Part shown: positions 1-54,641 of the stretch, one piece after another
How positions within the stretch are numbered: the first letter of the stretch is position 1
How the letters are laid out: each line of letters opens with the position of its first letter
DNA from: Armatimonadota bacterium
GTDB taxonomy: Bacteria > Armatimonadota > Fimbriimonadia > Fimbriimonadales > GBS-DC
Length of the DNA stretch: 54,641 nucleotides
Reading direction: 5' to 3'
NCBI GenBank assembly: GCA_037445735.1
Contig: JBBIJY010000020.1
Span: 1-54,641 of the forward strand
Program-made: the position numbers and the translations under genes
Notes under the pieces: model-generated
Seen by the model: only the letters and a program-made list of their open reading frames with translations
Told to the model about the DNA's origin: nothing
Database searches by the model: none

Positions 1-925
1 TCCTCAATTCCGCTGGAGTGGTGCTTGTCCACACATACTCATTCTCCCCAATCGCGGGCACACCCAGCGGGTCAGGCTGAACCTGAATAACCAAACCACC
101 ATACGCCTCAGCAGAGGCGCGCACCGCCAGCGCGCCACACTCCACCCAAGAACCCCTTAACGATATGTTACCTGTCATTTCTTCCATATAACTAACTCGC
201 TCGCTCCGACCAAAACTCACCCACTTCGCACTGTAATCCCGCCTGCTACTGCAATCCGCTGGGTCACACCTGGGATCACTGTCCTCATCTGGTCCAGTAC
301 AGTCCATGCATTCAGTATTGCAGCTACATGAGGCGCTCGCACTCGACGAAACAGAAGCTGAAACCAGCGAGGTTTGAACCGATGCGGAAGCCTCTGCCGA
401 CGCCGAACTCGAATTACAACAACCATCTTCTTGGTAGCTGTTGGGTCCGCATTCCGCGTAAGTAAGTGCAGATGATTCTGCCCGCACTTTCTGCACAAAA
501 TATAAAAAACCCAGATCTCGCTTCGGGGTATAGGTATAGCCCTCTATCTGTAAGTTCGGATAAGGCGAAGTGAACGAAAAGGTCAGCAACGCTTTCAAAG
601 AAGCCCCCACGCTAAAGCTTTGACCACTGCAGAAGAGTGGAAATCCCCCTAAAGTAAGATAACTGGCGTCGAGGATAACGGTTCGGCTTCCTTGGCTTCC
701 GCAAAGAAAATCCCAAAATGGGCTGCAATACTGATTCCCATAGGGACATTGAGTCAGGCTCGAGTCCCCACACCCAAGGGCACAGTCTCCCGTTATCTGT
801 AAAGTGGCTTTTGTCTGGCAGCGAACTTCTTGCAGGCGCTGTGCCCAGCCACTAACCTCACCCGCCAAGCAAACCCCAGCAATGCTAGCCACTGTAACCG
901 CCTTCCACAGCCACCAGCAAACCAT
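1..925 (-). CDS. Cys-rich secreted hypothetical protein, 3' end beyond window (absent from the ORF track)
   Basis: Manual translation gives an open frame from ATG 925 (GGAGAGG upstream) to the window edge: MVCWWLWKAVTVASIAGVCLAGEVSGWAQRLQEVRCQTKATLQITGDCALGCGDSSLTQCPYGNQYCSPFWDFLCG...GCCNSSSASAEASASV...SCSCNTECMDC...NEYVWTSTTPAELR. It has a signal-peptide-like N-terminus and many Cys. Confidence 0.8.
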   Translation of the reverse strand, partial: MVCWWLWKAVTVASIAGVCLAGEVSGWAQRLQEVRCQTKATLQITGDCALGCGDSSLTQCPYGNQYCSPFWDFLCGSQGSRTVILDASYLTLGGFPLFCSGQSFSVGASLKALLTFSFTSPYPNLQIEGYTYTPKRDLGFLYFVQKVRAESSALTYAECGPNSYQEDGCCNSSSASAEASASVQTSLVSASVSSSASASCSCNTECMDCTGPDEDSDPRCDPADCSSRRDYSAKWVSFGRSERVSYMEEMTGNISLRGSWVECGALAVRASAEAYGGLVIQVQPDPLGVPAIGENEYVWTSTTPAELR

Positions 926-1020
926 GGCAGGATATCCTCTCCATGAGTGGAAGTTACCAATAGCTGTTTTTTTTCACCCGTCCGTTCAATCCTCATTGCC
1001 TTCATTGCTCCTCCTCAGTT

Positions 1021-1162
1021 TCCGATTGGTCTGGAATGCCCGCTTCAGGACATTCACCTGCCACTGTGCGGTTTACCGCTTGGGATTAGACGAGGCGGAC
1101 GGCTCTTTAGAACGCTGATTCGAAGGCAGACTGGATGGTTGCAGCAATTTCTCAAACTCCTC
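1021..1162. repeat. 142-bp direct repeat 'tail', copy 1 (partner-gene 3' end, intergenic DNA and 33-bp core)
   Basis: Matches 2712-2853 except for a few substitutions in the 33-bp core. Encodes the 29-aa tail EEFEKLLQPSSLPSNQRSKEPSASSNPKR. Confidence 0.97.
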
Positions 1163-2212
1163 ACCCCATTTGGTTGACTGAACCCTGTCTTCATCCCATC
1201 TGCCTGTCCAGACCTGAGAACCACAACGACGATAGTCAATCACGCGCGTATCTTTCGGAATCTCTAACTTGAGAGGTAAATCCGTAGGCTGCGCACTCAG
1301 CAGTATCGCTTTTGATTGAATCTCCTTATCACCTTTAACTATCCACTCCACTTCCGCAGGAAACCATACACTCCCTATTCGCCTGTACTTTAGCACGCGC
1401 CAGGTATAAATGGCACCATCGTCATATCGAACTTCAAGTCGCGATAAGGCATCCTGATAACGCCGATCGAGGTGGAACCGAATATAGGGAGCCAGAAATG
1501 ACGCTTTATTTCCTGACTCGCGTGGCAATTCAAAAACCCACTCCTCTGGGCTGACCGCAACGAGCCGCCAGTCTTCTGGTTTGCGCCCATATAACCGAAA
1601 CGGCGATACACCCGCATAAACAACTAACAGCTCTGGTGTAAGTGCCCCAAAAGGACTCCCTAATCCCAGCACATCAGTATCAGCCTGCGCTATGGAAACA
1701 CCATTGATCTGCCCATTCGAGGTATCTCGATAAATCTCAATCACCAGGTCATTCTGTAAATACGACTCATTTGCTGGCAGATCGACAACCTTTGCGTCAT
1801 CTAAGTCGATACCTTGCTCCTGAATATAAACATAGATTCCATGAGGAGCGCGCTTAATCGTGTAGTACTCGCAAAGATCAAAAACCATTTTGGATATACT
1901 CTCATCAACAAGAGCTTTGCTCAACACATCTTCAATTGGAATCATTTCTTCGGGTGAATCACTTTTTTGCGATGTATCATCTGCTTGCTCTGCCAGATCG
2001 AGGACATAGCGCGTTATAAAATTATTGAGTTTTCTTATATCTTCTACAGAATACCTGACCTGGCTATTTAATACCCACTTAAAAGTCATAACAGCAGCAA
2101 CACGCTCGCGAGCGTCGTAATAGGAAGGTTGTGGAGCGGTGCGTTCAAAGGACACACCACTCCACAATACCACACTAATCGATAGGTTTAGTGACAGCAA
2201 ACCGATGAGCAT
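1073..2212 (-). CDS. Exported partner protein B2 (paralog of 2764-3840), function unknown
   Basis: ORF 1073..2245; likely start is ATG 2212 after GGAGG. Hydrophobic N-terminus. Shares PSYYDxRERVAAV, GVSPFRLYG, YQDALSRLEV, TWRVLKY and WFPxEVE with B1. Confidence 0.85.
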   Translation of the reverse strand: MLIGLLSLNLSISVVLWSGVSFERTAPQPSYYDARERVAAVMTFKWVLNSQVRYSVEDIRKLNNFITRYVLDLAEQADDTSQKSDSPEEMIPIEDVLSKALVDESISKMVFDLCEYYTIKRAPHGIYVYIQEQGIDLDDAKVVDLPANESYLQNDLVIEIYRDTSNGQINGVSIAQADTDVLGLGSPFGALTPELLVVYAGVSPFRLYGRKPEDWRLVAVSPEEWVFELPRESGNKASFLAPYIRFHLDRRYQDALSRLEVRYDDGAIYTWRVLKYRRIGSVWFPAEVEWIVKGDKEIQSKAILLSAQPTDLPLKLEIPKDTRVIDYRRCGSQVWTGRWDEDRVQSTKWGEEFEKLLQPSSLPSNQRSKEPSASSNPKR

Positions 2213-2238
2213 GATAGACCTCCACGCGAGATTTGGCT

Positions 2239-2697
2239 CTAACAAGTGTATGCTGGAAGGCTCTTAAATTCTGGCCGATTTGGTCGTTGGAACTGACCAC
2301 AATCACAGCGCCCATCATTGTGAAACACGCAGGGAGCCTTCTTGTCTACTCTGACCTTGACGAAATTTAGCGTGGCTTCGCATCGCGAGTTCGGCTGCGG
2401 CTGGCAAGTGCGGAGCCTCTCCTCCACAATTTCGCCTATATAGCACTCTCCGCCGCAGTCGCCTCCAACATTAGCACAGAATCTAGCTGAATAATGTCGC
2501 TTCTGGTGATCATCTGGTGGGATCTCTGTGCATATATGGTCATTGTACACCTTCCTCTCCGGTATTGCAGGTGAAGGTATCATCAGTGCTGCTGGATCAA
2601 AGTCATTCTCTTGACCCATCACCTGGCTCGGTACAATCGTCAACAGCGCGATCACGGATGCGCTCACTGCGCTCATCCACAGCATCTGCCGTCTCAT
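2239..2697 (-). CDS. Secreted 10-Cys mini-protein A2
   Basis: ATG 2697 after GGAGGAGG. Leader MRRQMLWMSAVSASVIALLTIVPSQVMG/QEN. Ten Cys in the mature part, with Cys as the last residue. Confidence 0.88.
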   Translation of the reverse strand: MRRQMLWMSAVSASVIALLTIVPSQVMGQENDFDPAALMIPSPAIPERKVYNDHICTEIPPDDHQKRHYSARFCANVGGDCGGECYIGEIVEERLRTCQPQPNSRCEATLNFVKVRVDKKAPCVFHNDGRCDCGQFQRPNRPEFKSLPAYTC

Positions 2698-2744
2698 CGT
2701 TCCGTTCCTCCTCCGATTGGTCTGAGATGTCCGCTTCAGGACAT
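2605..2744. repeat. 140-bp direct repeat 'leader', copy 1 (core, RBS and 31 N-terminal codons)
   Basis: Identical to 4191-4330 by base-by-base reading. Confidence 0.97.
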
Positions 2745-2853
2745 TCACCTGCCACTGTGCGGTTTACCGCTTGGGATTAGACGAGGCGGACGGCTCTTTA
2801 GAACGCTGATTCGAAGGCAGACTGGATGGTTGCAGCAATTTCTCAAACTCCTC
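2712..2853. repeat. 142-bp direct repeat 'tail', copy 2
   Basis: Matches 1021-1162; overlaps the leader repeat by 33 bp (2712-2744). Confidence 0.97.
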
Positions 2854-3840
2854 GCTCCATTCGGTCTGCTTGTATCCTTTAGACGCTCCGTCCCAAACCT
2901 GCCGCCCAAGATGACGCCAGTCGCGCACATGCGTCTTTTCAGGAATCTGGAGCTCAACCGATTTCGTTCGCTCCGATCGCACCAGTACTGCGCGTGCCCA
3001 CCCCGCATAACCACGGCCGCCCTGCACTGTGAACTCCACTTCGGATGGAAACCAGATGCCTTCAATCCGCTTGTATTTCAGCACTCGCCAGGTCCAAACT
3101 TCCCCATCTGGATAGTGAACCTCCAACCGTGAGAGGGCATCCTGATAGTGGCGATTAAGGTGGAGGCGCGTTTTAGGAGCGTTCTCCTGGGATTGGTGCG
3201 AAAGTTCAAAGAGCCACTCTTCAGGGCTGACCGAAATAAGACGCCAATTCTCCGGTTTGAACCCGTACAATCGGAAGGGCGAAACACCACCGTAAACGAC
3301 CAACCATTCTGGTGGTAAACTGCCAAAAGGGCTCCCCATACCCAGCACATCATCCTCACCCTTGGCGATGTCAACGCTGGCAATCCGTCCACTTGAGTAA
3401 TCACGGTGAACCGCAATGACCGTACCACCGACGAAGTAGGTTTCTGTGGAAAGGAGAAAGTCAGTTGCTTTTGCCTGTTCCAGATGGACTCCCTGCCCTT
3501 GAGTGCGAAGACATGTTCGCTGCGGTGTGCGCTCAATGGTGTAGTACGCGGACAGTTCGAAGACTGCGTTAGCAACCTCTTCAGCAATCGGCTTTCCCGC
3601 TTCAGGAGGAGCATCAGACGATTGAGCGCGCTGGAGTTTCATCTCGTTAAGCGCTCGAACAAGCTGGGGGGGAACCTTGACCTGCTGGGTCTCCTGCCAC
3701 TCGAAGGTCAGCACGGCAGCGACACGCTCGCGAGTGTCGTAATAGGAGGGCTTTGCGGGAGGTTGCGCGATAATCAAGCGCCCACACAGCGCTCCGATAG
3801 CCACCAGCCACAGGCTTAGTTTCCAGCGTCTTTTGATCAT
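2764..3840 (-). CDS. Exported partner protein B1, function unknown
   Basis: ORF 2764..3861; likely start is ATG 3840 after GGAGAG. Signal peptide MIKRRWKLSLWLVAIGALCGRLIIA/Q. Clear paralog of B2. Confidence 0.87.
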   Translation of the reverse strand: MIKRRWKLSLWLVAIGALCGRLIIAQPPAKPSYYDTRERVAAVLTFEWQETQQVKVPPQLVRALNEMKLQRAQSSDAPPEAGKPIAEEVANAVFELSAYYTIERTPQRTCLRTQGQGVHLEQAKATDFLLSTETYFVGGTVIAVHRDYSSGRIASVDIAKGEDDVLGMGSPFGSLPPEWLVVYGGVSPFRLYGFKPENWRLISVSPEEWLFELSHQSQENAPKTRLHLNRHYQDALSRLEVHYPDGEVWTWRVLKYKRIEGIWFPSEVEFTVQGGRGYAGWARAVLVRSERTKSVELQIPEKTHVRDWRHLGRQVWDGASKGYKQTEWSEEFEKLLQPSSLPSNQRSKEPSASSNPKR

Positions 3841-3854
3841 CTCAAACTCTCCAT

Positions 3855-4283
3855 CTAACATTGTCTTATGTCAATTGTGGTGATGAAGATGGGAAAGGGT
3901 ATAGGTCTTCGCCGACCGCAGTCACAACCTGTACCCGACGGATCACGCACACAGTCAGCTTCCCATATTATCCACACCAAAGCAGTTCCCCAAGTGTATG
4001 TGCAAGATGTGCCGGGGTTAGGATAGCACTCACGATAATCCTGAAGAACAATACCACGCATGCAGTGCCCAGTACAGCCAACAGGCGTTGAACGACACAC
4101 CTCATCCTGAAACGGTGAACCCGCTGGTACTGTTTTACATATGTGGTCAGGCAAGGTTATCGGTCTTGCTGGGCTTGGGCGACCTTGAATATTCTCTTGA
4201 CCCATCACCTGGCTCGGTACAATCGTCAACAGCGCGATCACGGATGCGCTCACTGCGCTCATCCACAGCATCTGCCGTCTCAT
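3855..4283 (-). CDS. Secreted 10-Cys mini-protein A1
   Basis: ATG 4283 after GGAGGAGG. Same 31-aa leader as A2, ten Cys with near-identical spacing, and a terminal Cys. Confidence 0.88.
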   Translation of the reverse strand: MRRQMLWMSAVSASVIALLTIVPSQVMGQENIQGRPSPARPITLPDHICKTVPAGSPFQDEVCRSTPVGCTGHCMRGIVLQDYRECYPNPGTSCTYTWGTALVWIIWEADCVRDPSGTGCDCGRRRPIPFPIFITTIDIRQC

Positions 4284-4330
4284 CGTTCCGTTCCTCCTCC
4301 GATTGGTCTGAGATGTCCGCTTCAGGACAT
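4191..4330. repeat. 140-bp direct repeat 'leader', copy 2
   Basis: Identical to 2605-2744. Confidence 0.97.
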
Positions 4331-4339
4331 CCACTATTA

Positions 4340-4877
4340 TTAACGACGCAGGACGCCCTTTTGTTGCCAGCGATTCCGAAAAAACGCCCGCCCTAACGCC
4401 CCAATCCGACCCAGACAACCCTGCACTGTACCCACCGACACGCCGAGCCGCTTCGCTATCTCCCCATAACTGTAGCCCGCTTCGTACAGCTCCGCCACCT
4501 GCCGCAAATACGCTGGCAGCCCTGCAAGAAACTCGTCTAATGCGATACGCTCCACCAGCGCCTCTTCATCGTTCACCACAGCCAACCATTCACCCCCCCG
4601 TTGCATCATCTAATATCAGTATCTCATGTCGCTTACATGCTCGTTTGCGCAGATCGATCGCCAGCGAACGCAACTTGTGGCAGCACCAGCCGAGCGCCTG
4701 CCGATATTCGGCTTCATCCAGCTCGCGCTCCCACGGCAAACAGCCGAACCGCTGCCAGTACGCCAGCAAAGTGTCCTGCACCAGGTCGTCCGCCTCATCG
4801 GGGCAGGGGGTATAGCCGTGCGCTCTTTGCACAAGCCACCTGCGCCACTCTTCTTCCGTTCGCATCGGAGACGACAT
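4340..4877 (-). pseudogene. ECF-type sigma-70 factor split by a frameshift at a G7 tract (possibly phase-variable)
   Basis: Region-2 half 4877..4590 (EADDLVQDTLL; RBS GGAGGG) stops right after ACG GGG GGG TGA. The region-4 HTH half (LPAYLRQVAELYEAGYSYGEIAKRLGVSVGTVQ) continues in the next frame to 4340. G6 or G9 would give a protein of about 178 aa. Confidence 0.85.
4342..4368 (-). promoter_or_regulatory. Candidate ECF-sigma promoter for the cassette operon
   Basis: Minus strand GGCAAC-N17-CGTT(AATA), matching the AAC(-35)/CGT(-10) ECF pattern, just upstream of the first cassette core. Confidence 0.5.
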
Positions 4878-4932
4878 CGTTGCCCTCCGGTGGGGAGGAT
4901 ACGACGGATGGAATGAAATTCCTGCTGGTTTC

Positions 4933-6192
4933 CTATCGCGCGGTGCCTGCTGGCGCGGCGGAGGGCACAAATGGCTCTATCAGGTGCAGAGCCAGCTCCT
5001 TCATAAAGAAGTGGCAGTCGGTCACGATGGGGAAGGTCTGGTGCGTGCCGCGATCGGTGAGTTTGATCACGGTGTCAGCGTCATTATCCACGCAGAACAC
5101 GCGCACGCGGGCAGGCAACATGTTGCCCGTTGCGACCGAGTGGAGCGTGGTGGCGACCATAATCGCGACGCCCACGCCCGGAATATGCGCCCGCATGGCG
5201 TCCTGCGCCTCCAGCACATCGGTAATCACTTCGGGCAGGGGTCCGTCGTCGCGGATGCTGCCCGCCAGCACGAAGGGCACATTGTGCCGAACGCATTCGT
5301 ACATCACGCCTTTAGTGAGGATGCCCTGCTCGACGGCGGCGCGGATGCCGCCCGCCAGCCGAATGCGGTTGATGGCGCGGATGTGGTGCTGGTGCCCGTG
5401 TTTGACGGGCGCGCCCAGCTCCAGCGCGACGCCGAGCGAGGTGCCGTATAATGCGGCTTCGATATCGTGGGCTGCCAGCGCGTTGCCCGCGAACAGCACA
5501 TCGATCCAGCCGTTGCGGATGAGCTGTTCCAGATAGATGCCGGCGCCCGTGTGGATGATGGCGGGACCGCCCACGAACAGCACCTTTTCGCCGCGCGCTT
5601 TGGCTTTGCGCACCTCGTCGGCGACGCCGCGCACGGCACGCTCCTTCGGCTTCTCGGAGGAGACATCGCTGCCCATGAAGGCGAAGATGGAGGTGGGGTC
5701 GCGTCGTTCGGGCGGCGTGACGCGGATGCCCTCGTGCCCCACCACGATCAGGTCGCCCCTGCGCACGCGCGCCATCGGCACGGTCGCCGCCCGCCAGTGT
5801 GAACCCTCCTGCCACACCCGAATGCCGCAATCCATCTCGATGTTCTCCACCGGTATCCAGCGGTGATGCACCCGCACGAAGGTCTCCAGATTGGTGGTGG
5901 AGTAGAAGTCTTCGGGGAAGACGCCATCTTTGGGCGCGGGTTCGAGGCGGGCATCCTCATGAGAGAAGTTCGCGCCGTGCTGCTGCACCTCGGTCAGCAC
6001 CGCCTCCAGCTGCTCTTCGGTGTCCGCCTGAACCAGAATCTCGAACTGGCTGGTCTCGTCGCGCGTGTGCCCGATTCGAGCGTGCTGAATCTCGTACCGC
6101 ACGCCCGCGTAGGACGAGAGAATGTCCAGCACCTTGGACAGCGTGAGCGAATCGATGACATGACCTTCCAGATGCACGATTTCCGATGGCAT
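4933..6192 (-). CDS. TIGR00300-family LOR/SDH-like protein (ornithine cyclodeaminase-type, like the ArgZ/AgrE C-terminus)
   Basis: Motifs LEGHVIDS, FYSTTN, VSSEKPK, GPAIIHTG, GNALAAHDIE, LAGSIRDDGPLP, LHSVATGNMLP and KLTDRG. Confidence 0.85.
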   Translation of the reverse strand: MPSEIVHLEGHVIDSLTLSKVLDILSSYAGVRYEIQHARIGHTRDETSQFEILVQADTEEQLEAVLTEVQQHGANFSHEDARLEPAPKDGVFPEDFYSTTNLETFVRVHHRWIPVENIEMDCGIRVWQEGSHWRAATVPMARVRRGDLIVVGHEGIRVTPPERRDPTSIFAFMGSDVSSEKPKERAVRGVADEVRKAKARGEKVLFVGGPAIIHTGAGIYLEQLIRNGWIDVLFAGNALAAHDIEAALYGTSLGVALELGAPVKHGHQHHIRAINRIRLAGGIRAAVEQGILTKGVMYECVRHNVPFVLAGSIRDDGPLPEVITDVLEAQDAMRAHIPGVGVAIMVATTLHSVATGNMLPARVRVFCVDNDADTVIKLTDRGTHQTFPIVTDCHFFMKELALHLIEPFVPSAAPAGTAR

Positions 6193-6239
6193 CGTCTCCT
6201 CCCGCATGATTTTACCTGACGGCTGGGTATAATGGGTGC

Positions 6240-6400
6240 GACCAGTTGCTGCCCTGTGCCGCCTGGTCCAAAACCAACCACAAAGGGGGTGATAGGTGAT
6301 GAATAACCGTCACCGTACTGTGGAGGGGATGGCATTTTAGCCACCCGTAGACGGGTTGGCGATGCCGACTGACCCGTGGGGCGGAAGGTTAGCGACGCCC
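6240..6400 (+). ncRNA. ssrS: Probable 6S RNA
   Basis: GGGTATAAT at 6225-6233. Rod-like end-to-end pairing: GTTGCTG/TAGCGAC, CCGCCT/GGGCGG, GGTC/GACC, CCAACC/GGTTGG. A-rich unpaired segment and a CACCCG-TAGA-CGGGTT hairpin. No covariance search was run. Confidence 0.55.
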
Positions 6401-6493
6401 GCTACGGGGTTCGGCGATGAATGCATCCTCTCCGAGAGAACGCGCCGGGTGTGAACCCGGCGCACCCAAACTCTCACCTATGGGGGACAGAAT

Positions 6494-7315
6494 ATGGCAA
6501 GACAGTTGCTGAGTCAGGTGATGCACTGGTGGAACATCGCGAAGGAGCTGTCGCCGAAGCAGGTGGAGCGCGAGCTGTTGACGCCGTTCCGTATCGCGCT
6601 GGTGGGGCAGCCGGATCGGGTGGAAGCGGTATGGCGCGTGCTGACCAGCGGCGCCAGCCCGCAAACGCTACAGATCGCATCGGAGTATGTTCAGCGGCTC
6701 AACGCGCCGCCCACCGAAGAGTTCGACTTCATCCTGGGCTGTGATGCGCTGGAGGTGCCGCAGGACGCGATCGAAGCCATCGTGGAGCATTTCCAGAGGA
6801 ACGAGTTCCCGCTGGTCGCGCTGGCGCGGGTGCTGCCCGGCACGCGCGAGATGGTGGTCAATCGCATCGTGGAGGAGGTCGCCTCGCTGAACGCGGGGCT
6901 GGCGATGTTGTCGGCGGTGCCGTCGGTGGTTCCGTTACTGGGTCTGCTCGCGCCGCCTGCCGCCGTCGCCGATATGGTGGTGCTGACCAAGAATCAGCTG
7001 CTGATGGTGTTGCGCGTGGCGGCGGCGTATGGTAAGGCGCCCGACTGGCGCAGGCGGTTGCCAGAGCTGGCGAGCGTGCTGGGCGCGGCGTTCGGCTGGC
7101 GAGCCGTCGCGCGGGAGCTGGTCGGCTTCGTGCCCGGCGGCGTCGGCATGGTCATCAAGGGCATGGTCGCCTATGCGGGCACGCTCACCGTCGGACGCGC
7201 CGCCGCATGGTACTACGCCACCGGGCGCGCGCCCGGCAGAGCCGAGCGCGAGCGGCTCTATCAGCAGGCGTGGGAGGAAGCCCGCGAGCGAAGCCAGGAC
7301 TGGAACCGACCGTGA
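6494..7315 (+). CDS. DUF697/YcjF-like protein
   Basis: ADMVVLTKNQLLMVLRVAAAYG...FGWRAVARELVGFVPGG...VAYAGT...GRAA pattern. Confidence 0.65.
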   Translation: MARQLLSQVMHWWNIAKELSPKQVERELLTPFRIALVGQPDRVEAVWRVLTSGASPQTLQIASEYVQRLNAPPTEEFDFILGCDALEVPQDAIEAIVEHFQRNEFPLVALARVLPGTREMVVNRIVEEVASLNAGLAMLSAVPSVVPLLGLLAPPAAVADMVVLTKNQLLMVLRVAAAYGKAPDWRRRLPELASVLGAAFGWRAVARELVGFVPGGVGMVIKGMVAYAGTLTVGRAAAWYYATGRAPGRAERERLYQQAWEEARERSQDWNRP

Positions 7316-10254
7316 GGGCGTGGGTGGTCGCGTGGCTGTTGAGCGGGCTGGGCGTGCTGACGCCTGCCGTCTGCCAGCAGGTGATGGTGCGCCCGGACCC
7401 CAATGCGCCCCTTGTCGCCCTCGAAATCTGGGTTCGGACAGGCAGCGCGAACGAGACCCGCGAGACTTCCGGCGCCGCGCACCTGCTGGAGCATCTTATC
7501 TTCAAAGGCACAGCCCGACACGCGCCGGGCGTGCTGGACGACACCATTGAATCGGCGGGCGGCATTCTGGAAGCCACCACCGAGCGCGACTGGACACGCT
7601 ATCGCGCGGCGGTGCTGCCCGACCGCTGGGAGCCGTGCCTGCGCATGCTGCTGCACCATCTGCTTCAGCCTGCTCTGCCCGAAGCCGAGCTGGAGCGCGA
7701 GCGCGCGATTATCTTGCAGGACGAATACGCGCTCCATCGGGCAGACCCGATTCGCACGGCACGCTACGCGCTCTATGAGAAGGCGTATGGCGAGCATCCC
7801 TACGCCCTGCCGCCGCTGGGCATTCCCGACACGCTGGCGAAGCTCACGCGCGAGCAGGTGCTGGCGTTCCATGCCCGCCACTATCGCCCCGAACGGATGG
7901 TGATTGTGGTGGTGGGGCGCGTGGAGCCAGCGCGCGTGCAGGCGGTGGTGCAGGAGGAAATCAGCAAGCCCCTCTCCCCCACTGGGGGAGAGGGTACGGG
8001 TGAGGGGGCTGTCTATCCTGTATCTGTGATCAACCCCTCACCCCAACCCTCTCCCCAGAGGGGAGAGGGAGCTAATCAGTCCCTCTCCCCCAGAAGGGGA
8101 GAGGGCGAACGAGCCTCTGAACCCCTCTCCCCCACTGGGGGAGAGGGTACGGGTGAGGGGGCTGATTTTCCTGCCGAGCTGATAGAACCCCTCACCCCAA
8201 CCCTCTCCCCAGAGGGGAGAGGGGGTTCAGATTCCCTCTCCCCCGCGTGCGGGGAAGAGGGTACGGGTGAGGGGGTAGAAGTTCAGCAGTCGGGCTGGCT
8301 GGCGCTGGGGGTCAAGGCGCCGCCCGCGAACCCGCCCGACGCGATGCTCGCAGCAGAGGTGGTGCGCCTCGCACTGGCGGAACCCTATCTCGGATTGCTC
8401 TATCAACCGCTGAATCACAGGCAGGATGCCCGTGCTACGGATACCCGCAACTGGCAGGGCGTGCCCTTTGTCTACCTGCAAAGCGAGTATATGCCCCGCC
8501 CGATTCAATCGCTGATGCTCTTCTTTTTCCAGCTGCCGCCCGATTCAGGCGATGAAGGCGTGCAGAAGCTGCGCGCGCACTGGCACGCATGCGTGCGCCA
8601 GATTGTTGAGGGCAGGGCGCGCTGGCAACTGGAGCGTGCAAAGGGATGGCTGATTGCCCGCCATCAGCAGGCGATGGCGAACCCGCTGGAGCGTGCGCGG
8701 CTGTACGCGCTTTACGCTACACTGGGGCTGCCCACCTTGCCCGATGAGTACCTTCCGCGCCTGCAATCGCTCTCTGTGGAGCAGATTGAGCAGGTGGCAC
8801 GCGGGATGCTGAACCCTTCCCTCACACTGGGGGAGAGGGAGTTCAAAAAGCCCCTCGCCCCCGCTGGGGGAGAGGGCGAACGAGTCTCTGAACCCCTCTC
8901 CCCCGCGTGCGGGGGAGAGGGTACGGGTGAGGGGGCACGGGGTGAGGAGACGGTCTATCGGCAGGTGCTGGCGAACGGCATGCGGGTGATTGCCCTGCGG
9001 CAGTCGGGCGCGAGGCAGGTGGTGATGCAGCTGCTGGTCGCTACAGGGCTGGACGCCGAGCGCGACTTCCCTGCAGGCACAGGCGAGCTGACCGCGCGCA
9101 TGCTGTTCACCGCCACCCACAACGAGACGCAGGCGACGATGGCGATGCGAATCGCACGCTCTGGCGGCGCACTGACGCTGAGCTGGGAGCCTGTGGGCGT
9201 GCGCATTCTTGCCGTCGCCGAGCCAGCCGCGCTGGAGAATGTGCTATCCCTGTTGCGGGAGGGGCTGACTCGCGCGGTGTTCGAGCCAGAAAGCTTGCGC
9301 CACGCGCTGCAGCTCGCCATTGCCGAACGCCAGCGCACCGACGGCACGCACGAGTTCTATCTCTATGACCAGCTGTTGCGCCAGCTGAACGGCGCGAGCG
9401 GTCTGTACGCGACCGCTGAGCAGCTCCAGCGCGTGCGACTGGAGCATATTCGCGCCTTCTATCGCCTTTATTACCGCCCTGAACGGTTCGTGTTTGTGAT
9501 TGCAGGCGATCTGCCCGTGGAGCGCCTGACGGAGCTGGTACAGCGGTACTTCGGCACGCTGGAGGGGACTCCCTCACCCCCTGCCCCCTCTCCCACGCTG
9601 TGGGAGAGGGGGTTCAGAAAGCCCCTCTCCCCCGCTGGGGGAGAGGGCGAACGAGTCTCTGAACCCCTCTCCCCCGCACGCGGGGGAGAGGGTACGGGTG
9701 AGAGGGCGTTTTATCCTGCTCCCCTGCACGCGGGTGCGAGAGTAGCAGTTGCTGCCTGTGGGGGCGGGGCGACGCTCTATCTGGGGTTCGGGCTGCGCGT
9801 GCAGGTGCGCACGCCTGCCGACTATGCCGTGCTGATGGTGTTGCACGCGCTGCTGTGCGAGGGCAAAGGCTCCGCGCTCTTTCAGCAGATGCGTCAGGCG
9901 CGGGGCGTCGGCTATGCGTTCGGCGGCGCGCCCCTCATGTGGCATGGCGACGGGCTGCTGCTGGGCTTCCTGCAGGTGGGCGCGAGCCGTGCCAGCCAGC
10001 AGCAAGAGCTGTTGAACGCGCTGCAGACGCTGGCGACGCTCAAAGAGATCGACCCGAACGCCTTTCGGCGGGCGGTCGCACTGGCGGAGGGGCGCTGGCG
10101 GCTTGCCCGCCTCGATATCGTTGAGCGCACGCGCCGACTCGCCCTCGCTGAAGTTAGCGGGGTCGGGTATCATGCGGAGGAGCAGCTGCCCGACTGGCTC
10201 CAGAAACTGGATCGGGCAAGCGTGCTGACCGACGCCTCGCAGGGCGCACCGTGA
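7312..10254 (+). CDS. M16 (pitrilysin) family zinc peptidase, two fused units, with in-frame palindromic repeat inserts
   Basis: GAAHLLEHLIFKG (HxxEH) and HYRPERMVIVVVG. The second unit (LANGMRV...YYRPERFVFVIAGD) lacks HxxEH. GTG 7312 overlaps the upstream stop. Confidence 0.9.
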   Translation: MRAWVVAWLLSGLGVLTPAVCQQVMVRPDPNAPLVALEIWVRTGSANETRETSGAAHLLEHLIFKGTARHAPGVLDDTIESAGGILEATTERDWTRYRAAVLPDRWEPCLRMLLHHLLQPALPEAELERERAIILQDEYALHRADPIRTARYALYEKAYGEHPYALPPLGIPDTLAKLTREQVLAFHARHYRPERMVIVVVGRVEPARVQAVVQEEISKPLSPTGGEGTGEGAVYPVSVINPSPQPSPQRGEGANQSLSPRRGEGERASEPLSPTGGEGTGEGADFPAELIEPLTPTLSPEGRGGSDSLSPACGEEGTGEGVEVQQSGWLALGVKAPPANPPDAMLAAEVVRLALAEPYLGLLYQPLNHRQDARATDTRNWQGVPFVYLQSEYMPRPIQSLMLFFFQLPPDSGDEGVQKLRAHWHACVRQIVEGRARWQLERAKGWLIARHQQAMANPLERARLYALYATLGLPTLPDEYLPRLQSLSVEQIEQVARGMLNPSLTLGEREFKKPLAPAGGEGERVSEPLSPACGGEGTGEGARGEETVYRQVLANGMRVIALRQSGARQVVMQLLVATGLDAERDFPAGTGELTARMLFTATHNETQATMAMRIARSGGALTLSWEPVGVRILAVAEPAALENVLSLLREGLTRAVFEPESLRHALQLAIAERQRTDGTHEFYLYDQLLRQLNGASGLYATAEQLQRVRLEHIRAFYRLYYRPERFVFVIAGDLPVERLTELVQRYFGTLEGTPSPPAPSPTLWERGFRKPLSPAGGEGERVSEPLSPARGGEGTGERAFYPAPLHAGARVAVAACGGGATLYLGFGLRVQVRTPADYAVLMVLHALLCEGKGSALFQQMRQARGVGYAFGGAPLMWHGDGLLLGFLQVGASRASQQQELLNALQTLATLKEIDPNAFRRAVALAEGRWRLARLDIVERTRRLALAEVSGVGYHAEEQLPDWLQKLDRASVLTDASQGAP
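7966..8276. repeat. Palindromic CCCTCTCCCC..GGGGAGAGGG repeat cluster, in frame in the M16 peptidase
   Basis: Several hairpins translated as PLSPTGGEGTGEG, PSPQPSPQRGEG and PLTPTLSPEGRG. Confidence 0.92.
8812..8936. repeat. Palindromic repeat cluster, in frame in the M16 peptidase
   Basis: Encodes KPLAPAGGEGERVSEPLSPACGGEGTGEG; near-identical to 9619-9707 and intergenic 12049-12136. Confidence 0.92.
9571..9707. repeat. Palindromic repeat cluster, in frame in the M16 peptidase
   Basis: Encodes PSPPAPSPTLWERGFRKPLSPAGGEGERVSEPLSPARGGEGTGE. Confidence 0.92.
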
Positions 10255-10308
10255 GCCGTGCCCCGGCACAGGTTCCAGCATGCCCCGATACGGGATGGTT
10301 GAACGCAA

Positions 10309-12021
10309 ATGGGACACACAGCAACGACCCTCGTGGAGACGATCCTGCTGGTAATCGGCGTCAGCATACTGGTGGTGGCGCTGTTCCAGCGGTTGCGCGT
10401 GCCTGCAATAGTGGGGTTTATCCTGACGGGCGTGCTGATCGGTCCGCACGGGCTGGGCTGGGTCACGGAGGCGGAGACCATCCAGCTGCTGGCGGAGATG
10501 GGTGTGGTGCTGCTGCTCTTTTCGCTGGGGGTGGAGTTCTCCATCGAGCGGCTGATCCAGTTGCGCCACTATGTGTTGCGGGCGGGGCTGGCGCAGGTCG
10601 CGCTCACGATTGCCCTCTGCACGCTGGGCGCGCTCCTGCTGGGCTATGCGTTCGCGCAGGCGCTCGCGCTGGGCATGATTATCAGCCTCAGCAGCACGGC
10701 GGTCGGCGTGAAACTGCTCAAGCAGCGCGAGGAGCTGGACAGCACGCATGGGCGGATGGCGGTCGGCGTGTTGCTGTTGCAGGATGTGATGGCGCCGCTG
10801 TTTATGGCGATGCTGCCCTTTCTGGCGAAGACGGGTTCGCTCAGCGCGACGGCGATTGCGGGGCGGATGGCGCTGATTCTGCTGGGCGTGCTGGCAGTCT
10901 ATTTGATGGCGCGGGCGCTGGTGCCGCTCGTGTTGCGCTGGCTGATGGCGTCCGACACGCGCGAGCTGCCCGTGCTGGGTTCGCTCTTTATCGCGCTGCT
11001 GATGAGCTTCATCACGCAGCGGCTGGGGCTGTCGCCCGCGCTCGGCGCGTTCGTGGCGGGCATCATCATCGCGGAGACGCCCTATAGCCATCAGATTACC
11101 GCCAATATCGTGCCGTTCCGTGACAGTTTCCTCGCCCTCTTCTTCATCTCGGTGGGGCTGCTGGTGAACCTGCCTCACCTGATGCGGAGCGGCTGGCAGA
11201 TTATCGGCTGGACGGTGCTGTTGCTGCTGCTCAAATGGGCAATTGTGGTGCTGGTGGCGTATTTTTCGCGGCGTCCGTTGCGCGTCGGGCTGATTGCAGG
11301 CGCCCTGCTGGCGAACATCGGCGAGTTCTCCTTCGTGCTGATTGATCAGGCGCAGACGCTGTTGCCCGCCGAGCTGGTTCAGGGGCTGATTGTGGGCACC
11401 TCGCTCAGCATCCTGCTCACGCCCATCCTGCTGGCGGCGACCTATCGCCTCACGCTGTACGCCACAGGGCACTTCGAGCTGATTGAACGCATCGGACGGC
11501 ACCCGGAGCCACCGCTGAAAGACCATGTGATTATTGTGGGCTACGGGCTGAACGGGCGCAATCTGGCGAATGTGTTGCGCGAGCTGGATGTGCCCTTCGT
11601 GGTGGTGGAGCTGAACGGTGCGCTGGTGCGCGAGGCACAGAAGCAGGGCATCCCGGTGGTGTACGGCGACGCGGCGAACCCCGACATCCTGAAAGCGGCG
11701 GGCATCCGTCAGGCGCGGGCGGTCGTGCTGGCGATGTCCGACCCCATCAGCACGCGCTATGCGGTGCGCACCGCCCGCGAGCTGAACCCGACGGTCTATC
11801 TGGTCGCCCGCACGCGGTACCTGACGGAGATTGAGCCGCTCTATGCAGCAGGCGCGACCGATGTGATCCCCGAAGAGTTTGAGGCGTTCGTGGAGATTGC
11901 CGACCGCATCATGCAGATGCTGGGCGTGGACGAGTCGGCGCGTCAGGAGGTGATCCACGCCTGCCGCGCCCGCCACTACAAAATGCTCCAAGAAACCCGC
12001 GAAGGGCTGTTCGCGAATTAA
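10309..12021 (+). CDS. CPA2/KefC-type cation:proton antiporter with C-terminal TrkA-N domain
   Basis: Many TM segments; GVLLLQD, LGAFVAG, FFISVG and IGEFSFV; C-terminal HVIIVGYGLNG...YGDA. Confidence 0.92.
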   Translation: MGHTATTLVETILLVIGVSILVVALFQRLRVPAIVGFILTGVLIGPHGLGWVTEAETIQLLAEMGVVLLLFSLGVEFSIERLIQLRHYVLRAGLAQVALTIALCTLGALLLGYAFAQALALGMIISLSSTAVGVKLLKQREELDSTHGRMAVGVLLLQDVMAPLFMAMLPFLAKTGSLSATAIAGRMALILLGVLAVYLMARALVPLVLRWLMASDTRELPVLGSLFIALLMSFITQRLGLSPALGAFVAGIIIAETPYSHQITANIVPFRDSFLALFFISVGLLVNLPHLMRSGWQIIGWTVLLLLLKWAIVVLVAYFSRRPLRVGLIAGALLANIGEFSFVLIDQAQTLLPAELVQGLIVGTSLSILLTPILLAATYRLTLYATGHFELIERIGRHPEPPLKDHVIIVGYGLNGRNLANVLRELDVPFVVVELNGALVREAQKQGIPVVYGDAANPDILKAAGIRQARAVVLAMSDPISTRYAVRTARELNPTVYLVARTRYLTEIEPLYAAGATDVIPEEFEAFVEIADRIMQMLGVDESARQEVIHACRARHYKMLQETREGLFAN

Positions 12022-12048
12022 TTCCCCGTAGGGGAATGGGAGAAATTT

Positions 12049-12248
12049 AGCCCCTCTCCCCCTCTGGGGGAGAGGGCGAACGAGTCTCTGAACCCCTCTC
12101 CCCCGCAAGCGGGGGAGAGGGTACGGGTGAGGGGGCTAAGCCGCGCACGCTGGTGGAAAACCCCTCACCCCAACCCTCTCCCCAGCGGGGAGAGGGAGTT
12201 CATCAGCCCCTCTCCCCCTTTGGGAGCGAGAGGGTACAGATGAGGGGA
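12049..12248. repeat. Intergenic palindromic repeat cluster (same family)
   Basis: Four CCCTCTCCCC..GGGAGAGGG hairpins with GGTACGGGTGAGGGG and CCCCTCACCCCAA arms. Confidence 0.9.
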
Positions 12249-12259
12249 TTGACCAGAAA

Positions 12260-12937
12260 ATGGCAGGGCAAACTTTGCTGGCGATTGAGTCGACCGGCGC
12301 GCTCTGCGGTGTTGCGCTGGTGCAGGACGGCGCATTGCTGGGCAGCGTTCGGCTGCGGCACGGGCTGAACCTGTCGGGCAATCTCCTGCACGCGACGGAG
12401 TGGCTGCTGGGGCGGCACGCGCTGCGCCTGCAGGCGGTGGACGCCTTCGCCGTGGATGTGGGACCTGGCTCCTTCACGGGGCTGAAGATAGGCGTGATGC
12501 TTGCTAAAACATGGGCGCACGCGCTGGAGAGGTCGCTGGTGGCGGTGTCGGCGTTCGAGGCGTGCGCGGCGCTGGCGCCAGCGGGCGTCGCGCTGCTCGT
12601 CGCGCTACCCGCCCGACGCGACGCGCTCTACCTGCAGCGGTTCAACCCCACCAGCGAACCCGCGATGGTCAAGCAGGCTCATCTTGCCGACTGGCTGGAG
12701 CGCACGGGCGCGCAAGCGCAGTCGCCGCTGATGGTGATGGGCACGGCTCAGGCGTGGGACTGGCTTCAGCCGCTGTTGCCCGACGCGCTCTGGCTGCCGA
12801 CGGAGTGCCCCGACCCTGCAGGCGTGGCGCAGGTCGGCTGGCAACGCCTGCAAAAGGGCGAGACCGTACATCCCTTCAGCCTGACCCCGCTCTATATCCA
12901 GCCGCCTTCCATCACCCTGCCGTGCCAGCGGTCGTAG
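12260..12937 (+). CDS. tsaB: t6A biosynthesis protein TsaB
   Basis: LLAIEST, VDVGPGSFTGLKIG, ARRD, LTPLYI. Confidence 0.92.
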   Translation: MAGQTLLAIESTGALCGVALVQDGALLGSVRLRHGLNLSGNLLHATEWLLGRHALRLQAVDAFAVDVGPGSFTGLKIGVMLAKTWAHALERSLVAVSAFEACAALAPAGVALLVALPARRDALYLQRFNPTSEPAMVKQAHLADWLERTGAQAQSPLMVMGTAQAWDWLQPLLPDALWLPTECPDPAGVAQVGWQRLQKGETVHPFSLTPLYIQPPSITLPCQRS

Positions 12938-12953
12938 CACGGGCGTCCCGCCC
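12934..12953. repeat. GTAG-type REP-like palindrome (second family)
   Basis: GTAGCACGGGCGTCCCGCCC; its reverse complement matches 8419-8438 at 17/20. Related elements lie at 17910-17938 and 41093-41140. Confidence 0.6.
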
Positions 12954-12984
12954 ATAAGCCCCAGAGGGTATACTCGCTAACGCT

Positions 12985-13815
12985 ATGCCAGGCAAAACCC
13001 TGTCGAAGGCAGTCCGAGCATCGAGAGCGCGCACCCGCCTGCCCAAAACGGCAGCCGCGGAGACCTCCCCATACGACCCTGACCTGGACGCAATCATCGA
13101 GCATGCGCGAAACATCGAACTGATAGAGGAGGACGGCGAGCTATTGGAAAGCGACTGGCATGTCAAACAGATTCATCTGCTGGACGAAATCGTGCGTCAG
13201 CATCTGGGCGACCCGCAAAACTACTTCTGTGGCGGCAATATGTTCATCTACTACAGCACAGCTCAGGCGGATGCTGTGCGGGAGAACCGCGCCGCGTTCA
13301 AAGGTCCCGACTTCTTCCTGGTGCGTGGTGTGGACGGTCGCAAGCCGCGTCCGTACTGGGTGGCATGGCAAGAGGACGGGCACTATCCCGATCTGGTGGT
13401 GGAGCTGGTATCGCGCAAGACGGCTCGCAAGGACAAGCAGGAGAATCTTGAGTTCTACGCGCGGGTATTGCGCGTGCCCGAGTATTTCTGGTATGACCCC
13501 GATCAGGATGAGCTGCGCGGTTTTCGGCTCGATGTGGCGCGGGGCGTGTATGAGCCGATAGAGCCGAACGAGCAGGGCTGGCTCTGGAGCGCGGTGCTGG
13601 AGGCGTACTGGGGCACATGGGATGGCGAGTATAACGGTCGGCGGTATCGCTGGGTGCGCCTCTATCGCGCCGATGGCAGCCTTGTGCCGACCAAAGAGGA
13701 GCTGGTCGCCCAGGAACGCCAGCGTGCCGAGCAGGAACGCCAGCGTGCCGAGCAAGCCGAAGCCGAACTGCAGCGGCTCAGGCAACTGCTGCGTGAGAAG
13801 GGTATCGAACTGTGA
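12985..13815 (+). CDS. Uma2 (DUF820) family PD-(D/E)xK-like protein
   Basis: ESDWH, GNMFIYY, GPDFFLV, PDLVVELVS and VPEYFWYDP; coiled tail with QERQRAE x2 (21-bp tandem repeat 13711-13752). Confidence 0.9.
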   Translation: MPGKTLSKAVRASRARTRLPKTAAAETSPYDPDLDAIIEHARNIELIEEDGELLESDWHVKQIHLLDEIVRQHLGDPQNYFCGGNMFIYYSTAQADAVRENRAAFKGPDFFLVRGVDGRKPRPYWVAWQEDGHYPDLVVELVSRKTARKDKQENLEFYARVLRVPEYFWYDPDQDELRGFRLDVARGVYEPIEPNEQGWLWSAVLEAYWGTWDGEYNGRRYRWVRLYRADGSLVPTKEELVAQERQRAEQERQRAEQAEAELQRLRQLLREKGIEL

Positions 13816-14717
13816 GCATGGAGCCGAAGCCGACCGTCGGGTTCATCGGACTGGGCATCATGGGGCGCCCGATGGCGCGCCATATCCTGCAGGCGGGCTA
13901 TCCGCTGATGGTGCACAGTCGCAGTCGCCCGCCGATCGAAAGCCTTGTAGCCGAAGGCGCGCGGGAGGCGCGTTCCCCTGCGGAGCTGGCGGCGCAGTGC
14001 GACTGCGTGATTACCTGCCTGCCCGACGATGCAACCGTGCGCCAGGTGTGGTGGACAGGTGAGAACGCTGCCCTGCCCGCAATGCGACCCGGCACGCTTG
14101 CCATCGACATGGGCACAACCTCGCCCAGCCTCACGCAGGAGTTAGCTGCCGTTGCCTGGCAGCGCGGGGTGTATTTCCTCGACGCGCCCGTCACAGGCGG
14201 GCAGTGGGGCGCCGAAGCGGGCACACTGACTATCATGGTCGGTGGTGAACCGACCGCCTATGAGCGCGCCCTGCCCATCCTGCAGGCGATGGGCAAAAAG
14301 ATTGTGCATGTCGGCGAGAGCGGCAAAGGGCAACTGATGAAACTCGCCAACCAGATTGCCGTCGCAATCGGCATTCTGGCGGTGGCGGAATCGCTGCTGT
14401 TCGCGGAGCAGGCAGGGCTGGACCTGAACCAGACCATCGAAGTGCTGAGTTCGGGCGCGGCAGGCTCCTGGGCGATGGAGAACCTGGGACGACGGATCGC
14501 CCAGCGCGATTTTGAACCCGGCTTTATGGTGCAACTGCAACAGAAAGACCTGCAGATGGTGCTGGACGAAGCGCGTCGGAGCCAGCTGCCACTGCTGGGC
14601 ACTGCGCTGGTGAACCAGCTCTATCGCCACCTGGAGCGCACGGGCGAGCAGCGGCTCGGCACCCAGGCGCTCATACTGGTGCTGGAGCGCCTCGCAGGCG
14701 TGCAGAAAGTGAAGTAG
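13812..14717 (+). CDS. NAD(P)-dependent beta-hydroxyacid dehydrogenase (3-hydroxyisobutyrate/tartronate semialdehyde reductase family)
   Basis: [38 protein letters not shown]. Confidence 0.9.
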
Positions 14718-14760
14718 CCAGCGGGTATCCTATGGAATAGCCCCACGAGTGGAGGGAACG

Positions 14761-17700
14761 ATGATTGTCAGAGAGTGGCTGAGAAAATGGCTGGACACAA
14801 CCGAGCGCGACATCAAACGCATGAAGCCCATCGTCGCTAAGATCAACGCGCTCGAACCCGAAATGCAGCAGCTGTCCAACGAGCAGCTGCGCGCCAAAAC
14901 GGACGAATTCAAAAAGCGGCTGCAGGACGGCGAGACACTGGACGACATTTTGCCCGAAGCGTTCGCGGTGGTGCGGGAAGCGGCTCGCCGCACGCTGAAC
15001 ATGCGCCATTTCGATGTGCAGCTGATGGGGGGTATCGTGCTGCATCAGGGGCGCATCGCCGAGATGAAAACGGGTGAGGGCAAAACGCTCGTCGCGACGC
15101 TCCCGCTTTACCTTAACGCGCTGGAGGGCAAAGGCGTCCATCTGGTCACGGTCAACGACTATCTGGCACGGCGCGACGCCGTGTGGATGGGACCCATCTA
15201 CCACCTGCTCGGCTTGACCGTGGGCGTGATTCAGGGGCGCAGCGCGGAAAGCGACGAACTCGGCGGCTCCTATCTCTATGAACCCGGCTACCAGCACCCC
15301 GACCCGCGCTACCTGCACCTGCGCGAAATCAGCCGCAAAGAGGCATACGCCTGCGACATCACCTACGGCACCAACCACGAGTTCGCCTTCGACTACCTGC
15401 GCGATAATATGGTCTACTCGGTCGACGAACTCGTGCAGCGCGAGCTGAACTACGCCATCATCGACGAGGTCGATAGCATCCTCATCGATGAGGCGCGCAC
15501 GCCCCACATTATCTCCGGGCAGGTGGAAGAAGATGTCAACATCTACTATCGCATCGATTCGTATGTGCGGCGGCTTCAGCCAGGGCGCGACTACACTGTC
15601 GACGAGAAGCACCACGCTGTCACGCTCACCGAAGAGGGCACCGAGCGACTGGAGCAGATGATGGGCATCCCGAACCTCGCCGATGAAGTGGAGCTGATGC
15701 CCTACATCAACGCCGCGCTCAAAGCGCACGGGCTGTTCAAACGCGATGTGCATTATGTGGTGCGCAACGGCGAGATTATTATCGTGGACGAGTTCACAGG
15801 GCGCCTGATGCACGGGCGACGCTACAGCGACGGATTGCACCAGGCGATCGAAGCCAAAGAGGGCGTGCCCATCAAACAGGAAAGCCAGACCATCGCCGTC
15901 GTCACCTTCCAGAACTACTTCCGACTCTACAAAAAGCTGGCGGGCATGACAGGCACCGCCAAGACCGAAGAGGAGGAGTTCCGCAAGATTTATGGCATGG
16001 ATGTGGTGGTCATCCCCACGCACCGCCCGATGATCCGAATCGATCATCCCGATGTGGTCTACAAGACGATGGAAGCCAAGCTGCGCGGCATCGCGATGGA
16101 GATTCTGCGCCTGTACACCAAACAGCAGCCTGTGCTGGTGGGCACGCGCTCCATCGAGATGTCGGAGGTGGTCTCCAGCCGAATCACTTTCGACAAGCTC
16201 CAGCTGCTGGTCTTAATCGAGCGCATTCGGCACGCGCTGGAGGAGCGCAAAGATATACCGAAACAGCAGAAGGAGGAGTGGCGCAAGACGCTGTTGATGC
16301 CGTTGCCCTCGCTTTCGATGCGCCAGATTGCGCCCATCTGCCGCGCGCTGGAGCTGCCGACCGACCCCCTGCACGAGTCGCACCTGAGCTGGCTGCTGGA
16401 GAAGTGGGGGCTGCCCGCCGGGAACCGTGTCTACCTGCAGGAGGCGCTCGAACACGGCATCCCGCACAATGTGCTGAACGCCAAATATCACGAGAAGGAA
16501 GCGCTGATCATCGCCGAAGCGGGTCGCAAGGGCGCGGTGACAATCGCCACCAACATGGCGGGTCGCGGCGTGGACATCCTGCTGGGCGGCTCGGTGGTCA
16601 AAAAGGAGCCGCCCGATTCGACCAGCGACGCCGATTCGACCGATCAGCCCGAGGGAGGTGCGCCGGTTGAGGAGCTGTCGTTCCGTCGGGGTGGCAGGGT
16701 TCGCGCCGCGCCGCCGCTGCCCCTCTCGGAGCAGGAGCGCTCCGCCGCCGCCGAAGAGGTGCGCCAACTCGGCGGGCTGTTCATTCTCGGCACCGAACGC
16801 CACGAGAGCCGCCGCATCGATAACCAGCTGCGCGGACGTGCCGGACGACAGGGCGACCCGGGCGAATCGCGCTTCTTCATCTCGCTGGAAGACGAGCTGA
16901 TCCGCCTGTTCGGTGAGAACCTGCGCAACAGCCCGCTGCTGCGCACCTGGCCCGAGGATGAGCCGCTCGAAGCCCGGGTGCTGAGCCGCGCCATCGAGGG
17001 CGCCCAGAAACGCGTGGAACTGCACAACTTCTCCATCCGCAAGCATGTGTTGCAGTATGACGATGTGCTCAACAATCAGCGCCTGCACATCTATCGCATG
17101 CGGCGGCGGATCCTGGAAGGGCACGACCTGCGTGAAACCGCGCTGGAGTTCGCTCGCCAGACGGTGGTGGATGTGATCGACGAGTTCGCCCCGCGCAACC
17201 AGCCACCCACCGAGTGGGACCTGCAGGGACTGTACCAGCGGCTCAACACTATCTTCCCGCTGGAGTTCTTCGTCAAGCCGAACGACTTCCAGTTCGCCCG
17301 CTACGATGAACTGGTTCACAGGGTTCAGGAATGGGTTCAGCAAGCCTACGAGATGCGCGAGCAGGAGCTGACCCCTGACATCATGCGCGAACTGGAACGC
17401 TACTTCATGCTGCATGTGATCACGCGCAAGTGGGTGGAACATCTGGCGTCGATGGAATACCTGCGCGAGGGCATCGGGCTGCGCGGCTACGGGCAGATCG
17501 ACCCGCTGGTGGCTTACAAGCAGGAATCGGCGCAGATTTTCGCCGAGACGCTCCGCAGTATCCGCAACGAGGTGGTGCTGTACCTGTTCCATGCGCAGGT
17601 GGTGCCGCCCCAGCCGCGTCAGGTCATCCGCCTCGACGCCGCCGACGGCAACCTCGCCACAGGAGTGGCAACCGCCTCACGCGGCATCCAGCGTCTGGAC

Positions 17701-17811
17701 GGCGCCGACGGCTCCCAGCAGCGCACCAGCGGCAAGGTCGGACGCAACGACCCGTGCCCCTGCGGAAGCGGCAAGAAGTACAAAAAGTGCTGCTACCCGA
17801 AATATGGTTGA
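14761..17811 (+). CDS. secA: Preprotein translocase subunit SecA
   Basis: [48 protein letters not shown] and C-terminal [18 protein letters not shown]. Confidence 0.98.
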
Positions 17812-17909
17812 CTTTGCCCGTTGCGGCATGGGCGTCCCACCCGGGTTCACCCCGCCACCGTCGCCCGCGCCGGGTCCAACCATGCGCCCCACGATACCCC
17901 TGATACCCT

Positions 17910-18051
17910 GTTAGGGGCGCACGACCGTGCGCCCTTACTTACCGTTTCTCCAGTTTGCTCCTGTCTGGCAATAGCGGTTCCAACCTGGGGCGCGTTCGGG
18001 AGCAGGTGTTAGCCCCCTCACCTGTACCCTCTCCCCCGCTGGGGAGAGGGT
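17910..18051. repeat. Intergenic REP-like palindromes of both families
   Basis: GTTAGGGGCGCACG-AC-CGTGCGCCCTTAC (17910-17938) and CCCCTCACCTGTACCCTCTCCCCCGCTGGGGAGAGGG (~18014-18050). Confidence 0.75.
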
Positions 18052-18088
18052 TTTAAAAGCGGGTATCATTCGCCTGTAGAGCCAGGCG

Positions 18089-19462
18089 ATGTTCAGCAAG
18101 ATATTGATAGCGAATCGGGGCGAGATCGCGGTGCGCGTCATTCGCGCCTGCCGCGAGATGGGCATCCGCACGGTCGCGGTCTACTCGGAAACCGACCGCG
18201 ACGCCCTGCATGTGCAGCTGGCGGATGAAGCTGTCTGCATCGGCGCGCCGCCCAGCAGCGAAAGCTACCTGAATATCCCGAACATCCTGATGGCGGCGAT
18301 TATCACGGGCGCGGAGGCAATCCATCCGGGCTACGGCTACCTGTCGGAGCGCAGCAGTTTTGCGGAGGCGTGCGAGGCGCAGGGCATCCGCTTCATTGGT
18401 CCGCCCCATACGGCGATTGCGCAGATGGGCGACAAGGCGTTAGCCCGCAAGATTGCGCAGCAGGCGAATGTGCCCGTGCTGCCGGGCACGCCCGATGCCA
18501 TCCGCTCGGAAGAGGAAGCGCTCCGCGCCGCTGCCCAGATCGGCTTCCCGCTGCTCATCAAGGCGGCGGCGGGTGGCGGCGGACGCGGCATCCGACGGGT
18601 CAACACCGAAGAGGAACTTCTGCCCGCGCTGCGGATTGCCCAGTCCGAAGCGCAAGCCGCCTTCGGCTCGCCCGATGTCTATCTGGAAAAATATGTTCCT
18701 GAACCGCGCCATATCGAAGTGCAGGTGTTAGCCGATTCGCACGGCAACACGCTCTATCTGTACGAGCGCGAATGCTCCCTGCAGACGCCGCGCCACCAGA
18801 AGATGGTGGAGGAGGCGCCCGCGCCCCATGTGGACGCCCGCACCCGCCGCGCGCTGGGCGAAGCCGCGGTCAGGGTCGCCCGCGCCGTCGGCTACCAGAA
18901 CGCCGGCACCGTCGAGTTCCTGATGGATCAGGAGGGCAACTTCTACTTTATCGAGATGAACACGCGCCTGCAGGTGGAGCACCCCGTGACGGAGCAGATA
19001 ACGGGCATCGATATCGTGCAGTGGCAGATTCGCATCGCGGCGGGCGAGCAGCTGCCCTTCAAGCAGAGCGAGATACCGCTGAACGGGCACGCGATCGAGG
19101 CGCGCCTGACCGCCGAAATCCCCGAACACGACTTCACGCCCTCCACCGGGCGACTGAGCGAATGGACGCCGCCGGGCGGCCCCGGCGTGCGCGTCGACAG
19201 CCACCTGTACACGGGCTACAGCATTCCGCCCTACTATGACCCCCTGCTGGCGAAGATTATTGTGCATGCGCCCACGCGCGCGGAGGCGGTGGCGCGACTG
19301 ACGCGTGCGCTGCACGAGGTGCGCATCGCGGGCGTGCAGACCACGCGCGATTTCCTGCTGCGCCTTATTCAGACGCCCGAATATCAGGAGGGGCGCGTGT
19401 CGACGCCGTTCGTGCCCCGACTGCTGCGTGGCTATGTGCCCACTGGAGGTGGTGTGCGATGA
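18089..19462 (+). CDS. accC: Acetyl-CoA carboxylase biotin carboxylase
   Basis: KILIANRGEIA, HPGYG, GGGGRG, ERECS, EMNTRLQVEHPVTE, PPYYD. Confidence 0.96.
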   Translation: MFSKILIANRGEIAVRVIRACREMGIRTVAVYSETDRDALHVQLADEAVCIGAPPSSESYLNIPNILMAAIITGAEAIHPGYGYLSERSSFAEACEAQGIRFIGPPHTAIAQMGDKALARKIAQQANVPVLPGTPDAIRSEEEALRAAAQIGFPLLIKAAAGGGGRGIRRVNTEEELLPALRIAQSEAQAAFGSPDVYLEKYVPEPRHIEVQVLADSHGNTLYLYERECSLQTPRHQKMVEEAPAPHVDARTRRALGEAAVRVARAVGYQNAGTVEFLMDQEGNFYFIEMNTRLQVEHPVTEQITGIDIVQWQIRIAAGEQLPFKQSEIPLNGHAIEARLTAEIPEHDFTPSTGRLSEWTPPGGPGVRVDSHLYTGYSIPPYYDPLLAKIIVHAPTRAEAVARLTRALHEVRIAGVQTTRDFLLRLIQTPEYQEGRVSTPFVPRLLRGYVPTGGGVR

Positions 19463-19902
19463 GCGCCGATTCGCCCCGTGAGGTCTCTCCGCGTCGGCTG
19501 GCACGCGAATGGGCTTTGCGCGCCCTCTATCAAATTGAGGTGGGGCGCGGCGAGCCGCAGACCGTCATCGAAGAGGTGCTGGAGGTTGCCCAGCTGGAGC
19601 CGGGCATCGCCCGCTACATGCGCGAGCTGGTGGAGGGCGTGCTGACCTATCAAGCCACCGAGCTGGACCCGCTGATCGAGCAGTTCGCGCGCGGCTGGAC
19701 CATCGACCGCATGCCCGTGATTGACCGCAACATCCTGCGCATGGCGATTTACGAGCTGCGCTATAAGCCGAATGTGCCCAGCCGCGTGATAGTGAACGAG
19801 GCGGTGGAGTTAGCCAAAAAATACAGCACCGCCGAATCGGGACGCTTCGTGAACGGGCTGCTGCGCACCGCCTCTCAGGCTATCCGCGGGTCCGAAACCT
19901 GA
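19459..19902 (+). CDS. nusB: Transcription antitermination factor NusB
   Basis: RRLAREWALRALYQ, DRNILR, NEAVELAKKY, FVNGLL. Confidence 0.96.
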   Translation: MSADSPREVSPRRLAREWALRALYQIEVGRGEPQTVIEEVLEVAQLEPGIARYMRELVEGVLTYQATELDPLIEQFARGWTIDRMPVIDRNILRMAIYELRYKPNVPSRVIVNEAVELAKKYSTAESGRFVNGLLRTASQAIRGSET

Positions 19903-19956
19903 TTTTTGCGCGAAATTCCCAAAAACTTGCTTTTTGCGCAAAATTCCGGGTATAAT
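19903..19956 (+). promoter_or_regulatory. Promoter (TTGCTT-N18-TATAAT) overlapped by two palindromic operator-like boxes
   Basis: TTTTTGCGCGAAATTCC (19903-19919) and TTTTTGCGCAAAATTCC (19931-19947); TATAAT at 19951-19956. Confidence 0.55.
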
Positions 19957-19997
19957 TGGGTGCCGTGCCGCATTAAGCATCATGAGGTACCAAAACA

Positions 19998-20855
19998 ATG
20001 CGCTACACAACGACGGAGTGGACCGATGTGCGCTCAGACGCACTGCATGACGGCAGCAACGGCTCCGCGCAGAGCCACCAACCTGTTGAAGTATCGATGA
20101 ACCCGCGCGGTTCGTCCCGACCCTGGATTCGTCGCCTGCTGGGGCTGGCGATCAGCATCACCCTGTGTTTCACGGTGGCGACCGCTGTGCTGCATGCACA
20201 GCAGGAGTGCGCCCTGGCAGATGTGAACGGCGATGGCGTGGTGGACGATGCCGACTTGCTAACTGTGTTGTTCTGCTTCGGCACCGAGACACGACCGACC
20301 GTACCCGATCTCAACCATCTGCTGCGAGCGCGCCTGCCACAGGCGTTCCCGCCACGCTTCCCGGCCGCGCCCGATGTGCCGTTTGACGGCGGCACGGCTG
20401 CCTTCGCCAGCACACGCCCGACAACTGCCGACTCCTTCTTTGATGTGTTTGTTGCATGGAACACACGGGAAGACTTCTGGCAGTTTGAGGTGCCGCAAAT
20501 CGCGCAAGGGCTGATCGTGGGCGCGGTGTATCTCCCGGAGGGGCTGGCTCCTACCGGGGAACCCATCCGTGAGGGCTTCTACCTGGTACGCATGCGCTCA
20601 CCCGATGGTGGCAATGAGTGGCTGACAGACCTGCTGGATGCACGCACGGGGCAACTTGTTGCTGCGAATCTACCCGCAGCTGCGCGCCGGGTGATCCGAA
20701 TCCGCATCCCTGGTACACGCAACGACATCGCCATCAAGATCGGGCCCAACCCCAACAATCCGCAGGGCTTCTGTGTGCAGATCTGGCTGAGCTATCTGTG
20801 CACGAACGGTCTCTGGCTGGACCAGGTGCTGATCTGGCAGCGGTGCTTCCCGTAG
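19998..20855 (+). CDS. Secreted protein with an N-terminal dockerin-like (EF-hand) repeat
   Basis: Signal-like LLGLAISITLCFTVATAVLHA, then CALADVNGDGVVDDADLLTVLFCFG; DSFFDVFV motif. The start could instead be 20097. Confidence 0.7.
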   Translation: MRYTTTEWTDVRSDALHDGSNGSAQSHQPVEVSMNPRGSSRPWIRRLLGLAISITLCFTVATAVLHAQQECALADVNGDGVVDDADLLTVLFCFGTETRPTVPDLNHLLRARLPQAFPPRFPAAPDVPFDGGTAAFASTRPTTADSFFDVFVAWNTREDFWQFEVPQIAQGLIVGAVYLPEGLAPTGEPIREGFYLVRMRSPDGGNEWLTDLLDARTGQLVAANLPAAARRVIRIRIPGTRNDIAIKIGPNPNNPQGFCVQIWLSYLCTNGLWLDQVLIWQRCFP

Positions 20856-20879
20856 AGCGCAGCGCAGTGTAGCTCGTCA

Positions 20880-20915
20880 AGGGGGCAGGTCGCGCAACCT
20901 GCCCCCTGCTTTGTT
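20880..20915 (+). terminator. Intrinsic terminator between convergent genes
   Basis: GGGGGCAGGT-cgcgca-ACCTGCCCCC followed by TGCTTTGTT. Confidence 0.7.
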
Positions 20916-20918
20916 ATC

Positions 20919-22226
20919 TCACCACCAGCCCCAGCCTTTGCGGTAGGGCGGGCGAATGTACCGCTCGGCTTCTGGCGTGCTGGTCACGTGACCCTGCCGA
21001 CCATCATAGCTGATTTTCTGCCCCACACGGAACGCCACATTGCCCAGCAGCACCGCTTCGGTGAGCATGGTGGCGTACTCGAAGTTGCTGAAGGTAGGGC
21101 TGCCCGTCTTGCACGCCTGAATCCATTCGGCATGATGTCCTGCAGGCGCGCGCGGGATGCTGGGCGCGGGCGGCTGAAAGCTGGCGAACTTCGCCTGCGG
21201 GAATAGAAAGCAGCGGTCGGCGTGCGGGAAGTAGATCACGCCCTGCTCGCCCACGAAGAGGGTTCCGTTGGGCGCGAGCGGCTTGCCCTCCACCAGCTCG
21301 TTGCTGGGCTTGCGCCCGCCATCGTACCAGATGAGGCGCACGGGTGGCATCCCCTTGCGGGCAGGGAACTCATAACGCACGATGCTCCATCGGGGCCCCG
21401 ATTCGGGATGGCGCGGCTCGCCCTCCGCCTCCACGCTCACGGGCAGACCCAGCTCCAGCGCCCAGTACGCCGTGTCGATGATATGGCAGCCCATATCGCC
21501 CAGCGCGCCCGTGCCGAAGTCCCACCAGCCGCGCCATGCGAACGGATGATAGGCGGGATGATAGGGTCGCGCAGGCGCAGGACCCAGCCACAAATCCCAG
21601 AAGAGCGTGCTGGGCACGGGCGGCGTGTCGGTCGGGCGGTCGATGCCCTGCGGCCAGATGGGGCGGTCGGTCCAGCAGTGCACCTCGCGAATCGCGCCGA
21701 TCACGCCGGAGCGCACAATCTCCACCGCCTGACGCAGGTTGTCCGAAGCGTGCGCCTGATTGCCCATCTGGGTGGCGACCCTCGCGCGCCGCGCCGCCTC
21801 GCGCACCATTCGCGCCTCCCACACCGAATGCACCAGCGGCTTCTCGCAATAGACATGCTTGCCCAGCTGGAGCGCGATCAGGGTGGGGAGCGCGTGTGAA
21901 TGATCGGGCGTGCTGATGACCACCGCGTCGATATCGCGCGCCCTGTCGAACAGGCGACGGTAATCGACATAGAGTCGAGCCTTCGGAAATAGCTGGGCAG
22001 CGGGCGCAAGTCGCTCCAGGTCCACATCGCAGAGGGCAACGATGTTCTCGCTGCTGACCGCCTGCAGATTGTCCCAGCCGCGTCCGCCGGTGCCGATAAT
22101 CGCGATATTGAGCCTGTCGTTGGGCGATTGACCCCTGCCGAAGCCGCTCTTGAGAAAGAGCAGCCCCATGCCTGCCGTCAGCGTCTGCTTCAGAAACTCT
22201 CGCCGCGTCGTCCGATGCGCTTCCAT
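20919..22226 (-). CDS. Tat-exported Gfo/Idh/MocA oxidoreductase
   Basis: TRREFLK Tat motif; IAIIGTGGRG, STPDHSH, HVYCEKP, GDMGCH. Confidence 0.92.
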   Translation of the reverse strand: MEAHRTTRREFLKQTLTAGMGLLFLKSGFGRGQSPNDRLNIAIIGTGGRGWDNLQAVSSENIVALCDVDLERLAPAAQLFPKARLYVDYRRLFDRARDIDAVVISTPDHSHALPTLIALQLGKHVYCEKPLVHSVWEARMVREAARRARVATQMGNQAHASDNLRQAVEIVRSGVIGAIREVHCWTDRPIWPQGIDRPTDTPPVPSTLFWDLWLGPAPARPYHPAYHPFAWRGWWDFGTGALGDMGCHIIDTAYWALELGLPVSVEAEGEPRHPESGPRWSIVRYEFPARKGMPPVRLIWYDGGRKPSNELVEGKPLAPNGTLFVGEQGVIYFPHADRCFLFPQAKFASFQPPAPSIPRAPAGHHAEWIQACKTGSPTFSNFEYATMLTEAVLLGNVAFRVGQKISYDGRQGHVTSTPEAERYIRPPYRKGWGWW

Positions 22227-22327
22227 AGCACCTCGCAGAGTTCGCCTCGCGGCGCCCTGTTCCTGCTCGATTTCATGGCGGGAGCCGTTGCTGCGGGTAT
22301 ACTTTCCTGTGGAGGCGGAATGCGTGA

Positions 22328-23476
22328 ATGAGAGCGGTTCTGATTAATCGGCTGATTCTGTTATTTGCCGGGCTGGGCATGGTGATTGCGGGGCTGTTAT
22401 GGGTATCGCATTCGACGGGCTATGCGCTGCCCTGCACGGGCACGGGCTGTGATGTGGTGGCGCGCTCGCCCTATGCCCGCTTTTTAGGGATTCCGACGGC
22501 GGCGTACGGCTTCTTCTACTTCGGGCTGCTGGTGCTGCTAACGCTGTCGCGCCTGCAATATCCGGAGCAGTGGTCGCTCTACGCGCGTTTGCTAACGGCG
22601 TTCAGCACGCTGGGGATGCTCGCTTTTGCCTATCTGACCTATTTGCAGCTTGTGGTGCTGGGGCTGTATGCGAAGGGCAGCCCCTGCTGGTGGTGTTTAG
22701 GCGCGGCGGGCTCGAATCTGATCGTGTGGCTACTGTCGCTGCTGGGGCTGCGCACCGTGCCCACCGAGGACGCAGGCTGGGGGCACGAACTGCTCAAAGC
22801 CATCATGCTGACCCTGCTGCTAATGGTGGCGGGCGTCGCATTTGGCGCATGGCAGTGGACACGCGCCAACAAGCCCACCGTTGTCGACGCCGATCAGGTA
22901 CGGCTCAAAAAGCTCTATCTGGATGGGCAGGGCTGGCGAAGGGGCAACCCGAATGCACCCCTGATTATTGTGGAGTTCTCCGACTTCCAGTGCCCCGCCT
23001 GTAAGCAAGCCTACGACATTCTGGAGAAGCAGTTCCTGCCGAAGTATGGCGACAGGGTGCTGTTCATCTTCCGCCACTACCCGCTCACCAATCTCCACCC
23101 GATGGCATGGATAGCCGCGTCCGCGGCGGAAGAGGCGGGCGCACAGGGCAAGTTCTGGGAAATGTACCACGCCCTGTTCCAGAACCAGCAGGAGATGACA
23201 CCCAGAAACATCGAACAGATTGCTAAACGGCTGGGACTGGACAGCCAGAAAGTGGCGCAGGCGATGCAAAACGAAGATATCTATTTCAAAAAAATCTTTC
23301 GTGACCTTTCCGAAGGCTCGGAGCTGGGAGTGAACTCCACACCCAGCTTCATCGTGGTGTATAGAGGCAAGATTCACACGGCACGCGGGATGGGCGCACT
23401 GATCAGCACGCTCAACAGCCCCGAAATCCAGGCATATCTCGGCGAACGCTTCGAACCGAAACTCGCCACCGAATAA
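22328..23476 (+). CDS. VKOR-DsbA (thioredoxin) fusion for disulfide bond formation
   Basis: VKOR part CTGTGCDVVARSPYA...CWWC; DsbA part IVEFSDFQCPAC, FRHYPL, GVNSTPSF. Confidence 0.9.
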   Translation: MRAVLINRLILLFAGLGMVIAGLLWVSHSTGYALPCTGTGCDVVARSPYARFLGIPTAAYGFFYFGLLVLLTLSRLQYPEQWSLYARLLTAFSTLGMLAFAYLTYLQLVVLGLYAKGSPCWWCLGAAGSNLIVWLLSLLGLRTVPTEDAGWGHELLKAIMLTLLLMVAGVAFGAWQWTRANKPTVVDADQVRLKKLYLDGQGWRRGNPNAPLIIVEFSDFQCPACKQAYDILEKQFLPKYGDRVLFIFRHYPLTNLHPMAWIAASAAEEAGAQGKFWEMYHALFQNQQEMTPRNIEQIAKRLGLDSQKVAQAMQNEDIYFKKIFRDLSEGSELGVNSTPSFIVVYRGKIHTARGMGALISTLNSPEIQAYLGERFEPKLATE

Positions 23477-23480
23477 GAAA

Positions 23481-23629
23481 AACCCTCTCCCCAGTGGGGA
23501 GAGGGTATGGGTGAGGGGTAAAAACCAGATTGCCCTCTCCCCAGCGGGGAGAGGGTACGGGTGAGGGGCAAAAATACCCCCGATCACCCCTCTCCCACAG
23601 CGTGGGAGAGGGGCAGGGGGTGAGGGGCA
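23481..23629. repeat. Intergenic palindromic repeat cluster
   Basis: Three CCCTCTCCC..GGGAGAGGG..GGGTGAGGGG units. Confidence 0.9.
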
Positions 23630-23633
23630 AAAA

Positions 23634-24902
23634 ATGGCAATACGATACTCGGCACCGCGTGGCACGCAGGACATCCTGCCCGACACGAGCCACCTGTGGC
23701 TCTATCTGGAGAGCCAGTGGCGCGAGATTTGCACGCGCTACGGCTATCGCGAGATTCGCACGCCTATCTTCGAAGAGACCGAGCTGTTCATTCGCAGCAT
23801 CGGTGAGGTCACCGATATTGTCTCCAAAGAGATGTACACTTTCAGGGATCGGGCAGGGCGCAGCCTGACGCTCAAGCCGGAGGGCACCGCGCCCGTCGTG
23901 CGCGCCTATCTGGAGCATAACCTGCACACCACAGGGGGTGTTGTGCGACTGTTCTACATCACGCCGATTTTCCGCTACGAGCGCCCGCAAAAAGGTCGCT
24001 ATCGGCAGGCGCATCAGTTTGGTGCGGAGATTCTGGGCGCCGCCGCGCCGATGGCGGATGCCGAACTGCTCGCGATGGTGATGCACTTCTTCCACGCGCT
24101 GGGCATCCCCGACGAGCGCATCGAGCTGCACCTCAACACGATTGGCTGTCCGAAGTGCCGACCTGCCTATCGCGATGCGCTTCAGGCGTTCGGGCGGGCG
24201 AATCTGGTGCAGCTCTGCCGCGCCTGTCAGGAGCGCGTGGAGCGCAATCCTCTGCGCATGCTGGATTGCAAGGAGCCAGCGTGCCAGAAGGTGCTGGCGA
24301 ACGCGCCCACGATCGACCCCTATCTGTGTGAGGAGTGCCGCGCGCACTTCGAGGAGCTGCAGACGCTGCTCAAGCGGCTCGATGTGCCCTCTGTGCGCGA
24401 CCACCGGCTGGTGCGCGGATTCGACTATTACACGCGCACCACTTTTGAGGTGCAGGCGCAGGGGCTGGGGGCGCAGAACGCGCTGTGCGGCGGTGGTCGC
24501 TATGACGGGCTGGTGGAGGAGTGTGGCGGACCGCCCACGCCCGCGCTGGGCGTCGGCATCGGCATCGAGCGCACGCTGATGGTGCTGCAGGCGCTGGGCG
24601 CGCCCCTGCCAGAAGCGCCCCGACCGTTCGTGTTCGTGATTGCGGTGGGCGATTCGGCGCGTCCCGCCGCCCTGCAACTTGCGCAGCAGCTGCGCCTTGC
24701 CGGCATCGCCACCGATTTAGACCTTGGAGGGCGCAGCCTCAAAGCCCAGATGCGCCTTGCCGACCGCTCCGGCGCCCGCTACGCGCTGATCCTGGGCGAC
24801 GCCGAACTCGCGACGGAGACCGTCACCCTGCGCGATTTGCAAACCCACGAACAGCGCACCCTCGCCCAGCACGACCTGCTCAAAGCCCTCCTTCAGCACT
24901 GA
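23634..24902 (+). CDS. hisS: Histidine--tRNA ligase
   Basis: PRGTQD, TPIFE, KEMYTF, FRYERPQKGRYRQ, LVRGFDYY, GGGRYDGL. Confidence 0.97.
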   Translation: MAIRYSAPRGTQDILPDTSHLWLYLESQWREICTRYGYREIRTPIFEETELFIRSIGEVTDIVSKEMYTFRDRAGRSLTLKPEGTAPVVRAYLEHNLHTTGGVVRLFYITPIFRYERPQKGRYRQAHQFGAEILGAAAPMADAELLAMVMHFFHALGIPDERIELHLNTIGCPKCRPAYRDALQAFGRANLVQLCRACQERVERNPLRMLDCKEPACQKVLANAPTIDPYLCEECRAHFEELQTLLKRLDVPSVRDHRLVRGFDYYTRTTFEVQAQGLGAQNALCGGGRYDGLVEECGGPPTPALGVGIGIERTLMVLQALGAPLPEAPRPFVFVIAVGDSARPAALQLAQQLRLAGIATDLDLGGRSLKAQMRLADRSGARYALILGDAELATETVTLRDLQTHEQRTLAQHDLLKALLQH

Positions 24903-26449
24903 GCACCGAAGTTGAACAGCACAGCGAGCAGGTCGGTGTCGTCCACCACACCGTCCCGATTCACATCGGCAGCCAGATTCGAGCCGTTCTGCCCGAAGGC
25001 GAACAGCACCTCCAGCAGGTCGGCATCATCGATGCGCCCATCGCCGTTCACATCGCCCGCCCGCAGCGTGAGATTCAGCGTGGTGGTCTGTCCGTAGGCG
25101 AAGCTGAGGTTCTGGGCACGCGCGCACAGCGTGCCGGGCGCCGACACCACCAGATTGTAGGTGCCGCGCCGCACATCCGTGATGCGGTACTGCCCACCGG
25201 AATCGGGTGTGGCGGTATAGGTCGCAACCGTCTGCCCATCCGACGGGCGACGGAACTCCACGCGGAAGCTGAACCCCTGCGGGATCTGGGGCAAGCCAGC
25301 GACCTGCACCGTGCCCGCCAGCACGGGCACCTCCAGCGCCAGTATCCAGAAGCCCGTCTGAATATCGCCCGCCAGAATGCGGTCGTCGCCCAGATAGGGA
25401 TAGACCGACCAGCAACCGTTGTAGCCTGTGGCGCCCGTATAGGGCGAGGTGTCGAAACTGGCGACCCACTCGAAGCGTTTCGTGTCAGGGTTGATTTCGA
25501 ACACCTGCACGCCCGCCTCGTACCACGAGACATAGACGCGATTGCCCTTGACGAAGGGCTGATGGGCGCTGGTGGCGCGCGAGGTGGGCAGGGCGAAGCT
25601 ATCCCGCAGCACGATGTCCAGCCCACCACTGCTGTTCGGGATCGCTTCATAGAGCTTGATGCCACCGCCAGTGAACTCTTCTGCCGTCACGATGAATCGC
25701 CCATCTTCGGACGGCACAGCGGAGTGGGTGGAGTTGCCCGGCGCCGAGCCGAGCAGGCGCGGCGGCTGAGTCGCCACATTGCTCACATCGTAGACCCACA
25801 CACCGCTGTCCCACGCCGACGCATAGAGGCGACCGTTGCGGGCGTACACCTCATGCACAAAGCTGGAACCCACATTCTGCACATGCCATGTGGGTGTGGT
25901 GATGGTGCCGAACGGCGCGGCGTCAGGCGTGAGCCAGCGCAGGTCAATCACCGCAAACTCCGGGCGACGGCTGTTCGCCAGATAGAGAAAGCGCGAATCG
26001 GGATCGTACGAAAGGGTGTGCACTCGTCGAAAGTTGGGCACGTTAATGTTGCCCAGATAGCGCGGGTTGTACGGATCCCGCACATCGGCAACGAAGGCGC
26101 CATCGGAACCGCTGGCAACCGTCTCGTTGCCCGTGAACAGCAGCCCGTTGCTCGCCTGCACATCCTCCGGACCCGACTGATTGCCCGGCGGCGGAATGTA
26201 ATAGATGCTCGCCAGCACAGGCGCGTCGGGATTGAGAATGTCCAGAATGGTAACCTGAGCAGGTCCACCGCCACGCTGGTAATGGGCACCGAACAGGAAG
26301 TGTCCGTCGCCCCACACATCGGCACAGGGCACCGAAGAGATCCAGCGCGCCCGCATATGCATATTCACAGGCGGCTCCTGACCGTGCCCCATTCCATAAA
26401 GAATCAGCACCAGCACAAACAGCCATTCAGAACGCCTGGTGATTGCCAT
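24893..26449 (-). CDS. Secreted LVIVD-repeat beta-propeller with carboxypeptidase-regulatory-like and C-terminal dockerin-like domains
   Basis: Repeated ILDILNPDAP, VADVRDPYNP and VYDVSN blades; His-rich VHT, VHE, THS and AHQ motifs; two DVNxDGxxDDxDLLxVLFxFG repeats. Confidence 0.8.
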   Translation of the reverse strand: MAITRRSEWLFVLVLILYGMGHGQEPPVNMHMRARWISSVPCADVWGDGHFLFGAHYQRGGGPAQVTILDILNPDAPVLASIYYIPPPGNQSGPEDVQASNGLLFTGNETVASGSDGAFVADVRDPYNPRYLGNINVPNFRRVHTLSYDPDSRFLYLANSRRPEFAVIDLRWLTPDAAPFGTITTPTWHVQNVGSSFVHEVYARNGRLYASAWDSGVWVYDVSNVATQPPRLLGSAPGNSTHSAVPSEDGRFIVTAEEFTGGGIKLYEAIPNSSGGLDIVLRDSFALPTSRATSAHQPFVKGNRVYVSWYEAGVQVFEINPDTKRFEWVASFDTSPYTGATGYNGCWSVYPYLGDDRILAGDIQTGFWILALEVPVLAGTVQVAGLPQIPQGFSFRVEFRRPSDGQTVATYTATPDSGGQYRITDVRRGTYNLVVSAPGTLCARAQNLSFAYGQTTTLNLTLRAGDVNGDGRIDDADLLEVLFAFGQNGSNLAADVNRDGVVDDTDLLAVLFNFGAQC

Positions 26450-26504
26450 AACGATTCACCCCAATCGAGATTCACCTGACACCGAGCGGTTTCCTGCCTG
26501 AAAG

Positions 26505-26534
26505 GGGTTGTGCCGCGTGTGAGCGGCACAACCC
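26505..26534. terminator. 12-bp intergenic hairpin (terminator or stabiliser)
   Basis: GGGTTGTGCCGC-gtgtga-GCGGCACAACCC. Confidence 0.5.
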
Positions 26535-26540
26535 ATCGCT

Positions 26541-28610
26541 TCAGCAACCTGTGCCGAACGCGAACAGCACCGTTAACAGGTCGGCGTCGTCCACCGTGCC
26601 ATCGGCATTAACATCCTCCGGGAGACAGCCTGTCTGCCCGAAGGCGAACAGCACCGATAGCAGGTCGGCATCGTCCACACAGCCGTCGGCGTTAATGTCG
26701 CCCGCAGGCGCAGGCGCGAAGGCATAGAGGGTTTGCGGGTCCTCATTGTCGCGCACCGCCGCCACATAGACCGTGCCATCCGCCCCTACCGATGGCGAAA
26801 CATTGCCGAAGTAGTTGTAAGGCAGCTGGAAGCGCCAGAGCATGGTCGCGTTCGGACCGTTATCGCGCACCGCGTAGAGATAGGTGGTGGCAAAGTCCAC
26901 CTGATCGGCGGCGTACAGCACGCGCCCGCAGGTGACCACCGGCCAGCCACTGAACTCGCCGCTACCAGCCGGCTTGAACTGCCAGCGAATGGTGCCATCG
27001 GGACGAATCGCCGTGATGCCGCCCCCGATCACGCCATACTGGTTCAGGTCCACATTCACGCGCTTGCCTGCCAGCGAACCCGTTAAGCCGACCAGTTGCA
27101 ACCCGTTCACCACCGCATAAGTGTTCAGGAAGTCGATCTCCACCCGAATGGAGATGGTGCCACTGGCATCGGGCGAGATACCCCGATACACCACATAGTT
27201 GACACCTTCCTGATAGCCAGTGAACGGGATGGACTGGCTCACCGTTTGCGTCACGCCGTTGACCGTGAACACGGCGTTCTGATCGGTTGCAATCGGGGTG
27301 AAAGAGTAGAGGTAGAGGTCGTAAGTGCCCGCGGGCACCTGGGTTAGATTGATGTAAGCGGGTCCGTTGTAGCCCAGCGCGCCGATGTAGTGATAGTCGC
27401 GCATCAGGTCGTCGCCGTCGGAAGGTGGGTAGGTGGACGCCTCGGCGAAGTCGATCACGGCAATATCGATGGTGGTTGCCGAATCGTCATGGGCGCGCAG
27501 GTTCTGCAGGCTCCAGGGACGCGGCAGGCTATTGCTGCCCACCACCGAGTTCCAGAAGTCGCCGGGCGCCCCTGTGGCTGCGGGACCGACCATAATCGGC
27601 GGCGGAACCACCACGCGCCCGCCGCTATAGATGGTGCCATCGCCGCCAATCGCAGGGTTCTGGTACTGGTTCATGCCGTTATAGATATCAGAGAATATCT
27701 GCCACAGGATGGTGCCGTCCGACGCGCGCAGCGCGGTCAGCACAGGGTTGCCCGCATCGGAGAACGAGGTGATGTAGAGGGTCTGCCAGTCGAGACTGGC
27801 AACAGCGTTACCCCACCAGTGGTAGTTGAGTCCGAGCGCAATATCGCGCGACCAGACCAGCTGCGCGGCGGTGCCCGTGTCTTCGATGACCGCCGCTGAG
27901 CCGACCGTCGCGTTGTTCACGAAGGCGATGCGCGTGCGATTGCTCACAGGGTCCGTCCACACGGGTCCCAGCGTCTGGAACGGCACGCCCGAGGCGAAAG
28001 GTGAGTTATAGACCCAGATCAGGCTGCCGTTAGCAGCATTCAGCGCCACGATTTTGGCGGGGTCAGAGTTGTCGCGCACATAGAGGCGGGTTCGGTCGGG
28101 ACTGAGCAGCACATTGCCGCGCCCGAAATCACTGCCTGTCAATCCCAGCTCGCTGGCACGCTTCACCCAGATGGGCGCGCCCGTGTTGATGTCCAGCGCC
28201 GCGATGATCGACTCACCCGCTGGCTGAGAGGAGGCACGCCCCGTGGTGTAGACGCGCCCTGCTGCCTCGTCGATAGTGACACCGCTATACGAGAAGTTGC
28301 CGAAACCAATCACGCTCTGGTTCGTGACCCAGATGGTCGCGCCCGTTGCCGCATCCAGTTTCCAGACCTGACCCTGATGGTTGGCGCCCCAGGTCTTGAA
28401 GTACAGGTACTGCCCGCCGTGGCTGAAGGTGATGCTTCCATGCGCAATACCGCGCGGAAGTTGCTTCTGCCACCGAATTTGCGCGGTGGCAGGGCGTGTT
28501 GCAGGAGCGAGTCCACGCAATCCATCGCCGTGCGGTGTCGTATGCAGGCTCTGCGCCCACAGGCTACCGCTCAGCAGCATAAGCCCCACTGCTACTGCGC
28601 TGTATCTCAT
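26541..28610 (-). CDS. Secreted PQQ-like beta-propeller with an inserted beta-sandwich domain and C-terminal dockerin-like repeats
   Basis: LDAATGATIW, LDINTGAPIW, LNAANGSLIW and IRPDGTIRW blades; GDINADGCVDDADLL and EDVNADGTVDDADLL. Confidence 0.8.
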   Translation of the reverse strand: MRYSAVAVGLMLLSGSLWAQSLHTTPHGDGLRGLAPATRPATAQIRWQKQLPRGIAHGSITFSHGGQYLYFKTWGANHQGQVWKLDAATGATIWVTNQSVIGFGNFSYSGVTIDEAAGRVYTTGRASSQPAGESIIAALDINTGAPIWVKRASELGLTGSDFGRGNVLLSPDRTRLYVRDNSDPAKIVALNAANGSLIWVYNSPFASGVPFQTLGPVWTDPVSNRTRIAFVNNATVGSAAVIEDTGTAAQLVWSRDIALGLNYHWWGNAVASLDWQTLYITSFSDAGNPVLTALRASDGTILWQIFSDIYNGMNQYQNPAIGGDGTIYSGGRVVVPPPIMVGPAATGAPGDFWNSVVGSNSLPRPWSLQNLRAHDDSATTIDIAVIDFAEASTYPPSDGDDLMRDYHYIGALGYNGPAYINLTQVPAGTYDLYLYSFTPIATDQNAVFTVNGVTQTVSQSIPFTGYQEGVNYVVYRGISPDASGTISIRVEIDFLNTYAVVNGLQLVGLTGSLAGKRVNVDLNQYGVIGGGITAIRPDGTIRWQFKPAGSGEFSGWPVVTCGRVLYAADQVDFATTYLYAVRDNGPNATMLWRFQLPYNYFGNVSPSVGADGTVYVAAVRDNEDPQTLYAFAPAPAGDINADGCVDDADLLSVLFAFGQTGCLPEDVNADGTVDDADLLTVLFAFGTGC

Positions 28611-28684
28611 TGCTCCACCTCCTCGTTTGGTTTTTTCCCACCCATAATCGGGTGAGAATGCTTCCTTTCAATTGCAAGCGCGTG

Positions 28685-29533
28685 TTAGCGGCAGAAGTTG
28701 CTCACTGCCTGCCGCATATGGATCGGGCAATCGGTGCCGCAGCGTCCCAGGGTGGGTTCGCCCCACTGCCACATGTTGCCGATGGGTGTGTTGCCCTGGC
28801 AGCGGCGGGGCATGTAGGTCTGGTCAGGACGGAACCATTTCGCGTGCCCATCCGCCAGGGTGTAGTTGCTGCCGTTATTGTGAGCGATGAGGCTCGCCCA
28901 GAAGTTGGCGTCGAGGTCCTGATCCCGATCGGCTTCCGCGCAGACCCAGCACTCATCCGAGATTGCCCACCACCACTGCATATTGCCCGGTACGGGGGTT
29001 CCATCAGGTGCCCGATGCAGCACCGTGCCCACTCCGACACACTCGTTGAACATAATCGTGCGGGCTGGCTCATCGATCTCGGCGTCTGAGCGCACCTTGC
29101 CTGGTCCCGCACGCTCATACGGCGGGTTGATCCAGGCAATCACATAGGCGTTCGCCGAGAAGTTGCGCACCCCATAAACCCGATAGATTTGCTCCGCCTG
29201 CGTTCGACCGATGTTATACCAGCGTCGCAGCACATCGTAGGCGATACCCTGGGTGGGGCAGCGGTACATCTCCAGGCTCTTCACATAGGGAAAGATTCGC
29301 TCCGCCCAGTTGGGAACCAGCCCTGTGCCCTCTGCCGCTGGCGGATAAACATGGTCATAGTCGGTGAGATACATCATGACGGCTTGCCCCAGCTGGCGCT
29401 GATGGGTCAGGCAGGCGGTCTGCTCCGCCTTCTTGCGCGCCTGCGCGAACACGGGGAACAGAATCGCCGCCAGAATGGCGATAATCGCGATCACGACCAG
29501 TAGTTCAATCAGTGTGAAACCTTTGTGTCGCAT
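28685..29533 (-). CDS. Prepilin-type N-terminal cleavage/methylation DUF1559 protein (H-X9-DG)
   Basis: [52 protein letters not shown]. Confidence 0.93.
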
Positions 29534-29545
29534 AAAAATACCTCC

Positions 29546-30301
29546 TTATGGGCACGAAGTGCGCTCTCCCAGATGCACCGCCCACTTGAGTTTGGGCGGG
29601 TTGCAGTCAAAAAGGGTTTCGTCGGTCGCCTGCAGAATAGGCGTGCCGTTCGACTGGCGTGCGTAGAGGGTATTCCCACGGAACCATTTGGCATGCCCAT
29701 CCGCGAAGGAAACAATGGTTCCCTCCGCATGGCGCGTGGAGTAGCCGCCCGTCTTGTTCATGGGTAATACGCGCGCGCGATTCTCGAAGCCGAACGGCAT
29801 CACCATGAAGCCGCCCAGCGGCTCAGGCGCTGCCGGGTCCACCACGCTGTCCATCACCAGAATGGCTGCCGCCGGGCGCGTTACTTTGCTCAGGGAGACA
29901 ATGTAATCCATCGAGGAGGTGTAGGGTAAGCCCCAGAACCAGTTCAATCCATAGCCCAGATTCAGGCGGTCGCGCCAGACCGCGCCATAGCCCGCGTTCG
30001 GCGCGGAAGGACACCTGTAAACGCCTGTGTCCTTCACATAGGGCGCAATCATTCCCGTCCACAGGAGCGCATCGGGCGATACGGGGCGAAACGCCCACGC
30101 CACAACGGGCATCATCTGGCTATAGTCGTTCGCATACATCAGGAACGCCTTCGATATCTGGTTCAGATTCGAGAGGCATGCGCTCTGGCGCCCCTTCTCG
30201 CGCACCTGCGCGAACACAGGGAACAGAATCGCCGCCAGAATGGCGATAATCGCGATAACGACCAGCAACTCAATTAAGGTAAAACCGTGCCTGCGCATCA
30301 T
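29546..30301 (-). CDS. Prepilin-type N-terminal cleavage/methylation DUF1559 protein (H-X9-DG)
   Basis: [15 protein letters not shown]..., [24 protein letters not shown]. Confidence 0.93.
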
Positions 30302-30381
30302 TGCCACCACCTGTAAGATTCTACTCTTACGAGGGCATTCCTGCTTTTTCGACACGCAGGAAAGCGTGAGGTGGCGGAAAT

Positions 30382-31101
30382 TCACGATTCGAAAATCTGG
30401 CGCACACGGGCGAGGTCAGCTTCGGTGTCGACTGCAATCGAGGCGTGCTCAAACGGCACCATGCGGATACGGTAGCCGTGTTCCAGCACGCGCAGCTGCT
30501 CCAGCGCTTCGGTGCGCTCCAGCGGGGTCGGCTCCCATTCCGCAAACTGCAGCAGCAGCTCGCGCCGATAGACATAGAGTCCGATATGCTTGTAAACGGG
30601 CTGATCGGTCGCCTCGCGCGGGTAGGGGATGCGCGAGCGGGAGAAGTAGAGCGCGTTCCCCTGCTGGTCCAGCACCACCTTCACCACGCTGGGCAGGTCA
30701 TACTCACCAGGTTCCGCGACGCAATAGAGGCTGCTCATCATCACCTGCGGGTCGCGCAACAGCGGTTCGACCGCGACATCGATGCCGCGCGGGTCCAGCA
30801 GTGGCTCATCGCCCTGAATGTTCACATAGATGTCGCCGTCGGTACGGCGGGCGACCTCTGCCAGTCGGTCGGTGCCGCTGCGATGCGCGTGGCTGGTGAG
30901 CATGGCGCGTGCGCCGAACGATTCGGCAGCCTGCAGGATCTCGGCGTCGGGCGTGGCGATGTAGAGTTCGTGCAGGCTTCGCGCCTGACGCGCACGCTCC
31001 CATACCCACTGGATCATCGGCTTGCCCGCGATGGGCAGCAGCGGCTTGCCCGGCAGGCGCGTGGCAGCCATCCGTGCTGGAATCACCCCGATCACTTTCA
31101 C
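30382..31101 (-). CDS. kdsB: 3-deoxy-manno-octulosonate cytidylyltransferase
   Basis: [41 protein letters not shown]. Confidence 0.95.
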
Positions 31102-32318
31102 GGTCCGATCCTCCACATCACCAGTCCCGACAGCACCTTCGGGTAGAAGTAGGTGGATTTGTGCGGCATGCGGGCGCCCGCCTGCGCCACCTGCTGAAGT
31201 GTGGCGATGGTGGGCGGGTTCAGCAAAAACGCTGCCGCGCTCGCGCCTGTGCGCACCGCGTTAATCGCCTCCTCCGCCGAGCGCGTGTAGCGGATATCGA
31301 CCGAGCCATAACCCAGCGCAGGCATCAGTCGTTCGTGCAGCCACCATGCGTCGAGCCGCGCGAGGGCATCGGGCACATCGGGCGGGGCGTTCAGCGCTCG
31401 CGGGCGAACAAGCCATGCACCCTCACGCCACAGAAAGCCAACCGCCGTGCCGCCCGACGCCTGCACGCGCTCCCGGAGCGCCTCCAGCGGAACAGGTTGA
31501 ACCTCAAACGCGGGTTCAAGGCGAGCCTGCCACTCGGCAGGCGTGCCCGCTGGCAACCCTGCAAGCAGGCGATGGGTCGGCAGGATGACCAGACCGGGGT
31601 CATCGATGGGCGCCAGCAGGATGGGCAGAAAGCGTTCGGGTGAGCCGTCGCTGCCGTATTGCTCCCCGAAGCGCAGGGCGGTCTCATAACGGTGATGCCC
31701 ATCAGCAATCCAGACGCGCACCTCCCGAAAGGCTCGCTCGATGCGCTCAATCAGCACGGGATTGGTCAGTCGCTCCAGCCGGTGCATATATCCTTCGGGC
31801 AGGTCGTGCCCTTCCAGATAGGCAATTGGCTCCCAGAGGACGCCTTCCAGAGCCGTCTGCAGGGCGGGCGTCGGCTCGTACAGCCCGAAAATCGCTTCTA
31901 AATGGGTGCGCGTCGCCTCCAGCAGGCGAAAGCGGTCCTCTTTGACGCCCGGAAAGGTGTGTTCGTGGGGCAATACGATGCCGCGCTCATATGGTTCTGT
32001 ATGCAGCAGCACGAAGTAGCCCGTGCGGGTGCGAGAGGCGCCGGTCAACGGGTCAATAAATTGCTGGCTGTAGCGGTAAAGGGCGGGTTCAGGGTCGGTT
32101 TGCAGCACGCCTCCCACCAGCCAGTGCTGGAGCAGTTTCTGTGCCCGCTGATAGCGTGCCTCGCCATCTTCGGGTAGGGTCAGATGCACGATGTTGTACG
32201 GGCTGAGGCGGGTCAGTTCCGCCCGCTGAGCGGCGTCGATCACATCATAGGGTGGCGCCACCACTTCGGGAATCAATCGCGCATAGCGCACCGCTCGAAA
32301 CGCGCGTACCGTTGCCAT
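31098..32318 (-). CDS. DUF1015 family protein
   Basis: APPYDVI, PHEHT, IADGHHRYETA, ILPTHR, MPHKSTYFYPK. Confidence 0.92.
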   Translation of the reverse strand: MATVRAFRAVRYARLIPEVVAPPYDVIDAAQRAELTRLSPYNIVHLTLPEDGEARYQRAQKLLQHWLVGGVLQTDPEPALYRYSQQFIDPLTGASRTRTGYFVLLHTEPYERGIVLPHEHTFPGVKEDRFRLLEATRTHLEAIFGLYEPTPALQTALEGVLWEPIAYLEGHDLPEGYMHRLERLTNPVLIERIERAFREVRVWIADGHHRYETALRFGEQYGSDGSPERFLPILLAPIDDPGLVILPTHRLLAGLPAGTPAEWQARLEPAFEVQPVPLEALRERVQASGGTAVGFLWREGAWLVRPRALNAPPDVPDALARLDAWWLHERLMPALGYGSVDIRYTRSAEEAINAVRTGASAAAFLLNPPTIATLQQVAQAGARMPHKSTYFYPKVLSGLVMWRIGP

Positions 32319-32404
32319 CTTTTCCCTCGATGGAAGTATACCTGATGGCTCCCACAGGGCTGTTTTTCTGGCTGCTGGCTATGGGGGCAGGTATACTTTT
32401 TTCT

Positions 32405-32920
32405 ATGAGTGAGCGGTTATGGGCGCCGTGGCGGATGGCGTATGTGCGCACGGCTGGCAAGGGCGACACAGGCTGTATCTTCTGCGCCAAGTCTGCCGAG
32501 CAGCAGGATGACGCCAACCTGATCGTGCTGCGTGGCACGCACGCCTTCGCGATGCTCAATCTCTTCCCCTACACCAGCGGTCATCTGATGGTCGCGCCGT
32601 ACCGCCACCTGCCTGACATCAGCGGGCTCAGCGATGAGGAGAGCCTGGACCTGTGGCGACTGACACAGCGGTGCGTGCGGGCGCTGGAGCGGGTCTATCA
32701 GCCCGACGGCTTCAATATCGGCTTCAACATCGGGCGGGCGGCAGGCGCGGGCATCGAGGGGCATTTGCACCTGCACATCGTGCCCCGCTGGCACGGTGAT
32801 ACGAACTTCATGACCACCATCGGCGAGGTGCGCGTGCTGCCCGAAAGCCTCGAAGAGACCTATCGGCGCCTCAAAGCCGCTCTGCAGGAGGACAAAGATG
32901 CAACCGGAGCGCCCCGTTGA
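32405..32920 (+). CDS. HIT-family hydrolase (Ap4A phosphorylase/FHIT-like), probably leaderless
   Basis: LWAPWR, CIFC, LNLFPYTSGH, HLHLHIVPRW; TATACT ends 7 nt before ATG 32405. Confidence 0.92.
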   Translation: MSERLWAPWRMAYVRTAGKGDTGCIFCAKSAEQQDDANLIVLRGTHAFAMLNLFPYTSGHLMVAPYRHLPDISGLSDEESLDLWRLTQRCVRALERVYQPDGFNIGFNIGRAAGAGIEGHLHLHIVPRWHGDTNFMTTIGEVRVLPESLEETYRRLKAALQEDKDATGAPR

Positions 32921-33572
32921 GGAGCTGTTGCAGGAGGTGGAGCAGAAGGCGAAGGTCTGCACCGCCTGCCACCTGGCACAGACGCGCACCAATGTAGTGT
33001 TCGGTGAGGGCAATCCGCGCTCGCCGCTGGTGTTAGTGGGCGAAGGACCAGGTGAACAGGAGGATTTGACAGGGCGACCGTTTGTGGGTCGAGCGGGCGC
33101 TCTGTTAGACCGCGCCCTGCGCGAGGCGGGCATGGGACGCCAGCATGTCTACATCTGCAATATTATTAAGTGCCGCGCCTTCACCATAGAAAACGGTCGC
33201 GCCCGCAACCGCCCGCCCGCTGCCGATGAGATTCAAGCCTGCCTGCCGTGGCTCGATGCCCAGCTGACGCTCATTCGCCCGCTGGTGATTGTGTGTCTGG
33301 GCGGTCCCGCCGCGTCGGTGATTATCCATAAAAACTTTCGGATTATGCAGGAGCGCGGGCAGTGGTTCACCTCGCGCTGGGCGCCTGCCGCAATTGCGGC
33401 GCTGCATCCTGCCTACATCCTGCGTCAGGCGGGTCCTGCCTTCGATCAAGCCTACGCCTCACTGGTGGCGGATTTGCGAGCCGCCCGCGCCAAGGTGATT
33501 GAACTCAGGAAGCGCCAGCAGGAGCAACAGCCCATCGTGCCACCGGATGAAGAGCAGCTGAGCCTTTTTTAG
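32898..33572 (+). CDS. Uracil-DNA glycosylase family 4 (Fe-S)
   Basis: CTACHL, VGEGPG, PFVGRAG, KCR, HPAYILR. Confidence 0.93.
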   Translation: MQPERPVEELLQEVEQKAKVCTACHLAQTRTNVVFGEGNPRSPLVLVGEGPGEQEDLTGRPFVGRAGALLDRALREAGMGRQHVYICNIIKCRAFTIENGRARNRPPAADEIQACLPWLDAQLTLIRPLVIVCLGGPAASVIIHKNFRIMQERGQWFTSRWAPAAIAALHPAYILRQAGPAFDQAYASLVADLRAARAKVIELRKRQQEQQPIVPPDEEQLSLF

Positions 33573-34705
33573 AGCGTGCCTGCTGCAATCGCCTCGCGCA
33601 ACTGGCGCATCCAGCGGGCGTAATATGCCAGATTGTGATAGGATGCCAGCCGATAGCCCAGCATCTCGCCGGCGCGAAACAGGTGATGCATGTAGGCGAG
33701 GCTGTATCGCTGGCAGACGGCGCAGTCGCATTCGGGGTCGATCGGCTCTTTACACTCGGCGAATCGGGCGTTGCGCAGGTTGAGCCGTCCGCGCGAGGTG
33801 AACACCGCGCCGTGTCGCCCCAGGCGCGTGGGCAGCACGCAGTCGAACAGGTCCACACCGCAGGCGACGGCGTGCCGAATGTCGTCGGGCGTGCCGACGC
33901 CCATCAGATAGCGGGGGCGGTCGATGGGCAGACGCGGCGCGGTGAACGCCACCACCGCCCGCATCAACTCCACAGGCTCGCCCACCGACACACCGCCAAT
34001 CGCATAGCCGGGCAGGTCGAGGCTGGTTATCTGCTCGATGCTCATCTGGCGCAGGCTCTCATACACGCCGCCCTGCACGATGCCGAAGAGAACCCCCTCA
34101 CCCGCTCCCTCTTCCTCACCAGTCGGGGCGAGTGGTTCAAAGCTCTGGAGCCACGCCTGTTTGCAGCGAATCGCCCAGCGGTAGGTGCGCTCGGTCGCCT
34201 GCGCCACCTGATCGTAATCGGCAGGGTAGGGCGGGCACTCGTCGAGCGCCATCGCAATATCGCTGCCGAGCAGTCGCTGCACTTCCACTGCGCGTTCGGG
34301 CGTGAGCCGATGGAGCGAGCCGTCGAGATGCGAGCGGAAGGTCACCCCGTCCTCGTCGATGTCGCGCAGGGGCGTCAGGCTGAACACCTGATAGCCGCCG
34401 CTGTCGATCAGAATCGCGCCGCGCCAGCTCATGAAGGCGTGCAGCCCGCCCAGCCGCGCGATGCGCTCCGCGCCCGGGCGCAGATAGAGATGATAGGTGT
34501 TCGCCAGAATGAGTGTGTAGCCAAGCGCTTCCAGCTCCTCCTGGCTGAGCGTTTTGACCGTCGCCTGCGTGCCGATGGGCATGAAGGCGGGCGTGTCGAC
34601 AATCCCGTGTGGCGTATACAGGCGTCCCAGCCGCGCATGGCTGCGGGTTGAGCGAGCAAGAACCTCAAAGGCGAACCCTCTGAGCGCGGCGTCGACCCTA
34701 CTCAT
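33569..34705 (-). CDS. tgt: tRNA-guanine transglycosylase
   Basis: TPAFMPIGT, ANTYHL, DSGGYQ, GIVQGG, DCVLPTR, CDCAVC...HN. Confidence 0.96.
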   Translation of the reverse strand: MSRVDAALRGFAFEVLARSTRSHARLGRLYTPHGIVDTPAFMPIGTQATVKTLSQEELEALGYTLILANTYHLYLRPGAERIARLGGLHAFMSWRGAILIDSGGYQVFSLTPLRDIDEDGVTFRSHLDGSLHRLTPERAVEVQRLLGSDIAMALDECPPYPADYDQVAQATERTYRWAIRCKQAWLQSFEPLAPTGEEEGAGEGVLFGIVQGGVYESLRQMSIEQITSLDLPGYAIGGVSVGEPVELMRAVVAFTAPRLPIDRPRYLMGVGTPDDIRHAVACGVDLFDCVLPTRLGRHGAVFTSRGRLNLRNARFAECKEPIDPECDCAVCQRYSLAYMHHLFRAGEMLGYRLASYHNLAYYARWMRQLREAIAAGTL

Positions 34706-35960
34706 AGACCCCGGCATACACCGCCTGAATCACCTCGTGGGGCGTGGTCAAGCCGCGCAGCACCTTATCGCGCCCGTCGTCCAGCATCGTGCGAAAGCCC
34801 TCTTTCTGGGCAATCTGCAGGATATGGTCACCCGGCACGCGATTCACAATCGCCTCACGGATGGCAGGGCTGATGCGCAGCAGCTCGAAAATCCCCGTGC
34901 GCCCACGAAAGCCTGTGCCCCGACACTGCGCGCAGCCCTTGCCAATAAAGAACTGGAACTGCGAGGCGGTCTCTTTCGGGATGCGCAGCGCCGTCAGTTC
35001 GTCCGCCGTCGGCTGATAGGGCGTGCGGCAATCGGGACAGATGAGGCGCACCAGCCGCTGCGCCATCGCGCACTGCAGGGTCGCCGCGATCAGATAATCC
35101 TCCGCGCCCATATCGATCATGCGGCTGATGGTCTCGATGGCATTATTCGTGTGGAGCGTGGACAGCACCAGATGACCCGTGAGCGCCGCCTGAATGCCGA
35201 TCTGCAGCGATTCGCGGTCGCGAATCTCGCCAATCATAATCACATCGGGGTCGTGGCGCAGCATCGCCCGCAACGCGCGCGGGAAAGTAATCTTCTCGCT
35301 CACCTGCACCTGCATCACATTATCGGGGAACTCATACTCCACCGGGTCTTCCACCGTGACGATGTTGCGGTGAACGCGATCGAGCGTGTGGAGCGAGGCG
35401 TAGAGCGTGGAGGTTTTCCCGGAGCCTGTGGGACCGGTGACGACCAGCATGCCGTAGGCGACCTGCAGGGCGCGGCGCCAGTTCGCCAGAACATCCTGCG
35501 GCATGCCCAGTGTGTCGAGCTTGACCATCATCTTGGCTGGATCCAGAATGCGCATCACGATGCGCTCGCCGTTCAGCGACGGGATACAGGACACGCGCGC
35601 GCTGAGCCGCCGATCCATATACTCCATATCGATGCGCCCGTCCTGCGTGTCGCGCCTCTCGTCTAAATGCATATTGGCGGCGAGCTTGACCCGTGCAATC
35701 ATCGCCTGCCACAGGTCGGGTTCGGTGATGGTCTCATGCTCATGCAGCACGCCGTCGATGCGGAACCGAATGCGAAGCATGTTGCGTTCGGGATGCATGT
35801 GAATATCGGACGCGCCCGCCTCGAGCGCCTCGATAAACATGCGGTCGACGCGCTGCACGGCGAGCGAAAGCTCCTCACCGCCCATCTCGCGCGTGACGCC
35901 CGCATGGCGGATCAGCAACCGAAACATTCTGCCGGAACCACGCATTCCACCGTACATCAT
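34698..35960 (-). CDS. GspE/PilB-family secretion/pilus ATPase
   Basis: [36 protein letters not shown] and two CxxC motifs. Confidence 0.93.
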   Translation of the reverse strand: MMYGGMRGSGRMFRLLIRHAGVTREMGGEELSLAVQRVDRMFIEALEAGASDIHMHPERNMLRIRFRIDGVLHEHETITEPDLWQAMIARVKLAANMHLDERRDTQDGRIDMEYMDRRLSARVSCIPSLNGERIVMRILDPAKMMVKLDTLGMPQDVLANWRRALQVAYGMLVVTGPTGSGKTSTLYASLHTLDRVHRNIVTVEDPVEYEFPDNVMQVQVSEKITFPRALRAMLRHDPDVIMIGEIRDRESLQIGIQAALTGHLVLSTLHTNNAIETISRMIDMGAEDYLIAATLQCAMAQRLVRLICPDCRTPYQPTADELTALRIPKETASQFQFFIGKGCAQCRGTGFRGRTGIFELLRISPAIREAIVNRVPGDHILQIAQKEGFRTMLDDGRDKVLRGLTTPHEVIQAVYAGVYE

Positions 35961-36013
35961 CGTTTCATCCCACCTGCTCGATTAGACGCGCCAGCGTCCG
36001 ATTCCTGCCATGT

Positions 36014-37264
36014 TCAGGAGACCTGGCGCAGGTCGTCGCTGGTGAGCATCTGTGGTTCCTGGCGCTGGGTCACGGTCGCTTCGGTGATGACCACGCGCTT
36101 GATCTGCGGGTTGGAGGGCACTTCGTACATCACATTGAGCATAGTCTCTTCGAGGATGGAGCGCAGGGCGCGGGCGCCTGTGCCGCGCTGGAGCGCTTCA
36201 CGGGCAATCGCGCGCAGTGCCGACTCCTCCACTACCAGCTCCACGCCGTCCAGCTCGAAGAATTTTTGATACTGGCGCACGAGCGCGTTCTTCGGCTCCA
36301 CCAGGATTCGGCAGAGCGTCTCCTCATCGAGGGCGTCCAGCGTCGCGATCACGGGCAGTCGCCCGATGAATTCGGGGATCAGCCCGAACTTGAGCAGGTC
36401 TTCGGGCATCACATGCTGGAGAATCTCGCCCACATTGCGCCTGCGCCTCGATTCGGGGTGCGAGCGGAAGCCCATCGTCTGGTCAATCAACCGCCGCTCG
36501 ATAATCTTGTCCAGCCCTTCGAACGCGCCCCCACAGATGAACAGGATGTTGGTTGTGTCAATCTGGATAAAGTCCTGATGGGGGTGCTTGCGCCCGCCCT
36601 GTGGGGGCACATTGGCGATGGTGCCTTCCAGAATTTTGAGCAGCGCCTGTTGCACGCCCTCGCCCGACACATCGCGCGTTATGGAGGGGTTATCGGCTTT
36701 GCGGGCGATTTTGTCGATCTCATCGATGTAGATGATGCCGCGCTCGGCGGCTTTGATGTCCATATCCGCTGCCTGAATCAGGCGCAGGAGAATGTTCTCA
36801 ACATCCTCGCCCACATAGCCCGCTTCGGTGAGCGCGGTCGCGTCGGCAATCGCGAAGGGCACATTCAGGATGCGGGCGAGCGTTTGCGCCAGCAGTGTCT
36901 TGCCGCTGCCCGTGGGGCCGATCAGCAGGATATTGCTCTTTTGCAGTTCGACATCGCTGGCGCTGCCCACTCGAAGGCGCTTGAAATGGTTATAAACCGC
37001 CACCGACAGCACGCGCTTGGCGCGCTCCTGACCCACCACATACTGGTTCAGCACCCGATAGATGTCTTTCGGTTTCGGGACGGTCTCCGAGAAGCCCGGG
37101 GCGGGCAGGGGGCTGTCGTTGCGCAAAATGTCGCCCGCCAGTTTGATGCAGTCGGCGCACACACCGCCATGCATGCCCAGAATCAGCTTCCGCACCTGCT
37201 CGCGGCTCTTTCCGCACAGCACGCATCGATCCATCGGTTTATTGTCGCCAGCCAGTTTTGCCAC
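36014..37264 (-). CDS. clpX: ATP-dependent Clp protease ATPase ClpX
   Basis: N-terminal Zn finger, [29 protein letters not shown]. Confidence 0.98.
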
Positions 37265-37279
37265 GCATGAACCTCCCTG

Positions 37280-37885
37280 TTATCGACCGCTTCGGTCCAG
37301 GATATGGTCGATTATTCCATACTCCTGCGCTTCTTTCGCAGACATAAAGTAGTCGCGCGCGGTGTCCTGTTCGATGCGTTCCAGTGGCTGACCCGTGTGT
37401 TTGTGCAGGATATTGTTGAGGATGTCTTTGTAGCGCAGCACTTCGCGGGCTTGAATTTCGATATCGATGGCGGTGCCCTGGAAGCCTGCGTGAACCTGAT
37501 GGATCATGATTCGGGCGTGTGGCAGGGCGTAGCGTTTGCCGGGCGTGCCACCTGCCAGCAGCACGGCGCCCATGCTGGCTGCCTGCCCCACACAGATGGT
37601 CGCCACATCGGGCTTGATGGCTTGCATCGTGTCGTAGATAGCCAGCCCGGCGCTCACGATGCCCCCGGGTGTATTGATGTACATATCGATATCCTTGTCG
37701 GGGTCCTCCTTCTCCAGAAAGAGCAGTTCCGCGATCACGAGGTTGGCGACCTGGTCATCGATGGGTTCGCCGAGAAAGATGATTCGGTCTTTGAGCAGGC
37801 GCGAATAGATGTCGTAGGCGCGTTCGCCGCGCGCCGTCTGCTCCACCACCATCGGTATCAGCTGACTTCGGATGATTCGGCTCAT
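37280..37885 (-). CDS. clpP: Clp protease proteolytic subunit
   Basis: [25 protein letters not shown]. Confidence 0.98.
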
Positions 37886-39168
37886 GGCGTTGCTCCTTCC
37901 TCCCTATTTTGGACGATTGCAAGCAGTTTCTGTACCGTTTTTTCCAGCACCATCTCGTTGCGGAGTCGTCGCGCGAGTTCGGCGTCGTTGAGCATGCGGG
38001 CGCGCTCTTCAGGCGAGCTGGCAATCTGTTGCGCGGCTGTCTGGATCACCGCCTGCACCTCGTCGGGGTTGACCTCGACGCCCTCGCGCTGGGCGATTTC
38101 GAGCAGGATGAAGGTGTTCTGCAGTTTCACGACGGCACGCTGGAGCAGCCGTTCGGTCAGCTGCTCCTGGCTCATGCCCGAATGCTGCAGGAAGTCCTGC
38201 AGGGTGAGATTGTTCGCCTGCAGACGCTCCACCAGCTCCTCCAGCTCCTGTCGCACCTGCTGCTGGATGAGCGTCTGGGGCAGGTGGACGGTGCTGCGCT
38301 GGCGCAGGATGCTCAGCAGTTCGCCCTCGAGCCGTTCGGTTTCGCGCCGTTCCTTGTCAGCGACGATGCTCTGGCGGATGGTTTCGCGCAGTTCGTCGAG
38401 CGTGCTTAGCCCCAGCCGCTGGGCGAACAGGTCATCGAGCGGGGGCAGTTGCGGCGCATGGATCTGCTCCAGAGTGATTTCGACCTGTTTCATCTTGCCC
38501 GCCAGCCGTTCGTCGCTGAAATCTTCGGGGAAGGTGAGCGTGACGGTTCGGGTTTCGCCCTCGCGCATGCCAGCGAGCGTGTTATCCAGCTCGCCGAATG
38601 ATTCGCCCAGAATGACCATATAGCGGCTGGGTGGGGCATCCTCGTCTTCCAGCGAGCGCAGACGGATGACGAGCCGATCCTGAGGTTGCGCAGGGCGGTC
38701 GCTGGCGCGTTTCAGCTCCATCAGCTGCTCCTGAAGCGATTCGAGCGACTGCTGGATTTCCTCATCGGTGGCTTGCTGGGGCGCGCTCTCCAGGCGGATG
38801 TCACGATAGTCGCCCAGTTCCACCTGTGGCGCCAGCGACACCAGCGCCTTGTATCGGAACGGCTCCCCCTCCTGCAGCTGCTCGATTTCGATCTGCGGGG
38901 TGGTGTAGGGCACAAGTGCCTGCTGTTCCAGCGCGGCAGCGAGCGATTCCTCGATGAGCAGGTCGCGGGCGGCGCGACGCACCAGTTCATCGGAGAGGCG
39001 CTGACGCAGCACGCTGATGGGCGCCTGACCGGGGCGGAAGCCTGGCACCTGGATCGCCCTGCCCAGCGTGCGAATGGCGCGTTCAAACGCGCGATTAACA
39101 GCTTCAGGCTCCACCTCGATATGCAGTTGAACATTCACGGGGTCAAGTTGCTGGACAGTGATTTCCAT
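37882..39168 (-). CDS. tig: Trigger factor
   Basis: [10 protein letters not shown] signature; position directly upstream of clpP-clpX. Confidence 0.93.
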
Positions 39169-39187
39169 CGCTCTGCCTCACAAAAGC

Positions 39188-39262
<75 letters not shown>

Positions 39263-39286
39263 TCATGCATGGATTATACCCGATTT

Positions 39287-39372
39287 TGGTGGGCGAGGGG
39301 AGACTCGAACTCCCACGGGCAGGGCCCACCAGATCCTAAGTCTGGCGTGTCTACCAGTTCCACCACTCGCCC
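39287..39372 (-). tRNA. tRNA-Leu(TAG)
   Basis: CCAGA-CT-TAG-GA-TCTGG arm, long variable arm, encoded CCA. Confidence 0.96.
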
Positions 39373-39375
39373 GTC

Positions 39376-39450
39376 TGGTGCCGGGGGTCGGAGTCGAACC
39401 GACGACACCGGGATTTTCAGTCCCGTGCTCTACCACTGAGCTACCCCGGC
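39376..39450 (-). tRNA. tRNA-Phe(GAA)
   Basis: CGGGA-CT-GAA-AA-TCCCG arm, encoded CCA. Confidence 0.96.
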
Positions 39451-39463
39451 AATTCTACCCGGC

Positions 39464-39541
39464 TGGCGGGGCTGACGGGACTTGAACCCGCGACCTCCAG
39501 CGTGACAGGCTGGCGCTCTGACCTGGCTGAGCTACAGCCCC
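39464..39541 (-). tRNA. tRNA-Asp(GTC)
   Basis: CCAGC-CT-GTC-AC-GCTGG arm, encoded CCA. Confidence 0.96.
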
Positions 39542-39558
39542 TGCCCCACACGCAGCGA

Positions 39559-39634
39559 TGGTGGGCGAAGCAGGACTCGAACCTGCGACCTCTTCCTTGT
39601 AAGGGAAGCGCTCTCCCAGCTGAGCTATTCGCCC
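39559..39634 (-). tRNA. tRNA-Val(TAC)
   Basis: CTTCC-CT-TAC-AA-GGAAG arm, encoded CCA. Confidence 0.96.
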
Positions 39635-39652
39635 GGCACGCCGAGCAGGTCT

Positions 39653-39683
39653 ATTATACCACATCATCTTCCCGTGTTGTCAA
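39653..39683 (-). promoter_or_regulatory. Sigma-70 promoter of the tRNA cluster
   Basis: Minus strand TTGACA-N19-TATAAT (the spacer is long). Confidence 0.65.
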
Positions 39684-39691
39684 GGGGTTGG

Positions 39692-39863
39692 TGAGGGTGT
39701 TCGAAAATTCGCAGGCATCCTATCCGCCTGTGTGAAGCCCCCTCACCCGTACCCTCTCCCCCGCATGCGAGGGAGAGGGGCTTCGTTTCTCCCTCTCCCC
39801 TCTGGGGAGAGGGTCGGGGTGAGGGGCATCCTTGCCTCTGGTTGGATTTTTCGAACGGACTCA
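39692..39863. mobile_element. MITE-like element with imperfect terminal inverted repeats and internal palindromic repeats
   Basis: Ends TGAGGGTGTTCGAAAATTC and GATTTTTCGAACGGACTCA; no transposase ORF; encloses CCCTCTCCC hairpins. Confidence 0.6.
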
Positions 39864-40904
39864 GGGGGTTGGTCTATAGGCGCGGCGCAGGCGGTACACA
39901 TACGCCAGCACCTCCGCCACCGCCTGATAGAGCGCCACCGGGATCTCCTGCCCGACCTCCACCTGCGCGTAGAGGCTGCGCGCCAGCGGCGGGTTCGGCA
40001 CGATGGGCACATGCCAGCGCAGCGCTTCCTCCCGAATGCGCCGCGCGAGCCAGCCCCGCCCTTTGGCAACCACACGCGGCGCCCTCATGCTCGCCCGATC
40101 ATAACGCAACGCCACCGCATAGGTCACCGGGTTCGTGACCACCACATCGGCGCGGCGCACATCCATCACCTGCCGTGCACGCGCAATCTGTTGCATCCGC
40201 TGGCGCTGACGCATGCGCACATGAGGGTCGCCCTCCGTCTGGCGGAACTCCTCCAGCAGCTCATAGCGCGACATGCGAATGCTCCGTTCGAACTCCCACC
40301 GCTGATAGAGATAGTCCAGCAGCGCCAGGATCAGCCACAGGACGCCCACGCGCAGCCCGACCTGATAGAGCGCATTCCCGATTGGCGCGAGCGCGTCGGG
40401 CAGGGGCATCCGGGCGGTCGCCATCAGCGCGTCCAGCTCGCCCTGAAGGGTGCGCCACGCCACCCACGCAATCAGCCCGAACTTGAGCAACGCCTTGAGC
40501 AGCTCCACCATCGCCCGCGCCGAGAAGAGCCGCTGGAAGCCCTTGATGGGATCGATGCGGTTCAAATCGGGCTGAAGAGGATGGGCAGAAAGGGTGAAGC
40601 CGACCTGAATCAGGTTGGCGACCAGCGCGACGAGCAGCGCCAGCCCCATGATGGGCGTCAGCATGGCGAGCGCGCTCCACAGCACCGCCTCCGACGGGCG
40701 CATCGAGCCAGCCGCGAGAATGCCGTGCTGAACGGTCAGCAGCAGTCGCTCGCCGCCCCAGCGCAGCACGAGCGGTGTCATCAGCACGAACGCCAGAAAC
40801 ACGCAGGCGGCGTTCACCTCCGCCGAACGCGCCACCTGCCCTTTGCGCCGCGCCTCCTGCCGCCGGCGCGGCGTCGCCTGCTCCGTGCGCTCCTCGTCCG
40901 CCAT
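39861..40904 (-). CDS. flhB: Flagellar export switch protein FlhB
   Basis: ERTEQATPRRRQEARRKGQV, TEGDPHVR, VVTNPVTYAVALRY (NPTH-like site reads NPVT), AVAEVLAYVY. Confidence 0.93.
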   Translation of the reverse strand: MADEERTEQATPRRRQEARRKGQVARSAEVNAACVFLAFVLMTPLVLRWGGERLLLTVQHGILAAGSMRPSEAVLWSALAMLTPIMGLALLVALVANLIQVGFTLSAHPLQPDLNRIDPIKGFQRLFSARAMVELLKALLKFGLIAWVAWRTLQGELDALMATARMPLPDALAPIGNALYQVGLRVGVLWLILALLDYLYQRWEFERSIRMSRYELLEEFRQTEGDPHVRMRQRQRMQQIARARQVMDVRRADVVVTNPVTYAVALRYDRASMRAPRVVAKGRGWLARRIREEALRWHVPIVPNPPLARSLYAQVEVGQEIPVALYQAVAEVLAYVYRLRRAYRPTP

Positions 40905-41012
40905 CTATACCCGATTATCGGCACAGACGAGGCGCTTCTCATCACACCGTTAGCAAACGGGTATATTTAGAGCGATGCCTGTCAGCGTCATTCAGCAGAA
41001 TAGGCAGACCCC

Positions 41013-41222
41013 TGAGGCTGTTCGAAAATTCGCCGTGTCCTGGGACGGGGAACCCGCTCCTGACAAACGAAGCCCGCCTGCGCTGGCTCCCCGTAGCCTG
41101 AGCATCCTGCCCAAACTCAAGCGCAAGATGCGCTTGCTACTTCAGCCGACGCAGGTCGGCTTCGTTGGCACAGGAACGGCTTCAGCCGACTCCCCTCATG
41201 CCTGATTTTTCGAACACCCCCA
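41013..41222. mobile_element. Second MITE-like element with related terminal inverted repeats
   Basis: Ends TGAGGCTGTTCGAAAATTC and GATTTTTCGAACACCCCCA; internal GTAG-type palindromes. Confidence 0.6.
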
Positions 41223-41230
41223 CAGACCCC

Positions 41231-41260
41231 TTGACAAAGCCGTCATCGATGTGCTATAAT
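41231..41260 (+). promoter_or_regulatory. Consensus sigma-70 promoter
   Basis: TTGACA-N18-TATAAT with a TG extended -10. Confidence 0.8.
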
Positions 41261-41311
41261 AATCACATCTTGCCGTATTGGCAGAATGTACACTAAACAG
41301 GATGGAGACTG

Positions 41312-41879
41312 ATGAGACGGTACAACGGTCATGGACTGACGACAGCGCTGCTTGCGCTTGCGATCTGGTTCGCGCCTATCGATGTTTTCTCCCAGTCAGG
41401 CGAGGACTATCGTCCCAAAGCTGGAGACTTCCGCCTCGGATTTAGTACGAACGGTGGCTCCGGCATCTCCTATCTCGACATAGAGGATCTGAAAACAACA
41501 ACCATCTCGCTCGGTTTCGACTATTTCTTCTCCTCGAATTTCTCACTCGGATTGAACCTCGCCTACGCAGATGCACGACTCTCGGATGAGTCTGGAGTTG
41601 AATCTAACAAATCCACTCTATGGGGTGTAGGATTATCTATCTATGCCCCCACCAGCGACGCTACCAATTTCGTCCCGTTCTTCTCAGCATCTTATCTCAG
41701 CTTCGACCTTGGTGAAGATTTTGACACCATTACGGGATTCGGAGCTTCTTGGTGCACACTACTTCGTTAATCGCAATACCTCCATTGATTTTGCAGTAAG
41801 CTATGTGAATCTGCGTGATGGCGGGGCTAAAGCGGACGGGTTTACTGTTGGACTGGGGTTCAGCATCTGGCTCCGTTAA
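41312..41879 (+). pseudogene. Outer-membrane beta-barrel protein, frameshifted near 41740-41750
   Basis: Signal peptide and amphipathic strands (LGFDYFF, WGVGLSIY, FVPFF). The last strands LGAHYFV...GLGFSIWLR lie in a second frame. Confidence 0.75.
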
Positions 41880-41890
41880 TTACTTCTTCA

Positions 41891-41922
41891 AGATGTGGTG
41901 GAGTAACCTCTCCACCACATCT
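41891..41922. terminator. 13-bp hairpin after the beta-barrel gene
   Basis: AGATGTGGTGGAG-taacct-CTCCACCACATCT. Confidence 0.65.
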
Positions 41923-42151
41923 CATCATTAAATAACCATCAAAATCAACTATCTCCTATGCACATAGCAGCATGCAATGCACACTTGGCTCTGCACGCTC
42001 TCACCTGCTACCTAAACCCGATTATCGGCTTTCTCGCAGATTCATCCAGAGGGCAGCCAGCGCCAGCAGCGCTGCGAGCGCGAGCAGAATGCCCGAATGG
42101 TCTGCCGCCAGACCCGCCCACAACGGGTATAATCGCATTAGAGGTGACGCT

Positions 42152-42961
42152 ATGCAGGACCTGTCAATCCGAACGGTTCGTCTGAAGGTGCGTCGGCAGG
42201 ACTCGCCCGACAGCAAGCCCTACTGGCAGGAGTTCGAACTGCCCTACCGCCCCAACCTGAATGTCATCTCCTGCCTGATGGAGATTCAGCGCAAGCCTGT
42301 CGATGCCAGCGGCAAACCGACCTCACCCCCCGCATGGGAAGCGGCTTGCCTCGAAGAGGTGTGCGGCACCTGCACGATGGTCATCAACGGCAAAGTACGG
42401 CAGGCATGCTCCGCCCTGATTGACCATGTTGGCGTTCGCAGGGGCGACACCATCGAAATCACGCTGGAGCCGATGAGCAAGTTCCCCATCGTGCGCGACC
42501 TGATTGTGGATCGCAGCCGAATGTTCGAAGCGCTGAAGAAGATTCAGGCATGGATTCCCATCGATGGCACCCACGATCTGGGTCCGGGTCCGCGCATCGA
42601 CGATCGGGTTCGGGAGCTGCGCTACGCCTTCGCCCGCTGTATGACCTGCGGCTGCTGTATGGAGGCATGCCCGCAATATAACGAGCGGTCAGCGTTTATT
42701 GGTCCAGCACCGCTGACGCAGGTGAAACTGTTTAACCTGCACCCTGTGGGCGCGACGCTGGAGCATGAGCGGCTGGAGGCAATCTCGGGTCCGGAGGGCA
42801 TCACGGGCTGCGGCAACGCGCAGAACTGCGTGAAGGTCTGCCCGAAAGGCATCCCGATCACCCGCGCAATTGCCGAACTCAATCGCGACACGACCATCTA
42901 TCGCCTGAAGAAGTGGCTGGGGCTAATCCCCGACCGCGTAATCGGAGAGGTTGGAGAATAA
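42152..42961 (+). CDS. sdhB: Succinate dehydrogenase iron-sulfur subunit
   Basis: CLEEVCGTC, RQAC, CMTCGCCMEACP, CGNAQNCVKVCP. Confidence 0.95.
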   Translation: MQDLSIRTVRLKVRRQDSPDSKPYWQEFELPYRPNLNVISCLMEIQRKPVDASGKPTSPPAWEAACLEEVCGTCTMVINGKVRQACSALIDHVGVRRGDTIEITLEPMSKFPIVRDLIVDRSRMFEALKKIQAWIPIDGTHDLGPGPRIDDRVRELRYAFARCMTCGCCMEACPQYNERSAFIGPAPLTQVKLFNLHPVGATLEHERLEAISGPEGITGCGNAQNCVKVCPKGIPITRAIAELNRDTTIYRLKKWLGLIPDRVIGEVGE

Positions 42962-42981
42962 TCAATGAGCAGGTGAGAGCC

Positions 42982-43200
42982 ATGCCAAAACGATATCGGG
43001 GCGTTGTTCAGAATGGCGTTGTTATGCTGGAGCCAGGCGCGCAGTTAGCCGATGGTACTCCAGTGGAGGTTGTCGAAGTCGAAACGGCTTTCGCGCCCAA
43101 CTGGGAGATTGCCTGGCGAATGGTGGGCATCGCACGCGATCGTGAACAGTGCTCCGATGTCAGCCAGCGTGTCGATGAGTATCTTTTACAGGAGAAATAG
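42982..43200 (+). CDS. Small DUF104/AF2212-like putative antitoxin
   Basis: MPKRYRGVVQNGVVMLEPGAQLADGTPVEV...SDVSQRVDEYL. Confidence 0.6.
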   Translation: MPKRYRGVVQNGVVMLEPGAQLADGTPVEVVEVETAFAPNWEIAWRMVGIARDREQCSDVSQRVDEYLLQEK

Positions 43201-43203
43201 TGC

Positions 43204-44040
43204 TTGAACCACCGAACCGTGAGAATCCTTATCACCAATGATGATGGGGTTTATGCGGAGGGCATTCGTGTGCTGGCGGCGCGGTTGCGTGCGCTGGGCG
43301 AGGTGTTTATCGTCGCGCCCGATCGCCCCCGCAGCGCGATGGGGCACGCCATCACGCTGCACAAGCCCCTGCGCCTGCATCGCGTGTATCTGTCCGACGG
43401 AACCCTCGCCTACGCCACCAACGGCACGCCGACCGACTGCGTGACGCTGGGTGCGCACGCCGTGATGAACCATCAGGTCGATCTGGTGGTGTCGGGCATC
43501 AATGCGGGTCCCAATCTGGGCTGGGATCTGACCTATTCGGGCACGGTCGCCGCGGCGATTGAGGGCGCGGTGCATGGCATTAACGCCTTCGCCATCTCGC
43601 TGGCAGCCGAAGAAGCACTGCCAGTTGCCCGTGCGAACAACGAACCAGCCACGCCACTCACCCTGCACTACGAAACCGCTGCCGAAGCCGCCTATCGCAT
43701 CGCGCGGGCGTTGAGCCAGCATCACCTGCCCGAACATACCTTCCTGAATGTGAATGTGCCGAACCGACCGCTCAGCGAGATCAAAGGCTTTCAGGTCACC
43801 GCGCTGGGCAAGCGCCAGTATGCCGACCGCATCGAGGAGCGCATCGACCCTGCAGGGCGACCCTACTACTGGCTCAGCGGCAGCCTGATCGAGGAGCGCG
43901 ACCAGCCCGGCACCGATGTGTACGCCGTCGCGCGAGGCTACATCTCCATCACGCCCATCCATCTTGACTTCACCGCGCACGCGCTGATTGCGCCCCTGCG
44001 CGAGTGGTTTGAGAACCTGCAGGAAGAGAATGCCCGCTGA
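43204..44040 (+). CDS. surE: 5'/3'-nucleotidase SurE
   Basis: ILITNDDG, GTPTDCV, VSGINAGPN, YSGTVAAA. Confidence 0.96.
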   Translation: MNHRTVRILITNDDGVYAEGIRVLAARLRALGEVFIVAPDRPRSAMGHAITLHKPLRLHRVYLSDGTLAYATNGTPTDCVTLGAHAVMNHQVDLVVSGINAGPNLGWDLTYSGTVAAAIEGAVHGINAFAISLAAEEALPVARANNEPATPLTLHYETAAEAAYRIARALSQHHLPEHTFLNVNVPNRPLSEIKGFQVTALGKRQYADRIEERIDPAGRPYYWLSGSLIEERDQPGTDVYAVARGYISITPIHLDFTAHALIAPLREWFENLQEENAR

Positions 44041-44080
44041 CGAACTTCGGAAGGCGCGAACTCAACGCTGGAGGTGAACG

Positions 44081-45046
44081 ATGAAAGTGGTGGCGATTCT
44101 GCCTGCGTCGGAGCAGGTGCAGGCGCAGATTGGCATGGTGCGCGCGCTGTTTCAGGGTCATACGGTGGAGCTGGCAACGAACGCCGATGAACTGGATCCG
44201 CACCTGCCCGATGCGGAAGTGCTGATTTCGACCGCATTCACGCCCCTCACGCGCGCGATGCTTCAGCGGGCAAGCCGTTTGCGTTTTATTCAGGTGGCGG
44301 GCGTCGGCACCGACCATGTGGATATCGAGGCGGCGCGCGAGCTGGGCATCACGGTCGCTGCCGTCACGGGCGCGAACACGGTCAGCGTCGCCGAGCATGT
44401 GGTGATGGTCGCGCTCGCATTAATGAGAGGGCTGATCCCCGCGCATAACCAGATGGCGCGGGGCGAGTGGGCGCTGCCCTACTGGATTGCGCACGCACGC
44501 GACCTGCAGGGCAAAACGGTGGGCATCGTCGGCATGGGACGCATCGGGCGCGAGGTCGCCGCACGGCTACTGCCCTTCGGCGTCACGCTCTTCTACTATG
44601 ACGCGCAGCCCCTGACCCCCGATCAGGAAGACGCGCTGGGCGCAACCCTGCTCGATCTGGACAGCCTGCTTGCCGAAAGCGATATTGTGAGCCTGCATCT
44701 GCCGCTGACGCCGGAGACGCGCGGGATACTCCATCGTGAGCGGCTCTTCCGAATGAAGCGGGGCGCGTTCCTCATCAACACGGCGCGGGCGGAGCTGGTG
44801 GACGAGCCGGCTCTTGTGGAAGCGTTGCAGACCCATCTTGGCGGCGCCGCGATCGATGTCTTCTCGCCGGAGCCGCCGCCTCCCGACCATCCCCTGCTGA
44901 AGTTGCCGAATGTGATTTTGACCCCGCACGGCGCGGGTGTCACGCAGGAGGCGCAGGGGCGCATCGCGCAGGGCGTGATCCAGAATGTGCTGCGCTTCAT
45001 CGAAGGTCGCCCGCTCGCCGATGTGGTGGTACAGGGTTCCCGCTGA
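44081..45046 (+). CDS. D-isomer-specific 2-hydroxyacid dehydrogenase
   Basis: GVGTDHVD, GIVGMGRIG, INTARA, DVFSPEP, LTPH. Confidence 0.92.
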   Translation: MKVVAILPASEQVQAQIGMVRALFQGHTVELATNADELDPHLPDAEVLISTAFTPLTRAMLQRASRLRFIQVAGVGTDHVDIEAARELGITVAAVTGANTVSVAEHVVMVALALMRGLIPAHNQMARGEWALPYWIAHARDLQGKTVGIVGMGRIGREVAARLLPFGVTLFYYDAQPLTPDQEDALGATLLDLDSLLAESDIVSLHLPLTPETRGILHRERLFRMKRGAFLINTARAELVDEPALVEALQTHLGGAAIDVFSPEPPPPDHPLLKLPNVILTPHGAGVTQEAQGRIAQGVIQNVLRFIEGRPLADVVVQGSR

Positions 45047-45058
45047 AAGTTATTCTTT

Positions 45059-46105
45059 ATGTGCCCGCAACGGTTCGGTGAGTTATGGCTGGCGCCGGAG
45101 GCGACGGTGGCGGTCATCCAGCGGCTGCTGAGTCGACCGCAGCCGCCCCATGCACTGCTGCTGGTGGGAGCGGAAGGCATTGGCAAGCGCACGCTGGCAT
45201 ACGCCCTTGCCGCCGCGTGGCTCTGCCCGAATCGCACACCCGAGGGGCACTGTACCGCCTGCGCCGTGTGCCTGCGCTGGTCCGAGGAAGGGCAGCACCC
45301 CGATGTGCGCGTGTTGCGCCCCGATCCCGACCAGATTAAAATCGACGCCGTGCGCGAGGTTCGGCAGTGGATGGGCTTTGCGCCCGCGCTCGCACCGTTC
45401 CGAATCGTGATCGTGGAGGAGGCGCACCGTCTGAACCCTGCCGCCGCGAACGCCCTGCTCAAAACGCTGGAGGAGCCGCCCGAACACTATGCCTTCATGT
45501 TGACCGCCACCGCCAGCGACCTGCTGCTGGCAACGATCCGCTCCCGCTGTCGCATCCTTCGACTGGCGACCCTGCCTGTTGACGAACTGGCAGCGCGGTT
45601 GCAGGCGCGGTTCGGGCTGGAGCCAGATCAGGCGCGGCAGCTGGCGACGCTGGCGGAGGGTGCGCCAGGGCGAGCTGTCCGCTGGGCAGAATCGCTCGGC
45701 GAGCCGTCCGCACGCCAGCGCGACTCGGAATGGCACGCCGTGCAGACTCTGCACGCGCTGTTTGCCCACCTTGCGCAGGCATCTTTGCCCGACGCGCTCC
45801 AGCTTGCCGAGCGGTTTCGGGAGGCGTGCAGGCAGTTAGAAGCCAGCACGCCCGACCGCTCCGCACGCAGCGCGCTGGCGCTCGGGCTGGACCACCTGCT
45901 GCGCTGGTATCGCGACAGCCTGGTGAGTGCGCTGCAACAGGAGGCACGCGAATCGCTGATGCAGCTGGCTCGCCGCTTCACGCCCGACCGCCGCCTGCGC
46001 GACCTGACTGCCATCGTGGAGGCGCGCCGCGCCATCCTGCGCAACGCGAACCCCCAGCTGCTCACCGAAACGCTCTTTATCCAGCTGCTAAAAGACGAAA
46101 GCTAA
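45059..46105 (+). CDS. holB: DNA polymerase III delta-prime subunit
   Basis: HALLLVGAEGIGK, Zn-binding Cys motif, HPD, AANALLKTLEEPP, TIRSRC. Confidence 0.93.
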   Translation: MCPQRFGELWLAPEATVAVIQRLLSRPQPPHALLLVGAEGIGKRTLAYALAAAWLCPNRTPEGHCTACAVCLRWSEEGQHPDVRVLRPDPDQIKIDAVREVRQWMGFAPALAPFRIVIVEEAHRLNPAAANALLKTLEEPPEHYAFMLTATASDLLLATIRSRCRILRLATLPVDELAARLQARFGLEPDQARQLATLAEGAPGRAVRWAESLGEPSARQRDSEWHAVQTLHALFAHLAQASLPDALQLAERFREACRQLEASTPDRSARSALALGLDHLLRWYRDSLVSALQQEARESLMQLARRFTPDRRLRDLTAIVEARRAILRNANPQLLTETLFIQLLKDES

Positions 46106-46119
46106 CGCTCCACCACCGA

Positions 46120-47529
46120 TCAGCGCCCGGCTCGCTCCAACTCCTGCAGCTGGCGGTTAATCTCCACAATCTGGCGGTCTATATCCTCAAGCAAAATCTC
46201 CATCCACACTCGTCCCAGGTAAGCGCGTACAATCCGATCCGACTCCTGCTCCCACTGCGAACGCACCGCCTCCGCATACGCCAGAGCCCGCCCACGCGCC
46301 ACGCCCCAACGCGCAGGATACACCAAACAGTAGTACAGCGCCGCTGCCGCCTCACGCCGTACCTCTACAGAGCGATCCTTCGCCAAAAACGGCTCCAACG
46401 CTGACAACCATACCTCAAAAGCCTCCAACGAGGATTGATATATACGCCCGCTATAAAACCGCAACATCACCCTCAATCCATAGGCTTGCAATAACGGCTC
46501 CGATAAACCCTGCAAAAAGGTAAGATACTCTGCTTGCTGCCGCGCATATGCCCGACCACCCGGTTCCTTGTCCTTGAATCGGGTCTCCTTCTCTTCTGGA
46601 GCAAAGAACCAGTAGACCAGTGCCCGCTGACGCTTCCACAACGGTAAACTCTTGTCCTGCACCCGTTGCTTTACCCACGCTAACCGTACCGAACGCTCTT
46701 CGGGTAACTGGTAGAACCTCGCTTCCTCGTCCAGTATTTGCAGCACTTCCGCAGGCGGCGACACAATTCGCCGGGTCGGCTCCTGCACCACCTCCCATGC
46801 CTGCAGATAACGCTGGGAAAAAATTGTCTTCGCATGGTACAGCACATCGTCAGGTAGACTCCATCGTGGTATGCGCCAGCATTCGGGTGTGTCCAGCACC
46901 CACCAGTAATCGCTCAGGTTCTCTGAAAGGTACGATGCGGTAGACAAATAATCTCCCGATTTGGGAAGAGGAACCAACTCATAGACTAGACACACCTGCC
47001 CTACCTGCCAGATCGAATCCGCGGCGACTTCTCTTCCGTCCCTGAGGCGTTTGCACGCCACCCACAGCAATGGAAGCACATTTCCTGCGCGTACCCGAAA
47101 CGGCTTGGGTGGATCGTGGAGCCACTCTTTATGCCAGACTTTCAGCACGCGCGCCTGCACTTCGTAGTAGTGCAGCTCAGGTCGGGAGCCTGGGTAGGCT
47201 CGCAACACCTCGCTGTCTACCCGACGCACTGCTTCCACCTTCACCAGGGCGATATAACCGTGCGGAGGCAGAGGAGCCTGAGGCAGGTTTGTTTGCGTCA
47301 GACGACGGGTTTCCAGATAGTCTCTGGCTTCCATGTCGCGCTCCACATCGCCGCTGCTTCGCGCGAGCTCCAGGATAGCTTCTTTCTGCTGTTCGAGCGC
47401 TGCTTTTTGCTGGAGCAGTTGCTCCCGCAGATTGGCAGAGGCGCTCTCGTTCGGTTGAGCGCTGGCTCCCTGCGTCCACAGCCCTATTGTGATGGCTACA
47501 ATCCACAAAATCCATTCTCTCATAGACAT
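46120..47529 (-). CDS. Exported hypothetical protein with coiled-coil ends and a helical-repeat-like C-terminal half
   Basis: 469-aa ORF with signal peptide MSMREWILWIVAITIGLWTQGASA/Q and RBS GAGGTG; no recognised family. Confidence 0.8.
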   Translation of the reverse strand: MSMREWILWIVAITIGLWTQGASAQPNESASANLREQLLQQKAALEQQKEAILELARSSGDVERDMEARDYLETRRLTQTNLPQAPLPPHGYIALVKVEAVRRVDSEVLRAYPGSRPELHYYEVQARVLKVWHKEWLHDPPKPFRVRAGNVLPLLWVACKRLRDGREVAADSIWQVGQVCLVYELVPLPKSGDYLSTASYLSENLSDYWWVLDTPECWRIPRWSLPDDVLYHAKTIFSQRYLQAWEVVQEPTRRIVSPPAEVLQILDEEARFYQLPEERSVRLAWVKQRVQDKSLPLWKRQRALVYWFFAPEEKETRFKDKEPGGRAYARQQAEYLTFLQGLSEPLLQAYGLRVMLRFYSGRIYQSSLEAFEVWLSALEPFLAKDRSVEVRREAAAALYYCLVYPARWGVARGRALAYAEAVRSQWEQESDRIVRAYLGRVWMEILLEDIDRQIVEINRQLQELERAGR

Positions 47530-47559
47530 TCACCTCACTGAGTTTGTCCGCTGCTGTGC

Positions 47560-49259
47560 TTAGCGCCAATACCATCTTATCATGCTATTGTACGGACCGA
47601 ACCCTGTCTCTGGCTGCTGCAAACTGGGGGTGTATTCCTTAGTGGCGCCAGCGTTCCTTGCACGCTCGTATCGCATTTCACCAGTGACAGGATTGTAGGT
47701 TGCTGTGCCGTTAAAGTTGATTTTCCAGCCGCCTGAAAACACGCAACCCTTTCTGATCGAACACATACGCATTACCTGTCCAGTAGTTCCACCAATACGC
47801 TCGCGTGTTCGTAGAGCGAACCCTTGCATTCAGTGGCCAAAGATAAGTGTTGTCCGGCACCCACCAGACCCATGTAGGACCCCAGCCGTTACTCCAGTCC
47901 CCTCCATGCTCCTGAACCACTACCTGTCCCATCTTTATCGAGAAACCTGCCATCTGCAGCACAGGAAGGAGCTCTATCGTTCCCCATATTGGGTCCACAC
48001 GCGGATACTGAGTCTGGCGTTGAGTTCTCTGGTGGGTGTACTCGTAAGGAAGCGTTTGACCTTTCACAGCCACACAAACAATCTGGGCGGGATACTGGGC
48101 ACCTGCACGGAGATAATCACAGGGCTGAATTTGCTCAGGTGTCCAGTTGGGATCCGCCAGCCCCTTATTTTCGCCCTCCTGAATATACTCGCGCAACGGC
48201 ACATACATCGACATCGGGCTACCTAACCGCACCGCCAAACCCACATGCACCCACATCGATGCGGAGCCTCGGCGACCCGCGCTGTCCGTCACCTCTACCC
48301 GAACCAGATACCGATACAACTGCTTGTAAAAGTAGTGAACTGTATCCGAGGCTGTGTCGCGCTGACGCTCCACCACCTTGGTCGGATCATCGCCAAAGGT
48401 CCATTTATAAGTAAAAGGCGGTGTGGGATGGTTTTCTCCATCGCACTCCATGTCCACCGTTGCCGTCAGCGTAATGGTCTGCCATACCCCGGCTGGCTCG
48501 GGAGCTCCCTCTAAAGAGACTGCCAGTTCATCAGGGCGCTTCACGCGCGCAAAGGCGTAGGCAGTCGCCTCTCCACACACAACCTCCGTGCCGTCCGGCA
48601 ACCGCCCATAAGCTTTGACTGTGCAACTGATCCGAAAGCGTTTGCCCGCGTGCGCCGCTGTGAATAAGAATCCACCTTCGGGCCATCGCGCCCCGCCTTC
48701 TTCAGGACCCCGTTCCGTCACCCACCTATCACCCTCTTGCCGCTCAATCTTCCAGGTATAGGTTAGACGACTGACTTCGGGTGGATTTTCACAGTCTCCT
48801 GGCGGGTCGCCCGGTGGATAACCCGGTGGCCACGGTTTACCTGGATCGCCAGGTGGATTTGGCGGCCTGGGCGGCTGCGGCGGGTAGGGATAGGGCGGGT
48901 CGTTTGGATCTTCTGGCGGCGGATCGCCCGGTTTCTGGGGTGGTGGAACAGGTGAGGGGTCGCCTCCCTCTTCACCTGGCTTATCTCCGGGTTCCGGAGC
49001 TACCATTTTCATAAATTGTGGCTCAGGGCAGTCGCAGTCGGCGTCAGCAATGCATTCCCAGGTGACCCGCTTGCCAGGACAGACGACGATGCTTTGAGGT
49101 TTAATGCGGGCAATGACATCCGCACCGGCAAAGGCAACGAAGCAGAAGGGGATTAAAGCAAGAAGGCGACCGCTATTCCATCCCCCCCCCCGCTGGGTTA
49201 GAGTGGGTTGGAAGGGTTTGTTTCATCTGGCTGCCCGATTTTATCTTTGTGCCGAACAT
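47560..49259 (-). pseudogene. Secreted Cys/Pro-rich protein with PKD/Ig-like domains, out of frame at a G10 tract and again near 47745
   Basis: The frame of ORF 47711..49012 stays open upstream through a signal h-region (RLLALIPFCFVAFAGA) with no start codon. The ATGs at 49259 and 49226 are one frame off across G10 (49182-49191). PKD-like FTYKWTFGDD...VRVEVTDSAG. A plausible C-terminus continues in frame 47560..47829. Confidence 0.75.
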
Positions 49260-49429
49260 TTCCAATCCAACCTCTCTTCAGCAATAATGTTTCTATTATA
49301 CCCCATCATGACGGCTTTGTCAGGAAGGTCCGAAGGGGCGAACAGATCCCCCGATTTTCACCAGCTGAAAAGCCCTGCTCGCTGTGCCGACAATAGGAAC
49401 CTGCTACCGTTCTCGGAGGGGATTATCGC

Positions 49430-50170
49430 ATGGAGCGCGGGCTGCGTGTCGGGCTATGGATAGGTGCATTCGGATGGCTCTGCTCACAGGTGGTCGCTCA
49501 CACGCTGGGTGAATGGAATGCCTTCTCGATTCGGCTGCACGAGATGGCTGTGGTGGTCAATCGGGTTCGTGTGGAGCGGGGACTGCCGCCGCTGAAGCTG
49601 AATCTGGAGCTGTGCCGCGCGGCGCAGATGATGAGCGACGAGATTCTGCTCACGGGCAACTTCGGGCACATCGACAGCGCGAGGCGGCGAGCGGACGCGC
49701 GCGCCCTGCTGGTCGGCTACGAGTTCGAGTGGCTCGGTGAGAACCTGGCGGCAGGTCAGCCGACTCTGGAGCGAGCGATCCAGGGCTGGCTGAACAGCCC
49801 CAGCCATCAGGCGAACCTGCTGAACCCTGCCTATCGGGAGATGGGGCTGGGCTTCACGCGCTTAGAGGGCAGTCGCTATGGCGTCTGCTGGGCGCAACTG
49901 CTCGGCTCGCGAGCGGATGTGTTCCCCCTCATCATCAATCTGGACGCGCCGCTGACCGACACGCCCGAAGTGGCGCTTTACATTCACGGCGCGAGCCTGG
50001 CGCAGGCGATGCGAATAGCAACTGACGGGCAGGAATGGAGCGAGTGGCGCACGCCAGCGCCACAACTGCGCTGGCGACTGCCCGATGAGCCGGGCATGCA
50101 CATCGTGGCGGTGCAACTGCTCATCGGCGGGCACATATACGAGTCGAGCGACAGCATCTATCTGCGTTAG
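49430..50170 (+). CDS. CAP (SCP-like) domain secreted protein
   Basis: VNRVRVERGLPPL, GENLAAG, WLNSPSHQANLL. Confidence 0.9.
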   Translation: MERGLRVGLWIGAFGWLCSQVVAHTLGEWNAFSIRLHEMAVVVNRVRVERGLPPLKLNLELCRAAQMMSDEILLTGNFGHIDSARRRADARALLVGYEFEWLGENLAAGQPTLERAIQGWLNSPSHQANLLNPAYREMGLGFTRLEGSRYGVCWAQLLGSRADVFPLIINLDAPLTDTPEVALYIHGASLAQAMRIATDGQEWSEWRTPAPQLRWRLPDEPGMHIVAVQLLIGGHIYESSDSIYLR

Positions 50171-50871
50171 GGGCTGTCCACCTCGCGGGCGACGGCGAGC
50201 GCGATCACTTCAGCGGCGCCCGCTCGCTTGAGCGCGTGGGCGCACGCATCGAAAGTGCTGCCCGTGGTGAACACATCGTCCAGCAGGAGCAGCCTTCTGC
50301 CGCGCACGCGGTCGGGGCGAACCACCTCGAAGGCGTCGCGCACATTCTGCCAGCGCTGGGCAGCGGTCAGCCCCACCTGCGGACGCCGATAGAGCCGCCG
50401 CTGGATGCAATCGCCCATCAGCGGGATGCCCATCGAACGACTGACCCGCCGCGCCATCTCCTCCGCCTGATTGAACCCGCGCTGTGCCCGACGCAGGGAA
50501 TGAATCGGCACAGGCACCAGCCCATCCACCGCCCGCAGAGCAGCGTTTTCGGGGCGACGGAGCGTCTCTATAATCAGCCCGCTGAGCGCGTCGGCAGCGC
50601 GCAGCCAGCGACGGAACTTCAGATGGATAATCGCGCCCCGCAACGGACCCTGATACAGCCCCACACAGAGCGCGCGATCGAACGCATAGGCGGTATCGTG
50701 GCAATAGGGACATTCGGGTCGCTCGCCCGCGGGCGCACCACAATAGACACAGAGGGGTGGCACAATTCGCGGCAGCACCTGCTCGCAGAGCGTGCAGAAA
50801 TACGCCCGCGCAAACGCGCCGCACCCCACACAGCGGCGCGGATAGAACCCATCTATCAGCCAGTCCAGCAT
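50167..50871 (-). CDS. comF: ComF family protein (double Zn ribbon plus PRTase)
   Basis: Four CxxC motifs, VPVPIH, RGFNQAE, LLDDVFTTGST. Confidence 0.93.
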   Translation of the reverse strand: MLDWLIDGFYPRRCVGCGAFARAYFCTLCEQVLPRIVPPLCVYCGAPAGERPECPYCHDTAYAFDRALCVGLYQGPLRGAIIHLKFRRWLRAADALSGLIIETLRRPENAALRAVDGLVPVPIHSLRRAQRGFNQAEEMARRVSRSMGIPLMGDCIQRRLYRRPQVGLTAAQRWQNVRDAFEVVRPDRVRGRRLLLLDDVFTTGSTFDACAHALKRAGAAEVIALAVAREVDSP

Positions 50872-51111
50872 TCAGCCGCGCACAATCGCGTCGATAATCA
50901 CATCCCGAATGCCTGGCTTCTGGCGCAGAATACGGCGGATAATCTCCAGCTCCTGATGAATGTCCACCGGGTTGCCGCGCAGGGGTCGGACGGTGCCCCG
51001 AATGTAGACCACGCCGTGAATCACATGCACATCCATCAGCGAGGTGTCGATGCGCCGCTTATTGATCTCGCGCAGCACCATGCGCCGCTGCTCCACATCC
51101 TCCATTGGCAT
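50872..51111 (-). CDS. Small BON-like domain protein
   Basis: 79 aa; VHVIHGVVYIRGTV...PGIRDVI; RBS GAGG. Confidence 0.6.
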   Translation of the reverse strand: MPMEDVEQRRMVLREINKRRIDTSLMDVHVIHGVVYIRGTVRPLRGNPVDIHQELEIIRRILRQKPGIRDVIIDAIVRG

Positions 51112-51143
51112 CGCTGGTCACCTGCCTCTATTATACATCACTC

Positions 51144-52304
51144 TCACGCGCCGGCATAGGTCGCGATTCGGAGCAGGATGGTGCGCACCTCATCGCGTGT
51201 CGGCTGAACGGGGTTGAACAGGATGGAGCCATCAGCGAAGGTGAGGTCGATCAGCTGCTCCAGCTCCGTCTCCGACACGCGGATATCGAAGTCGAACAGG
51301 TGCGCCGGGATGTCGATGTCGCTCATCAGCTGGCGCACGCGCAGGATGGTGTCTTCGGGTGTTTCGACGCCCATTACCTGCGCAATCTGCTCGAATCGGT
51401 CGCGCCGATGGGGCAGGTTGAACTCCATCGCGTGGGGCAGTGCGAGCGCGCAGCACAGCCCGTGCGGCAGGTCATAGAGACCGCCAATTGCGTGGGCGAT
51501 GGCGTGCGCCAGTCCGACCATGCTGTTGTTGAACGCTGCGCCCGCGATGGTGGCAGCGAACGCCATCGCCGCGCGCGCCTCCATGTCGGCTTCGCCTGCC
51601 TCCACCGCGCGGGGCAAATAGCGCATGATGAGCCGAATCGCCTCGAACGCCAGCGTGTCAGAGAGCGGGTTCGCCTGCAAATCCACCACCGCTTCAATCG
51701 CGTGGGTGAGCGCGTCCATCCCTGTCTGGGCGGTGGGGGCAGGGGGCAGCCGGCGCGACAGCTCAGGGTCCACTATCGCCAGCAGCGGCGCCAGATAGCG
51801 GCTCACCACGGGCATCTTCTGACGCCGTTCCGGATGCGTGAACATCGCAATAAAAGTCACCTCACTGCCCGTGCCGGCGGTGGTGGGAATGGCAATCAGC
51901 GGCTTACATGCGCCTGGCACCGTGTCGGTACCCTCATAGTCCAGCACGCGCCCGCCATAGGTGCGCAGCACATTAATCAGCTTGGCGCTGTCCATCACGC
52001 TGCCGCCGCCGACCGCAATCACCAGCTCCTTATCCTGCGCCAGCGGCACGGCAGCCTCGATGCACTCGATGGTCGGGTTAGGCAGCACGCCGTCGTAGAG
52101 GTCGTAGCGCACGCCCGCCTCCTGCAGCTGCGCTTCGACGGGCGCGGTCAGCCCCGCCCCGCGCACGCCCCGATCCGTCACAATCAGCGCGCTCCGCCAG
52201 CCGTTCAAACTGCACTCAAAGCTCAGATTCGAAACGGCGCCCGCGCCGAACAGCAACCGCGTCGGCATCTCAAAGCCGAAAATCTGCTCCCACATAGCAC
52301 CCAT
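51144..52304 (-). CDS. Iron-containing alcohol dehydrogenase
   Basis: GGGSVMDSAK, PTTAGTGSEVT, DALTHAIE, HAIAH, HG. Start is 52304 or 52295. Confidence 0.93.
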   Translation of the reverse strand: MGAMWEQIFGFEMPTRLLFGAGAVSNLSFECSLNGWRSALIVTDRGVRGAGLTAPVEAQLQEAGVRYDLYDGVLPNPTIECIEAAVPLAQDKELVIAVGGGSVMDSAKLINVLRTYGGRVLDYEGTDTVPGACKPLIAIPTTAGTGSEVTFIAMFTHPERRQKMPVVSRYLAPLLAIVDPELSRRLPPAPTAQTGMDALTHAIEAVVDLQANPLSDTLAFEAIRLIMRYLPRAVEAGEADMEARAAMAFAATIAGAAFNNSMVGLAHAIAHAIGGLYDLPHGLCCALALPHAMEFNLPHRRDRFEQIAQVMGVETPEDTILRVRQLMSDIDIPAHLFDFDIRVSETELEQLIDLTFADGSILFNPVQPTRDEVRTILLRIATYAGA

Positions 52305-52350
52305 GCCTGTTCGCCCGATGGGTATACTCCTCCTGCAGGAGAACCAGACG

Positions 52351-53640
52351 ATGGAGATTCTGTTTCCTGAACAGCCAGAGGCGTTCACCGACGAGATAGC
52401 GACGCTGACCGAGCGCCACCTGAACCCCGGTCTGGCGAAGGTGTTGCGCTTTGCGGGGCTGGGCGTGGAGTGGTACGCGGAAGGTTGCTACATCTGGGAC
52501 GCGCAAGGACGCCGCTTCCTGGACTGCCTGGGCGGCTACGGCATGTTCGCGCTGGGGCATCGCCACCCGAAGGTGATTGAGGCGGTCAAACGCCAGCTCG
52601 ATCGGATGCCGATGCCCGGCAAGATTATGTTTAACGCGCCGCAGGCTCAACTGGCGGCGCGACTGGCGGAGCTGCTGCCCGGCGATTTGCAATACTCCTT
52701 TTTCTGCAATTCGGGCGCGGAGGCGGTGGAGGGCGCGCTCAAGCTGGCTCGCAAGGCGACGGGTCGCCCGAAGGTGATCAGCACGCTGGGCAGCTATCAC
52801 GGCAAAACCTTTGGCAGCCTGAGCGCCAGCGGGCGCGAGGTCTACCGCAAGCCGTTTGAGCCGCTGCTGCCCGGTTTCGTGCATGCGCCCTTCGGCGACG
52901 CCGACGCGGTCGCCGCCCACATCGATAATGAGACCGCCGCGGTGATTGTGGAGCCGATTCAGGGCGAGGGCGGCATCCGCATCCCGCCCGATGACTACCT
53001 GCCGCGCCTGCGCGAGCTGTGCGACCGCCACGGCGCGTTACTGATCGTGGACGAGGTGCAAACGGGGCTGGGACGCACGGGCGACTGGTGGGGCGTGGCG
53101 CACTCCGGCGTGCAGCCCGACATCCTCACGCTGGCGAAATCGCTCGGTGGCGGTGTGGTGCCGATAGGCTCCTTCAGCGCGAACGCCACCCTCTGGGACG
53201 CCATGTTCGGTGAGAACCCGCTCCTGCACACCAGCACCTTCGGCGGCAACGAGCTGGCATGCGCCGCCGGGCTGGCAACCCTGCAGGTGATTGAGGAGGA
53301 GGGGCTGGTGGAGAACGCCCGCGCGGTGGGCGCGTACCTGCTCAACGGCTTGCGCCAGCTGCAGGCGGAGTACCCCGACTTCATTCAGGAGGTGCGCGGA
53401 CGCGGGCTGATGCTTGGCATCGAGTTCCACGAAGCCGACTTCGGCGAGCTGACCATCACCCACATGATCCCGCGCGGGGTTATCGCCGCCTACACGCTGA
53501 ACAACCCGAAGGTCATCCGCATGGAGCCGCCACTGATCCTGACGCGCGAGCAGGCGGAGTTCGCCCTGCAGGTGTTCGCCGAATCGGTGGTGGCTGCCCG
53601 CGAGCTGGTGCAGGCAGTGTACACCCCCAGCACAGAGTGA
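52351..53640 (+). CDS. Class III PLP aminotransferase, putrescine aminotransferase (PatA)-like
   Basis: FLDCLGGYG, FFCNSGAEAVE, EPIQGEGG, DEVQTGLGRTG, AKSLGGG, HTSTFGGN. Confidence 0.88.
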   Translation: MEILFPEQPEAFTDEIATLTERHLNPGLAKVLRFAGLGVEWYAEGCYIWDAQGRRFLDCLGGYGMFALGHRHPKVIEAVKRQLDRMPMPGKIMFNAPQAQLAARLAELLPGDLQYSFFCNSGAEAVEGALKLARKATGRPKVISTLGSYHGKTFGSLSASGREVYRKPFEPLLPGFVHAPFGDADAVAAHIDNETAAVIVEPIQGEGGIRIPPDDYLPRLRELCDRHGALLIVDEVQTGLGRTGDWWGVAHSGVQPDILTLAKSLGGGVVPIGSFSANATLWDAMFGENPLLHTSTFGGNELACAAGLATLQVIEEEGLVENARAVGAYLLNGLRQLQAEYPDFIQEVRGRGLMLGIEFHEADFGELTITHMIPRGVIAAYTLNNPKVIRMEPPLILTREQAEFALQVFAESVVAARELVQAVYTPSTE

Positions 53641-54450
53641 ATGCGCAGGAAACGACGACTGCTTATCGGGCTGCTGATTGCCCTGACGGCGGTGATTATC
53701 AGCGGGTTTGTGGTCGGGCGCTGGACAAAAATCACACGACTTCACCTGCCGACGCACGGCAGCACCACCCTGCGCATCGCCGTGCTGGGCGATTTCCATA
53801 TCGGAGCTTATGGCTGGGGCGCGACACAGACCCGATACTGCCTGCAGCTCGCGATGGAACAGAAACCCGATATGATCCTGCTGGTGGGCGACTTCGTGTC
53901 ATCCCGAAGCGGAATCGACTATCTCGCGGCGAGCTTCAAAGGCGTTCATGCGCCGCTGGGCGTCTACGCCGTGCTGGGCAATCATGACCACTGGTCCGGC
54001 GCGAAGCCGATCACCGCCGCCCTGCAAAAGGCGGGCGTGCGCGTGCTGATTAATGAGCATGTGATCGTGCGCAGGGGTTCAGAATCGGTCGCGCTGGTGG
54101 GCATCGACGATGTGTGGGCGGGCAAACCCGACTGGCATCGCGCGTTCGCAGGCGTGCCGAAGGGAATGCCCGTGGTGCTGCTATCGCATAACCCTGACGC
54201 GGTGCTGCATCCAGTTAGCAGGCGGGCGCAGTTAATCGTGGCGGGGCACACACACGCAGGTCAAATCTGGGCGCCGCCCCCACTCCGCCCCTACCTGCTG
54301 CCCAGAACCGATTATGGCAGGCGCCACCACTATGGGCTGCGTCGCGAGGGCAACACATGGGTCTACATCACCAGCGGCGTGCTGCAGGGGCGCACACCCC
54401 CGCGCTGGTTCACCCGCCCGGAAGTGGCTCTTATCGAACTGCCCATTTGA
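53641..54450 (+). CDS. Membrane-anchored metallophosphoesterase
   Basis: DFH, GDFV, GNHD, SHNP, GHTH. Confidence 0.92.
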   Translation: MRRKRRLLIGLLIALTAVIISGFVVGRWTKITRLHLPTHGSTTLRIAVLGDFHIGAYGWGATQTRYCLQLAMEQKPDMILLVGDFVSSRSGIDYLAASFKGVHAPLGVYAVLGNHDHWSGAKPITAALQKAGVRVLINEHVIVRRGSESVALVGIDDVWAGKPDWHRAFAGVPKGMPVVLLSHNPDAVLHPVSRRAQLIVAGHTHAGQIWAPPPLRPYLLPRTDYGRRHHYGLRREGNTWVYITSGVLQGRTPPRWFTRPEVALIELPI

Positions 54451-54475
54451 GAGACTGTCCAGGAAAGTGAATAAG

Positions 54476-54637
54476 ATTTCAATCCCTCAGAGGTAGGCTA
54501 CAAACTTCAGGTTGCCCTGTTGGTTTCGCGCACTGACCCGTGTTTCAATCCCTCAGAGGTAGGCTACAAACACTCCCGCAAGAGTTTTTGCGTCAATCGT
54601 GATGGTCGTTTCAATCCCTCAGAGGTAGGCTACAAAC
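54476..54637 (-). CRISPR. CRISPR array (partial): three 30-bp repeats and two 36-bp spacers
   Basis: GTTTCAATCCCTCAGAGGTAGGCTACAAAC at 54476 (first base A), 54542 and 54608; spacers at 54506-54541 and 54572-54607. Confidence 0.95.
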
Positions 54638-54641
54638 TTTG

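Follow-up and report, generated by a model that had tools for sequence, protein, structure and literature searches.

The question raised by the island that opens this window (the whole 54,641-nt stretch analysed here) is what kind of system is formed by a broken ECF-type sigma gene, two cassettes that each carry a gene A and a gene B, and then a Cys-rich ORF, C, arranged in that order on the minus strand of positions 1-4970. The host is an uncultured Armatimonadota bacterium, and its genome is a metagenome bin of 59 contigs. The initial annotation, made from the letters alone, had reported this order together with an AT-richer composition, and both are confirmed: all of the described elements are found on the minus strand, where all features given below also lie, and the G+C content is 0.42-0.58 in 500-nt steps within 1-4750 versus 0.62-0.71 across 5000-12000, with a genome mean of about 0.62. 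The annotation had not recognised a described system, and no fitting family for A, B or C is found in Pfam, NCBIfam or PADLOC. The A/B family is restricted to a small Armatimonadota clade, and the layout, in which a sigma gene breakable at a G run precedes swappable pairs of a secreted protein and a partner, seems to be undescribed. The interpretation given in the annotation is supported in the form of a lineage-restricted contingency locus, in which a switched sigma factor would govern a swappable array of secreted pairs; taken whole, this explanation is evenly poised between holding and failing.

The cassettes are bounded by repeats. The leader repeat, comprising the core, a ribosome-binding site and the signal-peptide codons of A, occurs at 2605-2748 (copy 1) and 4191-4334 (copy 2), which are 144 nt long and 99% identical, and the tail repeat, comprising the last 29 codons of B, the intergenic sequence and a core, occurs at 1021-1174 (copy 1, with core copy 1 at 1021-1057 ahead of C) and 2712-2865 (copy 2, with core copy 2), which are 154 nt long and 96% identical. 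A third core copy ahead of A2 (4298-4334) contains an 8-bp stem-loop and is 89% identical to 1021-1057 over 37 nt. The repeats had been sized previously at 140, 142 and 33 bp for leader, tail and core; they are present, with lengths of 144, 154 and 37 nt. Their edges are sharp, with a flank identity of 0.93-1.00 that drops within about 60 nt, and the interior identity between cassettes is 0.27-0.47 across A and 0.23-0.75 across B, so that constant ends (96-100% identical) enclose diverged interiors (23-75%). Close relatives carry two, one or no cassettes, joined precisely at the repeats. Contigs X2 and X4, from runs of one study, join 1054 to 4333 and have no cassette, and contig X3 joins 2708 to 4292 and has one, matching genome G395, which also has one. 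The same repeat design is found independently in two tandem two-cassette arrays from metagenomes, L019 (leader of 235 nt at 98%, tail of 94 nt at 94%) and L033 (leader of 117 nt at 99%, tail of 92 nt at 100%). The near-identical flanks allow recombination, and related strains consequently differ in cassette number and type. Cassette content is thus not fixed, as had been anticipated, and this array architecture with its recombination dynamics is held with high confidence; homologous recombination through the leader and the tail/core flanks would add, delete or swap whole cassettes.

The secreted 10-Cys mini-protein A2 (3855-4283) has 142 aa, of which about 113 remain in the mature form, and A1 (2239-2697) is one of 152 aa whose mature part is 29% identical to that of A2 in alignments. 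Both share the same 31-residue signal-peptide-like N terminus and 10 invariant cysteines, and the A1 orthologue in G395 is 89% identical. The AlphaFold2 (AF2) model of A2 is confident and all-beta (pLDDT 91.4), and no match to it is found in the PDB (best E value, 0.8). On these predictions, A would be exported by the Sec route, have about 110 residues and five putative disulfides, and adopt a fold not seen before. The partner encoded by B2 (2764-3861) is 365 aa long and bears a hydrophobic anchor or signal at its N terminus, and a C7 run lies within its gene at 3666-3672. B1 (1073-2245) encodes 390 aa counted from TTG, with the ATG at 2212 as the likely start. The two B proteins are about 51-52% identical, and their last 29 residues are the same. 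All top Foldseek matches of the B2 model (pLDDT 85.8) are structures of the LolA superfamily (LolA/LolB and DUF1329; E values, 9e-8 to 1e-4), namely, Porphyromonas gingivalis LolA3 and LolB, 3bk5, 3buu, a DUF1329 protein and classical LolA, with target TM-scores of 0.43-0.54. B, closely spaced downstream of A, is thus predicted to be an exported or membrane-anchored LolA-fold protein. The array, of zero to two or more cassettes, would end with C, a large Cys-rich secreted ORF that is cut by the contig end (2-1005; body frame, 2-925) and whose upstream ATG, at position 1005 beyond an A8 run (967-974), is in a different frame from the body. A 688-aa paralogue of C on contig C3 is 64% identical and carries an HExxH motif, and it has no Pfam family and no PDB sequence match.

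A and B are genetically linked. Of 21 A genes, 20 have a B gene after them, and of 28 assessable B genes, 18 have an A gene ahead of them and 10 lack one (32 B genes were examined, and 4 with too little upstream sequence were left out). An ECF-type sigma gene adjoins the pair in many loci. The modelled A2-B2 complex reaches an ipSAE of 0.88 (runs of 0.89, 0.86 and 0.88) versus 0.35 for the best control, with 113-127 contacts and a partner pLDDT of 82; in calibration, 58 of 80 solved complexes attained this mark, as did 2 of 110 mismatched pairs, counts that apply roughly here because the score comes from custom alignments. In this model, the concave face of B would clasp A, and a very hydrophobic, aromatic stretch of A2 is buried there in the predicted interface. 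The predicted interface residues are the least conserved part of B, with 18 of 52 identical between B1 and B2 versus 144 of 261 elsewhere (Fisher P = 0.009). The pairwise identities of A and B are correlated (Spearman coefficient, 0.64; 1 of 2,000 permutations was as high), and A2-B2 is far closer to the pairs of L017 and L038 (A, 62-73%; B, 57-67%) than to its neighbour A1-B1 (29% and 51%). Some pairs are uncoupled: in C44, A is 41% identical to A2 and B is 23% identical to B2, and between L029 and L033a, B is 63% and A is 25% identical. Because B varies most at the residues predicted to contact A, and because A and B diverge in concert, the pairs are regarded as cognate, as the initial annotation had proposed, and the modelling makes it likely that A binds B.

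The variable secreted pairs of the effector locus that had been proposed are present; as to role, the most likely, although tentative and short of an even chance, is that A is a polymorphic secreted effector and B is an immunity-like or neutralising partner used in competition. B without A is common and A without B is almost never seen, a distribution that orphan immunity genes should produce. For none of A, B and C did searches find a toxin domain, a secretion system or a known family. The closest parallels are polymorphic toxin-immunity arrays, such as the cdiA-CT/cdiI orphan modules of CDI, Rhs and bacteriocin-immunity loci, which likewise have a fast-evolving exported protein followed by a co-diverging predicted partner, constant flanks that permit recombination, tandem arrays, strain-varying content and orphan partners. 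Unlike in those arrays, no toxin domain, delivery domain or dedicated secretion system is recognisable here, and A is in each case a whole protein, small and of the Sec type, and not the C-terminal tip of a large one. The B proteins, at 340-390 aa, exceed the usual size of immunity proteins, and they differ from the partners in these arrays in being large, better conserved than A and of the LolA fold.

A somewhat unlikely alternative casts A as a variable protein with a surface or structural function (adhesin, phage-receptor decoy or hydrophobin-like coat, for instance) and B as its dedicated LolA-like periplasmic carrier or chaperone, which would shield A while conveying it to the outer membrane, in which case phase variation and cassette exchange would serve surface variation and not antagonism. 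The fold of B is that of periplasmic carriers, the half-barrels of the LolA/LolB/RseB superfamily, and the B gene adjoins an ECF sigma gene as in RseB/MucB, although the setting differs in having no anti-sigma factor. B exceeds LolA by about 130 residues, however, has an additional helical section at its N terminus and matches no sequence family, and the ligand predicted for it is neither a lipid tail nor an anti-sigma domain but a folded protein rich in disulfides. The burial of the hydrophobic, aromatic stretch of A2 in B would suit a shielding carrier, but the equivalent surface of A1 is charged, and no lipobox or sorting signal was recognised by eye in A. The two genes lie close together, which points to production at a 1:1 ratio; a dedicated carrier that lacks its cargo in 10 of 28 assessable cases is hard to explain, and in L026/L027 an A-type signal peptide is fused directly to B. 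Further long poly-G runs in the genome lie at the 5' ends of large ORFs, one encoding a PKD-domain protein, a placement typical of surface contingency genes that also accords with a surface role.

The sigma gene ahead of the array is split, as had been noted. Its N-terminal half (ORF 4590-4970; likely start, ATG at 4877) matches Pfam Sigma70_r2 at 29 bits (cut-off, 24), and its C-terminal half (ORF 4340-4609) matches Sigma70_r4_2 at 35.5 bits (cut-off, 25.7). A G7 run (4593-4599) in the sigma2-sigma4 linker puts the second half in the +1 frame relative to the first, and a TGA ends the first frame immediately past the run; the window is thus out of frame, and G6 or G9 would restore it. Intact orthologues score 52.6 (G395), 46.8 (L027) and 43.9 (L041) against TIGR02937 (sigma70-ECF; cut-off, 42.9). 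A T6 run near the 3' end (4379-4384), which is T5 in all relatives, gives the window a short sigma C-terminal tail instead of a long acidic one. No anti-sigma factor is encoded beside the sigma gene at this locus. The sigma factor would instead be controlled through its own reading frame, with the poly-G run, a candidate switch, gaining or losing a G by slipped-strand mispairing and G7 being the OFF state here. In the ON state, it may transcribe the array from a candidate ECF-type promoter within the sigma 3' end (GGCAAC-N17-CGTTAA, 4341-4368), and such alternation would hedge the cost or exposure of the effector. The promoter had been put forward previously, and the motif is kept in three lineages (window/G395, L017/L018 and L026/L027) with differing spacer sequences, but it is not enriched genome-wide (8 occurrences versus 6-12 in shuffled sequences), so it is retained as a candidate. 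Part of the motif coincides with conserved codons.

A G run occupies the same linker site in four lineages (window, G395, L017/L018 and L026/L027) that form one sigma clade. In G395 the tract reads GGGTGG, and a single frame reads through the window's break point. Metagenome contigs L026 (G7, broken) and L027 (G8, intact) are otherwise identical over 630 aligned nt, and the separate records L017 and L018 are both G8 and broken. In the comparison of the tract across four runs of the source study, made on contigs, X2 and X3 have one base fewer than the window within the G run, and X2, X3 and X4 have one fewer at 4379. Among 15 clusters of sigma homologues, 10 are single in-frame genes and 5 are truncated or disrupted (query coverage of 40-46% or 24%), of which 3 start with MH(G/R)GGEW at the tract and 2 are scrambled away from it. 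Runs of G8-G10 also lie 2-4 nt ahead of the sigma ATG in the distant loci L038, L041 and L043, and runs of G10, G10 and C11 lie at sigma or first-gene boundaries in the paralogous loci C44, C3 and C7 of the same genome. The ON/OFF sigma proposed in the initial annotation is therefore matched by in-frame and out-of-frame tract lengths in near-identical sequences, and we infer that switching occurs within populations; that the run is a slipped-strand switch of the sigma reading frame is the probable reading. Seven G residues are at the short end of the range for efficient slippage, and two close relatives have interrupted, non-slippery runs at the tract.

An unlikely reading takes the island as horizontally acquired and in decay, with the frameshifts in sigma and at the start of C as plain inactivating mutations and not a switch. 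Decay would account for the two sigma frame changes (G7 and T6) and the frame offset of C in the window, the loss of the N-terminal third of C in G395, the broken or frameshifted A or B genes in L019 (second B), L022 (A), L036 and C40 (B-like) and the sigma gene remnants in G395, L021 and C47, and the L017-like group, all examined members of which are out of frame (L017, L018 and P0079-P0081), fits decay or a stable split as well. However, the sigma halves are otherwise intact and both exceed the Pfam cut-offs, the disabling change lies in the homopolymer in every case of the tract clade for which DNA was read, one G separates the two forms in otherwise identical DNA, and T6 alters merely a tail that is wholly absent from L026/L027. 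The recurrence of homopolymers at regulator or first-gene boundaries, at unrelated positions in paralogues and distant loci, points to selection for mutability.

The break might also be bypassed, either because programmed slippage on the G run, ribosomal or transcriptional, yields full-length sigma or because sigma2 and sigma4 act as a two-piece sigma factor, which is very unlikely. Two-subunit sigma factors exist, such as SigO-RsoA of Bacillus subtilis; the sigma4 frame begins with ATG-ATG just upstream of the run in the window and the L017 lineage, and both halves are conserved in the L017-like sequences examined, although all of these are split. Against this, no ribosome-binding site is evident upstream of the ATG-ATG, the sigma4 frame of L026 has no start near the run, and two-thirds of the homologue clusters (10/15) are single in-frame genes. 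In addition, G7 is out of frame and G8 is in frame in L026/L027, yet G8 is out of frame in L017, a difference between lineages that a fixed programmed shift would not permit. That G7 and T6 are homopolymer sequencing errors and the tandem cassettes a chimera of two one-cassette strains is extremely improbable, for although the genome is a 59-contig bin, the same study holds related strains with other cassette contents, and source-run contig depths (21.9 for cassette 1 and 15.8 for cassette 2, versus 13.4-15.8 for the flanks) hint at a mixture, an independent source-run contig set shows 0 differences from the window across the sigma region with all 30 bins covered, the B2-tail-to-A1-leader junction, which shares about 14 nt with alternative paths, is covered in 31-mer contigs, arguing for a real tandem join, independent assemblies of L019 and L033 also yielded tandem two-cassette arrays built in this way, and L017 and L018 have the same G8 in different records.

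The slipped-strand reading places the locus beside the homopolymer contingency loci of Campylobacter, Helicobacter and Neisseria, in which poly-G/C runs cause phase variation. As in those loci, a G/C run lies in or just before a coding region, its length sets the frame, and in- and out-of-frame alleles occur in near-identical DNA, whereas the host here is an environmental Armatimonadota in which we infer the switching itself. Phasevarions, in which phase-variable regulators control a regulon, are similar in that the switched gene is a regulator, and a whole gene set would follow its state in the same way; the regulator in phasevarions is a DNA methyltransferase, and an ECF-type sigma factor is the candidate here. 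In the portions of the full-text literature returned by searches, no account of an ECF sigma factor switched by a homopolymer was found. In the AlgU (ECF sigma) pathway of Pseudomonas aeruginosa, mucA22-type frameshifts arise in a G5 run of the anti-sigma gene and are essentially one-way adaptive mutations. The two cases share a single-base change in a short G run that affects, or here would affect, the activity of an ECF sigma regulon, but here it is the sigma gene that contains the run or is immediately preceded by it, and the run is found again in paralogues and other lineages.

The locus occupies the left end of contig C20 of a 59-contig bin (2.78 Mb, 62% G+C), and its last gene, C, is cut by the contig edge. 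Its G+C content is 0.42 to 0.58 (500-nt windows within 1 to 4750) versus 0.62 to 0.71 past 5000, and the island borders an ordinary housekeeping-type gene at approximately 4940. All of its genes are read on the minus strand. The leading sigma gene is split into two frames: the sigma2 half (4590 to 4970) scores 29 bits against Sigma70_r2 (cutoff, 24), the sigma4 half (4340 to 4609) scores 35.5 bits against Sigma70_r4_2 (cutoff, 25.7), and a run of seven G's in the linker (4593 to 4599, minus strand) is directly followed by the TGA that ends the first frame, the second frame being +1. Two cassettes follow, each comprising a gene for a secreted 10-Cys protein (A) and a gene for a partner protein (B), in the order A2 (3855 to 4283), B2 (2764 to 3861), A1 (2239 to 2697), and B1 (1073 to 2245), and the array ends with C (2 to 925), a large Cys-rich ORF. 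The A2 and B2 coding regions overlap by 7 nt or are separated by 14 nt, depending on the choice of the B2 start.

The cassettes are flanked by near-identical repeats on the minus strand. The 144-nt leader repeat (2605 to 2748 and 4191 to 4334; 99% identity) contains a 37-nt core, a ribosome-binding site, and A codons 1 to 31, and the 154-nt tail repeat (1021 to 1174 and 2712 to 2865; 96% identity) contains the last 29 codons of B, a spacer, and the core, a third copy of which lies ahead of C. When the cassettes are aligned, identity is 0.93 to 1.00 in the flanks and drops within approximately 60 nt to 0.27 to 0.47 in A and 0.23 to 0.75 in B, which is a mosaic pattern and not a constraint gradient. 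The leader repeat is also open in what appears to be an ancestral acidic sigma-tail frame (minus strand, 4147 to 4392 and 2603 to 2776), which overlaps the A signal-peptide codons and matches the sigma tails of the related genome G395, of locus L017, and of contig C7 of the window's own genome.

Cassette number varies among close relatives. G395, which belongs to the same family and another genus, carries a syntenic locus with 90 to 94% nucleotide identity and a single cassette of the A1-B1 type directly after sigma. Contigs of four sequencing runs from one study (X1 to X4) were mapped onto positions 1 to 5200. The contigs of X1, the probable source run, match the window; in X3, a join from 2708 to 4292 leaves one cassette (depth, 547), and in X2 and X4, a join from 1054 to 4333 leaves no cassette, so that sigma meets C, with flanking identities of 96 to 99% in the variant contigs. 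The joins map to the leader repeat and to the core, where recombination between repeats would be expected to place them. The same layout recurs independently at homologous loci: the two cassettes of L019 have a leader of 235 nt (98%) and a tail of 94 nt (94%), and each unit of L033 is flanked by 117 nt upstream (99%) and 92 nt downstream (100%). The cassette interiors of both are approximately 67 to 68% identical over alignable stretches. The tandem order of the window cassettes comes from a short-read assembly; it is argued to be real, since an independent 31-mer contig set of X1 covers the junction from the B2 tail to the A1 leader. The architecture of the locus and its dynamics are well supported. 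In X1, the depth of the cassette 1 contig (1133 to 2634) is 21.9, that of cassette 2 (2824 to 4220) is 15.8, and that of the flanks is 13.4 to 14.3, and the excess over cassette 1 may reflect an extra copy or a co-resident strain.

Linkage was counted over all collected loci with a clean A profile and a B profile. B lies directly downstream of A in 20 of 21 A genes, and the sole exception, on contig C40 of the same genome, is followed by a frameshifted B-like ORF. A is thus a variable exported protein, and its partner is encoded immediately after it. Conversely, A precedes 18 of 32 B genes, is missing from 10, and cannot be scored for 4 whose upstream sequence is too short; this census treats near-duplicate loci (such as L017/L018 and L026/L027) as separate entries. 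Where A is missing, its slot is taken by an A-type signal peptide fused to B (L026/L027 and L023) or by another secreted protein (L021). A-B fusions in L023, L024, L026, and L027 were considered and rejected, as these are leader-B fusions lacking an A domain.

A complex model of B2 residues 36 to 348 with mature A2 reached an ipSAE of 0.88 (0.89, 0.86, and 0.88), compared with 0.35 for the best control, and it has 113 to 127 contacts, at least 82% of which are common to the runs, with a partner pLDDT of 82. Among solved complexes, 58 of 80 attained this ipSAE mark, as did 2 of 110 mismatched pairs; these counts are approximate, since our own alignments were used. The model supports predicted binding of A2 to B2. 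In the model, the B residues at the interface are the least conserved of the protein: B1 and B2 are identical at 18 of 52 predicted interface positions versus 144 of 261 elsewhere (Fisher P = 0.009), and the family-wide top-residue frequency is 0.39 at the predicted interface versus 0.58 elsewhere. Pairwise A and B identities are correlated (Spearman coefficient, 0.64; 15 pairs), with 1 of 2,000 label permutations as high, although relatedness inflates this test. The A2-B2 pair is nearest to the pairs of L017 and L038 (A, 62 to 73%; B, 57 to 67%) and A1-B1 to that of G395 (A, 89%; B, 85%), whereas A1-B1 and A2-B2 share only 29% identity in mature A and 51% in B; the two cassettes represent different, old types. 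Some pairs have also been reassorted: the A protein of contig C44 of the same genome is 41% identical to A2, yet its B is only 23% identical to B2, and the B proteins of L029 and L033a are 63% identical with A proteins at 25%.

None of A, B, and C matches a Pfam or NCBIfam family. A has 10 invariant Cys residues and an N terminus that, judged by eye, resembles a signal peptide. Mature A2 was modeled from a 15-row alignment as an all-beta protein with long hairpins (pLDDT, 91.4; pTM, 0.72), and a Foldseek search gave no PDB match for this fold (best E value, 0.8). A word-index search with A2 recovered only 2 relatives, compared with 41 clusters in an exhaustive profile search of 1.84 billion representatives, 39 of which are 123 to 195 amino acids (aa) long. 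No toxin domain was recognized in A by Pfam, NCBIfam, PADLOC, or PDB fold comparison. B has a hydrophobic N terminus, and its model (pLDDT, 85.8; pTM, 0.79) has only LolA-superfamily structures among its top Foldseek matches down to an E value of approximately 1e-4 (E values, 9e-8 to 1e-4; target TM-scores, 0.43 to 0.54), including LolA3 and LolB of P. gingivalis, 3bk5, 3buu, a DUF1329 protein, and classical LolA. For LolA-family structures with E values up to 1e-3, the Foldseek probability is 0.99 to 1.00 and the target TM-score is 0.38 to 0.54. B is therefore predicted to adopt the unclosed beta-barrel with a lid that defines this superfamily, and the LolA, LolB, and RseB families of Pfam and NCBIfam gave no score for B at an E value of ≤1. 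B homologs form 27 clusters in a collection of 5.8 billion proteins, with source labels of Armatimonadota/Fimbriimonadales, and were found in 5 of the 401 genomes sampled from the phylum, including the window's own. In 185,579 species genomes, a scan with B2 alone found no match in the contigs, and an alignment-based rerun found 6 loci, five labeled Armatimonadota/Armatimonadetes or "Bacterium HR15" and one labeled Acidobacteria.

A C paralog on contig C3 of the same genome (688 aa, 64% identical) contains an HExxH motif and lies downstream of an intact sigma paralog; it has no Pfam family and no PDB sequence match. Pfam also gave no match for its 342-aa neighbor or for the Cys-rich proteins of C7 and L041, the ESM Atlas gave none for A or for the C-terminal part of the C paralog, and PADLOC gave none for A, B, C, or C's neighbor. 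In this paralogous locus (L001, 120.8 to 126.3 kb of C3), the order is an intact 213-aa sigma with an acidic tail, the C paralog, the 342-aa protein without a known family, and an RHS-repeat protein, which has a Cys-rich C terminus. The G395 C gene lacks the part matching window positions 477 to 927, and each C-type gene of G395 is followed by a 336- to 409-aa protein resembling the 342-aa neighbor.

As to the role of the pair, the reading that we tentatively favor is that A is a putative effector and B an immunity-like partner. It is suggested by the fast evolution of A, the codivergence of B with a variable interface, and the strain-variable arrays, as well as by the frequency of orphan B genes against almost no orphan A genes and by the RHS protein near the C3 paralog. 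A model in which the pair comprises a carrier and a surface protein fits nearly as well and is only slightly less probable, though itself doubtful.

ECF (group IV) sigma-70 factors have a two-domain build, with sigma2 and sigma4 only, and are approximately 170 to 230 aa long. The window's sigma has this build, each half scoring above its Pfam cutoff. Against TIGR02937 (cutoff, 42.9), the intact orthologs of G395 (52.6), L027 (46.8), and L041 (43.9) score above the cutoff, and the C3 paralog (37.9) and L038 (29.1) score below it. A co-encoded anti-sigma factor is typical of ECF sigmas but not universal; Pfam and NCBIfam found no anti-sigma domain in A, B, or C, and the N termini of A and B are signal-like only. 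PADLOC matches of the sigma to mad1 and CARF (E values, 3e-4 and 5e-4) are weak and were set aside as helix-turn-helix noise.

The G run is a homopolymer of at least 7 nt, located in a coding or start region, that determines the reading frame by its length (G7 in the window, G7 to G8 in relatives), and G6 or G9 would join both sigma frames into one gene. It recurs at the same linker site across the subclade, with a common linker motif and varying length: the run is G7 and out of frame in the window, GGGTGG and in frame in G395, and G8 and out of frame in both L017 and L018, which come from different records. L026 (G7, out of frame) and L027 (G8, in frame) are identical over the other 630 aligned nucleotides, so that length polymorphism occurs in otherwise identical sequences. 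The X2 and X3 contigs each have one base fewer in the run, which in X2 additionally contains a substitution; the tract data for all four runs are contigs, which drop minority variants. Among 15 clusters of sigma homologs, 10 are full length, including the in-frame G8 form (46 member sequences on 23 contigs), and 5 are truncated or disrupted, 3 of which start with MH(G/R)GGEW, i.e., at the tract. Paralogs without a run at the linker site carry one elsewhere: C44 has G10 in the 5' part of sigma, C3 has G10 where sigma ends and its C gene starts, and C7 has C11 after sigma, between a leader ORF and a Cys-rich ORF. L038 and L041 have G10 runs 2 nt before the sigma ATG, and L043 has a G8 run 4 nt before it; in L038 and L043, the gene order continues as sigma-A-B. 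The genome contains 20 G/C runs of at least 8 nt, many near the 5' ends of large ORFs.

The recurrence of homopolymers at different positions matches the outcome expected of selection for a mutable switch. Plain decay of the locus is unlikely, a bypassed break or a sigma working as two parts is improbable, and an artefact is the least probable account of all. A T6 run near the sigma 3' end (T5 in all relatives) alters only a C-terminal tail that is absent in L026/L027.

In ECF target promoters, the -35 element contains AAC and the -10 element CGT. Three lineages (window/G395, L017/L018, and L026/L027) share a candidate promoter, GGCAAC-N17-CGTTA(A/C), at the 3' end of sigma, the spacer differing between them, and its CGTTAC part is noncoding in L026/L027; the motif occurs 8 times in the genome versus 6 to 12 times in shuffled sequences, a frequency equal to chance, and its first half overlaps conserved codons. 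Three lineages retain an 8-bp stem-loop just downstream, in which 2 base pairs have changes on both sides; this signal is weak. A 76-nt stretch with the core hairpin does not fold better than shuffled sequences (z = -0.38), the exact hairpin motif was found only in the window and G395, and Rfam gave no match on positions 1 to 5300. The candidate promoter and hairpin are treated as leads.

In the proposed mechanism, the most economical one, G-run length would set the sigma reading frame, an in-frame sigma would drive the downstream array, each cassette would yield an extracytoplasmic A-B complex of cognate specificity, and the constant flanks would mediate cassette gain, loss, and exchange. Such a locus would work like a cross of a phase-variable contingency locus and a polymorphic effector-partner array; structurally, its sigma qualifies as an ECF sigma and its B protein as a LolA fold, and the searches recognized neither a known toxin family nor an anti-sigma partner in it. 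It is possible, and stated here tentatively as a joint claim, that this is a new contingency class of homopolymer-switched ECF sigmas, each driving a private, recombining library of secreted heterodimers, each heterodimer joining a LolA-like clasp to a new beta fold with five disulfides, and the whole system being multiplied over the loci of its own genome. In full-text searches of one literature library, which leave absence from print unproven, no description of a homopolymer-switched ECF sigma was found. If true, this would be stochastic, combinatorial control of an extracellular function outside the known toxin, adhesin, and signaling families; sigma factors would join DNA methyltransferases as regulators randomly switched through simple repeats; and the "phasevarion" idea would extend to transcription initiation and to an environmental phylum that is uncultured and has hardly been studied. 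In addition, the locus provides two protein families without known relatives, one with a confident predicted fold absent from the PDB, and its cassettes are a natural series of putatively cognate pairs suited to the study of binding-specificity diversification and flank-promoted cassette exchange.

A-B pairs are clearly present at four loci or more in the window's own genome (2.8 Mb), which also contains related Cys-rich loci linked to sigma genes. L015 (G395 contig, 2545 to 2900 and 5248 to 6783) holds the G395 sigma ORF, fused upstream to a remnant of region 4 of another sigma, and the C-type genes described above. A second type of pair, consisting of a 240- to 330-aa Cys-rich protein and a 320- to 350-aa protein, was found in L044 (contig C34), L004 (1 to 2231, C7), and L019 (9019 to 9618), and both parts are fused into one ORF in L042 (12 to 1343). 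These pairs adjoin sigma genes, which in C34 and L019 carry an A9 run at a matching position of the 3' end. They were considered as distant A-B homologs, a relation that profile comparison did not establish, recovering only a short shared C-terminal motif (E values, 0.013, 0.14, and 0.092). L045 (contig C13, 62.4 to 65.6 kb) shows the same theme with a different regulator: the gene for a LuxR-type HTH protein has a G9 run immediately ahead of its ATG and is followed by genes for a membrane protein, a Cys-rich A-like protein of 153 aa, and a distantly related B-like protein (B profile E value, 9e-8). In L038 (Armatimonadetes JP3_11; 760 to 830 and 3240 to 3320), B is followed by a second occurrence of the upstream element, with a G8 run, and the unit of upstream element, G run, sigma, A, and B seems to be repeated in tandem.

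Other homopolymers occur within the locus and across the genome. A run of seven C's at 3666 to 3672 (minus strand) inside B2 is at present in frame. The frame of the C body and an ATG upstream of it, at 1005, are separated by an A8 run at 967 to 974 (minus strand) and are out of frame with each other; by our count, the X2 contigs are in frame here, with A5 and one extra base at 926, and the C3 paralog has its G10 run at the equivalent place. A C10 run at 49182 to 49191 falls at approximately codon 10 of a 503-aa stop-to-stop frame (47711 to 49222, minus strand) whose product has a PKD domain, and this is probably another contingency gene. Runs of at least 8 G/C occur on C1, C13, C17, C18, C27, C28, C30, C57, C59, and other contigs, the longest being 15 and 17 nt; many are located in the first 70 codons of a large ORF or immediately upstream of one, frequently preceded by a GCGC or GCAC context, which suggests that poly-G phase variation is widespread in this organism.

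Follow-up and report, generated by a model that had tools for sequence, protein, structure and literature searches.

Probable recombination at short repeats between two-gene cassettes with homogenised ends behind an ECF sigma gene in Armatimonadota

Two diverged two-gene cassettes stand side by side behind an ECF-type sigma factor gene in the stretch of Armatimonadota DNA analysed here (the window, 54,641 nucleotides), and we consider it probable that they were joined by recombination at short repeats, through general exchange or slippage and no dedicated site-specific system, with their ends homogenised. The region is a hypervariable island of a Fimbriimonadales-like member of the Armatimonadota, flanked by a conserved 424-aa gene on one side and a pilus/secretin cluster on the other, and the number of cassettes behind the sigma gene is variable, with alleles of zero, one and two cassettes found in the genomes compared, all of them draft metagenome-derived assemblies.

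Organization of the locus

Read on the minus strand, which carries every feature described here, the locus consists of a frameshifted ECF sigma gene, a first copy of a short core repeat (core3), the cassette A1-B1, a second copy (core2), the cassette A2-B2, a third copy (core1) and gene C. Each cassette is made of two ORFs, each with its own Shine-Dalgarno sequence. The type-1 cassette holds A1 (3855..4283), coding for a secreted, all-beta, 10-cysteine protein of 142 aa, and B1 (2764..3840), whose 358-aa product has an N-terminal membrane helix and a LolA/LolB/RseB-like domain. The type-2 cassette holds A2 (2239..2697; 152 aa, secreted, 10-cysteine) and B2 (1073..2212; 379 aa, LolA-like and membrane-anchored), and these two proteins are 89% and 86% identical, respectively, to their orthologues in G009, a genome of another genus. 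The 5′ part of gene C (2..925), for a cysteine-rich secreted protein, runs off the contig; its 3′ part is found in terminal position on contig C23, ahead of a 377-like gene and the pilus/secretin cluster.

The cassettes begin and end alike. The leader block at 4191..4330 comprises core3, the Shine-Dalgarno sequence and the first 31 codons of A1 with the signal peptide (MRRQ...VMGQEN), and its copy at 2605..2744, with core2 and the first 31 codons of A2, matches it at 140 of 140 positions in direct comparison within the window; with one mismatch the match reaches 144 nt. On the tail side, 1021-1162 and 2712-2853 differ at three of 142 positions (1034, 1035 and 1039), 1040-1162 equals 2731-2853 letter for letter, and the match reaches 154 nt at 96%. 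Beyond the cores, the tail block holds the last 29 codons of B1, the stop codon and a spacer (2745..2853), or the same parts of B2 (1054..1162), the two copies being identical. These blocks had been reported from the letters of the window (the sequence-only reading, hereafter) and were found as described, and the sliding-window comparison of 1021-2744 with 2712-4330 that it suggested showed identity dropping stepwise, not gradually, at the repeat edges, to 24-70% within. In 50-nt windows of the aligned cassettes, identity passes from 1.00 through 0.74 to 0.36-0.24 at the leader edge and from 0.46-0.56 through 0.88 to 1.00 at the tail edge, and the interior ranges over 0.22-0.76. The longest identical run in the alignment is 140 columns; 5000 shuffles of its columns gave a maximum of 29 and a mean of 12.3.

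Hybrid cores and alleles in related genomes

The two repeats overlap in a 33-nt core at 1021..1053 (core1), 2712..2744 (core2) and 4298..4330 (core3), all direct repeats, with the minus-strand strings that the sequence-only reading had quoted. The core is laid out as 8-bp inverted arms around a 6-nt non-palindromic spacer, TGAAGC, giving a 22-nt hairpin (4311-4332 at core3 and 1034-1055 at core1); in core2 one stem pair is broken (A opposite C) and the hairpin is missing from the minimum-free-energy fold. A genome search for further cores had been suggested, and the ATGTCCTGAAGCGG motif is confined to these three sites in the whole assembly (2.78 Mb, 59 contigs).

A hairpin of varying sequence stands upstream of most A genes in the family. 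In a crude best-hairpin test, nine of 17 upstream regions had no equally stable shuffle out of 20, with three of the nine positive regions having one hairpin in common and another pairing being chosen for core3, and fold z-scores in 71-91-nt contexts ran from -1.38 to +0.65, none significant. An Rfam search of 1-5200 gave no family at E <= 1, a sigma-70 promoter scan of 700-5100 gave 0 sites, and the six terminator-like sites in 700-5100 were no excess over the 3.8 expected from shuffles.

Each half of the core comes in two types, sigma-side or B-tail-side on the left and A-leader or C-type on the right. Core3 combines the sigma-side left half with the A-leader right half, core1 the B-tail left half with the C-type right half, and core2 the B-tail left half with the A-leader right half; the middle copy is therefore a hybrid of the outer two, as the sequence-only reading had it. 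Three of 29 family genomes carry the core pattern, at this locus only and in 3, 2 and 1 copies (the reversed pattern, used as a control in the same 29 genomes, had 0 matches), and in each of the three the number of cores is the number of cassettes plus one. The pattern had 0 exact matches in a metagenome contig collection.

The single-cassette allele that had been predicted is found in G009, where the order is sigma-coreU-A2-B2-coreD-C with one cassette between two cores, and in a contig of run X2, where a joint 2708->4292 skips 1583 nt. The empty site is found in G002, a near-conspecific genome with one core, no cassette and both flanks syntenic; the left flank is 97% identical, and the right flank is 93% identical to contig C23 of the window's genome (G000), which continues gene C. 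Within one contig, the G002 core joins a sigma-side left half to a C-type right half, so that all four combinations of core halves are seen across the three genomes, which suggests that exchange inside the core produced core2 and the G002 core as its two reciprocal outcomes. The left arm of the G002 core has extra changes, AATATCC for GGATGTCC, so core2 and the G002 deletion are not exact reciprocals. These related genomes preserve the locus in its parental, duplicated and deleted forms, with both reciprocal junctions readable, and to our knowledge such a preserved series of states is rare outside laboratory systems.

Old interiors and recent ends

In the B tree, B1 (G000_B1) groups with L032, the second L034 gene, P0003 and P0004 (type 1, support 96/93), and B2 (G000_B2) with G009_B2, the first L034 gene, L035 and five others (type 2, support 100/99). 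Going by this tree, the window cassettes are old, separately evolving types and not a recent duplicate pair. Compared with G009, the G000 leader has nine mismatches and three gap columns of 143 and the tail differs at 11 of 109 positions, while the tail copies within G000 differ at 0 of 109. Paralogous end blocks in G000 are more alike than the orthologous blocks of G000 and G009, which have diverged by ~10%, an amount comparable to that of the interiors of A2 (31 of 366 positions differ) and B2 (118 of 1082). Since B1 and B2 belong to old clades, yet have identical ends that are ~10% off G009, the ends point to recent homologous exchange or gene conversion, and the earlier argument that a simple old duplication would not leave identical ends around divergent interiors holds up. 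Extra conversion tracts inside B1 were sought by sliding protein identity, and only at the very end of the protein, in the tail, was B1 nearer to B2 than to its type-1 relatives.

The same pattern is found in all three contigs seen to carry at least two B genes, namely the window and two metagenomic arrays with other junctions (L034 and L048), each with near-identical ends around interiors at 20-75%. The ends are 235 nt at 98% and 82 nt at 96% in L034, where type 2 comes before type 1, and 117 nt at 99% and 92 nt at 100% in L048. The L034 junction is not in the hairpin: it falls within the start of a sigma gene, ~100 nt upstream of the hairpin's homologue, so the hairpin core does not serve cassettes as a general attachment site. 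Between the single-cassette loci L032 (type 1) and L035 (type 2), the leaders are 83.5% alike, the tail plus downstream gene is 88.9% alike, and the interiors are unalignable.

Proposed mechanism and alternatives

We propose that unequal exchange inside the 33-nt hairpin-bearing repeat flanking a single cassette joined types 1 and 2 and gave the hybrid core2, and that the reciprocal exchange would give an empty site such as that of G002. Slippage during replication between the short direct repeats, or general recombination across them, may account for this exchange. The parental core types match perfectly over at most 13-16 nt, which is short for RecA-mediated exchange, so slippage or another enzyme would be needed. 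The crossover within the core put forward by the sequence-only reading agrees with the hybrid core2 and the reciprocal G002 core, but by itself it leaves 107 nt of leader identity and ~110 nt of tail identity unexplained, and homologous exchange over longer blocks or gene conversion would be needed as well. Identical leaders and tails could date from the exchange itself, if its two partners were alleles sharing one locus backbone, or from later gene conversion, with the strongly diverged interiors halting heteroduplex extension to leave sharp edges, and the resulting 140-250-nt identical blocks may now ease cassette loss, gain and swapping. We infer the enzymology (RecA or slippage) and the order of these events.

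It is a commonplace of bacterial genetics that unequal exchange or slippage between short direct repeats gives tandem duplications and deletions. Our locus is alike in having a unit flanked by direct repeats, reciprocal hybrid junctions and a hairpin in the repeat, and it presents the parental state (G009), the duplication junction (core2) and the deletion junction (G002). It is unlike in that the joined units are ~50% diverged in protein and not identical copies, suggesting that the exchange joined different alleles or paralogues, or that one of the interiors was replaced later. In mechanism the recombination is ordinary, and the locus is a familiar kind of recombination hotspot in a little-studied bacterial group.

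A rather unlikely alternative is that one ancient duplication at this locus set the two types side by side and that ongoing conversion has kept the ends alone identical, in which case the single-cassette and empty alleles would be later deletions between identical blocks. Sharp islands of identity fit conversion limited by diverged interiors, and deletion between 140-nt direct repeats is easy and would give type-1-only (L032) and type-2-only (L035 and G009) loci with the same ends. However, the cassette order is reversed between G000 and L034, their sigma genes lie on different sides and their junctions differ (the core in G000, a sigma 5′ fragment in L034), so the two arrays cannot both stem from the founding duplication and at least one array was built from already diverged cassettes. 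The sigma-cassette module is also 89-95% identical to its counterpart in the other genus (G009), whereas the housekeeping flanks, which lie on another contig there, are 74-84% identical, indicating module transfer, and GC3 is 0.57 in B1 versus 0.45 in B2.

We think it very doubtful that the hairpin core is the attachment site of a dedicated system in which a tyrosine recombinase such as the host's Xer pair excises and integrates A-B circles, in the manner of integrons or Xer-dependent elements. The excess of one core over the cassettes in three genomes, the presence of both reciprocal hybrid cores with an exchange interval that includes the spacer, and the inverted arms around a non-palindromic spacer, a likeness to a recombinase core site in outline only, all speak for such a system, and the genome does have two tyrosine recombinases. 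These two Phage_integrase (PF00589) matches are on C21 and C9, however, with none on the 54.6-kb contig of the window (C20), so the search for a linked recombinase suggested earlier gave none; Resolvase or serine recombinases had no match in the genome. The core is also absent from the rest of the genome, from the 26 other family genomes and, as an exact match, from the metagenome contigs, the L034 junctions fall inside a sigma gene and not at the hairpin, the varying hairpin before most A genes fits a 5′-UTR element, and exchange driven by homology is needed anyway for the 107-110 nt that are identical beyond the core. If such a system did exist, it would mean integrase-less, integron-like exchange in Armatimonadota, shuffling hypervariable pairs of secreted and LolA-like proteins within a population.

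Depth was read from Logan contigs of run X1, which is the probable source sample and hence no independent evidence. There the leader block stands alone as a 140-nt unitig with a depth of 34.1, and the tail block has a depth of ~35.1; depths of the unique parts are 13.4 (gene C side), 21.9 (A2-B2), 15.8 (A1-B1) and 14.3 (sigma side), so each cassette occurs roughly once in a genome and the common blocks roughly twice, which excludes a merge of two single-cassette strains. The A2-B2 piece is at 1.5 times the depth of the flanks (21.9 versus 13.4-14.3). Among the Logan pieces listed, none bridges the middle junction, a 249-nt block, so the order of the two cassettes is that of the assembled contig alone. 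It is hardly credible that two one-cassette strains were stitched into a false tandem through their common ends, a candidate that we rejected on the depth pattern: the genome is a metagenome-derived draft and the middle block is unbridged among those pieces, but the two cassette depths (15.8 and 21.9) do not add up to the flank depth and the common blocks are at 34-35, core2 has just 13-16 nt in common with either parental core, too little to create a false link in an assembly graph with the k-mers commonly used, and the same architecture occurs in independent contigs from other samples.

Comparison with known systems

Conserved ends around a variable middle are known from the Helicobacter bab genes. 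Concerted evolution of paralogues through gene conversion, for example in rRNA operons and release-factor genes, is the subject of PMC6002687, PMC8022953, PMC4530459 and PMC5485169. Our locus is similar in that its blocks are closer between paralogues of one genome than between orthologues, with sharp tract edges, and in that the remainder of B1 and B2 is older than the species split, each falling in a separate clade with members from other lineages. It differs in that homogenising is limited to the leader (5′ UTR and signal peptide) and the 3′ tail of a two-gene unit, and in that the pattern recurs in three independently built arrays.

Integron gene-cassette arrays, the subject of PMC1382264, offer a second comparison. 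Here too the units are separated by a structured repeat and differ in number among relatives, and circular intermediates were what the sequence-only reading predicted for this locus. Unlike integrons, the window has no adjacent integrase, its units are of two genes with their own ribosome sites and not, as most integron cassettes are, single promoterless ORFs, and its repeat is a 22-nt hairpin in the 5′ UTR that other junctions in the family skip.

In CDI/Rhs orphan toxin-immunity modules, variable modules lie behind a conserved, recombination-prone segment, and in the mycoplasma vsp/vsa/vpma systems surface-protein genes with a common leader are switched by site-specific recombination at inverted sites, with an adjacent recombinase. 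The window shares with both a conserved 5′ segment that includes the signal peptide, a hypervariable rest, paired variation of neighbours and allele replacement at one locus. It differs in that it has no toxin or immunity signature, no recombinase is on the contig, the repeats are direct and not inverted, and both copies keep the full leader, so neither would be silent.

Gene products and significance

The locus defines a small unannotated module, made up of an ECF sigma gene, a secreted 10-cysteine protein and a LolA/RseB-like membrane protein, that is confined to one Armatimonadota family as far as searched, and a full-text literature search listed nothing on it. The signal peptide and the C-terminal tail of the module stay fixed, and what lies between them is exchanged as one piece. 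A fixed export signal, hypervariable mature regions and neighbours that vary together are typical where cell-surface loci undergo diversifying selection. The phylum has very few cultured members, and the module gives a handle on its envelope biology.

A1 matched no Pfam or NCBIfam family, and the A fold had no PDB match (best Foldseek E 0.25; best VIA-align Z 3.5 among 48,161 chains) and no usable match in a protein atlas. The model of B (pLDDT 86.2) has a LolA/LolB/RseB-type fold, with 29 PDB chains at E <= 0.001 in Foldseek, led by LolA3, LolB, LolA and a lipoprotein-sorting domain (best E 1.1e-07, target-normalised TM-scores 0.4-0.58), and B is accordingly predicted to be a membrane-anchored protein with a LolA/RseB-like fold. 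By sequence, B1 had no Pfam family at E <= 0.1 and no NCBIfam family at E <= 0.01, and B2 had two sub-threshold Pfam matches, neither LolA-related; a single-protein scan of species-representative genomes with B1 gave only an unrelated 26% match (L031), which was dropped. A and B may form a cognate pair.

Among the fold matches of B are structures 2p4b and 2v43, which we take to belong to the sigma-E/RseA/RseB system of E. coli, where, as here, an ECF sigma gene adjoins a protein of LolA/RseB-like fold. Unlike that system, the window has no recognisable anti-sigma factor, its sigma gene is frameshifted, and a secreted 10-cysteine protein without a known fold match comes before the partner, which has a membrane anchor. 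The sigma gene (4340..4970) is read in two frames, with region 2 in the ORF at 4590-4970 and region 4 in the ORF at 4340-4609 (Sigma70_r2, E 9.1e-07, and Sigma70_r4_2, E 8e-09, in Pfam searches of the separate ORFs), and the frame breaks at a C7 run near 4584-4590. Judged by these two regions, it is predicted to be an ECF sigma factor whose reading frame is not intact. Its G009 orthologue is a single frame that scores 53.2 bits against TIGR02937 (cut-off 42.9), and the X2 contig is one base shorter at 4596 within the sigma gene.

Cassette organization and repeat structure

Read along the minus strand, the region runs through an ECF-type sigma gene (4340-4970, split between regions 2 and 4 at a C7 run), core3, A1 (3855-4283), B1 (2764-3840), core2, A2 (2239-2697), B2 (1073-2212), core1 and the 5′ part of the cysteine-rich gene C (925-2). 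The sequence-only reading had reported two repeat pairs here, and direct comparison found them to be real and exact, with 0 mismatches in 140 positions between 2605-2744 and 4191-4330, and differences at 1034, 1035 and 1039 only between 1021-1162 and 2712-2853. Because the two repeats overlap by 33 nt, the core occurs three times (1021-1053, 2712-2744 and 4298-4330), and its minus-strand strings are as they had been quoted. The leader block shared by A1 and A2 consists of the core, a Shine-Dalgarno sequence and A codons 1-31 (signal peptide to VMGQEN), and the tail block shared by B1 and B2 of the final 29 B codons, the stop and a spacer. When the two cassette units were aligned the end blocks were 100% identical, and in 50-nt windows identity changed stepwise rather than gradually at both repeat edges, falling to 0.24-0.36 inside one window at the leader edge and, at the tail edge, climbing from roughly 0.5 to 1.0. 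The longest identical run was 140 columns, and 5000 column shuffles never gave more than 29. The further cores that the sequence-only reading had proposed to look for were not found, as the motif occurs at no other place in the 2.78-Mb assembly.

The tandem was also examined by read depth using Logan contigs of sequencing run X1, which is the probable source sample of the assembly, so that this support is not independent. The leader block was a separate 140-nt piece at a depth of 34.1 and the tail block had a depth of about 35.1, while the unique parts were at 13.4 (gene C side), 21.9 (A2-B2), 15.8 (A1-B1) and 14.3 (sigma side), indicating about one copy of each cassette per genome and about two of the common blocks. 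With this pattern, two single-cassette strains falsely merged into a tandem are ruled out. Among the listed Logan pieces none bridged the middle block, and the cassette order therefore rests on the assembled contig. The greater depth of the A2-B2 piece (1133-2634) compared to A1-B1 and the flanks may reflect an extra type-2 cassette in some genomes of the sample, or noise.

Every core contains an 8-bp hairpin with the loop TGAAGC. One pair of the stem, G-C in core3, has both sides altered to A-U in core1; in core2 the same pair is an A opposite a C, and the hairpin is absent from the predicted minimum-energy fold. Most A genes of the family have a hairpin of varying sequence upstream, behind an AT-rich box. 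We tentatively view this hairpin as a 5′-UTR stem-loop, and the core could be a piece of that A leader that has also come to lie before gene C.

Single-cassette and empty alleles in relatives

Single-cassette alleles, which had been predicted from the sequence, are present in two places. A single contig of G009, a relative from another genus, has the order sigma-coreU-A2-B2-coreD-C, and a contig from a second run (X2) has the same form, with a joint from 2708 to 4292 that skips 1583 nt. Identity between G009 and the window is 95.0% in the sigma gene, 91.6% in the leader, 91.5% and 89.1% in the A2 and B2 interiors and 89.9% in the tail; the window's housekeeping flanks, which lie on other contigs in G009, are only 74-84% identical. 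Judging by these identities, the sigma-cassette module probably moved between genera.

The near-conspecific genome G002, from the window's own genus and with flanks 95-97% identical, has one core and zero cassettes. On one contig its sigma-side sequence runs into a core whose right half, like the 27 nt after it, is gene-C-type; beyond this there is a different gene of 377 aa. A 424-aa gene on the left and a right flank 93% identical to contig C23 of the window's genome (G000) indicate that the site is orthologous. Three of the 29 family genomes contained the core pattern, in 3, 2 and 1 copies, each time the number of cassettes plus one, and a reversed-pattern control gave 0 matches. These six cores combine two left halves (sigma-side and B-tail-side) with two right halves (A-leader and C-type), and with all four combinations seen, core2 and the G002 core are the reciprocal products expected of an exchange between parental cores. 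The earlier view of the middle copy as a hybrid of the outer cores thus holds, and the exchange interval narrows to ATGTCCTGAAGCGG and up to four more bases. The G002 core, like core2, loses the hairpin from its predicted minimum-energy fold.

Several other differences were observed at this locus. Both G009 and the X2 contig are missing 457 nt at window positions 471-927, so that the signal-peptide end of gene C is gone and the remainder is out of frame with the upstream ATG at 1005. On the G009 contig (C64; locus L014), the module is also flanked by another, larger duplication (3-2359 and 5248-8834): upstream are a C-like gene and a 336-aa gene, and downstream are gene C and genes for proteins of 409 aa and 341 aa. 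Protein identity is 84% between the 336-aa and 341-aa products and 52% between the two C-like ones. Gene C itself crosses a contig gap in G000 and, after about 76 missing codons, resumes at the end of C23, past which lie a 377-like gene and a pilus/secretin cluster. Its C23 part is about 38% identical to G009 and its window part 94%, which suggests another recombination breakpoint within gene C. At the orthologous site in G003, a third genome of the genus (L056, 2864-4055), the sigma gene is only 46% identical, the cysteine-rich secreted protein encoded after it is a different one whose signal peptide is similar, and there is no B gene.

Age of the cassettes and arrays elsewhere

In a maximum-likelihood tree of 28 B proteins, B1 and four proteins of other lineages formed one clade (support 96/93), B2 and eight others a second (100/99); these separate clades make the cassette types much older than G000. 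The leader copies of the window are identical to each other, as are the tail copies, and each is about 10% different from G009, the same as the type-2 interior. Sharing or homogenisation of the ends must therefore date from long after this module and that of G009 separated. A sliding comparison of B1 revealed no B2-like tract beyond the tail.

Of 24 metagenomic loci with genes for B relatives, two contigs (L034 and L048) bear more than one cassette. In L034 a type-2 cassette comes first and a type-1 cassette second, the sigma gene lies downstream, and the repeated blocks are 98% identical over 235 nt (leader) and 96% over 82 nt (tail). The tail block takes in the opening 32 nt of the sigma gene, placing the junction away from the hairpin. 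The blocks of L048 are 117 nt (99%) and 92 nt (100%), and L049 is part of L048 again at 100% identity. Both arrays have a stepwise identity profile, so that near-identical ends around diverged interiors occur in all three arrays seen, including the window. Since the junctions, orders and sigma positions differ between G000 and L034, arrays were built at least twice independently. Two single-cassette loci from related lineages, L032 (type 1) and L035 (type 2), are 83.5% alike in their leaders and 88.9% in the tail and downstream gene, with interiors that cannot be aligned; homology breaks off a few codons past the signal peptide and picks up again about 23-29 codons ahead of the B stop, the same edges as in the window. 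The B gene of the second L034 cassette is split into two overlapping frames (4466-5979), and the A gene of L035 (54-533) is interrupted by an in-frame stop at a position that is glycine in relatives; these defects reflect either decay of the copies or errors in sequencing.

Proposed mechanism of cassette exchange

We favour, with moderate confidence, homology-driven exchange rather than a dedicated system as the best explanation. From the junctions, alleles and relative ages observed here, we infer the steps of joining, deletion and exchange as follows. The parental state would be that of G009, one cassette between two cores. A second cassette would be joined by unequal exchange or replication slippage between cores, creating core2, and deletion of the cassette by the same process would leave the G002 core. 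The simplest single event would be unequal exchange between two locus alleles of one population, because different old types are joined on an identical backbone. Duplication with replacement of one interior, or later gene conversion of the ends, could give the same outcome. An ancient tandem formed in situ, its ends kept alike by conversion, is a less likely account and does not explain both the G000 and the L034 arrays. A site-specific cassette system acting at the core is compatible with the core's appearance but is very improbable, given that the linked recombinase sought at the suggestion of the sequence-only reading was not found (two integrase-family matches in the genome on other contigs, and no resolvase), there are no sites away from this locus in the G000 assembly or the family genomes and no exact match in the metagenome contig collection, and the junction position is inconsistent, as seen in L034. 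The recombination processes behind homology-driven exchange are themselves textbook; what is new is the preservation of the parental, duplicated and deleted states, including both reciprocal junctions, together with the module itself and its restriction to one Armatimonadota family. The listings of a full-text literature search contained nothing on the A-B module.

Proteins, distribution and the sigma gene

Protein A is secreted and carries ten conserved cysteines; its predicted structure is an all-beta domain of high confidence (pLDDT 83.5, mature part >90). Neither Pfam nor NCBIfam has a family for it, comparison with solved structures gave no match (best Foldseek E 0.25, best VIA Z 3.5), and a profile of the A family picked up just 40 cluster representatives out of 1.84 billion at E <= 0.001. 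B combines an N-terminal helix with a domain (model pLDDT 86.2) that matches LolA, LolB, LolA3 and a lipoprotein-sorting domain, and RseB more weakly (29 chains, E <= 0.001). B1 belongs to no Pfam or NCBIfam family, and a Pfam scan of B2 gave just two sub-threshold matches, neither related to LolA. A search of 5.8 billion clusters yielded 27 members of the B family at E <= 1e-5, two with source labels of Fimbriimonadales or Armatimonadota. B is present in 9 of the 29 genomes of the window's family, and in a phylum-wide sample in 2 of 401, both within that family. Elsewhere in G000 lie another four, more diverged B genes. An A-like gene precedes three of these, and one of the three extra modules also has a sigma gene. 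The island is compositionally foreign, with GC of 0.46-0.56 (genome 0.62) and GC3 of 0.45-0.57 (0.83 in a neighbouring gene).

An ECF sigma gene adjoins A-B modules in the window, G009, G000 contig C44, G002 contig C13, L032/L033, L034 and L040-L042; this adjacency suggests a sigma-controlled envelope module in which A and B covary as a pair. In the window the gene is frameshifted at the C7 run (4584-4596), where G009 and X2 have one base fewer; the G009 gene has an intact frame and passes TIGR02937. The G002 gene has lost 372 nt (window 4532-4903), so the sigma gene is broken in both genomes of the genus that carry it. Stops or fragments are present in several relatives as well, and the island therefore also decays quickly.

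Apart from the cassettes, window positions 7950-8300, 8800-8950 and 9550-9750 match a dispersed repeat with 120-206 blastn matches per 50-nt bin on 44 of the 59 G000 contigs and dozens of copies in G002. These stretches lie inside a plus-strand ORF (7207-10254) that stays open through them, reading them as ...LSPxGGEGxGEGA... segments.

What the first reader, a model, noticed from the sequence alone, without database searches (positions are those of the whole stretch)
4590..4609. G7 tract between sigma regions 2 and 4: candidate phase-variation switch, currently OFF
Seen: GCA ACG GGG GGG TGA stops the region-2 half exactly at the tract (C7 at 4593-4599 on the + strand). Both halves are otherwise free of stops, and G6 or G9 fuses them through a Gly linker. 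The housekeeping genes in the window are not frameshifted. Established: poly-G slippage causes phase variation. Inference: a stochastic master switch. A split two-chain sigma (ATG 4609), a recent pseudogene or a sequencing error remain possible.
Basis: partly seen in the sequence, partly recalled or inferred. Interest (0 to 1): 0.75.

Follow-up and report, generated by a model that had tools for sequence, protein, structure and literature searches.

The report
Poly-G break in an ECF sigma gene
A run of seven G's sits in the flexible linker of an alternative sigma factor gene and throws it out of frame, and relatives are broken at the same spot, so it is probably a slippage-driven on/off site, although simple gene decay or a sequencing error cannot be ruled out.

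Summary
On the minus strand an ECF-type sigma gene (ATG 4877) stops at TGA 4592-4590, right after a G7 run (4599-4593). The sigma-4 half continues in the +1 frame (ORF 4609-4340). Reading the run as G6 gives a 178-aa protein that passes the NCBIfam ECF sigma cut-off.

An AlphaFold model of the 95%-identical intact relative places the run in the disordered loop between two well-folded domains. Other genes in the window look intact, and about 4.9 kb of flanks aligned to close relatives show no single-base indels.

The closest relative has an interrupted run (GGT GGT). Three more distant genomic relatives have no run. Elsewhere in the family the break recurs at this Gly run:
- One lineage has a G9 run and is out of frame.
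- One lineage has both a fused form and a split form.
- All 6 split clusters carry a Gly run, against 4 of 19 fused clusters.

My best reading is a real slippage hot spot that is currently OFF and probably reversible (0.45). Rivals are a plain recent pseudogene (0.27), a sequencing error (0.12), and a two-chain sigma or recoding (0.08). Read-level tract lengths would decide between them.

A second out-of-frame poly-G (G10) lies at the 5' end of a putative surface protein gene.

The parts
4593..4877 (-). Sigma-2 half of the ECF sigma gene (95 codons, ATG 4877); its stop TGA is at 4592-4590
   Evidence: ORF list and sequence. Pfam Sigma70_r2 E 4.6e-7. Strong Shine-Dalgarno-like site before ATG 4877 (duplex -9.7 kcal/mol).
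4593..4599 (-). G7 tract (C7 on + strand) encoding the Gly-Gly of the inter-domain linker; this length is out of frame
   Evidence: The equivalent residues 93-95 of the intact relative lie in the low-confidence loop (residues 92-102) between the two folded domains.
4340..4609 (-). Sigma-4 half as a separate ORF in the +1 frame (ATG 4609 or 4606, stop 4342-4340). An in-frame TTG at 4585-4583 lies 7 nt after the G run.
   Evidence: Pfam Sigma70_r4_2 E 8e-9. The identical 88-aa protein P0017 is held in the protein collections. Weak SD before the ATGs (-2.7 kcal/mol).
4379..4384 (-). T6 run (A6 on + strand) after the last sigma-4 helix. It is one base longer than in L001 and L002 and changes only the disordered tail.
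   Evidence: The tail after residue about 167 has pLDDT below 50 in the model.
4340..4368 (-). ECF-type promoter-like motif GGCAAC-N17-CGTTAA overlapping the 3' end of the sigma ORF, upstream of the next gene (inferred function)
   Evidence: It is the only match in the window. The same motif sits at the same place in L001, L002, L003 and in a sigma remnant in L004.
3855..4283 (-). Cassette 1, gene 1: 142-aa Cys-rich protein with an N-terminal signal-like segment; likely target of the sigma
   Evidence: ORF. No Pfam or NCBIfam hit. Paralogue alignment with conserved Cys. Strong SD (-10.1).
2764..3861 (-). Cassette 1, gene 2: 365-aa protein of unknown family; holds the in-frame C7/G7 run at 3666-3672
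   Evidence: Atlas gives only weak leads to LolA-like/TP_0789/MucB_RseB (0.88-0.89). The AF2 model is unusable (pLDDT 44).
1073..2748 (-). Cassette 2: paralogous small Cys-rich protein (ATG 2697) and a 390-aa protein; this is the cassette that follows the sigma gene directly in L001
   Evidence: Direct repeats 2605-2748 = 4191-4334 (99%) and 1021-1174 = 2712-2865 (96%). blastn to L001. Alignments.

Best explanation
This is a genuine ECF-type sigma factor gene (sigma-2 domain, flexible linker, sigma-4 domain). Its linker Gly-Gly is encoded by a poly-G run. In this genome the run is G7, one base longer than the in-frame G6. Translation from ATG 4877 therefore ends at the TGA just after the run, giving a 95-aa sigma-2 fragment. 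Full-length sigma is not made, so the gene is OFF.

The run is a replication-slippage hot spot. Loss of one G or gain of two restores a full-length sigma with a two- or three-Gly linker, which the family tolerates. Relatives are broken at the same run, and one lineage holds both fused and split forms. I therefore take the site to be a heritable and probably reversible ON/OFF site (phase variation in the broad sense).

When ON, the sigma most likely drives the ECF-type promoter embedded in its own 3' end. That promoter would turn on the adjacent genes for secreted Cys-rich and 365/390-aa proteins.

Shown: the anatomy, the family membership, the linker position, and recurrence of breaks at the Gly run. 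Inferred: reversibility, switching rate, selective maintenance, and the promoter-regulon link.
For: Anatomy and identity. Profile search of the PDB gives M. tuberculosis SigL at 1e-9. The top fold matches are all ECF sigmas.

Linker position: in the model of P0002, residues 8-91 and 103-166 are folded (pLDDT 93-98), and residues 92-102, which include the Gly-Gly, are coil with pLDDT about 55.

Not a general assembly problem:
- 32 of 56 ORFs have Pfam hits with end-to-end coverage.
- 3091 aligned columns to L005 (97.4%) have 0 gaps.
- 1824 columns to L001 have 6 gaps in 2 openings.
- In the 752-column sigma alignment the single-base gaps are at the G run and the T run.

Selection: pN/pS against L001 is about 0.33 for the N-half and 0.25 for the C-half, from 11.8 synonymous and 11.2 non-synonymous changes. 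The break is therefore recent or the gene is still in use.

Recurrence in the family:
- P0023 in frame 0 and the tail of P0021 in frame 2 fit one DNA over 43 codons. That was the only fit among 268 offset and frame combinations.
- All 4 possible DNAs at that linker have a G9 run.
- The start of P0161, MIHKG, read in frame +2 can give DTQG, which is exactly the linker of P0004. Only 12 of 160,000 tetrapeptides are compatible. Their C-halves look the same by eye in the printed sequences.
- P0004 stands for 46 sequences on 23 contigs and P0161 for 5 sequences.
- 6 of 6 split clusters have two or more Gly before the conserved Glu, against 4 of 19 fused clusters. Fisher p=0.0012, or p=0.0079 when counted as 4 lineages.

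Runs are avoided in ordinary genes: 0 of 78 Gly-Gly pairs are GGG-GGG, and there is no G/C run of 7 or more in 33 genes.

A second out-of-frame poly-G (G10) lies in the window at the 5' end of a putative surface protein gene.

The downstream gene does not look like a classical anti-sigma factor. Its product has a very short N-terminal segment before the hydrophobic stretch and no family hit.
Against: - The nearest relative (L001) has an interrupted run, GGT GGT. The pure run in this lineage may therefore be young, arising from a T-to-G change plus one extra G.
- L002, L003 and L004 have no run at this site.
- G7 is at the short end of tracts known to phase-vary (recalled).
- Irreversible lesions are also common in the family. 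They include a 372-bp deletion of the promoter and N-half in L005, internal deletions in P0026 and P0088, and sigma remnants in L001 and L004. This pattern fits plain decay.
- The window copy has Cys at the otherwise nearly invariant Tyr154 of the sigma-4 recognition helix.
- For P0161 and P0011-13 the G-run length is inferred, not read. Their DNA could not be fetched.
- All split forms come from assemblies in which homopolymer errors cannot be excluded.
- No read-level or population data were available, so no switching was observed.
Confidence: 0.45

Rival explanations
1. Plain recent pseudogene. A one-off slippage mutation inactivated a dispensable, fast-turning-over paralogous sigma gene. 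The run is only the weakest point of the gene, with no selected or frequent reversal.
For: - Irreversible losses occur in close and more distant relatives: the L005 372-bp deletion, internal deletions in P0026 and P0088, and remnants in L001 and L004.
- Cys replaces the nearly invariant Tyr154.
- The run is not present in the 95% relative.
- G7 is short for a contingency tract (recalled).
Against: - Both halves are still free of stops, and pN/pS is about 0.3.
- The same site is broken in at least three other lineages, and one lineage holds both fused and split forms.
- Pure G9 and probably longer runs persist in lineages only 52-64% identical, although synonymous changes could remove them and GGG-GGG is avoided in ordinary genes.
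Confidence: 0.27
2. Sequencing or assembly error. The true tract is G6 and the gene is intact.
For: - Homopolymer length is the classic residual error.
- The fix is a single base.
- The window's other long G run (G10, 49182-49191) also looks one base too long.
- The 95% relative is in frame.
Against: - None of the 32 ORFs with Pfam hits appears broken. These include genes holding G6, C6, A6 and T6 runs.
- There are 0 gaps in 3091 columns against L005.
- The in-frame G7 at 3666-3672 is intact.
- The same 88-aa C-half is held in a protein cluster with 2 member sequences and a 941-base contig. This may be an independent sighting, but I could not check it.
Confidence: 0.12
3. The shifted state is functional. 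One possibility is that sigma-2 and sigma-4 are made as two chains that assemble on RNA polymerase, as in SigO-RsoA, with sigma-4 restarting at ATG 4609/4606 or at TTG 4585. The other is that RNA polymerase or ribosome slippage on the G run yields some full-length sigma.
For: - Two-subunit sigma factors exist: SigO-RsoA, Tn916 Sig7-8, T4 gp55/gp33 (passages of bioRxiv 10.64898/2026.10.01.756105).
- All 3 split alleles whose register can be tested (window, P0021/23, P0161) share the same +1 register. That register places ATG codons from the conserved Asp-Asp codons at the head of the sigma-4 ORF.
- The G run can act as an SD-like site 7 nt before the in-frame TTG 4585. Read from the sequence; the duplex energy of -9.3 was computed on a window 3 nt off.
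- The stop overlaps the restart region.
Against: - 19 related clusters and 4 genomic loci are fused across the linker, so the split is not conserved.
- The ATGs have no SD (-2.7 kcal/mol, against -9.7 and -10.1 for the neighbouring real starts).
- The stop right after the run is not conserved. In P0021 the N-frame runs on for 35 more residues, which argues against a programmed shift site.
- The shared register may be a detection bias, because the other register offers no ATG for gene callers.
Confidence: 0.08

Closest known systems
Campylobacter jejuni flgR / flgS phase variation
   Same: Homopolymeric tracts inside the coding sequence of a transcription regulator gain or lose a base. The protein is truncated and a whole regulon (the sigma-54 flagellar genes) goes OFF. 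Reversion restores it (passages of PMC3930126).
   Different: Those tracts are A/T runs in a response regulator and a kinase of a host-associated bacterium, and switching was measured. Here the tract is a G run in the inter-domain linker of an ECF sigma factor of an uncultured Armatimonadota-like organism, and switching is only inferred.
Bordetella pertussis bvgS C-run frameshift; Mycobacterium tuberculosis homopolymer-tract variants such as glpK 7C
   Same: Short G/C runs of about 6-7 bases in a regulator or metabolic gene shift frame reversibly and give population heterogeneity. The specific examples are recalled. The general point for M. tuberculosis appears in passages of PMC13104627.
   Different: The proteins and organisms differ, and reversibility was shown experimentally in those cases. 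Neither case involves a sigma factor split into two domain-sized ORFs.
Pseudomonas aeruginosa mucA22 (loss of one G in a G5 run)
   Same: Slippage in a short G run rewires an ECF sigma regulon (recalled).
   Different: That lesion hits the anti-sigma factor and turns the sigma ON, and it is usually not a true reversible switch. Here the sigma gene itself is hit and turned OFF.
Two-subunit (split) sigma factors: B. subtilis SigO-RsoA, Tn916 Sig7-Sig8, T4 gp55/gp33
   Same: Regions 2 and 4 lie on separate polypeptides encoded by adjacent genes (passages of bioRxiv 10.64898/2026.10.01.756105).
   Different: Those splits are conserved, and each gene has its own start signals. Here most relatives are fused, the break lies in a homopolymer, and the sigma-4 ORF lacks an SD before its ATGs.
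ECF (group 4) sigma factors such as M. tuberculosis SigL, SigH and SigE
   Same: The two-domain sigma-2/sigma-4 architecture. Best sequence match 6dv9_F at 1e-9, fold matches, and TIGR02937 above its cut-off.
   Different: No equivalog or subfamily cut-off is reached. No recognisable anti-sigma factor gene follows. The gene is frameshifted as assembled.

Membership tests
ECF (group 4) sigma-70 family sigma factor | Sigma-2 domain (regions 2.1-2.4) | tested here: met
   Pfam Sigma70_r2 at 30 bits against a cut-off of 24, on the N-half. Helical domain at residues 8-91 with pLDDT 94-98 in the model of the intact relative.
ECF (group 4) sigma-70 family sigma factor | Sigma-4 domain with helix-turn-helix (region 4.2) | tested here: met
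   Pfam Sigma70_r4_2 at 35.5 bits against a cut-off of 25.7, on the C-half. Domain at residues 103-166 with pLDDT 93-98.
ECF (group 4) sigma-70 family sigma factor | Only these two domains, no regions 1.1 or 3; whole-protein match to the ECF superfamily model | tested here: met
   The read-through P0001 (178 aa) scores 51.7 bits on TIGR02937 (cut-off 42.9) over residues 15-152. Top PDB sequence and fold matches are ECF sigmas.
ECF (group 4) sigma-70 family sigma factor | Both domains on one polypeptide | tested here: not met
   As assembled, TGA 4592-4590 ends the sigma-2 half, and sigma-4 is in the +1 frame. It is one polypeptide only if the run is read as G6 or G9.
ECF (group 4) sigma-70 family sigma factor | Cognate anti-sigma factor encoded next to it (common, not obligatory) | tested here: not met
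   The downstream 142-aa protein has a very short N-terminal segment before its hydrophobic stretch, and it has no Pfam or NCBIfam hit.
Phase-variable (contingency) locus by slipped-strand mispairing | Simple repeat inside the coding sequence whose length changes shift the frame | tested here: met
   G7 at 4593-4599. G6 or G9 is in frame and G7 is not.
Phase-variable (contingency) locus by slipped-strand mispairing | Tract-length differences between otherwise closely related sequences, with ON and OFF alleles | tested here: inconclusive
   Within the family: P0004 is fused and P0161 is split, and P0021/23 has G9 out of frame. For the window's own lineage the only close relative with this region has an interrupted run. 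Cluster members could not be listed.
Phase-variable (contingency) locus by slipped-strand mispairing | High-frequency, reversible switching within a clonal population | not testable with these tools
   This needs raw reads or cultures. Neither was available.
Phase-variable (contingency) locus by slipped-strand mispairing | Tract conserved as a pure repeat across relatives despite free synonymous sites | tested here: inconclusive
   Pure G9 is forced in P0021/23 and a pure run is likely in P0004/P0161. It is absent in L001-L004. GGG-GGG is avoided in ordinary genes, at 0 of 78 pairs.
Two-subunit split sigma factor (SigO-RsoA type) | Split conserved among relatives | tested here: not met
   19 related clusters and loci L001-L004 are fused across the linker.
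Two-subunit split sigma factor (SigO-RsoA type) | Each half has its own translation start signals | tested here: inconclusive
   There is no SD before ATG 4609 or 4606 (-2.7 kcal/mol). The G run lies 7 nt before the in-frame TTG 4585. The -9.3 kcal/mol figure was computed on a window 3 nt off.
Two-subunit split sigma factor (SigO-RsoA type) | Both chains bind RNA polymerase and are needed for promoter use | not testable with these tools
   No experiment was possible. Complex prediction was not used, because halves of a split gene tend to pass by likeness to solved structures.
Programmed +1 frameshift (prfB type) | Conserved shift site with an in-frame stop at the site | tested here: not met
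   The stop directly after the run is seen only in the window. In P0021 the N-frame runs on for 35 residues. The nearest relative is simply in frame.

The most novel reading that the evidence does not exclude
The +1 state is not OFF but a working form. Poly-G slippage would convert a one-chain ECF sigma into a two-chain sigma, with a 95-aa sigma-2 plus a sigma-4 restarted at the ATGs created by the conserved Asp-Asp codons or at the TTG behind the SD-like G run. Alternatively, slippage on the G run during transcription or translation would set the dose of full-length sigma. All three split alleles whose register can be tested share that one register.
Probability: 0.08. Interest if true: 0.8.

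Novelty: new member of a known kind. Interest (0 to 1): 0.5.

Why it matters
Frameshift switching at homopolymer tracts is well known in host-adapted pathogens. It is little documented in free-living, uncultured bacteria, and I found no description of it for an ECF sigma factor. The searches returned 1 and 16 papers, of which I opened passages of three, and none describes one. The library holds open-access papers and preprints only.

If the site is real, it would show an ECF sigma that lacks an anti-sigma partner being controlled by a mutable tract in its own linker. The whole adjacent secreted-protein cassette would then be switched stochastically. The G10 tract at the 5' end of a surface protein gene in the same window hints at a set of such loci in this organism.

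There is also a practical point. The two half-ORFs should be annotated as one frameshifted sigma gene, not as two small proteins.

Tried and rejected
- **N-half search.** A search with the N-half alone (52-167 aa) found nothing. Separate N-half ORFs of P0011-13 are therefore not documented, and those three remain unproven as split alleles.
- **Cluster members.** I could not see whether the second member of the P0017 cluster is an independent sighting of the G7 state, nor how Gly counts vary within the P0004 cluster.
- **DNA of key relatives.** The DNA of P0004, P0161, P0011-13 and P0021/23 could not be fetched. Their tract sequences are inferred from two-frame protein readings only.
- **The second 'frameshift' at the T6 run (4379-4384).** I first took it as a sign of decay and then rejected that. 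T5, T6 and T9 occur in different loci. The tail is disordered in the model. The apparent amino-acid conservation of the tail is explained by a conserved promoter-like DNA motif.
- **Autoregulation.** A scan for the same promoter motif found only the one site at 4340-4368 and none upstream of the sigma gene. Autoregulation is therefore not supported.
- **Programmed +1 frameshift.** Rejected, because the site is not conserved.
- **The 365-aa cassette protein.** AlphaFold gave pLDDT 44, so no fold search was run. The Atlas gave only leads below 0.9 to LolA-like/MucB_RseB families. Its function stays unknown.
- **Complex prediction.** Not used. I do not claim that the halves bind, and a pass would not move my odds.
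- **First Fisher count.** The count of fused clusters used (20) was wrong. It was recounted as 19 and rerun.
Full report
**What is there.** The minus strand reads GCA ACG GGG GGG TGA at 4605-4590. The G7 run is 4599-4593, which is C7 on the + strand. An ORF from ATG 4877 ends at that TGA and is 95 aa long. A second ORF starts at ATG 4609 (a second ATG lies at 4606), is one base out of register, and runs to the stop at 4342-4340.

The first half hits Pfam Sigma70_r2 (4.6e-7). The second hits Sigma70_r4_2 (8e-9). Reading the run one base shorter gives a 178-aa protein, P0001 (...DDATGGEWL...). It passes the NCBIfam ECF superfamily model TIGR02937 (51.7 bits, cut-off 42.9, residues 15-152) but no subfamily model. 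A family profile finds M. tuberculosis SigL at 1e-9.

An AlphaFold model of the 95%-identical intact relative P0002 has two confident helical domains, at residues 8-91 and 103-166. Residues 92-102 form a low-confidence loop that contains the Gly-Gly. The tail after about residue 167 is disordered. The model's best PDB fold matches are all ECF sigma factors.

**Is it more than chance, and is the assembly sound?** A G7 is not in itself surprising. Three tracts give 6 overlapping matches, against 10.3 +/- 4.1 in dinucleotide shuffles.

Ordinary genes, however, avoid such runs. In 33 Pfam-supported genes (13,256 codons) there is no G/C run of 7 or more. GGG makes up 20% of Gly codons, and 0 of 78 Gly-Gly pairs are GGG-GGG.

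The three G/C runs of 7 or more in the window are:
- the sigma linker, which is out of frame;
- 3666-3672 in the 365-aa gene just downstream, which is in frame;
- G10 at 49182-49191.

Of 56 ORFs sent to Pfam, 32 had hits. The housekeeping genes cover their profiles end to end.

Against close relatives the flanks carry no single-base indels:
- 3091 columns to L005 (97.4% identity) have 0 gaps.
- 1824 columns to L001 have 6 gaps in 2 openings.
- The 752-column sigma alignment has 5 gaps in 3 openings. Two are the single-base gaps at the G run and the T run. The third is a 3-base difference in the intergenic ribosome-binding region (read).

A generally error-prone assembly is therefore unlikely. 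A single homopolymer error cannot be excluded.

**Relatives with DNA.** The one genome scan gave 7 loci. L001 to L004 (95, 56, 53 and 48% aa identity) all carry the gene fused.

At the tract, L001 reads ACG GGT GGT GAA. The window differs from it by a synonymous T-to-G change, which creates G6, plus one extra G. L002-L004 have longest G runs of 2-3 at this site.

L005 is 97% identical in the flank. It lacks 372 bases that correspond to window 4532-4903, which are the promoter region, the N-half and the tract. That junction lies 150 bases from a contig end in a MAG assembled at 3.6x coverage, so a mis-join is possible.

Between the window and L001, pN/pS is about 0.33 for the N-half and 0.25 for the C-half. 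The window copy has Cys where the family has a nearly invariant Tyr (residue 154, in the sigma-4 recognition helix).

**Relatives known only as proteins.** The first search found 12 proteins. Nine span both halves. Three (P0011-13) cover only the C-half and begin MH[G/R]GGEWL.

A phmmer search over 1.84 billion representatives gave 395 hits, among them several half-only proteins.

- **P0017** is the window's own C-half starting from the second ATG. Its cluster has 2 members and a 941-base contig, which I could not inspect.
- **P0021 and P0023.** P0021 is an N-half with an odd tail, and P0023 is a C-half that starts MMCSRGGERL. One DNA can encode P0023 in frame 0 and the last 42 residues plus the stop of P0021 in frame 2. 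That was the only fit among 268 offset and frame combinations. All 4 possible DNAs at the linker contain a G9 run. A lineage only 52-57% identical to P0002 is therefore broken at a poly-G at the same site and in the same register.
- **P0161** (84 aa, 5 sequences) begins MIHKGGGEWL. Its C-half looks the same as that of the fused P0004 (46 sequences, 23 contigs). MIHKG read in frame +2 can give DTQG, which is P0004's linker. Only 12 of 160,000 tetrapeptides are compatible. One lineage therefore holds both a fused and a split form, differing by one base in a three-Gly run.

**Counting clusters from the alignment.** The six split clusters are window/P0017, P0161, P0011, P0012, P0013 and P0021+P0023. 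All six have two or more Gly before the conserved Glu. Among the 19 fused clusters, 4 do: P0002, P0004, P0005 and P0014. Fisher's test gives p=0.0012, or p=0.0079 if P0011-13 count as one lineage.

Two rows were left out of the count: P0026, which is an internal-deletion variant, and P0001, which is counted as the window.

Three cautions apply. The clusters are related to one another. The split state of P0011-13 is inferred from their starts only. A break in the other register would offer no ATG, so gene callers might miss it.

**The second 'frameshift'.** The window has T6 at 4379-4384 where L001 and L002 have T5. The last 12 residues therefore differ from the family consensus.

This looks harmless. 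L004 also has T6, and a sigma remnant in L004 has T9. The tail is disordered in the model.

What is conserved there is DNA: GGCAAC-N17-CGTTAA and close variants lie at the same distance after the T run in the window, L001, L002, L003 and the L004 remnant. The motif occurs once in the window.

By its form it resembles ECF promoters (-35 ..AAC, -10 CGT..; the comparison is recalled, not tested). I infer that it is the sigma's own target promoter and that it drives the next gene.

**Neighbourhood.** Two paralogous two-gene cassettes lie downstream. Each encodes a small Cys-rich protein with a signal-like N-terminus and a 365- or 390-aa protein of no known family. L001 has only one cassette. No anti-sigma factor is recognisable. 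The function of the cassette proteins stays unknown.

**How it most likely works.** Shown: with G7, the ribosome that starts at the well-signalled ATG 4877 (SD duplex -9.7 kcal/mol) stops right after the run. The sigma-4 ORF has no SD before its ATGs (-2.7). Full-length sigma cannot be made from this DNA by ordinary decoding.

Inferred: replication slippage changes the run length. G6 and G9 give a working sigma with a two- or three-Gly linker, which the family tolerates (P0002, P0004). G7 gives OFF. ON cells would transcribe the cassette from the promoter at 4340-4368.

I give this reading 0.45. The main rival is a plain pseudogene in a gene family that is often lost, as shown by L005, P0026, P0088 and the remnants in L001 and L004 (0.27). 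After that come a sequencing error (0.12) and a functional two-chain or recoded form (0.08).

**Comparison with what is known.** The closest mechanistic parallel is the homopolymer switching of the C. jejuni regulators flgR and flgS (passages of PMC3930126). Others are the B. pertussis bvgS C-run, M. tuberculosis homopolymer variants and P. aeruginosa mucA22. These three examples are recalled. The general M. tuberculosis point appears in passages of PMC13104627.

Split sigma factors (SigO-RsoA, Tn916 Sig7-8, T4 gp55/33) are described in passages of bioRxiv 10.64898/2026.10.01.756105. For S. aureus, the sigma-factor passages I read (PMC7911514) mention PV-like expression of sigma-H, but none of them describes a homopolymer tract inside a sigma gene.

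I found no description of a homopolymer switch in an ECF sigma factor gene. The search returned 1 paper holding all three terms, which is a review, and one search returned 16 papers, of which I opened passages of two. PMC7826278 and PMC8103513 were seen only in the search listing. One search found no paper on sigma factors of this phylum.

**Verdict.** The feature is real in the sequence as given. It is a frameshifted ECF sigma gene broken at a linker poly-G. Family-wide recurrence makes a slippage ON/OFF site the best reading, but reversibility is unproven, and in the nearest relative the run is interrupted. I class it as a new member of a known kind, of moderate interest.

Noticed in passing
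window 49173-49265 and 47711-49191 (minus strand); G10 = C10 at 49182-49191: A short ATG-started ORF runs into a G10 tract. After the tract, a frame with no start codon runs 60-odd codons straight into the 433-aa PKD/Pro-rich ORF (ATG 49012). That hidden stretch contains a signal-peptide-like segment. G9 or G12 would fuse the two. This is therefore a second poly-G that is one base out of frame, at the 5' end of a putative surface protein gene. No homologue check was possible.
   Followed up: partly
window 4340-4368 (minus); L001 about 3395-3425, L002 about 780-810, L003 about 1730-1760, L004 about 1055-1085: A conserved ECF-type promoter-like motif, GGCAAC-N17-CGTTAA (with variants), overlaps the 3' end of each sigma ORF. 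It lies upstream of a gene for a small secreted protein and occurs once in the window.
   Followed up: partly
window 4379-4384; L001 3379, L002 764, L004 1039 and 4484: The T run after the last sigma-4 helix varies in length: T5 in L001 and L002, T6 in the window and L004, T9 in the L004 remnant. This changes the reading frame of a disordered tail only.
   Followed up: yes
window 1021-1174 / 2712-2865 and 2605-2748 / 4191-4334: Direct repeats (96% and 99%) mark a duplication of the two-gene cassette downstream of the sigma gene. L001 has a single cassette.
   Followed up: partly
L005 3990-4010 (corresponds to window 4532-4903): A relative whose flank is 97% identical lacks 372 bases covering the sigma promoter region, the N-half and the tract. 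The junction is 150 bases from the end of a contig assembled at 3.6x coverage, so a mis-join is possible.
   Followed up: partly
L001 2400-2800: A remnant of a paralogous sigma gene lies directly upstream of the intact one. Most of its sigma-2 domain is missing. Its frame breaks at a short G run between ...VQG and DVDGE..., where relatives read straight through.
   Followed up: partly
window 4415-4417 (codon for residue 154 of the read-through): Cys replaces a Tyr that is nearly invariant in the family (VQGYLGRI), in the presumed -35 recognition helix of sigma-4.
   Followed up: no
window 8078-8162, 8848-8935, 9614-9707, 12049-12136: A unit of about 85 bases, repeated at 82-91% identity, appeared when L005 211-292 and 854-943 were compared with the window. 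Three copies lie inside the 1015-aa M16 peptidase ORF.
   Followed up: no
proteins P0027, P0029, P0030, P0034 and others (not in the window): Many proteins of 270-1000 aa among the phmmer hits carry 4-10 tandem copies of a sigma-4-like helix-turn-helix. A 'CAP REPEAT' chain, 8vd6_A, was the top PDB profile hit.
   Followed up: no
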